A DNA stretch of 64,000 bases from Octopus sinensis (taxonomy: Eukaryota): the NCBI RefSeq assembly GCF_006345805.1, contig NC_042999.1:147374001-147438000 (forward strand), in the 5' to 3' direction. Under the pieces are notes generated by a model. That model had not been told where the DNA came from. It did not search any database and saw only the letters and a program-made list of their open reading frames with translations. Shown in pieces: positions 1-64,000 of the stretch. The position numbers and the translations under genes were made by a program. How positions within the stretch are numbered: the stretch's first letter is position 1; each line of letters opens with the position of its first letter.

Positions 1-120
1 ACTGTATGTTATTGAATTTATATGTGAGTGGGGATATAATTTATATATGAGTGGACACATCATATATTTATAAAACATTCGAGCATACACATTTATATAT
101 ATACACACACCTACACACAC

Positions 121-180
<60 letters not shown>

Positions 181-1358
181 CATATAGATATATATTTCCT
201 TTCTGAATATAAAGTTTATCGCTTGTTACAAACTTGTCGAATAATGGTTTCACTACGAAAGAAAACTGCGTGAAAGCCATTTCTACTCTAGATCTATTAC
301 AAATACTGCATATAGCATATCGGTGAGAGTTATCAGAGTAAAGCTTTTGGAGTATGTAGACAGGCCAAAAGCATTTATGTTAATGATAAAGTAGAACTTC
401 AGAAAATAGTACTTAATATAAGGTTATTGAATCTTACATCCGTACTGGAGTCGACCTATGACAAACCTCTCTGATTATGTTTATACTAAATTATGGATCT
501 AAGAATGTATCCGACTTCAAAACAAATTTAATGTTTGCAAGAGTCAGTAATAGAAGAGAAACGTTTTTTGCTAATGTATTCACTGCATAGCGCAGATGAT
601 TAAAGTATAAATCAATATAGTTCTTCTGATCGTATATTTTCTGTCTATGAAAGAAACACATTATTACTACAGGGTCCAAATTCTATTTTGTTACACTCAC
701 AAGCATATACATACATCCACATTACTATATATATTCCTACAAACACAATTATACACACGTGCGCATACACTTATATATATATATTTGTGAAGATTGAACG
801 GTATTTTCGGAATAACTCTGTTCATATTGATCGTTTCAAATTGATAATTTGACTTTTTCTCAAGCTGTTTCGATATTCCATCTTATGTTACTTGGAGTGT
901 TTCTTCTTCGCACTGTCTCAATTAGGAATGATTTTTATGTTGTTCGTTCTGTCGGGAAAAAATCATTCTTAATACATAGTAGGTGTGTAATCATGCAAAT
1001 TTAAAACCAGTTAGTTGTCGCACAATCTGCTAATCATAGTAGCCTCAACTTCCTTTCAAAAAATATTTTGCTTTTTATATAACAGAAGGCGCATCTAGGC
1101 TGATTCAGATACGTACAAAGTATTATATGATCCAGGATTAACTATCTTTTTAGGGGAATCACGGCTTGTCTTTCTACTGGAAATTAAGGTACCCGAAATT
1201 CAATTGCACATAGGGAACTAAAATCCGTACTAAAGAATTATATCATATTTTCTACTAAAAACATGTGAACCAATATCAGTGACAATATGGATAATAACAA
1301 TCTGAAATTTACATTATTTACATTTCACAGATATTTGTCCTCATCTTGTTTGTTATTA

Positions 1359-1402
1359 ATACAACGTTTCGGATGATATATCCAACAGCCCTCATCAGGT
1401 GT
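1359..1402 (-). ncRNA. Minimal type I hammerhead ribozyme motif
   Basis: Minus strand reads ACAC-CTGATGA-G-GGCTG..CATCC-GAA-ACGT-T-GTAT: canonical core and palindromic helix III (ACGT), with one mismatch each in helices I and II. Confidence 0.65.
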
Positions 1403-1466
1403 CTTGGGAAATTTCGAACCTTGGTTCTCATTCCTAAGGTATCTTTCGATATTATTATTATTATTA

Positions 1467-1499
<33 letters not shown>

Positions 1500-1563
1500 C
1501 ATTCCGAACTCGGAATCTTGGGGTTAGTAGCTCGCGCTCTTGACCCCTTCTCCTGCACTATGC

Positions 1564-1967
1564 TCTTACTCTTTTACTTGTTTCAGTCATTTGACTGCGA
1601 CCATGCTAGAGCACTGCCTTTAGTTGAGGAAATCGACCACAGGTTTTATTCTTTGTAAGCCTAGTACTTATTCTATCGGTCTCTTTTGCCGAACCACTAA
1701 GTTACGGGGACGTAAACACACCAGCATCGGTTGTCAAGCTATGTTGGGGGGACAAACACAGACACTCAAACACACACACATATAATATTCATATACATAT
1801 ATACGACGGGCTTCTTTCAGTTTCCGTCTACCGAATCCACCCACAAGGCTTTGGTCGGCCCGAGGCTATAGTAGAAGACACTTGCCCAAGGTGATATGCA
1901 GTGGGACTGAACCCAGAACCATGTGGTTTGTAAGCAATCTACTTAACACACAGCCACTCCTGCGCCT
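1564..1967 (-). mobile_element. tRNA-derived SINE, family A (full length)
   Basis: A-box/B-box-like head (TGGCTGTGTG.. / GGTTCAGTCC), CCTTGGGCAAGT core, internal (TA)/(TG) tract and AAAAGAGT-type tail; at least 12 related copies in the window. Confidence 0.85.
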
Positions 1968-1974
1968 TACTATA

Positions 1975-2240
1975 TGTAAATCTTTCGTCGAATTTCTCGA
2001 CATTTCTGTCAATATACACCACTCCACTCTCACTAACTCCATCCGCTACAAGCACACCGACTCACATTTCTACCTCATCCTCTCCTCCTCCCACCCTACC
2101 CACACCAAGCTCTCCATCCCCTACTCCCAGTTCCTCTGTCTGCGTGGGCTCTGCAATGACGACCATGATTTTGAGACTCAGTCTCGATTCATGTCTCCCC
2201 ATTTCATCCTTCGTGGATATCCCCTCATCACTATCTACAA
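1975..2240 (+). pseudogene. Penelope-like element reverse transcriptase thumb fragment
   Basis: FLDISV..YKHTDSHFYL..SSSHPTHTKLSIPYSQFLCLRGLC..RGYP matches the PLE RT C-terminal pattern also seen at 32170-32400. Confidence 0.85.
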
Positions 2241-2499
2241 AAGAAGTCAGTCATTTTACGACAGTTGTCAAGAACTCAGCTGTCAATTAGATACATTTTC
2301 AAATCTGATGATTACTACGAACGTATGAATGCGCTAATTGAACTTAATGAACATTACAATATATTTGTTTAATATTTAACACACTCAACAGTGGAATAAA
2401 ATTCATTTTTTTAAATTGCCATTATAAAAAAATGTGAAAATCTTAACTTTATTCAACTGATATATTATTCTATACATAAATTCGGATGTTTATAAATAA

Positions 2500-2540
<41 letters not shown>

Positions 2541-2547
<7 letters not shown>

Positions 2548-3183
2548 AGAGAGAGAGAGAGAGAATGTCACTAATCAGCACCAGTACTGCTAGAAATAGG
2601 AATCAAAACAACTCAATAGGCAACAAAAGCACTGTCTTAATGAAATGACAAGGGAGACAAGCTCATTATGGTCGCATATACAGCCAGATCATCGATGATT
2701 TCGCATTCTGATGCTTAAAGCATCTTAAAGCTCTTCACTGGCTCCCACCGTGTTTAGGGTTAAGCACATCTCTCCTTGTCAGCTTATAAGATCTCCGTTG
2801 AGAACATGCCTTGAGTTCAAAATCGGCCAGAAGTGAAAACTATAAATATGGGGGACAATTTGCTATTTTACATCCTCAAGACAGAATATATACGTCACTA
2901 AAGTGAACAAGTTGTTTTGACTCCTATTTCTAGCAATAGTGGCTCTTATTAATGCCCTTGCTCACTTTAGTGACATATATACTTTTCCTTTAGGTTTTAA
3001 AATTGCGAATTAGCCACCCATAATGTATAGCAGTGGTCGTGTGGTAAGTAGCTTGCTTAGCAACCACATGGGTCCGGGTTCAGTGCCACTGCGTAGAACC
3101 TTGGGCAATGTCTTCTACTATACTGTCGGGCCGACCAAAACCTTGTGGGTGGATTTAGTAGATGAAAACTGAAAGAAGCCTGT

Positions 3184-3224
<41 letters not shown>

Positions 3225-3866
3225 AGAGAGAGAGAGAGAGAGAGAATGTCACTAATCAGCACCAGTACTGCTAGAAATAGGAATCAAAACAACTCAATAG
3301 GCAACAAAAGCACTGTCTTAATGAAATGACAAGGGAGACAAGCTCATTATGGTCGCATATACAGCCAGATCATCGATGATTTCGCATTCTGATGCTTAAA
3401 GCATCTTAAAGCTCTTCACTGGCTCCCACCGTGCCTAGGGTTAAGCACATCTCTCCTTGTCAGCTTATAAGATCTCCGTTGAGAACATGCCTTGAGTTCA
3501 AAATCGGCCAGAAGTGAAAACTATAAATATGGGGGACAAATTTGCTATTTTACATCCTCAAGACAGAAATATATACGTCACTAAAGTGAACAAGTTGTTT
3601 TGACTCCTATTTCTAGCAATAGTGGCTCTTATTAATGCCCTTGCTCACTTTAGTGACATATATACTTTTCCTTTAGGTTTTAAAATTGCGAATTAGCCAC
3701 CCATAATGTATAGCAGTGGTTGTGTGGTAAGTAGCTTGCTTAGCAACCACATGGGTCCGGGTTCAGTGCCACTGCGTAGAACCTTGGGCAATGTCTTCTA
3801 CTATACTGTCGGGCCGACCAAAACCTTGTGGGTGGATTTAGTAGATGAAAACTGAAAGAAGCCTGT

Positions 3867-3870
<4 letters not shown>
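2541..3870. repeat. Near-identical tandem duplication (~681 bp unit) bounded by (TA)n
   Basis: 2541-3187 is repeated at 3219-3870. The unit holds a PLE end with nested inverted repeats plus the 5' half of a SINE A. Confidence 0.95.
2682..2743 (-). ncRNA. Hammerhead ribozyme motif (core G3/G8, possibly inactive); second copy at 3363-3424
   Basis: AGCCA-GTGAAGA-GC..GC-GAA-ATCATCGATGAT-C-TGGCT: 5-bp helix I and 12-nt perfect palindrome as helix III. Confidence 0.7.
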
Positions 3871-3908
<38 letters not shown>

Positions 3909-4107
3909 CATGTCTGTGTTTGTTCGCCCACTATCGCTTGGTAACCGATTTTTGTGTGTTTATGTCACCACAACCTAGCGGTTCGGCGAAAGAATCCGAT
4001 AGAATAAGTACTAGGCTTACAAGGAATAAGTTCTGGAGTCGATTTGTTAGACTAAAGGCGGTGCTGCAGCATGGCTGTATTCAAATGACTGAAACAAATA
4101 AAAGAAT
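3711..4107 (+). mobile_element. SINE family A (near full length)
   Basis: Same head, core and tail as 1564-1967, in the opposite orientation. Confidence 0.85.
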
Positions 4108-4153
4108 ACATACATACATACATATATACATACATACATACATGCATGAACAA

Positions 4154-4232
<79 letters not shown>

Positions 4233-6179
4233 TAGATAGATAGATAGATAGATTGATTGATAGATAGATAGACCAGTCAAAAAGTTGGTTAATCTACAGC
4301 TTCACCTAGATCTCAGTGGATCAAGCAATGGGTGTAGACATACAACTCCGACGATACTTTGAAGGTAGAACACCTACCATTGAGTGTGTCTACTGAATTT
4401 ACTAGATTTGCCTGACGTGTAGTATTTACGAGGATAACTGACTATCAAATGACATATGAACCCACCGATATACACATATTTACACATGCACAAACATTTA
4501 CAAGCATTAAAAGATAAAAACGGGAAAATAGAAGAAATATCATAAAAATTAGAAGCCGAAATCTTCGAATTGTCCACAATTAAATTAAGTAACAGTTTTG
4601 TAAGCTACTGTCTACAAAGTAATACCTAAATCACCTGTATTATTCTTTGCGGGAGAAGATTTAGAAATAAAACGGGAGCATTCACTGGATTTATTTTATT
4701 GTAGGTAATTTAATTTTTAACAGAACTTTTGAATCAATTTTCACTTTCCAGATAAATTATAAATAATTACACAAGTCGTTTATGTCTTTCATCCTTTCGT
4801 GGTCGCTAAAATACAATACCAGTCACGTACCGGGTTCATTGTAATAGAGTAATCCGGCCCCACTGAAATTGCTGGCCTTGTACCAAAATTTGAAACCAAT
4901 ATAAATTATAAATAGCTACACTAATTTTTCGATTTATAAATCTTTCAGTTAATATACTGCATTTCTCTATGTGAACATTGTTTAGTAACTATTTGAAGAC
5001 AAGAAAATACATGCTATACAAATTATGATCTTTCTGTTACAATGTAAAATATTACATGTTTAAGATATCTATCTTTGTAATAAATACACAATCGGTGTGT
5101 TTCTTTCTTAATAACAACATATCACTACATATTTAATGATATTTATTGTAACAGAGTGTAGTAGTTGCTTCATGAGAGAGAAATATCTAAAGAATATACA
5201 TTCACTAACAATAGTACAAGAACGACTATATAGATGTGTACATAACATCGAAAATTATGTTCTCAAGAACTTTCAATTAAATGTTTTAGAGAAATGAGTT
5301 TCCTAGAATTTAAGCCAATCAGTTATCTGAGAATTAATCGCCGTTATCTCTGTAAAGTTTAATTAAATTTTCCTTTCCGAAAATGTTATTCTTTCTTTCC
5401 CTTCAGAATCAAGACTATGATTTTGAAACTCACGAGATTTCAAAACATGTTTCTGGTTCTTCTGAAAATGAAAGAATTTTACAATTACTATTAAATTTCA
5501 TTCACCGACGTACATTATCGATAGTTTCATCCGATTTTAGATTTGTAATGTTTTCTTTTTAAATTCTTTTTAACCCTTTCTAATCAAAGTTCATCAAATT
5601 GAGCCATAAAACAACCTCTATGCTGCCACATGACATGCTACAATTCGTAGACACATTATTAACAGATTTTACTCCGCTGTTTTAGATATGCCTTAACTCT
5701 AGATCAGCTTCACTAGATCTCATCTGGAAATGCATAACAAGAAAAATCAACAAAACAACATTAGGCCCATAGTTAGTTTTCTAACAAATCTTAATATCTA
5801 GTTTCCTTGACTGAGGAAACTTAACTTTCCGTTCTGAGTTCAAGTTTCGAAAGGTTAACAGTTTTCCTTTCGGATCTATCAAATGAGTGACAGTTGAGCA
5901 TTTAGTGGGGTGGTCGATGTAATCAACTTAACCCCTCTGACGAAGTTGCTGACCATGTGACAAAATTTGAAATTGATATTTATTATTCTTGATTACAATA
6001 GAATTAGACTTTTAGAAGTGTTAACAAAAGGTATGAACGTTTGGGTGGATAGCGTGATGGCTGAACAGATGGACAGGTGGATGCATGCATGGATGGAAGT
6101 GTCAGTCCATGCGTTAATAGAGGGAACGGGTGACTGTATATGTGTGTGCATGTACAATGCAAATGATATATATATATAT

Positions 6180-6740
6180 ACATTTTGTAAGCAAACTCAA
6201 AGACTGTAAATACGGAGAAGAGCGACACACATAGGTCCTTTTAAATAACTATAATTATATATTATTTAGTAATATATGCTCCAATTAAAGCGATTATACC
6301 TAAACTATTGACCAAAAAATGGGCCAGACGACTGGGAATTGAACACAACAACAATGTCCGTACGCACCGAATTCATTCACATAGCCCACCCATCAATTTC
6401 AGCCAATTTTAATGTATAGATAAATTTAGTATAAATATTTATAAATTTTGTAAACAAATACAAAGGGTGTAAAAATTATTTAGGTTTATTCGCTTTAAAT
6501 GGAGTATATATATTGTTAAAAAATATATAATTGTAATTATTACTAAAAATGACCTGTGTGTGTCGTTCCTCTCCATAATTTACAGCCCTCGGATTTGTTT
6601 ACGAAATTTACAAATATTTATACTAGACTAAAATTATCTATACATTAAAATTGGCTGAAAATGATGGGTGGACCATGTAGATGAATTCGGTCAACGGTTT
6701 AGGTTTAGCCGCTTCGTATGGAGCATATATTATTAACTAA
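6180..6740. mobile_element. Old PLE-type terminal fragment with multiple inverted segments
   Basis: 6180-6312 is inverted relative to ~6476-6610 and 6690-6735; 6367-6470 is inverted relative to 6578-6691; flanked by (TA)n. Confidence 0.55.
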
Positions 6741-6747
6741 TATATAT

Positions 6748-6811
<64 letters not shown>

Positions 6812-8089
6812 ATGCATGAAATAAACTGTCGAGACACTACATCCTTCAAAACTTCCATGTACTTTGTAATCCACCAACAGTACACATAATGCTTGGTCGC
6901 TTTCCCTTTTCTTAGTTGCAGTGTACCTGAGCATTACATACAACAATTTCTTTCATACATTAACATAGAGAAAAGGAGAATAGCGTGCAATTTTGTCGGA
7001 CATATCGAATGTATTGTCGAAGTATAGTTGAAGTTTGTTACTGATATGCAATGCTAGATGATCTGGGAAGGATAAATAGGTAAAAGTATCGCTAATCCAA
7101 ATAAACTAACTCCAGTTTCGCGCATTTTAGAGCATGCCGTATTATAAAAATACAACTGTGTATTTATGATACTACATCGATGACTTTCTAGTTTACAAAG
7201 ATCTATATGTATGTATATTTTTGTGTAGGTGTGTGCTCGCGCACGCACACATTTACACACACGTATACACACAACGCACACAATACTATATAGATAGAAG
7301 TTGTGCAGCAAACAATAAAATAGAACATACATGCAATCATATAAGTTCAGCCCGAAGATTGTGGCCATATGCATATCTTTGGATTTTCCATCTTTATGGA
7401 TTTATTTATTTACTGAATAGCCTAATAGGTAAACCATTTTAAAGCTATGAATTATCCGCATGACATCGTAAGTGTTTTTATAATTCTGGGAAATGCCATT
7501 GTCATCGGGTTATAAAGATGAAAACGAGTTTAATTGAAATCCAGTTTGATAAGTTCCAATGAACGAAACTCTTATCCCTCGAGTTACTGTGTAGCTTCTG
7601 CCGCTTACGAATACAAAAAAAAGTGTATATAATGGAAATGTATACACATAAGTATACATGTACATTCCCTCATATTATTCGAAACATACACAACCTTATA
7701 GATTTCCTATGGTTAAATGTAAAATAATTAACCACGTTGTTTACAATTACTATACTTATCTCGTGGCATAAAAACTTAATATGAAAACACACATATTCAA
7801 TATGAAGATTGAATTTCCTTGACGCATTGGTTTCACTATGATAAGACATAATGAAGATGGGTTATATGCAGCAACGCTGAAAGCCAGAACGTAGAGCTTT
7901 CCATTTATACGCGCGAAAATTAATTTCATGATACTTATATGTACACATTGATCTTTGGAAATTGAAAGAGGTCAACAGCTCAACGAATTATGTTACCCAA
8001 AAGACATATTTACGCTTTCTTGCATCGAGGAATTTTATTTTTGACTGACAATATTTCCCTCTATATTAACAGTCATCAGTTGTTACAAA

Positions 8090-8147
<58 letters not shown>

Positions 8148-8473
8148 GAGTAACCATACACACATGTGAGCAGAGGCTTACAAACATTCATACTAAGATA
8201 TATAAATGTGTTTGTGTGTGCATGTGTGTGTGTGCATGTGTGTGTGCGTGTGTGTAAACCCTCTAATCCTATTCACATATTGTAAGACGTATGCAAAAAC
8301 ATAGTCAATTTTACATTGCATATTCACCACACATATAAATACATACCTTCATACACTCATATACGTGTATGTCTCTCTTCCTCCCTTCCTCTGTCTGTAT
8401 GTCTCTCTCTTTATATATATATATACACGCACACGCATGCACACACCCACACACATACTCACACACACACACA

Positions 8474-8546
<73 letters not shown>

Positions 8547-8551
<5 letters not shown>

Positions 8552-9660
8552 CTTGGTCAGAAAATAATTTCGGTTTCTTAATATGAAAAAAGTCTTTTAT
8601 ACAAAGAATGAACTTTAATCAGTTATACATTTTCCATTTTGTTCGATGACCTTTTGCCATCATTCTGGCAACTTCATGATTCTGTGCTCATAGAACTTCT
8701 GGTCCTTATCAACCAAAAACTGAAGCAAGTACGATTTCAGGTCATCATCATCATTGAAAGTTTTACCATTCAAAGAATTTTGCAAACTTCAAAATAAATG
8801 GTAATCTGATGGTGCAAGGTCAGGGCTATATGGTGGATGTGAAATCACTTCTCAACCAAGCTCCAACAATTTTTCACGAGTAGCGATGGTTTAGCATTGT
8901 CGTGGTGGAACACAACTCCTTTACGATTTGCTAATTCTGGCCGTTTTTCTTTGATTGCTTCTTCGAATTTCATTACTTGTTGACCGTAAACATCTGACGT
9001 GATCGTTTGATTTTTTGGAAGCAGCTCAAAATACACAACACATTGACAGCATGGTATTTTTTAATGCAATTCAGCTTTCGATGTGGTTTGTGCTAGTTCA
9101 TTACACTTGAACCATGGTCGCTTTTGATTGATATTCTTGTAGACAATCCATTTTTCATCACCAGTTAGGATTCATTTCAAACAAAGTTCGATTGCATAGC
9201 GTCTGAGATGCCTATCGCAGATATTGATTCGATGTGCTAAGTGAATCGCTTTCAATTTATGTGGAACCCAAATATCGAGCTTCTTAACGAGTCCAAGATA
9301 TTTGAAGTGATTTTCAATTGTTCCGTGTGATACATTTAACCTCTCTGCAGTCTCTCGCGCAGTTATATAACAACCCGATTCAATTACGCCATTGATTCAG
9401 TCATCATCAACTTCAGTAGGTCGATCAGAACGTTGGTCATCTTTGAGTGAAAAAGCTCCAAAACGGAATTGTTAAAACTATTTCTGACATGTGCGTTCAG
9501 TTAAGCAATCAACACCATAAACTTCACATATCTCTTTGAGAGCCTCAGCAGATTCTTGCCTTTACGGAAAAAAAAAACACGCAAAATATGGCGCAAATGT
9601 TCATTTTTACATTCTATGTTAAAACTGACACTAAACTAACTGCTGCAAACAAAATTACGT
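8547..9660 (-). mobile_element. Mariner (DD34D) transposon, decayed; one TIR retained
   Basis: TIR-like TATTGGCTTGGTCAGAAAATAATTTCGG at a TA site; minus-strand motifs EHLRHIL, WVPH, HHDNAKP and HPPYSPDLAPSDYHLF with frameshifts. Confidence 0.92.
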
Positions 9661-10100
9661 CTCTGCTGGTCAGGTAATGTCCAGCGTATGGATCCCTATC
9701 GTCGCCCAAGGTTCAACGGAGAACTTGTAATCGGAACAAGACCCAAAGGAGGTCCGAAATTCCGTTTTAAAGACCAGCTCAAACGGATCTTGGCTCAAAC
9801 TAACATCCAGCCATCCTCATGGGAACAGATTGCAACGAATAGGGCAGCCTGGAGGATTGCTATCTGCAATAGAGCCAGCTTCTTCGAGCAGAACAGACAA
9901 CAGAATGTGGAGGCAAAAAGCACGAGAAGAAAAGAGTGTCTTCAACATCCTTGAACTGCACCGACCATCCCGTGTTAGTTCTGCTCACGACTCTTTCACC
10001 ACCGACTTGGACTCCAAAGTCAGTTTTGGCACAAACATCAGCCGAGGAGACTAGATGGAAACTGACGAAAGCTTTGCTCGGATTTGAACTGGATCCGACC
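9661..10100 (+). mobile_element. RTE-clade LINE 3' fragment
   Basis: GELVIGTRPKGGPKFRFKDQLK..WEQIATNRAAWR followed by a degenerate C-x2-C zinc-finger segment. Confidence 0.85.
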
Positions 10101-10120
10101 ATATATATATATATATATAT

Positions 10121-10785
10121 ATCAAAATAAGCAACAAGGATATCCAGAGGTAATGCAGTTCGATCGTTTCATACGACTCCATTTACGAAGACGTAGAATT
10201 TAATTAAATTACAAGGACGCAGATCAGGCCGAAAATGTCGCTAGAAGCTAGGATCACCAAGCATAGATTGGCATATTTCGGTCATATTATGCGGAGAAAA
10301 TCCCTGGAGAAGGACATCATGCTCGGAATGGTCAGTGGTAAGAGAGGAAGAGGCCGACCAAGAACCCGCTGGCTTGACACCATCAAGAGGGATACCGGAA
10401 TGGAAATAGCCAATCTGAGAGAAGCGGCCCAGGATAGAACTGACTGGAGGACACTGATCCAACGAGTGACCGAAAGTCGACTTCGACTGAGCGGATAGAT
10501 AGACAAGGCCACATTAGTATAATTTTACCCAAAATCTCCAAGAGGAAAATGAACTAGACAAAGAACATGTTTTACCAACATCACAATTGTAACTGAAATT
10601 CTTTTCAAGAAGACACTGCATTATTCAATGAAATGGAGTCGAATGAAACGATCGTACTGCATTACCTCTGGATATCCTTGTTGGTTATTTTGATTTTAAT
10701 CACCTTATTTTGAAATTGTATGGATAATACCATATTAAATTCTGGTGCCTCAACTTAAGTAACATATTCATCTGAATCTCTCTCT

Positions 10786-10790
<5 letters not shown>
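10121..10790. mobile_element. PLE 3'-end insertion with inverted arms (10121-10184 / 10631-10694) and tail
   Basis: 64-bp inverted repeat between (TA)n tracts. The arms contain GAA-ACGATCGT-A-CTGCA, the 3' half of an HHR. Confidence 0.65.
10217..10502 (+). mobile_element. RTE/BovB-like LINE, 5'-truncated, young
   Basis: Open ORF end LAYFGHIMRRKSLEKDIMLGMVSGKRGRGRPRTRWLD, GATA tail, candidate TSD ACAAGG (10211-10216 / 10503-10508). Confidence 0.9.
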
Positions 10791-10822
<32 letters not shown>

Positions 10823-10879
10823 TACACACACACACACACAACTCACACATACATGTGTGTATGTGTGTGTGTATGAGTG

Positions 10880-11100
10880 AGTCATTGTGTCTGTGTTTAT
10901 TCCCCCACCACTTCTTGACAACAGGTGTTAGTGTTTATGTCCCCGCAACTTAGCAGTTAGACAAAAGACATCGATTGAATAAGTACGACACTTTAAATAA
11001 ATAAGTATTGAGGTTGAGACATTCGACAAAAAATTCTTCAAGATAGTGCCCCCAGTATGGCTGCTGTCTAATGATTGAAACAAGTTAAAAGATAAAAGAT
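10880..11100 (+). mobile_element. SINE family A, 3' half (diverged)
   Basis: Matches the 3' half of family A through the TAAAAGA tail. Confidence 0.75.
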
Positions 11101-13697
11101 ATAGGCATTCTCCCAGTTTACTAATAGATCTCCTATGTCCTCCTGTATCTAATAGCCTTGTTAAAACGCAATGGCTTCCTTGAATTTATATACATCTGTT
11201 TACTTTTTGTCTGATTAATCGACTTCACTAACATAAATTGGATAAAATAGTAGCAAACGCAGCAACCCGGTGTTAAAAGCAAACAAATGCTTCACTTTTA
11301 AATAGAATTTTCCTTTTATTATTTTCCCCATCAGTACAACTCTCACTCGGGATCAAGATAAATGAAATCACATAATAATTCTGACTATAAATCGGTTGGC
11401 ATCTTTGCTGGAAACTAATCAATTTAACGGATTTCGCATTTTTATGAGTACCCACCAAACCAATCAAATCGCAAATGTGTTTTAGAAGAAAAAGGAAAGA
11501 AAGGTTATTAAAGTTTATAAATATGAATGAATAATCTTTAATCTCTAAATTGCATATGTACCCGATAAACTTTGTCAAATTACTTTGAGTTTTCTCATGT
11601 TATGGAAGATGTAAAATGGAGACATTGAATAACATGCTGGCAGACCAAATGAAAAGTAGAAGAGACGAAGTAGTTTATTAATATTTTATGACTCAATTCA
11701 TGCAGCATTAACAAGTTGAATTAAAAACTACAACTGTGTGTTAGAAGTAGCCTGGATATTGTGTAATTCATGGGCATTATTTTAAGCTGTATTTGGGGTT
11801 CAGTAAGTCTCAAACCAGACTTTTAAATTTTCCCAGTTAACATTTTCCTATGATAATGATCTCATCTACCTCGAAGGGCTACGAGGAGCAAGTGCACAAA
11901 TAATTCCTGCAGACAAAAATCAATATCATATTTTTAAAAAAACAATAAGCAGTCTGTAGCTTTTTTTATATTCAGTGGTTGAAATTCGGTTATCCGGAGT
12001 AAAATCATTGGTACAAATTGAATACAAACTAACCAAGGAGGGTTACTTTTGCAGCTCCACTCGATCATCGCTCCCATGGGGCGAGAACAACGGGAGAACA
12101 ACAAAGTGAATATCATAAAAGGTAATCTTTACTCTTTTACGTAAACAGACCCATCTTTACAATGTAATTCCATTCACTCATGAAATCAATACAGCATCAA
12201 TTAGAAAATACTTTAGACTTTTCTACCATTATATACTTATTTCGCAGCACTCTTTGATGTATGACAAAATTGTTTTCGTTCATATCAATTTCTTCATATT
12301 TATTTAGATGAATAACAATAGAGTACATGAGTTAAACACTTCGTATATTTAGTTTCATACATGTAAATCACGGGTTCAAGTCTTGATGTGTCTAATTTTG
12401 TCTTTCATCCTTTCATCCTTTCAGAGTGGATAAGTATCAAAATAAAGCGTATTACTTGCACAATTCCCTCCACCCTGAACGTTTCCTAAATATTCATGAA
12501 GGAGGTGGCAGATATACGCAGACACGTGAAATTATTAAGAGGGAGGCAGGTATATGTAGAGATATAAAAATAAATAGATAGTTAGGTTCTTTGACAAATG
12601 AATGGAAGCAAAAATAAAGAACAAAAGAAAGAATGGAAGAAAGAATAAATGAAATTGATACAGAAGGAGACTAGGACACTGATGGACTGCAGATAGTAGA
12701 AAATGTTAGCTGGGTTTTTGGCAAAAAATAAATTAAAAAATAATAATTTGCGAGAATATGGTGGGTGGATGAGAGGAAGTCTTTCCGAAAATAGTAGCTG
12801 TAAAACAGGAAAAACACCCTAAAAGCAGTAGAAATGCACGAACGATTATAGTGGTGCCGTGAAGTAAACGTGCTTCAGATACACTTATTTATTCATACGA
12901 ACGTAACTGAGATGAAATATGTCATAAATAACAGTGACAAACGAAATATACACCGCCGATAGTTGTTGCTGACAAACAACAGCAGTACCTTTATTCAGCT
13001 CAATAGACGTCATTGATTATTTGAAATTACCCGAATACGACAATGTGAACACGAAATATTTTCGAAAATACAAACTTTTTTCAACAATGCTAAGAGTAAA
13101 AGATGTTCTATATGAAACATTCTACCAGTATCCGAAGTTTGAAAGTGTTTAATTTAAAACATTTATTTATCGACCTGCCGATCAAAAGGAAAAGATCCCA
13201 ACATTCTTCAAACTTTATCACAGAGAATACATAAGAAGCCTCGAATTACACTCTGACTCAGAGGGAAAAACCCAATTGTTTTATCTGTAAATTATATCCG
13301 TATCGTGCAGCTTAGTGAAGCCTGACCTAAAACGAGAATATTAACACGTGTATTATCTTTTACCATTTGTATTAAACATATCTCCAACCTAGATTTATAC
13401 AAGTGTTCATTATATATGGAATAGATTTAAAATATAGTCACATATAAATGTGAATATTTTATTAACACTGCATAAATCTTAAATTTAGAACTATTTAAAA
13501 CATGATATATTTTGTAGAGATGTGACTGCTATTTGAAACAGAAACCTCAGAAATAAAACAAATTTTCATAAAACAAAGCGAAAAAGAAATACTAGTTGTT
13601 GAAATCGTACCCAACTGAGCGTACATTACACTGCCTTATAGGCCAACAGCTTCGACATCCATTCAGAGGGACTTTAAAAGCCAGGTACTACACTCTT

Positions 13698-13927
13698 AAG
13701 GCGGCGAGCTGGCAGAAACGTTAGCACGCTAGGTGAAATGCTTTGCAGTATTTCATCTGCCGCTACGTTCTGAGTTCAAATTCCGCCGAGGTCGACTTTG
13801 CCTTTCATCCTTTCGGGGTCGATAAAATAAGTACCAGTTACGCACTGGAGTCGATGTAATCGACTTAATCCGTCTGTCTGTCTTTGTCTCCTCTGCGTTT
13901 AGCCTCTTGTGGGTAGAAAAGAAATAG
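13698..13927 (+). mobile_element. tRNA-derived SINE, family B (Nin-domain-like)
   Basis: GAGTTCAAATTCC B-box, GGTCGACTTTGCCTTTCATCCTTTCGGGGTCGATAAA domain, TSD TACTACACTCT (13686-13696 / 13929-13939). Confidence 0.9.
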
Positions 13928-16012
13928 CTACTACACTCTGTTCACAGCCAGTATATACTAGTAATTGCTGCATCACCAGCTCGAACATTTTTAATTTCAT
14001 CTTTCGGCAGACCAGCAAATTAAACGGTCACGTTATAATAGAGCAATTCAAATGATTGTATACAGACGGTAACAATTCAGCTACAATACAATAGCTTTCT
14101 ATAGCTTTACTGTTCACTTATCAGCTATAATACAATACCTTTCTCCATGTATGCAGTTCATTTATCGACCACGATTCAACAGCCGGAATATAATTTGTCT
14201 CCTTCTATGCAGCTCATATGCCTGGATCAACAGGAACGAATATGATAGCTTCTTTGTATGTAACTTTTCAATCAGTTAATCTTAAATATTTGTTTAATAT
14301 TTTCTATAATTACAATTACAAAGAAATTATTCGCTCTAAACTTTGTGTCGCCCGAAAAGAATATGCAATTTCACATATGTGAAATTCTTTGGTTGCAGCA
14401 TTTGAATTAGCAGAAAAGACTTTATGCAAACATTGAAATACATCCCTTTCGTGACGTTTGTAATTTTAAACTATGTTAATTTTTCTGATTGAACACCTGT
14501 TAATTCTCTATCAATCTGTATTCGCAATCTTTGGTAAGAACACGTGCTGTTTACTATTTGTAGCAACTTTATTACAAGGCCTGTGGTGTTTTTCAAGGTT
14601 CTTGAATAATTCTGAAAAAATAAAAGCGTCATATCAAATTGCCGAAAACGATTATATAATTTTAGAAAGCAATGAAGAAAAATGGAAACGTTTCCTCGCG
14701 AACATTAAAAGATTTTTTGATGGATCAAATGTTCGTTTCGTTCATGACTGATAATACAAACTGAGTTTTAAACATGATAAAATCCTACACTGGGGAATCG
14801 AATTCCCCCTCTGTCACACATAAGATACATTGTATGTCGACCCGTAGGTATACTCAGCTAGTAAAAATAAATTAGAATTACAGCATTCTTCCTAACATAA
14901 GAAGAATACAGTATTATTTAAAATTCTGGCACACTCTGCCGAAAATATATTGTAAATATGTGACAATTACGATGCATGAAATAGAATTAAACTAACGTTT
15001 TTAGCTGAAGCATAAATTTCATATACGTGTTGCCTGACCCCGTTAAAATTTGTCCTCGTTCTTCTTATTATACAAATACACATTTACTACAAGCGAGAAT
15101 TTTTTCTTTTACCATATGAATTGAAATCCAAAGGTCATTCCTCCAGTTATGGAAACTCATTTGTGTCTACTGTTAAAAAGCAAGTCCTAAAGAGACATCG
15201 GCATTCTACAATCTCTACAACCCCATTACAATCAGAGTGTAAACTGAATAACAGTTTTATATCGCATCATATAAAGTTAATACATAAAACTGCACATTTT
15301 TAATGTAATCTCTGTGGCCGGATACTCTACTGCACAGGCTTTAAGATTTGTAAGATCATACAAAATCGCTTCTCATTTTCTGGATAACTGTTCCTCATTC
15401 AGAATATTTTAATCATTTTTTAAAATCTGTTGTATTATATCTCCATTATCTACACTTTCAAAATTGGAATCGCTACTGGAAAGCACGTTAATTGTAGATT
15501 CTAGTTAGAATAAAAATCGCACTTGGTTTCTTATTCAAGACACGTTCACTACAAGAGAGATGTAACTCAAAGAGGGCAACTATAATATTAAACTACACAA
15601 GCTAACGCTGATCACCAGCTGTCGAAATTGAAGTGAAGATCGGTCATCAGGGTTTCAATATCTCAATTTGAACAACGTAACTCCTAATGACAAGAACTCT
15701 TCATAAATCAGATATCATTAAAGCTATTTGGGAGAATCCCGAATATCTAACTCTTCATGGACCAACATGAATTTGTAACCGAGTTATATGTCTAAATTTG
15801 TAACACTCATTATCAATATTACATTTAACATTTCTTATATCAGAAAGAGAAGGGAAAGGAAATACTAAAACTGCTGCTTATACATCAAGGTCGTAGCATA
15901 AAAGGTATTTTATTGTGGGAGAATGAGGAGTGCTTTATATATTGAAGTTGAATGAGATAGTATGTTGATGGCGTTTAGTTAATGTAAAAGAGTTATTAAC
16001 TATGAACTATCT

Positions 16013-16246
16013 TATTTCTTTATTGCCCACAAGGGGCTACACACAGATGGGGACAAACAAGGACAGGAAAACGGATTAAGTCAATCTGATCGACGTCAGT
16101 GCGTAACTGATACTTATTTAATCGACCCCGAAAAGATGAAAGGCAAAGTCAACCTCGGCGGAATTTGAACTCAGAACGTAGCGGCAGACGAAATACTGCT
16201 AAGTATTTCGTCCGGCGTGCTAACGATTCTGCCAGCGCATCGCCTT
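16013..16246 (-). mobile_element. SINE family B
   Basis: Reverse complement of 13698-13927, with TSD TATGAACTATCT on both sides. Confidence 0.9.
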
Positions 16247-16639
16247 TTAATTATGAACTATCTGCAATGGCTTTACAGCGAACTAGGAAATAAGAAGGGT
16301 GGAGAAAATGTGGATTATGGTGGAAACTGAAGACATATATGGAGAAATAGATGGTAAATCCAAAATTATCAAACAATACACTTCAAGATGTAGCAAACAA
16401 TTACATGTCTGTATGTATGTGTGAATGTGTGTGTACATATGTATGTATGTGTGCTTGTATGTACGTGTGCTTGTATGTATGTGTGTGTGTGTGGAGTCTA
16501 TGTGTCTTTTAAAACTTGTTCGTTTCCATCTCATAGATCATAACGCTGAAATCCATTAATCCTCTCCGACATATCTCATTGGTCACTTCAGACATTTTCA
16601 AAAGTATATATAACTTGACATATAAACTGCTCACTCTGA

Positions 16640-17880
16640 GAAGATTTGTGTCCTCTGTAGATTTATTAATTTATGGCCATATACTGAGATGATATACTGC
16701 GGTAGATACCATGAGAGAAAACCTCACATTGGCTTTTGGAGCAAAATACACACTTGTTTATATCGTTAGCGGCGAAGCAGTTCCCCGCCACCTCCAGCAC
16801 CGAGACCAATAACAAAAGATCCCATTTCAAACAAACATTGCTCGAGATAGAAAATGAAGTCAAACACGCCAATGAAGTGGAAAGAGCAGAAGAGGAAGCC
16901 GGAGTATCAAAAATATTGTGACAAACCCTAATGCCTTTTAATCTGCTTCAGTACGGTACAAAATTGGGCCACTATTCTACGAAAATGGCGCACCGACTGT
17001 AGATATCCAGTGGATTAGTGAAAGAAATGCAACGGGACTCTAGCAAGATTGCATTAGATTCTCTTTCGAAGCTTCTTCGCAACTGGGAGACTTCTCGAAA
17101 AGGTAAAGGAAGGTATGATATGCCCTACCCATAAGGGAGGTAGCAGAGCAGATGGTACAAATTATAGACCTGTATCTCTACTTTATTCACATGTCAGCAA
17201 AGTCATGGAACAGATTTTTCAGGAAGAAACTACTTGCGTTCCTTGAAGATAATGACATGGTTCCTGACACCCAGCATGGCTTTCGCTCAGTAAGAAAGTG
17301 CCTGACAGATTTTTCAGCATAATTACTGGATATTGAAACAATTAATGAATCACTTAAATATGGATGTTATATATCTGGTCTTTCCAAAGTCCTTTCATAA
17401 GGTTGAGCATTGGATGATATGTCACAAACTACGGAGACTTAGAAAAACACGGAATATCTGAGAGTGGTTGCATGAATTCTTAAAAGACAGAAGTCAGGAT
17501 GTAGCAGCCAACGGACCACTCCCAAAGGAGACAGTAATAGAAAGTGGTGTACCTCAGAGAACTGTATTGGGACCACTGCTGTTCAAGATGGCTCTTTCAG
17601 ACATGCCACCAGTTCCACAGACAGCCACACTTAGTAGCTATGCCGATGACACAAAAGTAGTATAAACAGTCAAAGAACATTCTAATGCTAATCTTCTACA
17701 GAAAGACTTAGATGCCATATATAAATGGGCTGAGGACAACTGCATGCAATTTAATGCAGGTAAATTCCAAGCCCTCCACTACCAGTGAATTGGTGCTCAG
17801 GACTCACAGCAATGATAGTTTGGACCAAAAGTAGCAGCAATCCCAGAAGCACATACGGTGACAAAATCACTAGATTTACA
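16640..17880 (+). mobile_element. CR1-group LINE ORF2 (RT) fragment, decayed
   Basis: NYRPVSL, QHGFR, SGVPQRTVLGPLLF, YADDTK and LQKDLDAIYKWAEDNCMQFN, with stops and frameshifts. Confidence 0.9.
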
Positions 17881-18299
17881 CCGTAATTCACATACTTTTA
17901 ACGACGACTTCAAATAATACATAACACACCATTTTATATAGGCATACATATACATATATAAAGGTGATATTCTATTGTTTTTGCGTCCAAGATATATTAA
18001 ACGTTTAAACAATTACATATTTTGCGATGTATATACGAAACAAAATTTAATCATTAGATATATATTATAGTCTATTTATTCACTCGCCAACCTCGCATTG
18101 TTTTGTAGAATAATTTTGTTGTATATGAAGTCTACTTAACACACAATTATTATTTTATCCAATCGTATTGACATAATGTCGTGTTGTCCTCAATCTAAGA
18201 GCAACATGTTGTAAATCAGAGTATCTGAGTGAATGAAATTTGTGGTAAAATCGGATTAGCGACATAGTACACCATCAACGTAGAATACGTATATATGTT

Positions 18300-19540
18300 G
18301 TACCTTCCTAATTCTGTTTATTTGTCTCCATTTAATTCAGTCGCATTTCTTCTTGTCTTTATTGAATCATTTGTACAGAAACTTTCACTGATATTGTTTT
18401 CTTTATATATTCTATACCTTCCCTCCGCGTTTTAATTCTCTAATGCGAAACAGATATTTCTGGTTATATATTATTTTCTTCGTGATATTCTTTACATTAA
18501 TTCAATCTATGTCTGCTATATATGACTTGATGTAATATTTTCAGTAGTGATCGATCTCATCTGTATTTTAAGACATATAACCCAGGTGCTTACTTCTATA
18601 CAATACACTCTTCTTATTTGAATAAATAACCTCTTCTTATTTGAATAAATCGTTGTTATATTTCCTGGAAAATGATGGCTCACTAAAGACTTAGTTTAAA
18701 CACAGAGGCCAAATACAGGCATTTTTATAGTATATTATATAATTATTTCTATCAAGCAACGTTATTAGCCATTTCCCCATTAACGGCAGGGTTCCTCGTG
18801 CGTTTGCCTAACGGTATTCACATTTCTTGTTTGGATGCCTTTTATTTACAACGCTTAATATCTGAGATGGATCACCCATGAAGCAATCTCTTGCAATTTT
18901 TCTAAGTATATTGTAGAAGAATGATATGAGCGTTTTTCCAGTTATATGAACTCTTTCTCTTTCAGTTTCTAATACGATTGCTGCTTACCAAAGAACATAA
19001 ACTTCATGACGGAATGAAACATTTTTATTTGGTTTAAATCTCTCCCTGCAAAAATTATGTGACACCAAAGAAACCTTCAACTTTTCATTGAGTTTCAAAT
19101 ACTTTATTGTCATATAGTCTGAAGCTGGTTACATGGTGTGAGTGGGATTTTAATGCAGAAGTGTTAGATTTCATTATTACTGATATCCCTGTGAGAGTGA
19201 TAAAAGACAGGGAACGTGGAGTCTAAAGTAAATGCAATCATTTCCTTCAGGCTGACGATGGAGCAGAGGTTGTCCTTATAAACATAGTGGTTGAGCAATT
19301 TCGATCGCATAGTGAATAATTGTGGGGCTTATATGTAAGATATGGCAAGTTGCATCAAGATTAGCACAAAGTCTATTGATATTGAAGAGAAACGATAATG
19401 TTCTAGAGGTTTTAAGTCTGTATTTGAGGTTTTAAGGAAGGGACGAAGGACAACGCAGTTCAATTAAAAGTCATGATATCCACAGTCACAATTTTGTTTC
19501 CTATGGTTACAGGGCTTTTACGCTCCTCATCAGACTGTGT
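18300..19540 (-). mobile_element. Highly decayed PLE-like remains with degenerate HHR at 19481-19539
   Basis: Traces of a C..CPLxGxxL linker near 18780-18840; CACAGT-CTGATGA..GAA-ACAAAATTGT-G-ACTGTG. Confidence 0.4.
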
Positions 19541-20327
19541 ATGAGTGTCGGTTTTTATGTGGTTGCCGCAGCTAAGATACAGGGTTCGCTTCTTTACCTG
19601 TTAGCAGTATCGGCTTTGACAAGAAACAAAATTGTATGTTTCTTTCTTTCTTTTTCTTTTCTCATAGTCATTATTTATGTATACCAAAGTCCAGGGATAC
19701 CAATCACAGGTCTTTATTTTTTTTATATACGTAGAAGAAAACCAATAAGTCGACCTGAAGGACAACATTACCCCACGCACCATCAGGTGGCGCATGGTAG
19801 AACGATCCACGACATACGTTAATGGATCAAAGTGGTAAGAGCTTTTTTATAACAGGTATAATTTATATCCTTTCTAAATCTAACAACTCCACTAACCTAG
19901 GGAATTCTAGACTATAGATTTTCACTAAATGCAATCATCTCAATATGATTGTATTATCGAAGGGGAAAATACCACTCTCTCCAGAGTAAGAATGGAGTCT
20001 CGCACACTTTAACCTTTCGCTGCTGAATAAACAACACCAAGAATCGTTAATTCTAACGGGCGAAAGGGGCACCTCTTCTCGACTTTCATTCCATATTTTT
20101 ACTCTCGTTCTTTTGTTTATTTACATTTTCCCTCTTGTTCTTTCTTATTCCTCTTCACATTTTATCAGAGAAGAAGCGTGTTTTATTTTGAATCTCACTG
20201 AGTGACGCATACACATGGGTACACTATACAAACTCGTCCGATCATTATGCTATCAGATCTATGAACTTATAGTTGCTCATATTTGTATCTTGTGTATGTT
20301 AAGTGATATTTGTCTCTCACTTGATGT

Positions 20328-20650
20328 AGGTGCGTAGCTTAGTCATTAAGGTATTGCGCTCACGCCGACCTTGCGGTCGTGAGTTCTATTCTCGGTGATA
20401 CATTGTGTCCTTGAGCAAGACGTTTATTTCCCGTTGTTTCCGGTCCACTCAGCTGGCAAAAATGAGTTGTACGTGTAATTCAAAGGGCCAGCATTGTCAC
20501 ACTATGTCTCACGCTGAATCTCAATGAGAACTTTGTTAATGGTCCTCATGTCTGGAGTTCTTGGCGACTTGCACATTAATTTAACAAGCAAGTTGTTCCG
20601 TTCATAGGATCAACTTGAATATGCATATTGTAGTAACCGATGCAGTGCAA
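20328..20650 (+). mobile_element. tRNA-derived SINE, family C-related
   Basis: tRNA-like head and CCTTGAGCAAG..CACTCAGCTG..AAATGAGTTG core shared with 44239; tail shared with 22680-22990. Confidence 0.75.
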
Positions 20651-20682
20651 GGTTTATGTATATATATATATATATATATATA

Positions 20683-20765
20683 TAGTTATCGCCATACTAA
20701 TATTAATTTCCAGTAACGCTGTCGTAATCTCCTTTAGAGAGACTTAGTAATTTTAATATTTCTAT
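20683..20765 (+). mobile_element. Minimal PLE 3'-end insertion (same family as 55524-55956)
   Basis: About 17 bp of inverted arm plus ~62 bp of tail, the reverse complement of 55524-55585, within (TA)n. Confidence 0.75.
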
Positions 20766-20782
20766 ATATATATATATATAAT

Positions 20783-20971
20783 ATTTTACTCTTTACTCTT
20801 TTACTTGTTTCAGTCATTTGACTGCGGATATGCTGGAGCACCGCCTTTAGTCAAGGAAATCGACCCCAAGACTTAGTAGAAGTCACTTGCCCAAGGTGTC
20901 ACGCAATGGGACTGAACCGGAACCATGAGGCTGGTAAGCAAGCTACTTACCATACAACCACTCCTGCGCCT
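20783..20971 (-). mobile_element. SINE family A, internally deleted
   Basis: Head and tail are fused at ~20875. Confidence 0.8.
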
Positions 20972-22007
20972 ATATATATATGCGCATACACACATACTCA
21001 TATGTATATATATTTGGTACATTGTTAATGGCTTCAGCTTCGCATTCACTTGAAATATGCAGTATCGTGACACACAAATAAACACACTATCGCAACCTGC
21101 CAGTACAATGAGAAAAATAAATTTGATTTCACAGGTTACCAGTGAAACCGAGACATACTATAAATGAATTATCCTACTGCTAGTAGGATAATCACTTCTT
21201 CATTTTTGATAAATTACTAGTACTGATAAACTATGCGTAAAGCACTAAACGTTGTCGATTTGTACTTTTCCTTTATTTCTCATCAACATTTAGTGTTGTG
21301 ATATGCAGTGACATATGGAGTGGAGCTTAGTTACATTTCTGTTATTGTCACGCAATCAACTCTGGCCAAAAACGGATTTCAAACTTAATGCAATGCTTTA
21401 TTCTCATCTGTTTTATCATGTCTAAGATTTGACACGTAATATAATGTTACAGTGAAATAAATGTCTCACATTGTGAAAGATTCATTTTTACCATTCAAGG
21501 ACACGCAAAATCTCTTATATTTAGTTGTCGCCTGTTTCCTAAGAGTGCACTCTATTATAAATGTCGGAAATACAGTCAAAGTTCTGCGACGTGGTCGCTA
21601 TCAAACACAAAGAACGACAAAGAATAAAATGAATGGACTGTTTTGGTGGTCAACGGCCCTGGAGATGTGATTGCTTCGATTAAGGTTGTAAAAATGCAAA
21701 TATTTACAAGTAATAAAGTTTTTCGAAATGTCAAAGCTCCCTATGTCGGTTATGCATTATCATCTCTTGTTATCATAACCGTGCTGAGTTATGTATAAAG
21801 AAATTATGAAAAACGCCTGGAAATAATGAGGTACTTTAAGAGAAAACAATAAAAGATTGTAGTTAAAATATCCTGAAACCTATTGGAAGATATTTTTTTT
21901 GTTTTCACAGGATAATCTATCGACGAGTCCTGGACCGAGAGACAAAATTTCACATATGGTCGCAAGGTTTTTGAAACACAAATATAAGATAACACATGTA
22001 TCCCTGT

Positions 22008-22053
<46 letters not shown>

Positions 22054-22679
22054 CACGAGATTCTTTCTCTTTTAATATTTTACTTGATGCATTCATTAGT
22101 GTGCAGCAATGCTGACACGCTGGTTTAAAATACTTAGCCGATAAAGTCGCGTGCAGTACTAATTGCGTGCCAGGTGGTTACTTTAACTGTCAATTCATGC
22201 CGCAGCGATATGATACGTGAGCGTAAACAAAAAAGACCGGTTTTTAATCGGTGAGAAACAAACACACGCACATTTCTGTATAAATACACGAACACATATG
22301 TACGTATGTATATATGTCTGTAGACGAAAAGGTTCCGCATAATTTTCATCCACCAAATTCACTCACAATGCATTGATTACATGGGGCTTAATACAAGTCG
22401 CTACTGCGAATTACTGCACAGCGGAAGTCAACCCAGCACCAAACTATGTGGCCACATTCTTAGTCACACACTGATACCTACGCCCAAATAAAAGAATATC
22501 TTACAATGACTGAAATGAACACATTTCATCACTGACATACAGTTGCTTAAAATTGTCTTGACTCAAAGGATGAACCCTAGTTGGTTTGTTTATGACCGGC
22601 TGGAATTTTGAAAATTATAACATATCTTACATAAAACAGATTTACACATATACATATATACATATATACAACTAAAGGA

Positions 22680-22990
22680 GAACTCCGTCGGTTACGACGA
22701 CGAGGGTCTCAGCTGAAACGATCAACAGAACAGCCTGCTCGTGAACTAATGTGCAAGTGGTTCAGTATTCCACAGAAACGTGTACCCTAAACGTAGTTCT
22801 CAGAGCGATTCAGCGTGACATAGAGTGTGACAAGGCTGGCCCTTTAAAATACTGGTACCACTCATATTTCTCAGCTGGACGGTAGCAACGTGAAAATAAA
22901 GTGTCTTGCACAAGAACACAACACGTCGTCGGGAATTCAAATCACGACCTTGCGATCTTGAGCCAACTGTCCTAACCACAAAGCCACGCG
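22680..22990 (-). mobile_element. tRNA-derived SINE, family C-related
   Basis: Reverse-complement homologue of 20328-20650. Confidence 0.75.
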
Positions 22991-23643
22991 CGTTTCCTAT
23001 ATGCAACTATATAACAAAAAGTACATACATATGGCAATGCATTCACTTGTAGATAAGGTAGTTTCACAAGAAGAGCTAATTATGTTTCGATGTCTGAATT
23101 TTATATCTCTGACATGTGTCTAAGTCTCACTGGCTAGACTTGTTGATTTCAAATATACATATATTGAAATACATATAATCGTATCTATGAGGTTATGATG
23201 ACGATCACTATGGCTGTGAACTTATACAGATACACTATGATGTAAATCAACAGACAGCATTGAGGAATATGTTGATTTATTCCTATGCAGAGTTTGTTTA
23301 TATTTAGGTATGTATGGAAGTATATGTACAGAGATTGTATGACAATGGTATTTGTTATCTTCACACGCACAGGCGCATGCACTCACATACAGACGCGTGT
23401 ACTCATCCACATATATATATATATGTATATATGTATGTGTGTTCATATTTAGACTTCAATTGAATATATGCGATGTTATTTGTAAGGTGCAATCCATAGT
23501 TCACAGGTCGATAGAGATCATTTTTCTACTGTCTTCAGTAGTGTATATAACATCAGGATATATATGCTATTTCCGCCATTTGAATAACCTCAGATTATTT
23601 GATTTTTATCTTATCAGTATACATATGTATATATACATACATA

Positions 23644-23677
<34 letters not shown>

Positions 23678-24631
23678 ACACACACACACACACATATTTA
23701 TCAATGTTTATATCTGTGTGACTGAGTGAATAAATGTGAGTGTGCGAATATCTTAGAGTTCATGTTTGTTTGTGTGTGTATACTTCTTTTTTATCTATTC
23801 GTAAGATGTTCACCTTTTACTTTTTAACATTTTATTTTGGTTTTGGCCTTATATTTTCACTGCTTCATTCCTTTTTTATTATTTTTTTTTTTTTGGCTGT
23901 TGATTATTATAGCATTCACATAAATGTCATATCCTTTGGAATATCAACGTACATTTCTTTAAAAAGAAAAAAACAAGAGAAACGGCCATTTTGTTAAATA
24001 ACACGCTACCTAAAATACTCACTACTTTTCCTATTGCCATTTTGTTTCGTTGGACTGATTAAAATCTAAAATATGTATGGAAAATGCAGCTGTTTATCTG
24101 GAAAGACTGGGATAGAAATAGAGAAATATGTTACAATCTCTTAGCAATGATTAAATATCTGAAAAATATAAGCCAAAACTTAACCATTTCTAGCAATTTA
24201 AAATAAGGAAACTTACTGTGCTGAAAAAATATAAAGCAAAAATTAACCACTTCTAACAATCTATTATTTCTTACCAAATCATGTTAAATTAATGAAACCT
24301 TTTTCAATTTTTTCCCTTATACCAAAAAATTCCTGATTACCTTCCCCTGTCTGGAACTCTCATACTTCACATCATATAGAAGGGAAGACACAATATCGGT
24401 AAAGAAATTTGAGAAATTTGAAAAGAAAACCGGTTACTTCTCCAAAGACAATGTTACTTTACACAAAAGTTTACAAAATTTTATAACATTTTCCTAACAA
24501 AACGATTTGAATATATTCTTTAACCTTATAACACAAGTCTTCTGTAGTTTTTTTCACTTTATTTTTGTCTTTTATACAACCAGCCACGTGCTTTCACACA
24601 CCAACTCTCTCACCTATGTATATATATATAC

Positions 24632-24718
<87 letters not shown>

Positions 24719-24744
24719 TGTTTATGTATGTATATGTATATCTT

Positions 24745-24943
24745 TCTTTGTCTGTGTTTGTCGCCAACATCGCTTGACAGCCGATGCTGGTGTGTTTTCG
24801 TCCTCGTAATCTACCCGTTCAGCAAAAGAAACCCATAGAATAAGTACGAGGCTTAGAAAGAATAAGTTCTGGGGTTGATTTGCTCGACTAAAGGCTGTGC
24901 TCCAGAGTGGCCGCACTCAAAGTACTGAAAATAATGAAAGAAT
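24745..24943 (+). mobile_element. SINE family A, 3' half
   Basis: Homologous to the family A tail. Confidence 0.8.
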
Positions 24944-24964
24944 ATATATATATTATATGCTTTT

Positions 24965-25100
24965 AAGTGATAAAACTTTCAGGTTCAAACCAGAGGTGGA
25001 ATTAGCTTTCAAAGATTTCTTACCATGAAAGCCAATACGTTTTTATCAACGAGACATAAATAATCTCGTTGATCAATGGCAAAGATGCATAGAAGTTCGC
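24965..25100 (+). pseudogene. Mariner transposase C-terminal fragment
   Basis: KTFRFKPEVELAFKDFL..FYQRDINNLVDQWQRCIEV. Confidence 0.7.
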
Positions 25101-25324
25101 AGACTAATTTAAACATTTCTATTGTTCTTTTTCGGCCATTGTCCGTGCAACATCTATATTCCTCCGTGTGCTCGTGAAATCCTGTATCCCTGCCGTAAGG
25201 CTTTATTTCCACACACGTCAGCTTAATTTAATTCGTCCTTAGTCGAAAGCCACCTGTTGTTATATCCTGTTATATGTAGTTGTGTAACTTTCTCCGTTAT
25301 TTTTTCTGTCCTTGTTTTCGTATA

Positions 25325-25470
25325 CATTTGCTACTCTCTTCCAAGGAATCTAATGCACTTATTTTAGTTTTTCCTTGGGGCTGGCTAGATTTGGAGCAAT
25401 CTCGAGTAATACCAACCGAAATTGCATAGTTAATCTGGAACTTGACTGAGGAAAGAAAACTCCGAATGCC
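25325..25470 (+). ncRNA. Candidate non-circularly permuted hammerhead ribozyme, copy A (diverged)
   Basis: GGCTGG..GCAAT-C-TCGAGT-aata-CCAACC-GAA-ATTGC..ACTTGA-CTGAGGA; covaries with copies B and C. Confidence 0.6.
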
Positions 25471-25576
25471 CTGTCTTTCTTTTGTTTGTATCGTCTATCT
25501 GAATGTTTTTGTTGTCCTTTTTTTGTATCACCTAACTGCCTAGATGTTTTGCGTTCTTGTCCCATTTTGCATTATA

Positions 25577-25621
<45 letters not shown>

Positions 25622-25649
25622 ATATAGCGAGAGAGAGAGAGAGAAAGAG

Positions 25650-25935
25650 ATGTGGTGTGGTAAGACGCTTGTTTCCCAACCACATGTTTCAGGGTTCAGC
25701 TCTACTGCAACGTCTACTATAGCCTCAGGTCGGACAAATCTTTGTCAGTGGATTTGGAAGACGGAAACTGAAAGAATCTCATCGTATACATATATGTGTC
25801 TGTGTTTATATGTGTGTCTCTGTTTGTCCCACTTCCACTGCTTGTCAATCGATGTTGGCTTGTTTATGTCCCAAGCCGTTCCGCAAAAGAGACCGATATA
25901 ATAAATATTAGGCTTACAAAAAATAAGTCTCCTGG
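25650..25935 (+). mobile_element. SINE family A, decayed
   Basis: Head, core and partial tail are recognisable. Confidence 0.75.
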
Positions 25936-27618
25936 AAGCGATATTTATAAATATTGATTTGTATTTCACGTTCAAATCTTCCGTATATATGCCACTTAAG
26001 CCTATCAATACATATGTGATGCGAAAACTACATTAACCACAACCTATAAGTAAGCAGTATTATTATAACGTTTTTTACAAGTGAGGATACGGATTTATAG
26101 AGGAATGAATTCAGTTCTCGGAAGCGACTTCCTAAGCCAGTAATTACGGATCAAGATCATGTTGAAAGTAAGATTAGGTACTATTGGTGGCGCAGGCATG
26201 GCTGTGCAATTCAAAAGCCTGCTTTGATGCTATTCATATGTTAGTCACTATCCCAGTTATATCCCTTGGGACATTTAATTTTATTTGTGCATGATGTCCG
26301 TTGAAAGTTTGTCAGCCCTTTAAAAAAAAAAACTTCTGTCAAACGATAAAATAATTTAAAATATAAAGTATACACTGCTCACAAGATGCAATTGAATCAC
26401 AATAGATCGAAATGAACATCCTTTTCTTTTGCTTCCAAACAAAAATCAGAATTTCCCGAAGCATGTCAATGAATTTATTGCTATTAATTTTTTTATACTT
26501 TCGAATTAGGCTCTCTATTTTTCTAAGTGGAAATTACTGAAAAGCGCTCGTTATATTTCTCAACGAGAAATATTTCTATTGATTCAGTAATTTTGAGAAA
26601 CATCATTTACGGTATCCTCTTTCAGCTATGTTCGTAGTTCATCTAGTTCATCAAACAGTCAAATTTCAATTCTGATACAAGTTATGGAAGTAGCTTATCC
26701 TCTCTCTGTGTGTGTGTGTATGTGTATGTGTGTGAACATGTGTGCGTCTCTGTACGAGTATATGCATGTGTATGTGTGCTTTATGAAATCCCAGGCAGAC
26801 AATATTTATCACCGATTAAGACAATAAAAATAGTATTCAAGTTCTGGATAAAATTCTCGTAGGTTATTATCAGTGAAAGATCAAGTAGCCAGTAGTCAGG
26901 GACAAGATACAGGAAAGGTAGGCTTTAATATGCGAGCGTAAATATGCCTGTTCTTACTCTCTCATGTGCACCTAATAGTGTAGCGATGTGTAGGTCTATG
27001 CTTATATACGTGAAAGCAGTGTATGTATATCATGAGATGACGTTGATTGAACGATATAATTGTTGCAATTAGCGACCAAATTGTAGTCTAGTACACACAT
27101 CAATTTGTATTTAAAAATAAACTTACAAAATTCTACTTCGAAAAATCACTGGGTGAAGAGTAATTCATGATGTAACAAAGTAATTTATGAAGCAGGTAGA
27201 ATAATGTTTGAATTGTATGGATTTGTAGTTTTCCATTCGAACTTTAATTGCTATGATAAAACGTATGCAATACTATCTTCTAATTAATAAATCAAAAGCG
27301 GATTGTATCAGAAATGTATTCCCAAATGATCAAATGATGAAAGGCTTTGGGGCTGAAAAGATGAAAATGCTAAAAACTTGTGGGGCTTTAGAATGTGAGT
27401 TTTTACATTTTCATGTGCGCCTATTTGTATAGATATATGTAAGTATATCTGTATGTACGTGAAAACACCGTATGCATACAACTCACCTCAAATTAACGAG
27501 ATAACCAATACATATTTCAATGTAGAAACTTCCACCGGGAGATTTGGTGTCCAGTAAATGCATATCATATACAGACCTGAACTTTATTCAGATACTGACA
27601 TATTAAAAAACATATACA

Positions 27619-27671
<53 letters not shown>

Positions 27672-27682
27672 GGCTTAGTAAA

Positions 27683-27760
<78 letters not shown>

Positions 27761-28681
27761 TGTATGTATGTATGTATGTATGTATGTTATGTATGTATGT
27801 GTGCATAACATTAATACATATATACACGCCAACACACATCTGTCTCTTAAATATATATTCAATAAGAGAGAGCTTTAGGTTATCATGAAGACTAATGAAT
27901 AAACGCTACATTAAATGTTTTCCTTTCTTAAAAGTCGGAACTTGTGTTTTGAAAAAAATATCTAAACATAACATTCTTTACATAATAGATACATTTTCCA
28001 TTTTGGAAGAGCATATCTTTTACTCCTTTTCTTTTTAGAATCGCATCTTTCAAAACGCTTCTTCCCGATAATTTATTCCGATGGTTTATTCTTGTATCCA
28101 GAGGGCATATTTTCATATGTTGATCACCACAATTTTAGATATTATTCAACGAAGAAAAGTAAGTATATCAGATTTCTTTGAGCAGCGACTCAGTCATATC
28201 TCTGTATCTATTAAATAACACCTCGTAATTTTACTTTCGTAGAGATAACCACACTTACGTATACGATTTTTTTTATCGAAACAAAAATGTTTCAATCAAT
28301 TTGAGTATATTTCCACACTTGATATCAAATAGATCAAGCCTTAATTTTTCGCTTGGTTTTATTTCTACAAGTTTATATTAATTTGTAATTATAAAAAGTA
28401 TATTGGCAAATCATATGGCTAACAAATTTTCTAACTATAAAAATCAATGTTAACGAAAAAGAACCTCCAGGCGACGATACAAGGGATAAGAAGTCGAAAA
28501 GGACCGACACATGTTTATAAATGTCATTTTGGCAGCAGCCAAATAAATTAATCTGGTGAAATGAATTTTTGATTTTTAAAAATTTATAAATTATTTCAAA
28601 TAATTATATCTTTCCACCTAAGAGAAAAGTTTCAATTATACATGTATAAATATGTGTGTGTGTATGTGTGTGTGTGTGTGT

Positions 28682-28717
<36 letters not shown>

Positions 28718-29579
28718 CCATGCCTTATTCATTCTGTCAGGTAATAACGTCATAATATTTTATCTAATATTTAATTAAATTGAAAACTATTTTCATTGAA
28801 TTCTTGAGAGTAAAAGAAAGAAAATTTATCTCTGATTAAGATTAAAAAAAAAGAAAAGGGTGTAAAGTTTTGAAGTAAAGTTCATCGCTTAGTATCATTA
28901 AAACATCAGATAGCCAGAAGCTAGCATAGATTTGAAGTAAGTTGAGCATATGTGTAATCTTAAATGCTTTTGTAAATAAGCATGTGAGTCTACTCGTTCA
29001 CATGTGTGTTTAAGTGTGCATCGATGTTGTGTTTCTTTTTATATATTTGTGTGAGTATAGACAGAGAGTGTAAAGAAATATGTTGTACTGATGAATGATA
29101 ATAGTGTTTTAATTACTACAGAATCCTGTCTGCATTCACCTAATTATAATTTCTTTTTTCAAAAATAGATAGCACACACCACTTTAGAGACTTGGCTGTA
29201 TTGTGAATGAAATAGCTTTAACAAACGAAGTAGTTCATAAACAAATTGGAATAATATGAAATTATATGGATTCATAGTTTAGACACAGGTTTCGAATAGG
29301 AAAAGTGATGCATATGTAATTTTCTAATATAAAAGAGACTTGAAATTTATCAAAAAATGAGCCTGGGCTTGTGAACAAACCAATTAAATCTATAATACGC
29401 AAACTGAAAATGTGGAAAATTCTAGCAAACTATTGGCTACCAATTATCGAAATAATCTATGCAAAGCCGTTGCTTCCTTTCTTTCTTCCCTTCCACAATA
29501 GCTTTCTATAGACCACAATTTTATCTCCTCACAATTTCACTTCAATTGGACATCTTGCACCTGCGATAAAGATTGTGTG

Positions 29580-29616
<37 letters not shown>

Positions 29617-30859
29617 ATATGTGTGTATATATAGAAATACTGAAAGAACTCAAGAAAATCAACACAAATTTGTCAACTTTTTTGAACAAATTCGATTCGA
29701 CACTTCAACCCAATCGAGAGAACAAAAGAAGAAACAGATACGAAAAATACAACCTCCGAAATTGTCGTAAACCTTGGAAACTTATGCGAAACAATAGAAC
29801 ATTTTTCTCTAACAACGCTAACCAAGGACCTCAAACGCGTCAATATATGGGATCAATACTCTAACAACATACCAAATGAAACACACATAATACCACAATG
29901 GAACAAATCACTCAGAGATAGAAAGTTCGCCTTTTGGAAGATGATCCAAAACAACAAACAAAGCGGATATATACGAAAAATGGCTCAACCGGACCCCGTT
30001 AATCCTCCCACGTAAATTCCAGTTCAAAGCTATTACAGAAGAACCTGAAACAAAGACACCTCAGGGAGAGAATGGCACTGGAAAAAATGAAAATGGAAAT
30101 AGAACTTCTGAAATTGAGGGCCCAAACGAATGAGGATAATAAATAAAATCCACCGATGAAGATATCAACGAAGAAATTCGCAAAATGACCCAAGGCCCAG
30201 ATCAAGAGAAGTTCTCCAAACTATGGAAAGAGGACTGTGAAAAAGAAGAACTAAAATCTCTCCAACGCTGGGAGAAAAGCGCCACTTGGTTCTCAGACTA
30301 TGAAGCCGTCTTTCAAACAGAGCACGCCTCCAACAACCCTTTCCAGAAAATAAGAAAACCAAACAACACCCAAACACCGATACACACCTGTCTAAAAATC
30401 GGAACCTTCACTACTATCAAAAAAAGAATACAGGACCTAACCCTACTCTGTAAGCAGCCAGCGATACAATATCAGGAATACCCCCACTTCAAGCAGAGAA
30501 AGGATAAATCAACACCCACAGCATAGACACTGCAACCTCATCCCCACCCAAAGGAGTTACCAACGAAATCTTCGTCCCATTAACCGGTTAAACAACCATG
30601 CACAACAAACCCACACCACTTGCAATGATTACCAACGAAGGCCTCCTAGAACCAACACCCGAATATAGGATATCGGGATGCTCTCCTCAATACTGCTCCA
30701 AGAACACACACCATAAATCACAACAGGGACCCCTAATCAACAAAGAACAACTATATACTAGCTACCGTCCCAACACCGCATTCATTTTTTAGACCCAATA
30801 CGCAAACACAGAGACACAAGATAGCACCAAACAAGCAGGAGAAACAAAAAGTAAAAAAA

Positions 30860-33070
30860 TTATTAATCTAACTCACAAGGAACTAACAGCAAACCAAATA
30901 AACATACTTTCCAAAGGACTCAAGTTTACACCCACCCCACAACACCCCAACTACAATGAAATGAAAGAAGACATCGCAGAATTCTGCAGAAAATTAAGAC
31001 TTACTGAGGAGCTATACGATAAATACAACGAGGACGAATCGTTAGCCAGAAATAGGAGTAACTACACCCCTCGAAAGGTAAGAATATAAAACCTTGATGA
31101 TTTCTGTGACCACATATCAAATTACCCATATCAACATATGCACAAACAAAAACACAAACCAAACTTCAGCAAAAAGAATGGGCCGAGTTGAACAAATTAA
31201 AACTAGATAAAACAATAACAATCAAAGAGGCCGATAAAGGGAGTGCTGTTGTCTTAATGGATACGACATTTTACATAACTTTGGTACTTTCTATGCTGGA
31301 AGACACAACATACTATGAAAAGGCACAAAACTACAGTCAACAAAAAATAATGAGGGAACTAAAATCCATATTAAACCCATACAAAGCAGGGCTCACCGAC
31401 AAAGAATATGATTATATGACCAATTTCACAAGTAAAACTAGCCAATTCTACGGTATACCTAAGATCCACAAAAAATGAAAAATAAGCAACGAATGCAAGA
31501 TAGCTACAGACAAAATAATTAAAGTCCCTAATCCTAATGACCTCAAATTGAGACCCATAATAGCAGGTCCCGCATGCGAAACCCACCGCCTCAGTAACTT
31601 TTTAGACACCCTGTTAAAACCACTCCTCAAACATGTCAAAAGCTATATAGGGGACGACTTAGATATGCTCAATCACCTACCGAATACTATAAACAAAAAC
31701 ACCATACTGGTATCCTTCGATGTAGTCAACCTCTACTCCAATATCCCCCACAACTAGGACTAGAGGCAATCCAATTCTGGCTAGAGAATCACGCCAACGA
31801 AACTACCACACCGCATCAAAAGAATTTTGATAGAAGGGGTTAAATTCATCCTGGAAAATAACTTCTTCGCCTTCAATGACAACTTCTACCGAAAAAATCG
31901 GGGACTGCCATGGGTACACGAATGGCCCCCTCCTTTGCCAACCTAGTCATATGATACCTAGAGATCAGTCTGTATCGTAAGGTTCTAGAAAGATATGGCA
32001 GCCCTTTCTCCATCTACATAGAAAACAACTGGAAGAGATATCTAGATGACTGTTTCATCCTTTGGCATAAAAATATAGAAAAACTCATAGAATTCAGAAA
32101 AATTTTAAACGGACTGGACGTAAACATCCAATTCACGATGGAATATAGCCAACAACAACTCCCCTCCTCGATATCCTCATTAAGAAAGCTAATAATATAA
32201 TAGAAACAGACATATACTATAAGCCTACAGACTCTAAGCAATATCTTCCATTCAATTCATGCCACCCCAGACACACCAGGATGAATATCCCCTTCAATCT
32301 AGCAAAAAGGATATGCACTATAGTCTCTAACGCAAACACCAGAGACACACGACTACAAGAACTAAAAGACACCCTAATCACCAGGAACTATCCACCTTCA
32401 CTTATTGACAAGTGCATTCAACGTGCCCTTCAACTTAACATCAAGGAACTGAGACATCCCAAATCCAAGAAAAACTTACAACCAAAAGCCTTACCATACA
32501 TCTCCACAAACAACCCTCTCAATAACGAAGCCTTCGACACCATCCTCCACAACATACCCCTCCTAAAAAAAGACCACAGAATGAACACAATCCTCCAAAC
32601 ACACACAATCATAAAAAGCAAAAGACAGCCTAGATCCATGAAAAGTCTCCTTACACAAGCCCGAATTCACTCTTCAACACAGAAGCCGACAGTAAAAAAA
32701 TGTGGAAGACCCAATTGCGGGATATGCGACTATCTTATTGAGGGATCAGAGTTCTCCTTCAAACAGGGACAACGGTTTACAGTGAAAAGCAACTTCACAT
32801 GTGCTTCGGAGAACCTAATATACTCACTAACCTGCTCCGGGTGTCAAGAGCAGTACATAGGCCAAACAGAAAATGTTTGCGTAAACGAATGGCCCTGCAC
32901 AGATCCCAGATAAAAATTCCCCAAAACAGAAAAATAGCTTTTAGCCAACACATAGATACTTGCGCCAACAAAAAAACACCAAACTTCAGAATTTTCCCCC
33001 TCTACCAATTTAGGGACGATACAACCTCGAGACAACGAATAAGTAAAGAAAATCTCTTTATACAAAATAC
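30860..33070 (+). pseudogene. PLE reverse transcriptase plus GIY-YIG endonuclease, frameshifted
   Basis: KGLKFTPTP, IKEADKGSAVVLMD, FYGIPKIHK, RPIIAGP, SFDVVNLYSNIPH, GTAMGTRMAPSFANL, RYLDDCF, YYKPTDSKQYL, CGRPNCGIC, NLIYSLTC..YIGQT. Confidence 0.95.
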
Positions 33071-33746
33071 AAGCCACTTCTTAACGGGTCTACGACAAAC
33101 AATTAATATACTTCAACTTTAGAATAAAAGAAAAATATATATACACACACAAATATTACACTCCATAGAATCCATTACTAATCAGCCCCTTCATAGCTAT
33201 ATTTACACCCATTCATATTCTCCCTTCTCTGTTTTTTTTTCTCCTCCTCCTTCTTCTTCTTCTTCTTCATCATCATCATTATCATCATCATCGTCGTCAT
33301 AATCATCACCACCATCACCATCATCGTCATCTTCTCCTTCTCCTTCTCCTTCTCCTTCTTCTTCTTCTTCTTCTCTTCTTCTTCTACTTCTCCACCCCCT
33401 ACCTCTTAACTTTGTCACTAATGTTTTTTAGTATAACACCTACGCTAATTCTATAAACAAGCCTGTCAATATAAATATTCTCCTGAATTGAACTGAGACT
33501 GCCAGCCGCCACTGACCATTCAAAATACGACCATCAGGGCACTCCCAGATTCTCCCACCCCCCTTTCCTCACCAGCCCTCTTCCTCTACTACCCTACCAA
33601 GAACTCACAACGACCTCAAACACACAAGTGCAAACAAGGGAGTCAGAGAAAGGCAGAATGCCACTTATATCTGAACACTACTATAGAAATATTCCTTTAA
33701 AAAAACTTTTCTTCTAATTTTCCTAAATTTAATTATTTAATCGTTA

Positions 33747-33784
33747 CAGTTGAAAAGGTCTCAAAATGACCGAAACCGGTACTG
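33747..33784 (+). ncRNA. Minimal hammerhead ribozyme, U3-A8 variant, at PLE 3' end
   Basis: CAG-TTGAAAA-GGTC-tcaaaat-GACC-GAA-ACCGGT-A-CTG; all helices intact. Confidence 0.85.
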
Positions 33785-33833
33785 AAATGTTCACTATAAA
33801 ATTATTTTAGCATTTTCTATTTTTGACTTGTTT

Positions 33834-33874
<41 letters not shown>

Positions 33875-33878
<4 letters not shown>

Positions 33879-34283
33879 AAATTATTAGGATAGGAAATCT
33901 AGAAACATTTCCATACCGGTGGCTAGCATGCTTAATAAAAGTCAATAGACAATATATATTCATATACAAGAGTATATAAGTATTTATACACACAGAGGTA
34001 ACACTTGACAGGACGCCTTAAATGCTACAAAGGGCATGACAACAAAAATTATTCATAGCTAACCGCAAATCCGAGTTTCTGTATTAATGAACACATAAAG
34101 TATTGTTGTCTATTGACTTTTATTAAGCATGCGAGCCACCGCTATAAGAATTTTTCTAAATTTACTACTCTTATAATATTCACAGTAAAATTTTCATAAT
34201 TTCAAGGCCTTTTGGTACGCACTTTTAATTTATTATTTGCTGCTGAGTTTGAGGGCTGCGATTGCGCAGTTGATTTGAAGATA
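33875..34283. mobile_element. PLE-type end with inverted arms (33875-33952 / 34106-34183) and tail
   Basis: Imperfect ~78-bp inverted repeat starting at (TA)n. Confidence 0.6.
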
Positions 34284-34793
34284 TCTATATATATAAAACT
34301 GTAGTTGTGTGAGTGTCTGTCCCCTTCGATTTAGATTCCTAACTACTCCCACATTTTGCGGTGCAGTTTAACCAAATTCGGGTATCTTATAGTCGTGATT
34401 CATATCGAGCCCGTCTGCGTATTAGCGCGCGTCTACGATGAGTCTACGATTTTAAAAATAATTTAACATCATTTTTTAGTCCATTTTAATGCATAATTTT
34501 TCGTGTGTCGATGGCGGCGGAGTTGGCGTCCATGGTCACATCTGCACCTGTTTGCTTCTCCCCCTTCTTCCCTCCCTTGTGAAGCTGTGGGGAAGGGAGT
34601 GTAAGGAAATCAACGTCGTAAAGCGTTGTCAAGGAGACCAGCGTTCTTTTAGAACGACTTCATGGCTTGAAGACACCAAAACAGAAATGGCTAAGAAAGC
34701 CCGAATTGGCATCTATAAGGGAAGTAACTCTCTAAAAATGCTTATATAGTTATTTCCCTTACAAATCCGAGCAACGCCGGGCGATACTGCTAG
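34284..34793 (+). mobile_element. Non-autonomous Helitron
   Basis: 5' TCTATATATATAAAA, subterminal GC hairpin (CCGAGCAACGCCGGG), 3' CTAG, inserted between A and T with no TSD. Confidence 0.85.
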
Positions 34794-34980
34794 TAGTGTA
34801 TAAGTATGAGACACACACATGTGATTTCGGTACGTATTAAACTACGTAATTATGCATTGTCTCAGTGATCCCACTGACGAAGTACGGTTGATATATATAT
34901 ATATATTAAGGTATGTAGAAAAATACAACATGGACAAGAACGTATAACTCATAGAAGACGATACAATAAACATGGACAGG

Positions 34981-35124
34981 ACATTCGAACCCCTCAGTCT
35001 TCAGTCAAGAACCGGATCATCGTAGTAATTTCGGCTGATTAATCTTGAGATTACTAGATCACGGCCAACCCTCCAAGAAAAACTAAGCTGGAAGCGTAGA
35101 TTTCCTGGAAGAAGGATCGAATGC
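34981..35124 (-). ncRNA. Candidate permuted hammerhead, copy B
   Basis: As copy C, with helix II strand GGTTGG (G-U tolerated). Confidence 0.65.
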
Positions 35125-35742
35125 ATACGAACACCAGGACAGCAAAAGGGACAGATATAAAAAAAAACAAAAAACAATAATGGAATACAGAAACATGAAA
35201 TACAGAAGCATTAACGGTGAAAACAACAAGTGTCTTACGACTGATAACAAGCAAACAAATTTTTTCTCTGGCGCATTGGAAAAAGCCTTTATAGCGGCGG
35301 ACGAAGAACAACGATGTTAACACGACGAGGGTCAGGAGCTGAAAGGCAGATTTCGGCCAACAGTCACGTGACAGAGAAGAGAGAGAGAGAAAAGGGGGGA
35401 CAAAACGCAACAAAGAGAGAGAAGAGAGAGAAAGAAGGAATCAGAGAGGAGAAGGGATGGGTGTCGAAGAATGACCTGTGAGTGCAGAGCGAGACAAAGA
35501 AATAGGAGGGTAGTGGAAGACTAGACCAAAGGATCAGAGGAAAGAGAAGATGAATAGAGAGAAAGTAAAAATGAGAGAGAGAGAGAGACAAACAGAGAGT
35601 CGTACCAATTATTAAGAATATGTGTTCACATTAATGATAAAGGGGGTACGGGCGCCTGGAATATATGTTAAGGTATGTAGAAAAATACAACATGGACAAG
35701 AACGTATAACTCATAGAAGACGATACAATAAACATGGACAGG

Positions 35743-35886
35743 ACATTCGAACCCCTCAGTCTTCAGTCAAGAACCGGATCATCGTAGTAATTTCGGCTGA
35801 TTAATCTTGAGATTACTAGATCACGGCCAGCCCTCCAAGAAAAACTAAGCTGGAAGCGTAGATTTCCTGGAAGAAGGATCGAATGC
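35743..35886 (-). ncRNA. Candidate permuted hammerhead, copy C
   Basis: GGCTGG-ccgtgatc-TAGTAAT-C-TCAAGA-ttaa-TCAGCC-GAA-ATTACTA-cgat-gatccgg-t-TCTTGA-CTGAAGA. Confidence 0.65.
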
Positions 35887-35900
35887 ATACGAACACCAGG

Positions 35901-35961
<61 letters not shown>

Positions 35962-36013
35962 AATATATGGTGGAGTAAATTGATCAAAATAAAAATATGA
36001 TGCCAAGGATTCA

Positions 36014-36091
36014 GCGGGACATATGTTTCGGGCCTTTATTAGACAGATTTATAACAATGCATAATGTATGTCTGTGGCCTTCTTCAGCCGC
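36014..36091 (-). ncRNA. Type I hammerhead ribozyme within PLE end (inverted arms 35983-36011 / 36252-36280)
   Basis: GCGG-CTGAAGA-AGGCC..GGCCC-GAA-ACATATGT-C-CCGC; GUC cleavage triplet. Confidence 0.82.
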
Positions 36092-36689
36092 GCACAACAA
36101 CTTCCACAAGGACATGTGTTACATCAAAAAGTCTTGGTTGGGGATGCAAATCCTCTCATTCGCGTACGACATAATGCGGCAACAGCATAGAATTGAAGCG
36201 TCCATCTCTTTCTTCTCTCAATGTAGAATGAGGAAATTTGGATGTTGAAGTAATCCTTGGCATCATGTTTTTATTTTGATATATATTATCTAAAATATAT
36301 TATCTAAAAGTTAATGTACCACTTCTTGATACCCTCCATTTTCTTATTGCTATATAAATTAATGGTAAAATATCTCTTTATCTTCACCCATTTAGTACAC
36401 TAGGTAATGTAATTGCAATGCAATAAAAACACTTGTATGTTATTAATGTTTGACATTAGTGTTTTGTCTCTTAAACAGTAATGTTCTTTGTATGTATGTA
36501 TGTATGTTTTTGTATGCATACTCATGCATATAGGTGCATACTCGTATATATTTAAATGATAAACCTCTGGAAAGTTTTAACATTCTTTACAGTTCTAGTG
36601 ACGGATTAGTTCTGTAGTCTTTGAATTTGCTTTCTACTTCCTGGTTTTGAGAGGCTTAATTTCTCAAGATTTGTATTTAGGCAGAGTCT

Positions 36690-37500
36690 GTTACATATCT
36701 TAGAACTCCATAAAGTCTCCATCGGTTGTCACATTTTACGGCTTTTTCCGCATCTCTATCCCTTTGTTGCATCAGATACTTGGTTCATATTTCCTGTTCC
36801 TTGATTGCAAACGCATACCCTTCAAAGTGGGAGGAAGTAATTTGGGTATTCGTCCATGGTAAACTGCTTTGATGATCGATGTTACTATCGTCACAGAGCT
36901 TTCTACTAACATATCCATGCATAGTCTTCTGCTAATATAGTCTCATCCTCTCATCTGATGCTACGTTGCAGTAGAGTCGTGCAACATTTTTGCGCATGTA
37001 TTCCAGGTTATGAGACAAATACTGTCGCTCAAGGAGCTGCCTTCCAAGTCTTATGATGTTATCAGCCTCATGTATGCAAACTTGGTCAAAGGTTGCATTT
37101 CGAAGCTTGGTGGTTAAAAGATGTTGCTGAATGGGTATGATGCGACATTCAAAAGCATTTTGGATCGATGGTAAGCCTCTGCAGCCTTGTATGAATTTTA
37201 AGTTGATGCGGTCTACATTACTGTTTATGTGGAAATTATGTGTACTTGTTAGTATTTTTCGGGTTTTCACATCAATTGCTCAGATCTCAATCAAACAACC
37301 CAAATACTAGCACTGCAAAGGCATTTCGCGCCACTATTTTATTGAATGCAGAGAGTTCTAAGGTCCAACTTCTCTCTATTCGGCTGTAATATTCTTTAGT
37401 GACACGCATTTTTTTACAGGTGCCATTGTAAAATATATATTTATCCACATCTAGTTACCTGTAACATACTTCGTCATATACAGGGGAAACTGTCAAATCA
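36690..37500 (-). mobile_element. R4/Dong-type (restriction-like endonuclease) LINE fragment
   Basis: KTRKILTSTHNFHINSNVDR..GCRGL, MHGY and SSHFEGYAFAIKEQEI motifs. Confidence 0.75.
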
Positions 37501-37711
37501 TTGATGGAGATGTTACTAATCTGGTTTCACAACCATATAGCATTTAATCCTGACCCTACATCCTTTAAAAAATGTTGTAACTATTTCAAGGCTCTTTTTC
37601 ATCTTATGTATATTCTTTGCATAAAGTTAACAATTGCAGCGTGGAAGGTGTTTGTAAGCCATTTAAGAAACACACAAAAGCCGTTCGATTCACTTCAACA
37701 TTTAAGTTTAA

Positions 37712-37761
37712 TTTGTCAAAATATTTTCGTCGCTAAAATCCGCGACCTGTTCACTGACAAA
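37712..37761 (-). ncRNA. Minimal hammerhead ribozyme, G3-C8 variant
   Basis: TTTGTCA-GTGAACA-G-GTCGC-ggatttta-GCGAC-GAA-AATATT-T-TGACAAA; perfect 7-bp helix I and 5-bp helix II. Confidence 0.8.
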
Positions 37762-38496
37762 AATCCGTACTGCATCTGAGAAAGTAACATTTAGTTCGTC
37801 ATATATATGTACGTATGTATGTGTGTATGTATGTATAAACGCATGTATGCATACATGTATGTATGTATATATGTACGTACATACGCCTGTGTGTATGTAT
37901 GTATATATGTATGTATGTATGTATGTATGTACGTAGATGTACCGGTGGAAACATAACTGAAACTTTGTAAAAATATATAAATTAACACATTATGTCAATT
38001 ATAATTATGATTATTCCAGCAACGTCGCTGAATTACATCTCTTTTGGTGGATCTATATAATGAATTTGCTGAATCATACTGACGTTCCTCTGAATATATA
38101 CTTTCGGACTATACTATCTTCTGTAATTTAGAGTAACACAAAGAAAGGAAAAACCAAAATACTACAACCATTTCAGCACAATCGTAAATTTAGCGTCACG
38201 TGACAGGAATTTCAGGCAAAAGAATAAAAATATAAGTAAAAAATACATGAATATCTAGTATAACATACATAAAAGAATTAAACGGATAAAAACTAATCTT
38301 TTAACGCCTTTGATGTCGGCAGATATATTCTTTTGAGACAACCAGTAGTCGCCTTTTATATAACATCACAGTATGTTCGCTAAATCCTGTTTTCTTGCTG
38401 ACTTAATTTATGGCACACATACCATATCAGTAGCATAATTAATCAAACTGTTTTATATATTCCCAGACGAAAATATGTAATTCAGCGGTGCTGCTG

Positions 38497-38722
<226 letters not shown>

Positions 38723-38879
38723 CAGTGTTATGGGTTTCGAGTTATAAATGCAATAAGAAAGCTAAAGACGTAAACAAAAGACTGAACAACGAACGACTTA
38801 AACCAAACCCTTGATGTAATACAATATTCACCCGAAAAAAAAATTAAGTTAACAGAAAAAAAGGAAGCAGAAACACCCC

Positions 38880-41035
<2,156 letters not shown>

Positions 41036-41139
41036 ATAAGAGGAAGAAGGAACGAAGAAGAAGAAAAAGAAGAAGAAGAAGAAGAAGAAGAAGAAGAAGA
41101 AGAAGAAGAAGAAGAAGAAGAAGAAGAAGAAGAAGAAGA

Positions 41140-41405
41140 TAGACATGGTACCAATAGTAACTGGTGCATTTGGAAGTATCAGCTCTCAACTTCCAACATG
41201 GCTGAAAAAGAGTGGTGCAAGTATTAAGCTAGAACACCCACAAAAATCAGCATTGCTTCGAACTGCAAGTATTCTTCGCATATGATCGAAGATCATAGAC
41301 AAAATTCTTATTATCCAATATCAGCTGATCGAAAAATTTCAATCACGGAATTCGATAAGTTAGGATACAAAGGCCTAGAGATAGAAATCAGCAGAATGTG
41401 GAAAC
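41140..41405 (+). pseudogene. R4-type LINE C-terminal endonuclease fragments
   Basis: VPIVTGAFG..QKSALLRTASILR and EFDKL..YKGLEIEISRMW. Confidence 0.7.
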
Positions 41406-41601
41406 AAAAACAAAAAAACAGTAACTCTACCGTTGTATATATATTTGTGTGTGTGTATGTGTGTGTGTGCGGTGTGTGTGTGTGTGGGGGGGATAATTTT
41501 ATTACTTCGCCGAACCGGAAAACAATCTCGTTAAACCAAAGAACAAATAAAAATAGGACTGCAGCACGAAGTACTCATATGACACCGCGGTGAAAGGAGA
41601 C

Positions 41602-42047
41602 ATAAATTGAAAGGTATAATAAATAAACGGTCTAATCAGTCAAAACAACTTTATATCATTCCCAAACTATATATATATTAACACAGTAACGCACCCAATG
41701 GCAAAACCTAACAGTAAAAAATATACGCATATACACGAATAAAAGGTTATAAAACCTTAAAGGGTGTTGCGAGTGAAACAAATATACAGAATAAATTAAT
41801 TAGTCACCTTTATTATGCATTAATTTATTCCATATATTTTTCTTCATTCGAATTCACACGTATTACCCTGTTAGGTTTTATGATCTTTTATTCGTTTATA
41901 TGTGTATATCTTATACGGTTGAGTTTTACCATTCGGTGCCCCAACTGTTTTGATATATATTTATATTCGAGTTTTGATAATTTGGGAATGATATATATTG
42001 GTTTTGGCGGACTGGAGCGTTTATTCATTATGCCTTTCAATTTGTAT
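41602..42047. repeat. Old ~200-bp imperfect inverted repeat (PLE-type end)
   Basis: 41602-41800 is the diverged reverse complement of ~41820-42047. Confidence 0.65.
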
Positions 42048-42074
42048 ATAAATATATATATATATATATATAAA

Positions 42075-42473
42075 TATTAGGGAATAAATCCAAATTTACA
42101 GGGAAAAAAAATCAGATTAGGATTAAATCCAATTTTATAGTAAAATTATAAATATTATTAGAGACAAAACCACTATTTTGAAAAACAAACAAGGAAAGAC
42201 TTAATCAATACATAAAATTTAATAAATAGTCAAAAAAACCGCCACTACAATCGTTCTTGTCTTGATCGACAATCTTCAGGTGGACTTCCATTACAAGTCA
42301 GTTTCAAATTTGAAACTGACTTGTAAATTGGAAGTCCACCTGAAGATTGTCGATCAAGACAAGAAACGATTGTAGGCGGTTTTTTTTTTTTTGACTATTT
42401 ATAAAATTTTATGTATTGATTAAGTCTTTCCTTGTTTGTTTTGCAAAATAGTGGTTTTGTCTCTAATAATATT
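42075..42473. mobile_element. PLE end forming a spacerless ~320-bp palindrome plus 75-bp tail
   Basis: Arms 42151-42308 / 42309-42473, (TA)n on both sides, one HHR per arm. Confidence 0.85.
42336..42378 (+). ncRNA. Minimal hammerhead ribozyme (mirror copy at 42242-42283, minus strand)
   Basis: Two-arm consensus CCAC-CTGAAGA-TTGTC-gatcaa-GACAA-GAA-ACGATTGT-A-GTGG; each arm carries a different small deletion. Confidence 0.78.
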
Positions 42474-42562
42474 ATATATAATATATATATATATATATAT
42501 AGAGGAGAGAAGAGAGAGAGAGAGAGAGAGAGAGTGAGAGAGAGAGAGAGACATAGATAGAC

Positions 42563-42643
<81 letters not shown>

Positions 42644-42671
42644 GATAGATAGATAGATATTGATATAGATA

Positions 42672-43933
42672 TAGGGGTTGAACAAAATAATGGAAACACC
42701 TCGCATCATAGCATCACAACTTGGAAACACCTGTAAAACCGTCAAAAGCTTGTTTATTTTTTGTTTGTTTTTATCTATTATTAGTGTTACGTAATATTGT
42801 TTTTCTAAAATTCTGTTTCTTTTCAGATATCATCAGAAAAAGGTAATTAAAATTCATTAAAATGACAGATCTATCGGACTTTTAATGAGATCAAATTGCT
42901 GGTGCTTGTTTGCCAGGTGCTAGCGTATAGAAAACAGTCGCAATGTTTGGTGTATCAAGAAGTACTGTCTCGAAAGTAATGAACTACTTTGAGAAAGAGG
43001 GAAAACCTATTCATCGAAACAAAACACCGGAAGAAAGCCAAAACTTTCAGACCATCGGACTCTTTTACGCGAATTGTTAGAAAGGATCACAAAAATGCAG
43101 CTCCCAAAATTTCTGCAGAGCTTAATGACTGCCTCGAGAACCCAGTTTCCACAAAAACTGTTCGCCAGAAGCTGCACAAAGATGGATTTCATGGGAGCGC
43201 TGCAATCAGAAAACCACAACTTTAAAAATAAACCTTGCAAAGCATTTAGAGTTGAGTAAAAATTCACAGAATTGGTCCCCAGAGCAGTAGAAGAATGTTA
43301 TTTTCTCGGAGGAGTCATCCTTTACCTTATTTCCGACCAGCAACTGATTATACGTGTGGAGACAGCCAAAAGAAGCATTTCACCCAGACTGCCTACTTCC
43401 AACTTTTAAACATGGTGGAAGTTCTGTAATGATCCGGGGGGAAATGTCTTGGAAATCCGCCGGCCCAATGGTTTCATTCATGGCAGAGTTAATAGTCAAG
43501 TTTATTTAAGCATTTTACCTGATCAAATCGATCCTATGGTTGCGGAACCGCTTCCGGAGGGAAACGCAATCATTCGGGATAATAATGCACCAATTCACAC
43601 AGTTAAATTTGTTTCTGAATAGCACGAAGATCATTTTAGTGACGTCGAACATCTTATCTGGCCAGCAGAGTCCCGGATCTTAATATTATTGAACATTTAT
43701 GGTGCATTTTAGAAAAACAAGTAAGAAGCCGATATCTTCCACCATCACCGCCACAAAAACTGGAGACTGTTTTAGCTGAAGAATGGATAAAAATTCCTTT
43801 GGAAACAGTTGAAACTGTGTACAAGTCCATACATCGTAGAATTGAAGCTGTGATTACTGCGAAAGGTGGTCCTACCCCATATTAAAATAAATTTATTTGA
43901 AATTTTAAGATGATTTCATGATTTTGTCCAACC

Positions 43934-43937
<4 letters not shown>
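42672..43937 (+). mobile_element. Tc1 (DD34E) transposon, full length, decayed
   Basis: TIRs (T/C)AG(G/A)GGTTG(A/G)ACAAAAT, TA TSDs; MTDLSDF..GVSRSTVSKV, VIFSEESSF, DNNAPIH, NIIEHLW, AKGGPTPY*. Confidence 0.93.
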
Positions 43938-44031
<94 letters not shown>

Positions 44032-44238
44032 TTTTAATTACTGGGTACGTACACACTCAATGATGCACACAACTACACACACGTACACATACACTCACAC
44101 TCATAAACACTAATGAAGTGCACGCACTTATGTAATAAAGTGCTTGTACATACACATCCATTTTTACAGCATGAATGCAAGTTTATTGACATGTGCATCA
44201 TTTGTATATATACATACACACGCTAATTTATTCACATA

Positions 44239-44583
44239 AGGTGCATGGCTCAGTGGTTAGAGCGTCGAGCTTACGATCGTGAGGTTGTGAGCTCGAATCC
44301 CGGACCGGGCTGCGTGTTGTGTTCTTGAGCAAGGCACTTTATTTCACGTTGCTCCAGTTCACTCAGCTGTAGAAATGAGTTGCGACGTCACTGGTGCCAA
44401 GCTGTATCGACCTTTGTCTTTCCCTTGGATAACACTGGTGGCGTGGAGAGGGGAGGCTGGTATGCATGGGCGACTGCTGGTCTTCCGTAAACAACCTTGC
44501 CCGGACTTGTGTCTATGAGGGTAACTTTCTAGGTGCAATCTCATGGTCATTCATGACCGAAGGGGGTCTTTACCCTTTACCCT
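44239..44583 (+). mobile_element. tRNA-derived SINE, family C
   Basis: A box TGGCTCAGTGG, B box GCTCGAATCC, central core, and (TTTACCC)n-like tail. Confidence 0.85.
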
Positions 44584-45832
44584 CTAAATCCAAGAGCTGG
44601 CTTGACTGAACCAAAACACTATCCTGTCGTTAGTAAATGAATTGAGTTTGTAAGGGTACGAAACTCTGAAACAAATCTCAAAGAAAACAATCGCACACAC
44701 ACACATCATATTTATACATAAATACATAAAGGTCGGCATGCTTGTACGCATCCAATGCATATTAAAACATCGTTGTGAAGACACAAATCAATAAAACAAT
44801 GAGAGGGCTATGAATTATATCGAATGGATAATTGTAACATTAACTATTCATTTTCCACATTCTAGTCGAAATTAAACATCAGTTGCTCTAGTTCTGTATA
44901 GAATACTTGTGTGAGTTTAATTAGTAGTGTATTACTTACATGTTCTACATAATCATTGACCATCTCTTCAACACGTTATTATTATTCCCTTCAAATCCTT
45001 TCAGCCCACATTTTAGATCAATGATAACCTCACCTTAAGTCATGGGCATTTTCCCAATGATATCGCTTCCCTTCTCCCTACTCATTTCTAGATGAATTCC
45101 CAGGAAAGTAGGCATTGTTTCTTTCTACATGACTGATATATATATTACTCTTTGAAGCTAACATATGTCCAGCGATTCTTTTTCATCTACAACACCAGCA
45201 GAACTCTTGCTTCAAACACTGATAAAAATTGAGTGCAAAAGTGTTTATAGTATCGCCATTTGCTGTGCATTTACATATATAAATTATTTTATCTGTTCCT
45301 CCAGTTGCGACTTTTCGATTTAAAACTTTTAGTCATCTTTATATTAAGGATTTTTTTTCTGTTGCTAACAAATTTCTTGGATTTCTATCAACTGCGAACG
45401 TTCTGATCGAAGTGCACAGAAATATAATGGAAATTATCTGACACTAAAATATGACCTTTTTTCAATAATAATAGAATTTGTCATCCAAGCAACGGTGAAA
45501 CAAAAGACAATCATCTTCATCTCAGTGTGAAATGCATTCTCAAGATAGAAAGAAAAAACAACATTGAAAGAAATCACGTAATTTTTCAAACATGATTGCA
45601 TAAGAAGAAAATATGTTACTGCTAAGTCCAAATAACACCGAACACAGCAGCAAAAATAGCATAAATAATAATTATAAAATAGTAATAGCAACAACAACAA
45701 AAATGGTGATGATTATGATGATGACGACGGTGAAAATCAAGAAGTAACGAGAACAATAGAAGAAAGTAAGATTTATCATGCACAAGCATGAAATTAGGTA
45801 ATAAATATAGTGCGACGTAATTTATTAACGCC

Positions 45833-45876
<44 letters not shown>

Positions 45877-46027
45877 GAGACGTATATATATATACACACA
45901 CACACATATATACATACATACGTATTTACATATGTATGTTTATTTATATATATGTATATGTGTGCATGTATATAAATATATATACATGCATATACATATG
46001 CACATGTAAACACACACATACACACAT

Positions 46028-46063
<36 letters not shown>

Positions 46064-46596
46064 GTTTATGTTTGTATATGATTATTGTTATACGGGTGAA
46101 TGTATTATGAGAATGAAAAAATACGAAAACACCAAAATAGATCTTCTATACACAGCCACAATATTCATATTATTCAATAATACTGGAATATTTTTCTAGT
46201 ACCAAGAATAGATTTGCATTTGTATTTTGAAAACAAATGCAATTTTGGCATTGTATATGAAAACTACATGCAAAACAACAAAAATATATATATATAGATT
46301 TCGGTACTAAAGCACACATGCACACATGTATTGAGACATACATACACGAACACGCATACACCCACATTAATATGCATGTCTGTGTGTGGGTGTTTCTGTG
46401 TGCGCGTGTGTGTGTGTGTTATTATAGGCATGTAACTATTTAATTTTGATCGGTGTGTATGTGTATGTGTGCGTGTGCGTGGTGTGTTAATTACTATATT
46501 TGATTTGTGATTGTCGCTGTGTTTGCCTTCGTATAAATATGTACATGCACATATATATGCCTCTATGAGTATGCTGTGCGTGTGCACAAGATGGAC

Positions 46597-46633
<37 letters not shown>

Positions 46634-46934
46634 ATTTTTGAGTGATTGTGTGGGTATATGTGCATCTGGATTACCATATAGAAATTGAAGAATCTTTTTA
46701 CAGCATCAACTCAATATATGCACACATATATGTAAGTGTGTTTGTTGTTACGTGTGTTTGTATGTAGATCTTTAGAAGACTGCGTATTCGCACCACATCG
46801 GTGTCACCATTATGATGTATGTTACTTATTTTTATGATATTAAATAAAAGACAAATTATGTAGAGTGTTGAAACATTCTGTGTAAGGAATATTGGCTTTC
46901 TAATTTTGAAATAAAGCCAGCAATTTTGGAATGG

Positions 46935-47236
46935 AAGGTTTTGTCGATTACATTGACCGGAGCACTCAACTGCTATATATTTAATCGACCCTAAAAGGAT
47001 AAAATGCAAAGACTACTTCGGCGAAATTTGAACTCAGAATGTAAAGACAGACGAAATGCCGCTAAGCGTTTGGTTCTGCGAGCTGACCGTTTTTCATAAA
47101 AGAATTCTGGCATCCAAATTTTGGTACGCAGCCAGCAATTCCGAAGCAGGGGTGAGTCGATTACTTTGAATCTGGTACTCAACTGGTACTTATTTTATCG
47201 ACCCTGAAAGGATAGAAGGATAAGTTGACCTCGCAG
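46935..47236 (-). mobile_element. Two adjacent SINE family B fragments
   Basis: Two ATCGACCC..AAAGGAT..AAG domains; GAATTTGAACTCAGAA-type B-box in the first. Confidence 0.7.
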
Positions 47237-47332
47237 GTTTCATGAAAAAATCTGTAAATATAAAACCATTCAGATTTCTGGATACCTTATTTCTTCTAAT
47301 ATATAATACCTGTACATCGTCTCCAAACCTAC

Positions 47333-47435
<103 letters not shown>

Positions 47436-47559
47436 AGTACATGTATATATATATTGCAAGTGAAAGACGATAAATGTAATGAAAACCATTCGTTATACTT
47501 TCCCTTATATTATATATATATATATATATAGGGAGAGTTTATGTATAGGGAGAGTATAT

Positions 47560-47592
<33 letters not shown>

Positions 47593-47595
<3 letters not shown>

Positions 47596-47932
47596 CTAAG
47601 CAATAAAGGGTTTAGCAACGAATTGCCTTACCACATACCGAATTTAGAAATAGCAGTCAAAAGGTTATAGCTATTTCTTCTACTAAAAAGGGAGATCTCA
47701 GTAAAAACAGCAATTGTTTTTACTGAGATCTCCCTTTTTAGTAGAAGAAATAGCTATAACCTTTTGACTGCTATTTCTAAATTCGGTATGTGGTAAGGCA
47801 ATTCGTTGCTAAACCCTTTATTGCTTAGTATTACTTAAATTTTCCTCGAATGAGGCTTTTACATGCCGAAGACTACTTGGTGTAATTGATAATTATTCCA
47901 AATTAATTAATTTCACCCTTCATTATTACGGA

Positions 47933-47937
<5 letters not shown>
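47593..47937. mobile_element. PLE end: perfect 117-bp inverted repeat (47593-47709 / 47715-47831) plus ~105-bp tail
   Basis: 5-nt loop, (TA)n flanks, homologous to the 3' part of the 60310-62240 unit. Confidence 0.85.
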
Positions 47938-47982
<45 letters not shown>

Positions 47983-47985
<3 letters not shown>

Positions 47986-48580
47986 AGAGTTTACGAAAAA
48001 AAACAACAAAATACGAAGACAGGTGGTGTACAACAAAACCATTACACATTCGTATTAAAGAACATCTAAACACGCGAGCCTCCTTCTTCAGAAAACATCT
48101 GGACAGATGCCGGAACTCCGACAAAAATATAACAGTTGCAACTGAGGCCAATGACAGAAATTTAGGAAATTTAAGAAGTAAGGATGCTATCCTCTTAGTT
48201 TGACCAAATTAACAAGATGGAAATTAACAGAGTATGATTTAAAAACATCAACACTCTGCCCGCATGATTGTAACATGCTCATGAAACAAAACATTATATA
48301 AGAAAATAAAATAAAATGACGTACAATACACACGATCTTGAGACATGACCACTCTCACCCACTTCTGGAAGGGGTTTCGAGACCACTGCAGACAAGCTTC
48401 CAACAGATTTCAGTAACCGTTGGAAAACCGACTATAACAGTGACTCCATTACTTCCTAGCAATATCTGAAGAAGGAATTTTGATATTCTTGAATATTATA
48501 TTGGACTAAGAATAGCTAAATTATTTATAACAGTTATTATAATCCACTCTACCTTGTTGTGTCATTCTAGAAACATTACA
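47983..48580 (+). mobile_element. PLE 3' fragment: GIY-YIG C-terminus, UTR and truncated HHR
   Basis: TTKPLHIRIKEHL..FRKHLDRC..DAIL; CTGAAGA-AGGAAT at 48466 and ATTCTA-GAAA at ~48570. Confidence 0.7.
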
Positions 48581-48622
<42 letters not shown>

Positions 48623-48659
48623 GTATGCATGTAGGTATATATATATATATATATATATA

Positions 48660-48813
48660 AAGGCGAAGCGTGGCTGTGTGGTAAGACCCAACTACATGGT
48701 TCCGGGTTCGATTCCACTGCCTGGCGCCTTAGGCAGGTGTCTTGTACTATAGTCTCTGGCGGACCAAGTCCTTGTGAGAGGATTTGGTAGACGGAAACTG
48801 AAAGAAGCCCATC

Positions 48814-48815
<2 letters not shown>
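48660..48815 (+). mobile_element. SINE family A, 5' half
   Basis: Head with GGTTCGATTCC B-box and core. Confidence 0.85.
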
Positions 48816-48870
<55 letters not shown>

Positions 48871-49269
48871 TGTGTGTGTGTGTATTATATATATGTATAT
48901 ATATATATGTGTGTGTGTGTATATGTGTGTAGAGTGTTAGGTGTAGTGTACAGAAATTGAATATTGAGAGAAAATGTCAAAATTTGGGAAAAAGATCTTT
49001 TTATTTCATTATTAATAGCGCTTTCGTTCGTTTCTCGAACTTGTCAAGTAATATATTTTATGAATGTATAAACAGCTTCTTCATTAATATAAGACAGATG
49101 CTTTGGGGCGGGTTGTTTAGAAGAAGAGAATGCTGTTTTTGCTTTTCTTTTTTGGTGAAGTTCAATGATATTGGAGATACATAGATAGAAATATAGGTAT
49201 GTAGATAGGCTGATAGTTTGATAAATAGATATCAGTCTATGTATCAGCCTATCTACCTACCTAAATTTT

Positions 49270-49882
49270 CTATCTATGTATTTCCATTCTCATGGAACCT
49301 CACGCAAAAGAAAACAAAAATAAATCAATGTTCTCTTCTAAACATAACCCGCAAAAACATCTGTTTAACAAGCTGTTTGTACATTCACAAACATTTTTTT
49401 TACAATTTCGAGAAAGTAACAAAAGCGCTAATATTAATGAAGAAATTAAAAAAATGTTTGTCATGTGGGTGGTTCTGCATTGATCAATTTTGTTTCAACC
49501 AGAGCTAGCCAGTGTGGTTTGCTACTGTTCTCAATGAAAGCTTGCTGGTACAGATTGATATGTATGATTGGTAGAATGTTAGCTTCTTGTACCAATATCC
49601 AACAATCAAGTCTTTTCCAGATTCTTTTCCACCCTGGAGTTTCTGGATTACAGTTGCAAGAGTTTTACCATCAATGTTGTATGTCTTGGATGTAATTCAG
49701 AAGCAATAACATTGTTGGATTTCTTCCAGTCCCAAAGCATTTTGGTTAAATTCCTTCTCTTCGCTCCAGATTTGCCTCCAAAAGGAGTCTGTCTTCTCGG
49801 GAAGGAGCTCCGTAATATTTATTACTACTCCTCTTCTCCTGTCCCTGTATACTGCTGCCTGGTTGCAGTTAATTTTTTTGTT

Positions 49883-49929
<47 letters not shown>

Positions 49930-50400
49930 CAGTAATGTAGTTTGGCTGACAACCACTATAGAATCTGTTGGAATGTCGCTAACTGCAAAGTCACGTTGTG
50001 GCTTTATATCATTCAAGTTTTCGTTTTTGTTTATTACACAGTTGGGAAGAAGGTTAATTTTCGATTTTTTAAATAAAGTTACAGTTACCAACCTTCTTTC
50101 TATGTTCTACAAATGTTGCTTATTGGCGTAGTTGCTTCGCGGTAAAATGATTTAATTCTGGATGCAGATCGTCCCAATATGATTTCAATCGATTCGTATA
50201 ACCAACAGCGGGGCTTTGTTTCGCTTTCTCGTAGCAGTTAAATAGTTCATTATTCAATTCCTAACTCCAAGAGAAATGAGTGTTGTATTTATGGTTTCTT
50301 CTTTAACTACAAGTAGAAAGAATTTGTTTGCCTATTGAGTTGTTATTTTTGTTCTGTTCCTCTGTTGTGTTGTTATTGATGTTGTGTCCAGCCATGTTGT
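49270..50400 (-). mobile_element. R4/Dong-type LINE N-terminal fragment
   Basis: ELFNCYEKAK..GYTNRLKSYWDDLHPELNHFTAKQLR, TPGWKR. Confidence 0.65.
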
Positions 50401-50677
50401 TTGTAGTAACTCTCTGCATTCGGAATTCAAGTTTCAGCCGAAAATCACTACAATCGTGAATAAAAGGCTCCCTCAGTTAATTCATATACAGATTAACCAG
50501 TTATTCAACGAGGCTGATAATTATGGCTCCATAGTTGGAGTATTTATCCTTTGTTCAATAGTCTCACACGCCAAATACGCGACTTGTCGCTTTAAATGGT
50601 ATGTATGTATGTATGCACATACATGGTATGTATAGAGTGTTTTGAGTGGTATATAGATATTGTACATGGAGAAAATT

Positions 50678-51180
50678 GAGGCAGTCAGAATTTTGGATAA
50701 TTCTTTATTAGCGCCTTCGTTCCTTTAACCAAACTCTTGATGAAAAAAAAATTTTATAATTAATTCGGTGTTAAAAATTTCCTTGAAGAATTCTGAAGCG
50801 CTAATAAAGAATTATTCAAAATTCTGACTGCCTCCCTTTTCTCAGTATATATATGGCCGCAGTCAAATCACTGACACAAATAAAAGAATAAAATAAAATA
50901 CACACACACATATACATAAACATATGGATACATACATGCATATATATATATATGTATAATACAAAATAAGAAAATGGAGAAATACATCTAAATCAATTAT
51001 CAACTACCAGATAATACCTAATCACATACTTTATTAAACCAAGTATCTGGTAGTTGATAATTGATTTTGATATATTTCTCCATTTTCTTATTTTGTATTA
51101 TTAATTTGTGGTAAAACATTTTACCTTTGCACATATAATACAGTAAATGAATTAATTTCATCACAATTCTTAACATTTAT
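50678..51180. mobile_element. Two adjacent PLE-type inverted-arm insertions
   Basis: Inverted repeats at 50678-50714 / 50798-50834 and 50957-51013 / 51044-51100, the latter with a tail. Confidence 0.6.
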
Positions 51181-51267
51181 GTATTAACTTTGTTGGGTAC
51201 TTCACTAGCAGTATATTGGATATATGTTATCCCATGGAGAGTTGCATTTACAACCCCTATCTCAATT

Positions 51268-51302
<35 letters not shown>

Positions 51303-51367
51303 CATATATATATGATATATTGATAGCAGACGGACAGACAGATAGATAGATAGATAGATAGATAGAT

Positions 51368-51439
<72 letters not shown>

Positions 51440-52885
51440 TATAGATAGATAGATAGATATGCGTGACTTGAAAATGTAACACTGAACAATACGTTCAATA
51501 TCATACAAGAAAGGAAACTATTTAAAATAGTCTATCGGAAGGACTTCTTCGTGAGTTTAAAAGAAAGATGAAATAATGACCTTCTGGGCACCGTTGTTAC
51601 CATGTTTATTGAAATTGGCAATCTGAAGTTTCCATTTCCTATTGAAAGCCACAAACTGTTTAGTTCACAAATTGGCTTGTTTGAAATTCTTAGCATTTGA
51701 CATTTTTTGGTGTTTCTTGTGATTGTTTATTCAAAGAATGAACAGAGCATTTAACATTTTCATTCTTCGTCAAACTGGGGCGATCAATGAATTTAATACC
51801 TAGTTTGAATACCTCTCAGTTAATGGTGTCTGTAAGAAAATCGTGATCATGGAGTGACTTGAAGTCTATACAGCAAAGAATAAGCAGAATATTTAGTGCA
51901 GGCTTTGATGTAGAAAATGCAACGAAGATGTGAAGAGCGTTTATCTATCAGAGAGGTCATAACAAAGGTGGTATGTGGCATGAGTTTTCAAAAGAGGAAC
52001 GACTGTAGTAGCAGTAATAGGTTCAGAATATGCTTTGGAGCAATAGGTTGTTATATGTTGTTCAGTGAAACCTTGCCAATAAGCCAAAGAATCTTTTTAT
52101 TTGTATACTCATCATTGTTTTGGATATCTTTGCAGAAAGTATATATAGGTGTATATATAGCTTTTCTGCATGTTAAGAATTATTTGAAGTTGAAATATAT
52201 ACGGTCCGAAGAATGAACTTTGTTTAGGATACAGTTTAGCAGTGCCTTGGATGTCTATTTCTTCTATTTCTTAGCTCTGCAACAACAGGATTCAGCTGTT
52301 GTTTTGTAGGCACTCCGGTATATTTGATATACTTGAAATTATAATTTCCCTTCATATACTATGTCAAAATGATTGATTGTCTAACCTACCTCATTTTTCA
52401 TCCACATTATGCTTGAAAATGACATTGAGACTAGGGTAAATGAACTTCTCAATATTACTCATACATAGCCAAAGGAATTATATGAAAATAATTAGAAACT
52501 TGTTAATCATAATTGTTTTTCTTATGGTATTTTGTTTTTGTCAGGAGAATAATTTTATGTTTATCATCATGATGAATACAACCTTCACGCTGTCGTAGTT
52601 CTTGGCTGTTTTAATACTATTACTGTCGTTCGAGTGCAATATCATGTATATCGAAATACGTTAAGTACGATAATGCAAGCCAGTCCAAGTGGTTAGAAAA
52701 TAGAGATCAACTTAAATGTTTTGCATATATTCGTTATGCACACCACCGAAGCACTTGATCATTCTAATGCCACATAGCTACAGATTGTACTGAAAACTGT
52801 GATTGTGCGCTTCTGTGAGTGTCTGCGTGTCTGTGTTTCTGTGTGTGCATATATACATGTGTGTATGTGTGTGTGCATGTATACT

Positions 52886-52920
<35 letters not shown>

Positions 52921-52937
52921 GTGTGTGTGTATGTATT

Positions 52938-53343
52938 TCTCTTTTTTTTACTTGTTTCAGTAATTTTGACTGCGGCCATGCTGGAGCACCACCTTTAATT
53001 GAGCAACTCAACACCGGGACTTATTCTTTGTAAGCCCAGTACTTATTCTATCGGTCTCTTTTGCCGAACCGCTAAGTGACGGGGGCATAAACACACCAGT
53101 ATCGGTTGTCAAGCAATGCTAGGGGGACAAACACAGACACACAAACATACATGCACATACATATATATATATATATATACGACGGGCTTCTTTCCGTTTC
53201 CGTCTACCAAATCCACTCACAAGGCTTTGATCGGCCCGAGGCTATAGTAGAAGACACTTGCCCAAGGTGCCAGGCAGTGGGACTGAACCTGGATGCATGT
53301 GGTTGGTAAACAAGCTACTTACCACACAGCCACTCTTGCGCCT
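52938..53343 (-). mobile_element. SINE family A (full length)
   Basis: As 1564-1967. Confidence 0.88.
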
Positions 53344-54313
53344 ATTGTATATAATATTTGTGTGCATGTATATTTATATATAGGTTTGTATTTTTGTGAG
53401 TACGTATACATATGCATAAACACATTTACTGTATCCTTACTTTTCAAAATATTTTAAAACACCACAGTGCGTAGACTCCAGTTACTTGTAGTTGCATTTA
53501 ATACAAAAGTAGCCGCTATTTTTGTATCAACAATCATCGAACAGAGACGGTATATCGCTACTGGTAAGTTTCCAGATTGGCTGGCAAAATATGAGATTAA
53601 AATTTTGGAAATAGGAAAAAAGGGAATGCATCAGCCGCAATATTTGAGATAATTAAAAATTGATACTGTGCTTTTGGAAAGGTCGGTGTTTCAATGAAAA
53701 TGTCTTTCCAAACAGATTGCAATTGTTTTGGAATGTGCGTACTCAAATACATATAAGCATACTCCCATCCACGTGGTCGCGTGCCGCCGGCTTGCAGGTC
53801 TGATGAGTCGTGTTTATTGCTGGAAACAACAAGAGGCATAAAGCCTATGACTGACGAGCCATATAACGACTACATTATATATATAGATATATATATATAT
53901 ATATATTTATAGTGAGCTGTCAATTCACAAGGCTCTTTATTCTCAATAAAAATAGTCTTCTAGCCTTAGATCTTTTGTTGATGATAAGAAGGTAGATAAA
54001 AAAGTAAGAAATGAATTACACTCCAATGACCCACCCCCAACCACTGTGTTCCATGTCACTCCAGAATTGTAGTTGTTCTTTTAGCAAATTCTTGTCGCGA
54101 TAGTGCCAACATGAAATTCTTTAATTCTCTAACTCTGATAAAATATTTGAGAAGAATTATATTAATATATCTTTGATGAAAATCCATATTTCTTGCAACT
54201 GAAGATGGCATTTTATTTAAATTGATGTAATTTTTGCATTGTTCAATTAAATAGAGCTGCTTGAAACTGTCGTATTGCACTAACACTTGGCATCCGGTTA
54301 CTTTTTCGATTAT

Positions 54314-54344
<31 letters not shown>

Positions 54345-55485
54345 TATATATATACGACGGGCTTCTTTCCGTTTCCGTCTACCAAATCCACTCACAAGGC
54401 TTTGATCGGCCGAGGCTATAGTAGAAGACACTTGCCCAAGGTGCCAGGCAGTGGGACTGAACCTGGATGCATGTGGTTGGTAAACAAGCTACTTACCACA
54501 CAGCCACTCTTGCGCCTATTGTATATAATATTTGTGTGCATGTATATTTATATATAGGTTTGTATTTTTGTGAGTACGTATACATATGCATAAACACATT
54601 TACTGTATCCTTACTTTTCAAAATATTTTAAAACACCACAGTGCGTAGACTCCAGTTACTTGTAGTTGCATTTAATACAAAAGTAGCCGCTATTTTTGTA
54701 TCAACAATCATCGAACAGAGACGGTATATCGCTACTGGTAAGTTCCAGATTGGCTGGCAAAATATGAGATTAAAATTTTGGAAATAGGAAAAAAGGGAAT
54801 GCATCAGCCGCAATATTTGAGATAATTAAAAATTGATACTGTGCTTTTGGAAAGGTCGGTGTTTCAATGAAAATGTCTTTCCAAACAGATTGCAATTGTT
54901 TTGGAATGTGCGTACTCAAATACATATAAGCATACTCCCATCCACGTGGTCGCGTGCCGCCGGCTTGCAGGTCTGATGAGTCGTGTTTATTGCTGGAAAC
55001 AACAAGAGGCATAAAGCCTATGACTGACGAGCCATATAACGACTACATTATATATATAGATATATATATATATATATATTTATAGTGAGCTGTCAATTCA
55101 CAAGGCTCTTTATTCTCAATAAAAATAGTCTTCTAGCCTTAGATCTTTTGTTGATGATAAGAAGGTAGATAAAAAAGTAAGAAATGAATTACACTCCAAT
55201 GACCCACCCCCAACCACTGTGTTCCATGTCACTCCAGAATTGTAGTTGTTCTTTTAGCAAATTCTTGTCGCGATAGTGCCAACATGAAATTCTTTAATTC
55301 TCTAACTCTGATAAAATATTTGAGAAGAATTATATTAATATATCTTTGATGAAAATCCATATTTCTTGCAACTGAAGATGGCATTTTATTTAAATTGATG
55401 TAATTTTTGCATTGTTCAATTAAATAGAGCTGCTTGAAACTGTCGTATTGCACTAACACTTGGCATCCGGTTACTTTTTCGATTA
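53176..55485. repeat. Near-identical tandem duplication (~1173 bp unit) with (TA)n breakpoints
   Basis: 53176-54312 is repeated at 54353-55485; the ORF track shows identical translations at offset 1173. Confidence 0.95.
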
Positions 55486-55523
55486 TATATATATATATAT
55501 ATATATATAGATATATATATATA

Positions 55524-56064
<541 letters not shown>

Positions 56065-56441
56065 TATGGATGAGAGGGAGTATGGAGGGATGATCTATCC
56101 GGGCGGATACCGCATTTGCCCTCAGTTAAGTTCCAGTTAACGGCTAACAACAACGATCCTTACCTAACGTCTATATATTTATTCTTCCGAAGGGTAATTC
56201 TGTGTACTGTTCGCTGGACGGTAAAACTTGTCTGTAATGTATAATACGATCAGACCTTCAAGAGATATATACATAATTCAAGATAGGCAACGCTCCAGCA
56301 ATATTTGAGCTTGATATAACAAATAAATAAAATAACCTAAACATAAAAATATTTAATAACATCATTAATAAAAACAAAACAAATACCTTACCCAATATAT
56401 AACACAAATCATGATCAGCCCAGGCAAAAAATGAATTTATA

Positions 56442-56629
56442 CAGGTGTTGGACAAAATAATGGTTACACCTAGGATATTAGCATCATAATTTTGAAATAT
56501 CTATAAAACCGTCAAAACTTGTTTATTATTTTGTTTGTTTTTTTATAAAATTGCTGTTTCCTTTCAGATATCATCAGAAAAAGGTAATTAAAATTCATTA
56601 AAATGACAGATCTATCGGACTTTCAACGA
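56442..56629 (+). mobile_element. Tc1 5' fragment (same family as 42672)
   Basis: TA-CAGGTGTTGGACAAAATAATGG TIR and MTDLSDFQR start. Confidence 0.88.
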
Positions 56630-56650
56630 GTGTTATTTCTTATGTATACA

Positions 56651-57072
56651 TCTCTTTTACTCTTTTATTCTTTTACTTGTTTCAGTCATTTGACTGCGGC
56701 TATGCTGGAGCACCGCTTTTAGTCGAGCAAATCGACCCCGGAACTTATTCTTTGTAAGCCCAGTACTTATTCTATCGGTCTCTTTTGCCGAACTGCTAAG
56801 TGACGGGGACGTAAACACACCAGCATCGGTTGTCAAGCAATGCTAGAAGGACAAACACAGACACACAAACACACACACGCATATATATATATATATATAT
56901 ACATAAATACGACAGGCTTCTTTCAGTTTCTGTCTACCAAATCCACTCACAAGGCATTGGTCGGCCCGGGGCTATAGCAGAAGATACTTGCCCAAGTTGC
57001 CACGCAGTGGGACTGAACCCGGAACTTGTGGTTGGTTAGCAAGCTACTTACCACACAGCCACTCCTGCGCCT
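56651..57072 (-). mobile_element. SINE family A (full length)
   Basis: As 1564-1967. Confidence 0.88.
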
Positions 57073-57839
57073 GTATATGTATACATCTGCATGTATACAT
57101 ATACATATATCTTGTATTTTGTACCCAAACTATTATATACAATATATTTAATATATTTGCTATTTTTAACGTATTTAGTTCGTTTATCCGCACAATTGCC
57201 TCCCATACCCGCTCAAATTAATCTCTCTTGCAGCCTTTCTTTACCTGGTGGAATTGATCCCCTGTAAGTTTGAATATTTTTTGAGAACTACAGTTTTCTA
57301 TACTGAGAATTTCTTGATCACATCTGCAGGCTTTATATATGTGTGTAGGGGGTGTTTGTGTGTGTGAGTGTCCTTCAGTCCTTCAGTAACAACAAACTTT
57401 GATAAACTGAGTGGTTACTACTGAATTCATGCCACGACACACAGAGAAGATGTTCTTGGAGCCGATACTTTGAACTTAAGAAGACATTATCTCTCGATGA
57501 AATACAACTAGAACTCATAATGCAGGGTAACGATTGCATGATCAAGTATCTGTACTACGTTGCGTAGAAACAATTGTAGTGATTGAAAAAATACATATAG
57601 AATCACACTTACACGCCTTTTGATTACTTGTACGGATAGTTACTAATATATATACATATAGGTACGCCGAAAGGTTACTATTCTAAGTGCAGAAAGCAGA
57701 AAAGATTTGAAGGACGTACAATTCCAGTTCCAATATCATGCTTGGAACATAGTCTTGTGTTTGTGATAGTATTATAATTGCGTTTGAAGGTATTACACGG
57801 CATGCGAAGTGGAACCTTCTGAGTATCAAGCTTAGTGAG

Positions 57840-58330
57840 TCAAGAAGGAACATTTTTTAAAATTTACTCAAATGGGCCCCAAAGAAATTAAACAGTCTTT
57901 TATATTGTGCAAAGGGTACGAATATTGGAATAACTTTGGAAGCATATGTAAAACCCAATACTTGGATAGAGAGCTGATCTACATCAAAGAACCTTAATAC
58001 AGAGATATTTGATGCTTCGATGTGCTCTTGTAACAGTATTGAAAGATATGATCTGGTCAGCATTTGTAAACTAGATCGAATAAAACAGAGGCACAGATAA
58101 AGGATTTGGAGGTGAGAACGAGATCAAGTGTCTTTGGCGGATCGACCGTTCTAGTAGTTATTACTTAGGCACAGTTATCTAGAATTTTGAATCCTAATGA
58201 ATTTTTAGTCTTAGATTGAGCAATATCAAGTGGTATGTGAGCGATAGCGAGGAGAAATTCCCGTGATCACTTCTGACCAAATTATGTGAAATCCCTTTCC
58301 TTGATGTAGAAAAAAGATTATCAAGCCACA
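57840..58330 (+). pseudogene. Very old PLE RT thumb fragment
   Basis: SICKTQYLDRELIYIKE and YLG traces; heavily decayed. Confidence 0.35.
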
Positions 58331-59345
58331 ACTTTGAACATTCAAGTGTTTATCCAGTTTATATTAATCATGCTGGAGTGGAGACAAACATATTTGTATT
58401 TCATAAATGATATTTTGAAAATATTAATTAATTAATTGAAAATTCTGAATTAATCAAAGAATAAATTGCTATATTTATTCATTTTTATATTTAAATATAG
58501 ACAAACAGAACGTATAGAGAAAAAATGTATTGTGAAATAGAAGCTATATAATCTACGAGCATATTTCACTTCTAGGAATGAAATCAATATTTATAACTAA
58601 ACCATTTCTGTCCCCATGTCGATTTATCCCCAAATTCTCACAAGATGTAGTGAGTACGTAAACGAAAATGCATTCTATAATTAGTCACTGTGTGTCGTGT
58701 GCTTCTTATGGAAACTGTTTTATCGGAATTAATGTTTATTTCGGAAGCTCTCTATGTAAAAGACATAGTGGGGATGAAGAAGTTGGCTGTCATTAGATTA
58801 TTATCCAGTTCAACTGAAGAGACAGATGTCATAGAAATTCAGCTTATTTTAAAGAATTCTTGCATTATTAGAACATAGGATTTGACAGCTACATTATATT
58901 CAAGAATTGTATGTTTGTTGCACTTCTTTTATATTTTTGAAAATTAAGCATTAGAAAACAGGACTCAAACTGAGTTGTTCGGTACGTATAACTAAATGTA
59001 TAAAGGCGTGTTTCTTTGTATTAATATATCTTTGAATAAACACATATTAATTCACATATATCTATCTATCAATCAATATGTTTATGGAAATGAAAAGTAT
59101 GAATATTTATACACACTACAGCAGGTATTTACGAAAAATTGTGCTGTCAGTTGAGGACTTATGTATCCATCAGTTGGTGATTAACTCAACTGACTCGAGA
59201 TAGAAAGCTGAATAGGTATTTTGGTCTCCATGACTACCTTTAACCTATATTGATGCTTCAAAATGAAGCATCTACTGAAATGAATAATGTCCGACATCCC
59301 TCAATACAAATCCCTATTGGATGGATTCTCAGTCGTACTTAGCAC

Positions 59346-59423
<78 letters not shown>

Positions 59424-59497
59424 CTACACACACACATATAACACACACACACACACACGCACGCACACACACACAGAAATATATATATGTATACATA

Positions 59498-59548
<51 letters not shown>

Positions 59549-59585
59549 TTAAAAATATATATTTGCACACGCACGCGCACACATG

Positions 59586-59617
<32 letters not shown>

Positions 59618-59721
59618 CGGAAGTATGTGTGTCTATTTCTGAATCTATGTGTGCGTGTTTTTGTATCTGTGTGTGTTTATTCGTATACAATATTATGTAT
59701 ATATATATATTCCTTGTTTCT

Positions 59722-60175
59722 TGTATTCTTTTACACGTTTTAGTCATTTGATTGCGGCCATAATGGAGAATTGCTTTGAAGGGTTTTAGACGAAGAAATC
59801 GACCCCAGGACTTACCTTTTGAAAACTAGTACTTATGGCATCGGTCTCTTCTGCCGAACTGCCATGTTCCAGGGACGTAAAAAAAATACCGGTTGTAAAG
59901 TGATGATGGGTGGGGGACAAACACACACGCAGACACACACACGAACACACGTGTGTGTGTGGTGTGTGTACATATGTATATATTCTTTTATTCTTGTATT
60001 CTTTTACACGTCTCATTGGACTGTAGCCAAATTGGAGCATAGCGTTGAAGGGTTTTAGTCGAAGAAATTAAACCCAGGACTTATTCTATCGACGTCTTTT
60101 GCCGAACCCCTAAGTTACGGGGACGTAAACACACGAGCATCAGTTGTCAAGCGACGGTGAGGGGACAAGCACAGG
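59722..60175 (-). mobile_element. Two tandem SINE family A 3' halves
   Basis: 59722-59925 and 60000-60175 each match the family A tail. Confidence 0.75.
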
Positions 60176-60211
60176 CATATACACATACATATACATACAT
60201 ACATATATATA

Positions 60212-60308
60212 TCGCTCAATAAACACCTACAATAACCGGTCTGAGAATCAAAACCGCCATCCTACAACCGCGCGTCCGCTGCCCTAACCACTAGTCCATT
60301 GCGCCTCC
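60212..60308 (-). mobile_element. tRNA-derived SINE head (family D fragment)
   Basis: GGAGGCGCAATGGACTAGTGGTTAGGGCAGCGG..GGTTTTGATTC: A and B boxes, no acceptor stem. Confidence 0.7.
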
Positions 60309-60309
60309 T

Positions 60310-62239
60310 TTGAATTTGTTGGCACTGTTAGTTACGAGCAGATCTTCGAAAGGGTATGTTCTTATTTTCAGTGTTTCCAAATCCAAACAAGGAATTTCTG
60401 AGCTGATGATAGAAGTGTTGTTTTGACTAATCTTGAAACGTACGTTCTCAAATAACCTTAGCATTTGATTTTTCGATGTCCTTACCCCCAAACTTTTGTG
60501 AGTTGAATTAAGCAAGCACTATATATGAGAGAGATTTTAAGTATTAGAAATAGCTTTAAAAAAGTTTTTTAGCTGCTATTTCTAATGAGTTCAGTATGCG
60601 GCAAAGTAATTTATTTTACTAAGCCCTTTTAATAATGTAATAATTTGAATTCGCCTTGAATGGTCCCTTTGCATACTGAACACTTGGTGAAATTGATTAT
60701 AATTAATTAATTTTGCCCTCAATTGTTGAAATTATAATTAATCTCCCTCTGATAATGCTTCGGATTTTACCGAAATAAGCATAGTGTTTGATGATTTTAA
60801 CCCACGCTGGTGGAAAGGGGAGAACAGAGATTCTTCGCTTGCTTATTTGAATTTGTTGGCACTGTTAGTTACGAGCAGATCTTCGAAAGGGTATGTTCTA
60901 TTTTCAGTGTTTCCAATCCAAACCAAGGACTTTCTGAGCTGATGATAGAAGTGTTGTTTTGACTAATCTTGAAACGTACGTTCTCAAATAACCTTAGCAT
61001 TTGATTTTTCGATGTCCTTACCCCCAACTTTTGTGAGTTGGAATTAAGCAGCACTATTATGAGAGAGATTTTCTTTAAGTATTAGAAATAGCTTTAAAAA
61101 TTTTTTAGTACTTCATATCTAATGAGTTCAGTATGCGGCAAAGTAATTTATTTTACTAAGCCTTTTATATAATGTAATAATTTGAATTCGCCTTGAATGG
61201 TCCCTTTGCATACTGAACACTTGTGAAATGATTAATAATTAATTAATTTTGCCCTCAATTGTTGAAATTATAATTAATCTCCCTCTGATTAATGCTTCGG
61301 ATTTTACCGAAATAAGCATAGTGTTTGATGATTTTAACCGCTGGGGGAAAGGGGAGAACAGAGATTCTTCGCTTGCTTATTTGAATTTGTGTGGCACTGT
61401 TAGTTACGAGCAGATCTCGAAGGGTATGTTCTTATTTTCAGTGTTTCCAAATCCAAACCAAGGAATTTCTGAGCTGATGATAGAAGTGTTGTTTTGACTA
61501 ATCTTGAAACGTACGTTCTCAAATAACCTTAGCATTTGATTTTTCGATGTCCTTACCCCCAAACTTTTGTGAGTTGAATAAGCAAGCACTATATATGAGA
61601 GAGATTTTCTTTAAGTATTAGAAATAGCTTTAAAAAAGTTTTTTAGCTGCTATTTCTAATGAGTTCAGTATGCGGCAAAGTAATTTATTTTACTAAGCCT
61701 TTTATATAATGTAATAATTTGAATTCGCCTTGAATGGTCCCTTTGCATACTGAACCTTGGTGAAATTGATTAATAATTAATAATTTTGCCCTCAATTGTT
61801 GAAATATAATTAATCTCCTCTGATTAATGCTTCGGATTTTACCGAAATAAGCATAGTGTTTGATGATTTTAACCCACGCGGGTGGAAAGGGGAGAACAGA
61901 GATTCTTCGCTTGCTTATTTGAATTTGTTGGCACTGTTAGTTACGAGCAGATCTTCGAAAGGTATGTTCTTATTTTCAGTGTTTCCAAATCCAAACCAAG
62001 GAATTTCGAGCTGATGATAGAAGTGTTGTTTTGACTAATCTTGAAATGTACGTTCTCAATAACCTTAGCATTTGATTTTTCGATGTCCTTACCCCCAAAC
62101 TTTTGTGAGTTGAATTAAGCAAGCACTATATATGAGAGAGATTTTCTTTAAGTATTAGAAATAGCTTTAAAAAAGTTTTTTAGCTGCTATTTCTAATGAG
62201 TTCAGTATGCGGCAAAGTAATTATTTTACTAAGCCCTTT

Positions 62240-62240
<1 letters not shown>
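60310..62240 (+). repeat. Tandem array, ~537-bp unit x 3.6, one hammerhead per unit (retrozyme or tandem pseudo-LTR like)
   Basis: Unit starts at ~60310, 60847, 61381 and 61919; the array ends at (TA)n. Confidence 0.9.
60399..60450 (+). ncRNA. Minimal hammerhead ribozyme (further copies 60935-60986, 61470-61521, 62008-62058)
   Basis: TGAG-CTGATGA-TAGA..TCTT-GAA-ACGTACGT-T-CTCA. Confidence 0.8.
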
Positions 62241-62301
<61 letters not shown>

Positions 62302-62428
62302 CATCATACATACATATACATACATACATACATACATACATACATACATACGTACATACATACATTCATACATACATACATACATACATACATACATACA
62401 TACATACACCCATGCATGCATGCATGCA

Positions 62429-62459
<31 letters not shown>

Positions 62460-63006
62460 TTGCGTTGTGTGTATATATATATATATCTGTGTGTAAATAT
62501 ATACACACACACGTGGCGGCAGTCAAATGACTGAAACAAATAAAAGGGTGCTCATTTTCATGCGACACAAGAATATTTTGTGGTTTTTGTTATTTGTTGC
62601 ACTTTCGTAAGTCAAATTTCTCTGTCATCCTGTTTTCTCTGTCATCCTTTTCTTGTGTATGTCGATAAATGAAATATCAAAACATCGCAGCATTTCATAT
62701 TATGAGAAGAGGTGCCTTGTAGTATCTATTTCGGTTTGTTTTGTCCTTTATTGAAATACTGCTTGGAGTCACAGGCAAAATTGTTTCGGCGAACGATTAA
62801 AATTGTAATCGGTTTGGCATATCCTTAAGCAAGTGCTAATCTATATTTAGTTGGTTATTTGCCATACCAGCACACCCACTAGCGAGAAGAAGCCAAGTGA
62901 TTTCCAACTGTCGTGATATTACTCAAGAAATATCACGTACAAACGTACACATACGCAGGAATACACACACAGACACATACAAAGACATACACACACACAA
63001 ATAGAC

Positions 63007-63050
<44 letters not shown>

Positions 63051-63599
63051 TGGCAACCAGTTCTAATGGGAAGTAAGTTCGTTTCAACGAATCTAGTGGT
63101 AATCAAATTTATTTCATGAGGATCAAATTGCTTGCGTATATTTTAATTAAGCAAAGCCTACTTGATCAAACCCGCCCCCTACATCTCCGGTAACACACAT
63201 ATAATTAGTGTTGGTGCTTGTGTATTCGTGCAATTTCAACATCGATATGTATGACGTCGTTGTATCGAAACTATAATACTAGTGATTATGAATGCAACGC
63301 ACTAGCGACTGAGGCCCTGAACCTCCACGCAAACATACATACAAGCATACATACATACATACATACATACATACATACATACATACATACATACATACAT
63401 ACATACATACATACATACATACGTACGTACATACATACATACATACATACATACATACATACATACATACATACATACATACATACATACATACATACAT
63501 ACATACATACATACGTGTTCTTCTTCCACTTTTGATTGTCCTGTCGGTATGAAATGTACTGTTGTTGGATAACACATTATATTTATGTGCGAATTGTTT

Positions 63600-63880
63600 G
63601 GGTGTGGCAGAAAAGGAAGTTGTTGTGGTAGGAGAACAGACACGACGAAAGCCTGCTCAAGTTGATCAATGGTGATAGTTTCCTGCATACGCTGAATGCT
63701 CAAAGCCATAGAAATTGGTTCAGCTTTTAAAACATGGTATGGGCCACAATAAACGTCTATCAAGTGTTCGTACAAATACGTGAGTCAAGTTACTGATAGT
63801 GGGTTGAATAAAAGTTATTCGACTGAGGTTTTGTTCTTAATGCCGGTATCTCCGTCATGTACTTTCGCAGCTGATGAATA
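63600..63880 (-). pseudogene. Ty3/Gypsy integrase C-terminal (GPY/F) fragment
   Basis: LTHVFVR..YCGPYHVL..TITIDQLEQAF. Confidence 0.7.
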
Positions 63881-64000
63881 TTGTTGGTTAGGACTAATAA
63901 TTTGTAGGTAAGTGGTATTTCGTTATGCAACAATAATATACAATAAAGTATATTAACTGCGTTTATAAGTAAATACCACGTTCTACTACGTTAGCATATG

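What the first reader, a model, noticed from the sequence alone, without database searches (positions are those of the whole stretch)
35743..35886. Covarying, non-circularly permuted (pseudoknotted) hammerhead with a split core strand, in three copies
Seen: all hammerhead parts are present but in an order no circular permutation gives. The minus strand reads helix II 5' strand GGCTGG, then helix III strand TAGTAAT + C17 + helix I strand TCAAGA, a 4-nt linker, TCAGCC-GAA-ATTACTA, and finally TCTTGA-CTGAAGA. CUGANGA is not followed by helix II; it is tethered to it through two extra helices (CATTCGATCCTTC/GAGGGGTTCGAATG and TCCAGGAAA/TTTCTTGGA). The diverged copy A (25325-25470, plus strand) keeps the core nucleotides and shows compensatory changes: helix III GCAAT/ATTGC vs GTAAT/ATTAC, helix I TCGAGT/ACTTGA vs TCAAGA/TCTTGA, extension AGATT/AATCT vs GATC/GATC. 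Known: standard types I, II and III are circular permutations, and the distal ends of helices I and II lie side by side, so a short I-to-II linker is plausible. I recall non-circular HHR permutations being reported, but not one with a break between A9 and G10.1; novelty needs checking. Inference: a self-cleaving ribozyme of a new topology cutting after AUC at 35811 and 35049 (minus) and 25401 (plus). Possible scraps at 56119-56141 (minus) and 5807-5820.
Basis: partly seen in the sequence, partly recalled or inferred. Interest (0 to 1): 0.88.

Follow-up and report, generated by a model that had tools for sequence, protein, structure and literature searches.

The report
Split-core hammerhead ribozyme of animal retrotransposons
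This repeated DNA encodes a rearranged hammerhead RNA whose catalytic core strand is interrupted by a four-way junction, an architecture that recurs in two unrelated kinds of animal jumping genes, where it is predicted to cut the transposon's RNA into unit lengths and likely explains why some of these elements seemed to lack a ribozyme.

Summary
Confirmed and much wider than reported. The three copies are real (predicted cut after 35811, 35049, 25401) and belong to a 760-800-nt tandem, non-coding retroelement inserted in (TA)n; its 73-nt core has 747 exact copies in G000. The strand order is that of the published type-SGC hammerhead (PMC10085705), including its fourth helix, but reopened between A9 and G10.1, a break that paper assumed impossible. 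Seven sequence families in G000 and 28 lineages of RT-RLE retrotransposons from metagenome contigs keep CUGANGA, GAAA, NUH and all six helices with different sequences. 25 of 27 lineages have a linker-free P0/P4 junction that the search did not ask for (shuffles: mean 1.9); 20 of 28 have a kink-turn consensus; the 3-8 core pair covaries. One family is the 3' end of Naiad Penelope-like elements, described as lacking canonical hammerheads. Rfam has no match; ten literature searches found no description. Cleavage is untested; monomer versus kissing dimer is open. The window's own subfamily has the least perfect junction. The scan had not noted this before. Verdict: new variant of a known kind, interest 0.88.

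The parts
34899..35903 (-). Whole insertion: 1.3 units of the non-coding tandem retroelement, subfamily B (unit 762 nt here), flanked by (TA)n on both sides
35744..35885 (-). Split-core hammerhead, copy B1 (P0, P4, II, X, III, I)
35834..35871 (-). P4 hairpin, directly 5' of G10.1 (one unpaired base in B)
35827..35832 (-). Helix II 5' strand (G10.1 at 35832), pairs with 35800-35795
35805..35818 (-). Block S: helix III 3' strand, AUC triplet (C17 35811, predicted cut 35811/35810), helix I 3' strand
   Evidence: cut site inferred from the hammerhead consensus
35785..35800 (-). Block G: helix II 3' strand, GAAA, helix III 5' strand
35774..35826 (-). Helix X (35826-35819 with 35780-35774), equivalent of the SGC 'interaction' helix, joined to helix III through a 4-nt bulge (kink-turn consensus in relatives)
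35760..35772 (-). Helix I 5' strand and CUGAAGA, followed by P0 instead of helix II
34982..35123 (-). Split-core hammerhead, copy B2 (C17 35049)
35286..35370 (-). CACGTGAC word (35370-35363; also seen in families A, C, H) and TATA-like word (35293-35288): possible internal promoter, inferred
25120..25572 (+). 5'-truncated copy of subfamily A ending in (TA)n, approximate ends
25325..25470 (+). Split-core hammerhead, copy A (C17 25401), decayed in helix II

Best explanation
This is a hammerhead RNA in the non-circular SGC strand order, reopened between A9 and G10.1, that likely folds within one molecule and is predicted to cut itself after C17 (35811), thereby likely marking the unit boundary of a retrotransposon transcript. 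Shown by sequence: strand order P0, P4, II5', X5', III3'-NUH-I3', 1-7-nt linker, II3'-GAAA-III5', X3', I5'-CUGANGA, P0; six covarying helices; invariant core; tandem units with a fixed 3' end in (TA)n and variable 5' ends. Inferred fold: P0 and P4 stack end to end and meet the core at a linker-free four-way junction, which holds A9 next to G10.1 without a covalent link; a kink-turn or bulge bends helix X back from helix III to clamp the far ends of helices I and II. Inferred biology: cuts in successive units release a monomer, a host ligase would circularise it, and a retrotransposon reverse transcriptase primed at nicked (TA)n at a fixed site about 145 nt 3' of the cut would copy round the circle, giving inserts longer than one unit. 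The helper for the window's subfamily is likely a Penelope-like element; it was not found. Odds: functional hammerhead 0.9; mainly monomeric 0.65; circular intermediate 0.65.
For: Seven G000 families with unrelated helix sequences share the core and all six helices; junction linkers 0/0/0 in A, D, F, G, H, 1/1/0 in C, 2/1/1 in B; contiguous helix II 0 bp in six, 1 bp in one. F, G, H were found with a core-word pattern that had no pairing term. 39 of 80 metagenome RT-RLE loci pass the descriptor 94-257 nt 3' of the ORF match on the sense strand, none upstream or antisense. 25 of 27 lineages have the linker-free P0/P4 junction, not in the descriptor; 200 shuffles mean 1.9, max 6; shifted registers 4-9. 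On a plain MAFFT alignment 93.2% of cells pair (shuffled 67.1%, slid 28-46%), 19 of 21 pairs change on both sides, all 8 of the unselected P0/P4 pairs among them. With positions 3 and 8 free: C-G 38, U-A 2, U-G 2, C-U 1 of 43 passing loci, the U3-A8 change being a known hammerhead covariation (PMC4209133 passage). Kink-turn consensus 20 of 28, relaxed 24 of 28; G10.1-to-U16.1 distance 19-21 nt in 27 of 28. SGC ribozymes with the same four helices cleave in vitro (PMC10085705). 23 of 26 B loci with the end in view stop at one site before (TA)n. ORF N-terminus reappears 3' of the ribozyme in 11 of 42 loci, one weakly. Family F lies about 1 kb 3' of RT-like frames in 9 of 14 loci and reads as the 3' end of two published Naiad consensus sequences (by eye).
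Against: No cleavage, circle or transcript end was observed. The minimum-energy fold of B1 forms P0, P4 and II but not I, III or X (z -1.9); pseudoknots are outside that model, but a competing helix inside the II loop is predicted. B, the window's and youngest subfamily, has the loosest junction and no strict kink-turn. D and H have a symmetric 8x8 loop between III and X, hard to reconcile with a sharp intramolecular bend. H17 is U in 16 of 28 lineages, recalled as a slower triplet. Helices I-III in the metagenome set were required by the descriptor, so their pairing is selected; lineages are related, so cells are not independent events; U3-A8 is one event. 41 of 80 loci did not pass (13 of the 80 have under 200 nt of flank; many others look decayed). 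A cut upstream of the priming site is costly unless the RNA is religated. No 3D model was built.
Confidence: 0.75

Rival explanations
1. Same catalytic core, but built between two molecules or two tandem units: each unit is a rod (X plus III) whose top loop (C17, I3', II3', GAA) kisses the bottom multiloop (II5', I5'-CUGANGA) of another, so cutting needs a multimer.
For: Resolves the three mutually crossing helices; D and H lack an obvious kink; elements occur as tandems; dimeric action is documented for animal retroelement hammerheads (PMC4209133, PMC7229834 passages). Covariation cannot tell cis from trans.
Against: Kink-turn consensus at a fixed place in 20 of 28 lineages and in G000 families A, C, F fits folding back on itself; tight length limits; isolated SGC ribozymes cleave efficiently during transcription.
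Confidence: 0.25
2. A hammerhead-derived fold kept as a 3' recognition or protection element for the retrotransposon protein, with little or no cleavage.
For: Sits 50-250 nt from the element's 3' end where RT-binding structures are expected (recalled); inserts run unbroken across the cut site (66 of 72 B copies intact); U17 is common.
Against: Every catalytic base is kept across two unrelated retrotransposon classes, NUH never has G17 in the G000 families (not constrained), and the 3-8 pair covaries; unrelated proteins would not need the same 13 bases.
Confidence: 0.08
3. An ordinary type-SGC ribozyme in which helix II is formed by the bases right after CUGANGA; P0 and P4 are incidental.
For: In B, CUGA after A9 could pair with UCAG two bases before GAAA.
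Against: Contiguous helix II is 0 bp in 25 of 27 lineages and 2 bp in two, 0-1 bp in all seven G000 families; the upstream strand covaries with II3'.
Confidence: 0.02
4. Chance resemblance amplified by transposition.
For: Copies within a family are not independent.
Against: 0 hits in 60 simulated windows and 0 of 39 core-word matches in viral contigs pass; recurrence in unrelated families.
Confidence: 0.005

Closest known systems
Type-SGC hammerhead (HRIMA-1; Eckert et al. 2023, PMC10085705; read parts 1-6 of 8 and six supplement passages)
   Same: Cyclic order S, G, C; short I-to-II linker (typically 3 nt there, 1-7 here); a fourth helix between the strand after II5' and the strand before I5'; same core.
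   Different: There block C (I5'-CUGANGA-II5') is continuous and assumed unsplittable; here it is split at A9/G10.1 and bridged by P0 and P4, while the SGC ends are joined so that X and III form one kinked arm. SGC was found only in metatranscriptomes; this one lies in animal retrotransposons.
Non-LTR retrozymes (PMC7229834, passages; bioRxiv 10.64898/2026.07.22.740005, parts 1-2 of 5)
   Same: Non-coding tandem units with one hammerhead each, high copy number, link to Penelope-like elements; model of self-cleavage, RtcB ligation and circRNA.
   Different: They are defined by type I hammerheads and are mostly shorter; circRNA was not shown here.
Naiad Penelope-like elements (Craig et al. 2021, PMC8557442; passages, supplement parts 1, 20, 24, 25 and search passages)
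   Same: (TA)n targets, 5' truncation, partial tandems, inverted 5' pieces; family F is the 3' end of Naiad_Obim and Naiad_Ovul (by eye).
   Different: The paper reports no canonical hammerhead in Naiads, only unexplained 'core' and 'half-core' words; the window's own subfamilies have no ORF and share no detected sequence with F.
Minimal and canonical type I hammerheads of Penelope pLTRs (PMC4209133, passages)
   Same: Position near the 3' end before (TA)n; U3-A8 variant; possible dimeric action.
   Different: Circular permutation with contiguous CUGANGA-helix II, at most one inserted base after A9.
RLE-clade non-LTR retrotransposons, HERO-like (label recalled from the protein motifs; PMC4640811 passage only for the clade's existence)
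   Same: RT, zinc knuckle, RPD...ELTVPWE...K C-terminus; family G and 39 metagenome loci carry the RNA in the 3' UTR.
   Different: No ribozyme is described for them in my searches; clade membership was not tested with a tree.

Membership tests
Hammerhead ribozyme | Core CUGANGA, GAAA and NUH | tested here: met
   All seven G000 families; metagenome set selected on them; 3-8 free test
Hammerhead ribozyme | Helices I, II, III around the core with U16.1-A15.1 and R10.1-Y11.1, covarying | tested here: met
Hammerhead ribozyme | Tertiary 3-8 pair | tested here: met
   C-G 38, U-A 2, U-G 2, C-U 1 of 43; U-A is one lineage
Hammerhead ribozyme | Site-specific self-cleavage | not testable with these tools
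   No raw RNA reads were offered
Hammerhead types I, II, III (Rfam models) | Circularly permuted, nested three-way junction | tested here: not met
   Three mutually crossing helices; no hammerhead family among the 150 listed of 191 window hits at E<=5; 0 Rfam matches in 16 loci
Type-SGC hammerhead | Order S, G, C with short I-II linker and interaction helix | tested here: met
Type-SGC hammerhead | Block C continuous (helix II 5' strand directly after CUGANGA) | tested here: not met
   0 bp in 25 of 27 lineages, 0-1 bp in seven families
Non-LTR retrozyme | Non-coding tandem repeats with a hammerhead per unit | tested here: met
Non-LTR retrozyme | Type I hammerhead | tested here: not met
Non-LTR retrozyme | Expressed as linear and circular monomers | not testable with these tools
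   Only assembled contigs of runs guessed to be RNA
Naiad Penelope-like element (family F only) | RT-ending ORF upstream, 3' end in (TA)n, match to published consensus | tested here: met
   by eye; PF00078 E 8.5e-4, below the curated cut-off
Naiad or other PLE as helper of subfamilies A, B, C | Shared 3' end with an autonomous element | tested here: inconclusive
   No linked ORF in the loci held; insertion pattern only
HERO clade (family G and metagenome loci) | RT phylogeny within HERO | not tested
   RT and zf-RVT by Pfam, RLE-like motifs in alignment; label recalled
Kink-turn | 3-nt bulge then tandem G-A, A-G (consensus recalled) | tested here: met
   20 of 28 lineages; families A, C, F; not met in B, D, G, H; folding untested

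The most novel reading that the evidence does not exclude
A fifth natural hammerhead architecture: a closed cage in which the catalytic core strand is broken and held by a four-way junction and a kink-turn, shared by Naiad Penelope-like elements, RLE-clade LINEs of fish and molluscs and their non-coding parasites. It is the missing ribozyme of many Naiads and shows that an RLE LINE clade replicates through self-cleaved, circular RNA, possibly gated by a kissing dimer.
Probability: 0.55. Interest if true: 0.93.

Novelty: new variant of a known kind. Interest (0 to 1): 0.88.

Why it matters
It breaks the stated assumption behind the six-permutation scheme of hammerheads, so existing descriptors and Rfam miss a ribozyme present in thousands of copies per genome. 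It puts non-circular permutation, so far seen only in metatranscriptomes and metagenomes, into animal genomes. It gives a testable answer to why Naiads seemed to lack ribozymes and suggests that ribozyme processing is shared by unrelated retrotransposon classes. For engineering, it marks a natural insertion point inside the core where helices can be attached.

Tried and rejected
Expression and cleavage in vivo: no RNA holder listed (20 holders in 8 studies, RNA only guessed, all contigs). Contigs of such runs lie on the B and C units, and one bridges the B unit junction in two runs, but contigs show no ends or strand; the depth fall near the cut site in one run is confounded by subfamily divergence and is not used. 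Rfam: nothing relevant. Viral contigs: 39 core-word matches, none with helices; 6 matches to a second pattern, none with helices by eye; no relative of the RLE protein. An autonomous partner for A, B, C, D, H: not found; the two PLE fragments upstream of ribozymes were antisense, family H is also a closed non-coding unit, and the neighbouring PLE at 29500-33836 ends in an ordinary-order hammerhead remnant. A covariance model was built but not searched. A word-based protein search with one decayed frame found nothing; no solved structure matched. Whole metagenome records were not held, so 5' ends of RLE elements were not seen. Energy folding cannot model the crossing helices. Literature: searches found no split-core or four-way-junction hammerhead; subscription journals are largely missing, PMC3334697 was not held, and the alignment files in the PMC10085705 supplement were not read in full and could bear on novelty. 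Earlier findings of the scan: one unrelated note, otherwise none.

Full report
Observation. Copies B1 and B2 on the minus strand are 762 nt apart and 99.2% identical over 243 nt; copy A on the plus strand is 70.9% identical. A descriptor for the reversed strand order with an upstream helix II strand finds B1 and B2 and nothing else in the window; A fails through one mismatch in helix II; at stricter thresholds 60 simulated windows gave 0 hits. The two scraps are not copies.

The element. B1 and B2 are one insertion of 1.3 units between (TA)n tracts. In G000 (2.72 Gb) the 73-nt core has 747 exact matches, the reversed control none. In 30 B loci, arrays hold one to four ribozymes; 23 of the 26 whose end is in view stop at one site followed by (TA)n, while 5' ends vary (some loci overlap the same array). 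The unit has no ORF of note. Older subfamilies A and C share the layout. This is a 3'-anchored, 5'-truncated retroposed repeat.

Relation to the published permutation. PMC10085705 (parts 1-6 of 8 read) splits the hammerhead into blocks C, G and S, assumes they cannot be interrupted, and validates type SGC, with a roughly 3-nt link from helix I to helix II and a fourth helix joining their other sides; no SGC was found in genomes of known organisms. The RNA here has the same cyclic order and the same fourth helix (X), but the SGC ends are joined and the chain is opened between A9 and G10.1.

Independent families in G000. The descriptor picked up an unrelated family D in a flank. A pattern holding only core words, excluding the first helix I pair of known families, gave 212 matches against 136 for the reversed control; among the 100 listed were further families, of which F, G, H and M were followed. 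On alignments of A (35 rows), B (23), C (31), D (30), F (25), G (20) and H (20), six helices pair in 80-100% of cells; I chose the helices on each family's majority letters, so these figures are by construction. The evidence is across families: pair types differ at nearly all positions while CUGANGA, GAAA, U16.1-A15.1 and G10.1-C11.1 stay; linkers at the A9, P0, P4, G10.1 junction are 0/0/0 in five families, 1/1/0 in C and 2/1/1 in B; no contiguous helix II can form. M (6 rows) was not counted.

RLE retrotransposons. Family G lies behind broken frames resembling a restriction-like endonuclease end. A profile of seven frames hit 590 proteins; four of six tested carry PF00078, and named members come from Clupea, Nerophis and Mytilus. 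Eighty metagenome loci of such elements were fetched (best 80 of 201). 39 of 80 pass the descriptor on the sense strand 94-257 nt after the ORF match, none upstream or antisense; 13 of the 80 have under 200 nt of flank, and many failures look like decayed copies. Thirty-eight with an upstream II5' collapse to 28 lineages; of 27 with enough flank, 25 have the linker-free P0/P4 junction, which the descriptor did not ask for (shuffled flanks mean 1.9, max 6 in 200; shifted registers 4-9). On a plain alignment 93.2% of cells pair and 19 of 21 pairs change on both sides, 0 of 500 shuffles as high, slid controls 28-46%; helices I-III were selected for and lineages are related. A kink-turn consensus (recalled) sits between III and X in 20 of 28, 24 when relaxed. 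With positions 3 and 8 left free, 43 of 80 pass: C-G 38, U-A 2, U-G 2, C-U 1; U3-A8 is reported for hammerheads (PMC4209133 passage). L310 is 97.7% identical to the herring protein and L338 97.5% to a mussel protein. In 11 of 42 loci the ORF's N-terminus starts again 3' of the RNA, so it sits at unit boundaries; collapsed assembly of terminal repeats would look the same.

Naiads. PMC8557442 states that Naiad elements lack canonical hammerheads, target (TA)n, and in 18 entries show unexplained core or half-core words. In its supplement the 3' ends of Naiad_Obim and Naiad_Ovul read as family F (by eye). In G000, 23 of 30 loci found with sequence upstream of F have F downstream, and 9 of the 14 with RT-like frames do. 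Of 21 consensus ends viewed by eye, six fit the architecture: the two above, Naiad_Esco (imperfect helix II), and the entries that by order are Naiad-2_Movir, Naiad-3_Chem and Naiad-4_Dst. Five (four nematode entries and the entry before Naiad_Lpol) have ordinary-order hammerheads, mostly with a long helix II; two ostracod entries were not parsed; eight show no such core. So it explains part, not all, of the gap.

Mechanism. Shown: architecture, conservation, position. Inferred: P0 and P4 stack and form a four-way junction that keeps A9 beside G10.1; the III-X arm bends back to clamp helices I and II; cleavage follows C17; unit-length RNA is ligated and copied round from a fixed (TA)n-primed site, as proposed for retrozymes (PMC7229834 passages; bioRxiv 2026.07.22.740005 parts 1-2). 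The internal unit junction of B is itself TA-like, which would allow such priming. Against or open: no cleavage data; energy folding of B1 gives P0, P4 and II only; B has the loosest junction; D and H have a symmetric loop with AGUA/GAA words (bulged-G motif, recalled) rather than a kink, which favours a kissing dimer for them; the helper of B was not found.

Novelty. No Rfam match. Ten searches of the held library found only the SGC paper; PMC3088659 passages describe only short core insertions. Subscription journals and the full SGC supplement were not seen. It works like a hammerhead and is filed as one on sequence grounds; it is not a member of types I-III or of type SGC as defined. New variant of a known kind; interest 0.88.

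Noticed in passing
window 29500-33836 (+): Broken Penelope-like element (RT and GIY-YIG-like frames, label from recalled motifs; no Pfam hit) ending in a decayed ordinary-order minimal hammerhead at about 33750-33782 and (TA)n.
   Followed up: partly
window 5811-5870 (+) and about 1398-1330 (-): Two ordinary-order CUGANGA...CGAAA motifs, probably remnants of other Penelope-like repeats.
   Followed up: no
window 47593-47831: Perfect inverted repeat, 117-nt arms, 5 nt apart; others at 55581-55961 (97%) and a hairpin at 42256-42359.
   Followed up: no
window 35370-35363 (-); L046, L075, L246, L249: CACGTGAC word at a similar place in the units of families A, B, C and H, otherwise poorly alike: possible shared promoter element.
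   Followed up: no
L166:1400-1600, L209:900-1100: Another repeat family with GAAAC...CUGAUGA in reversed order that did not parse as this architecture.
   Followed up: no
L179, L182, L197-L199, L195-L196, L275-L280: Further G000 families (E, I, M) with the same layout, seen but not counted.
   Followed up: partly
PMC8557442 supplement, parts 20 and 25: Oyster and hemichordate Naiad consensus sequences share a different conserved GC-rich 3' UTR element without a hammerhead core; possibly another structured RNA.
   Followed up: no
L035, L049, L050, L246: Inverted partial copies next to the main copy, as described for Penelope-like insertions.
   Followed up: partly
window 36932-37279 (-), 39612-40343: Open frames that look like remnants of other non-LTR retrotransposons; no Pfam hit for two tested.
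   Followed up: no
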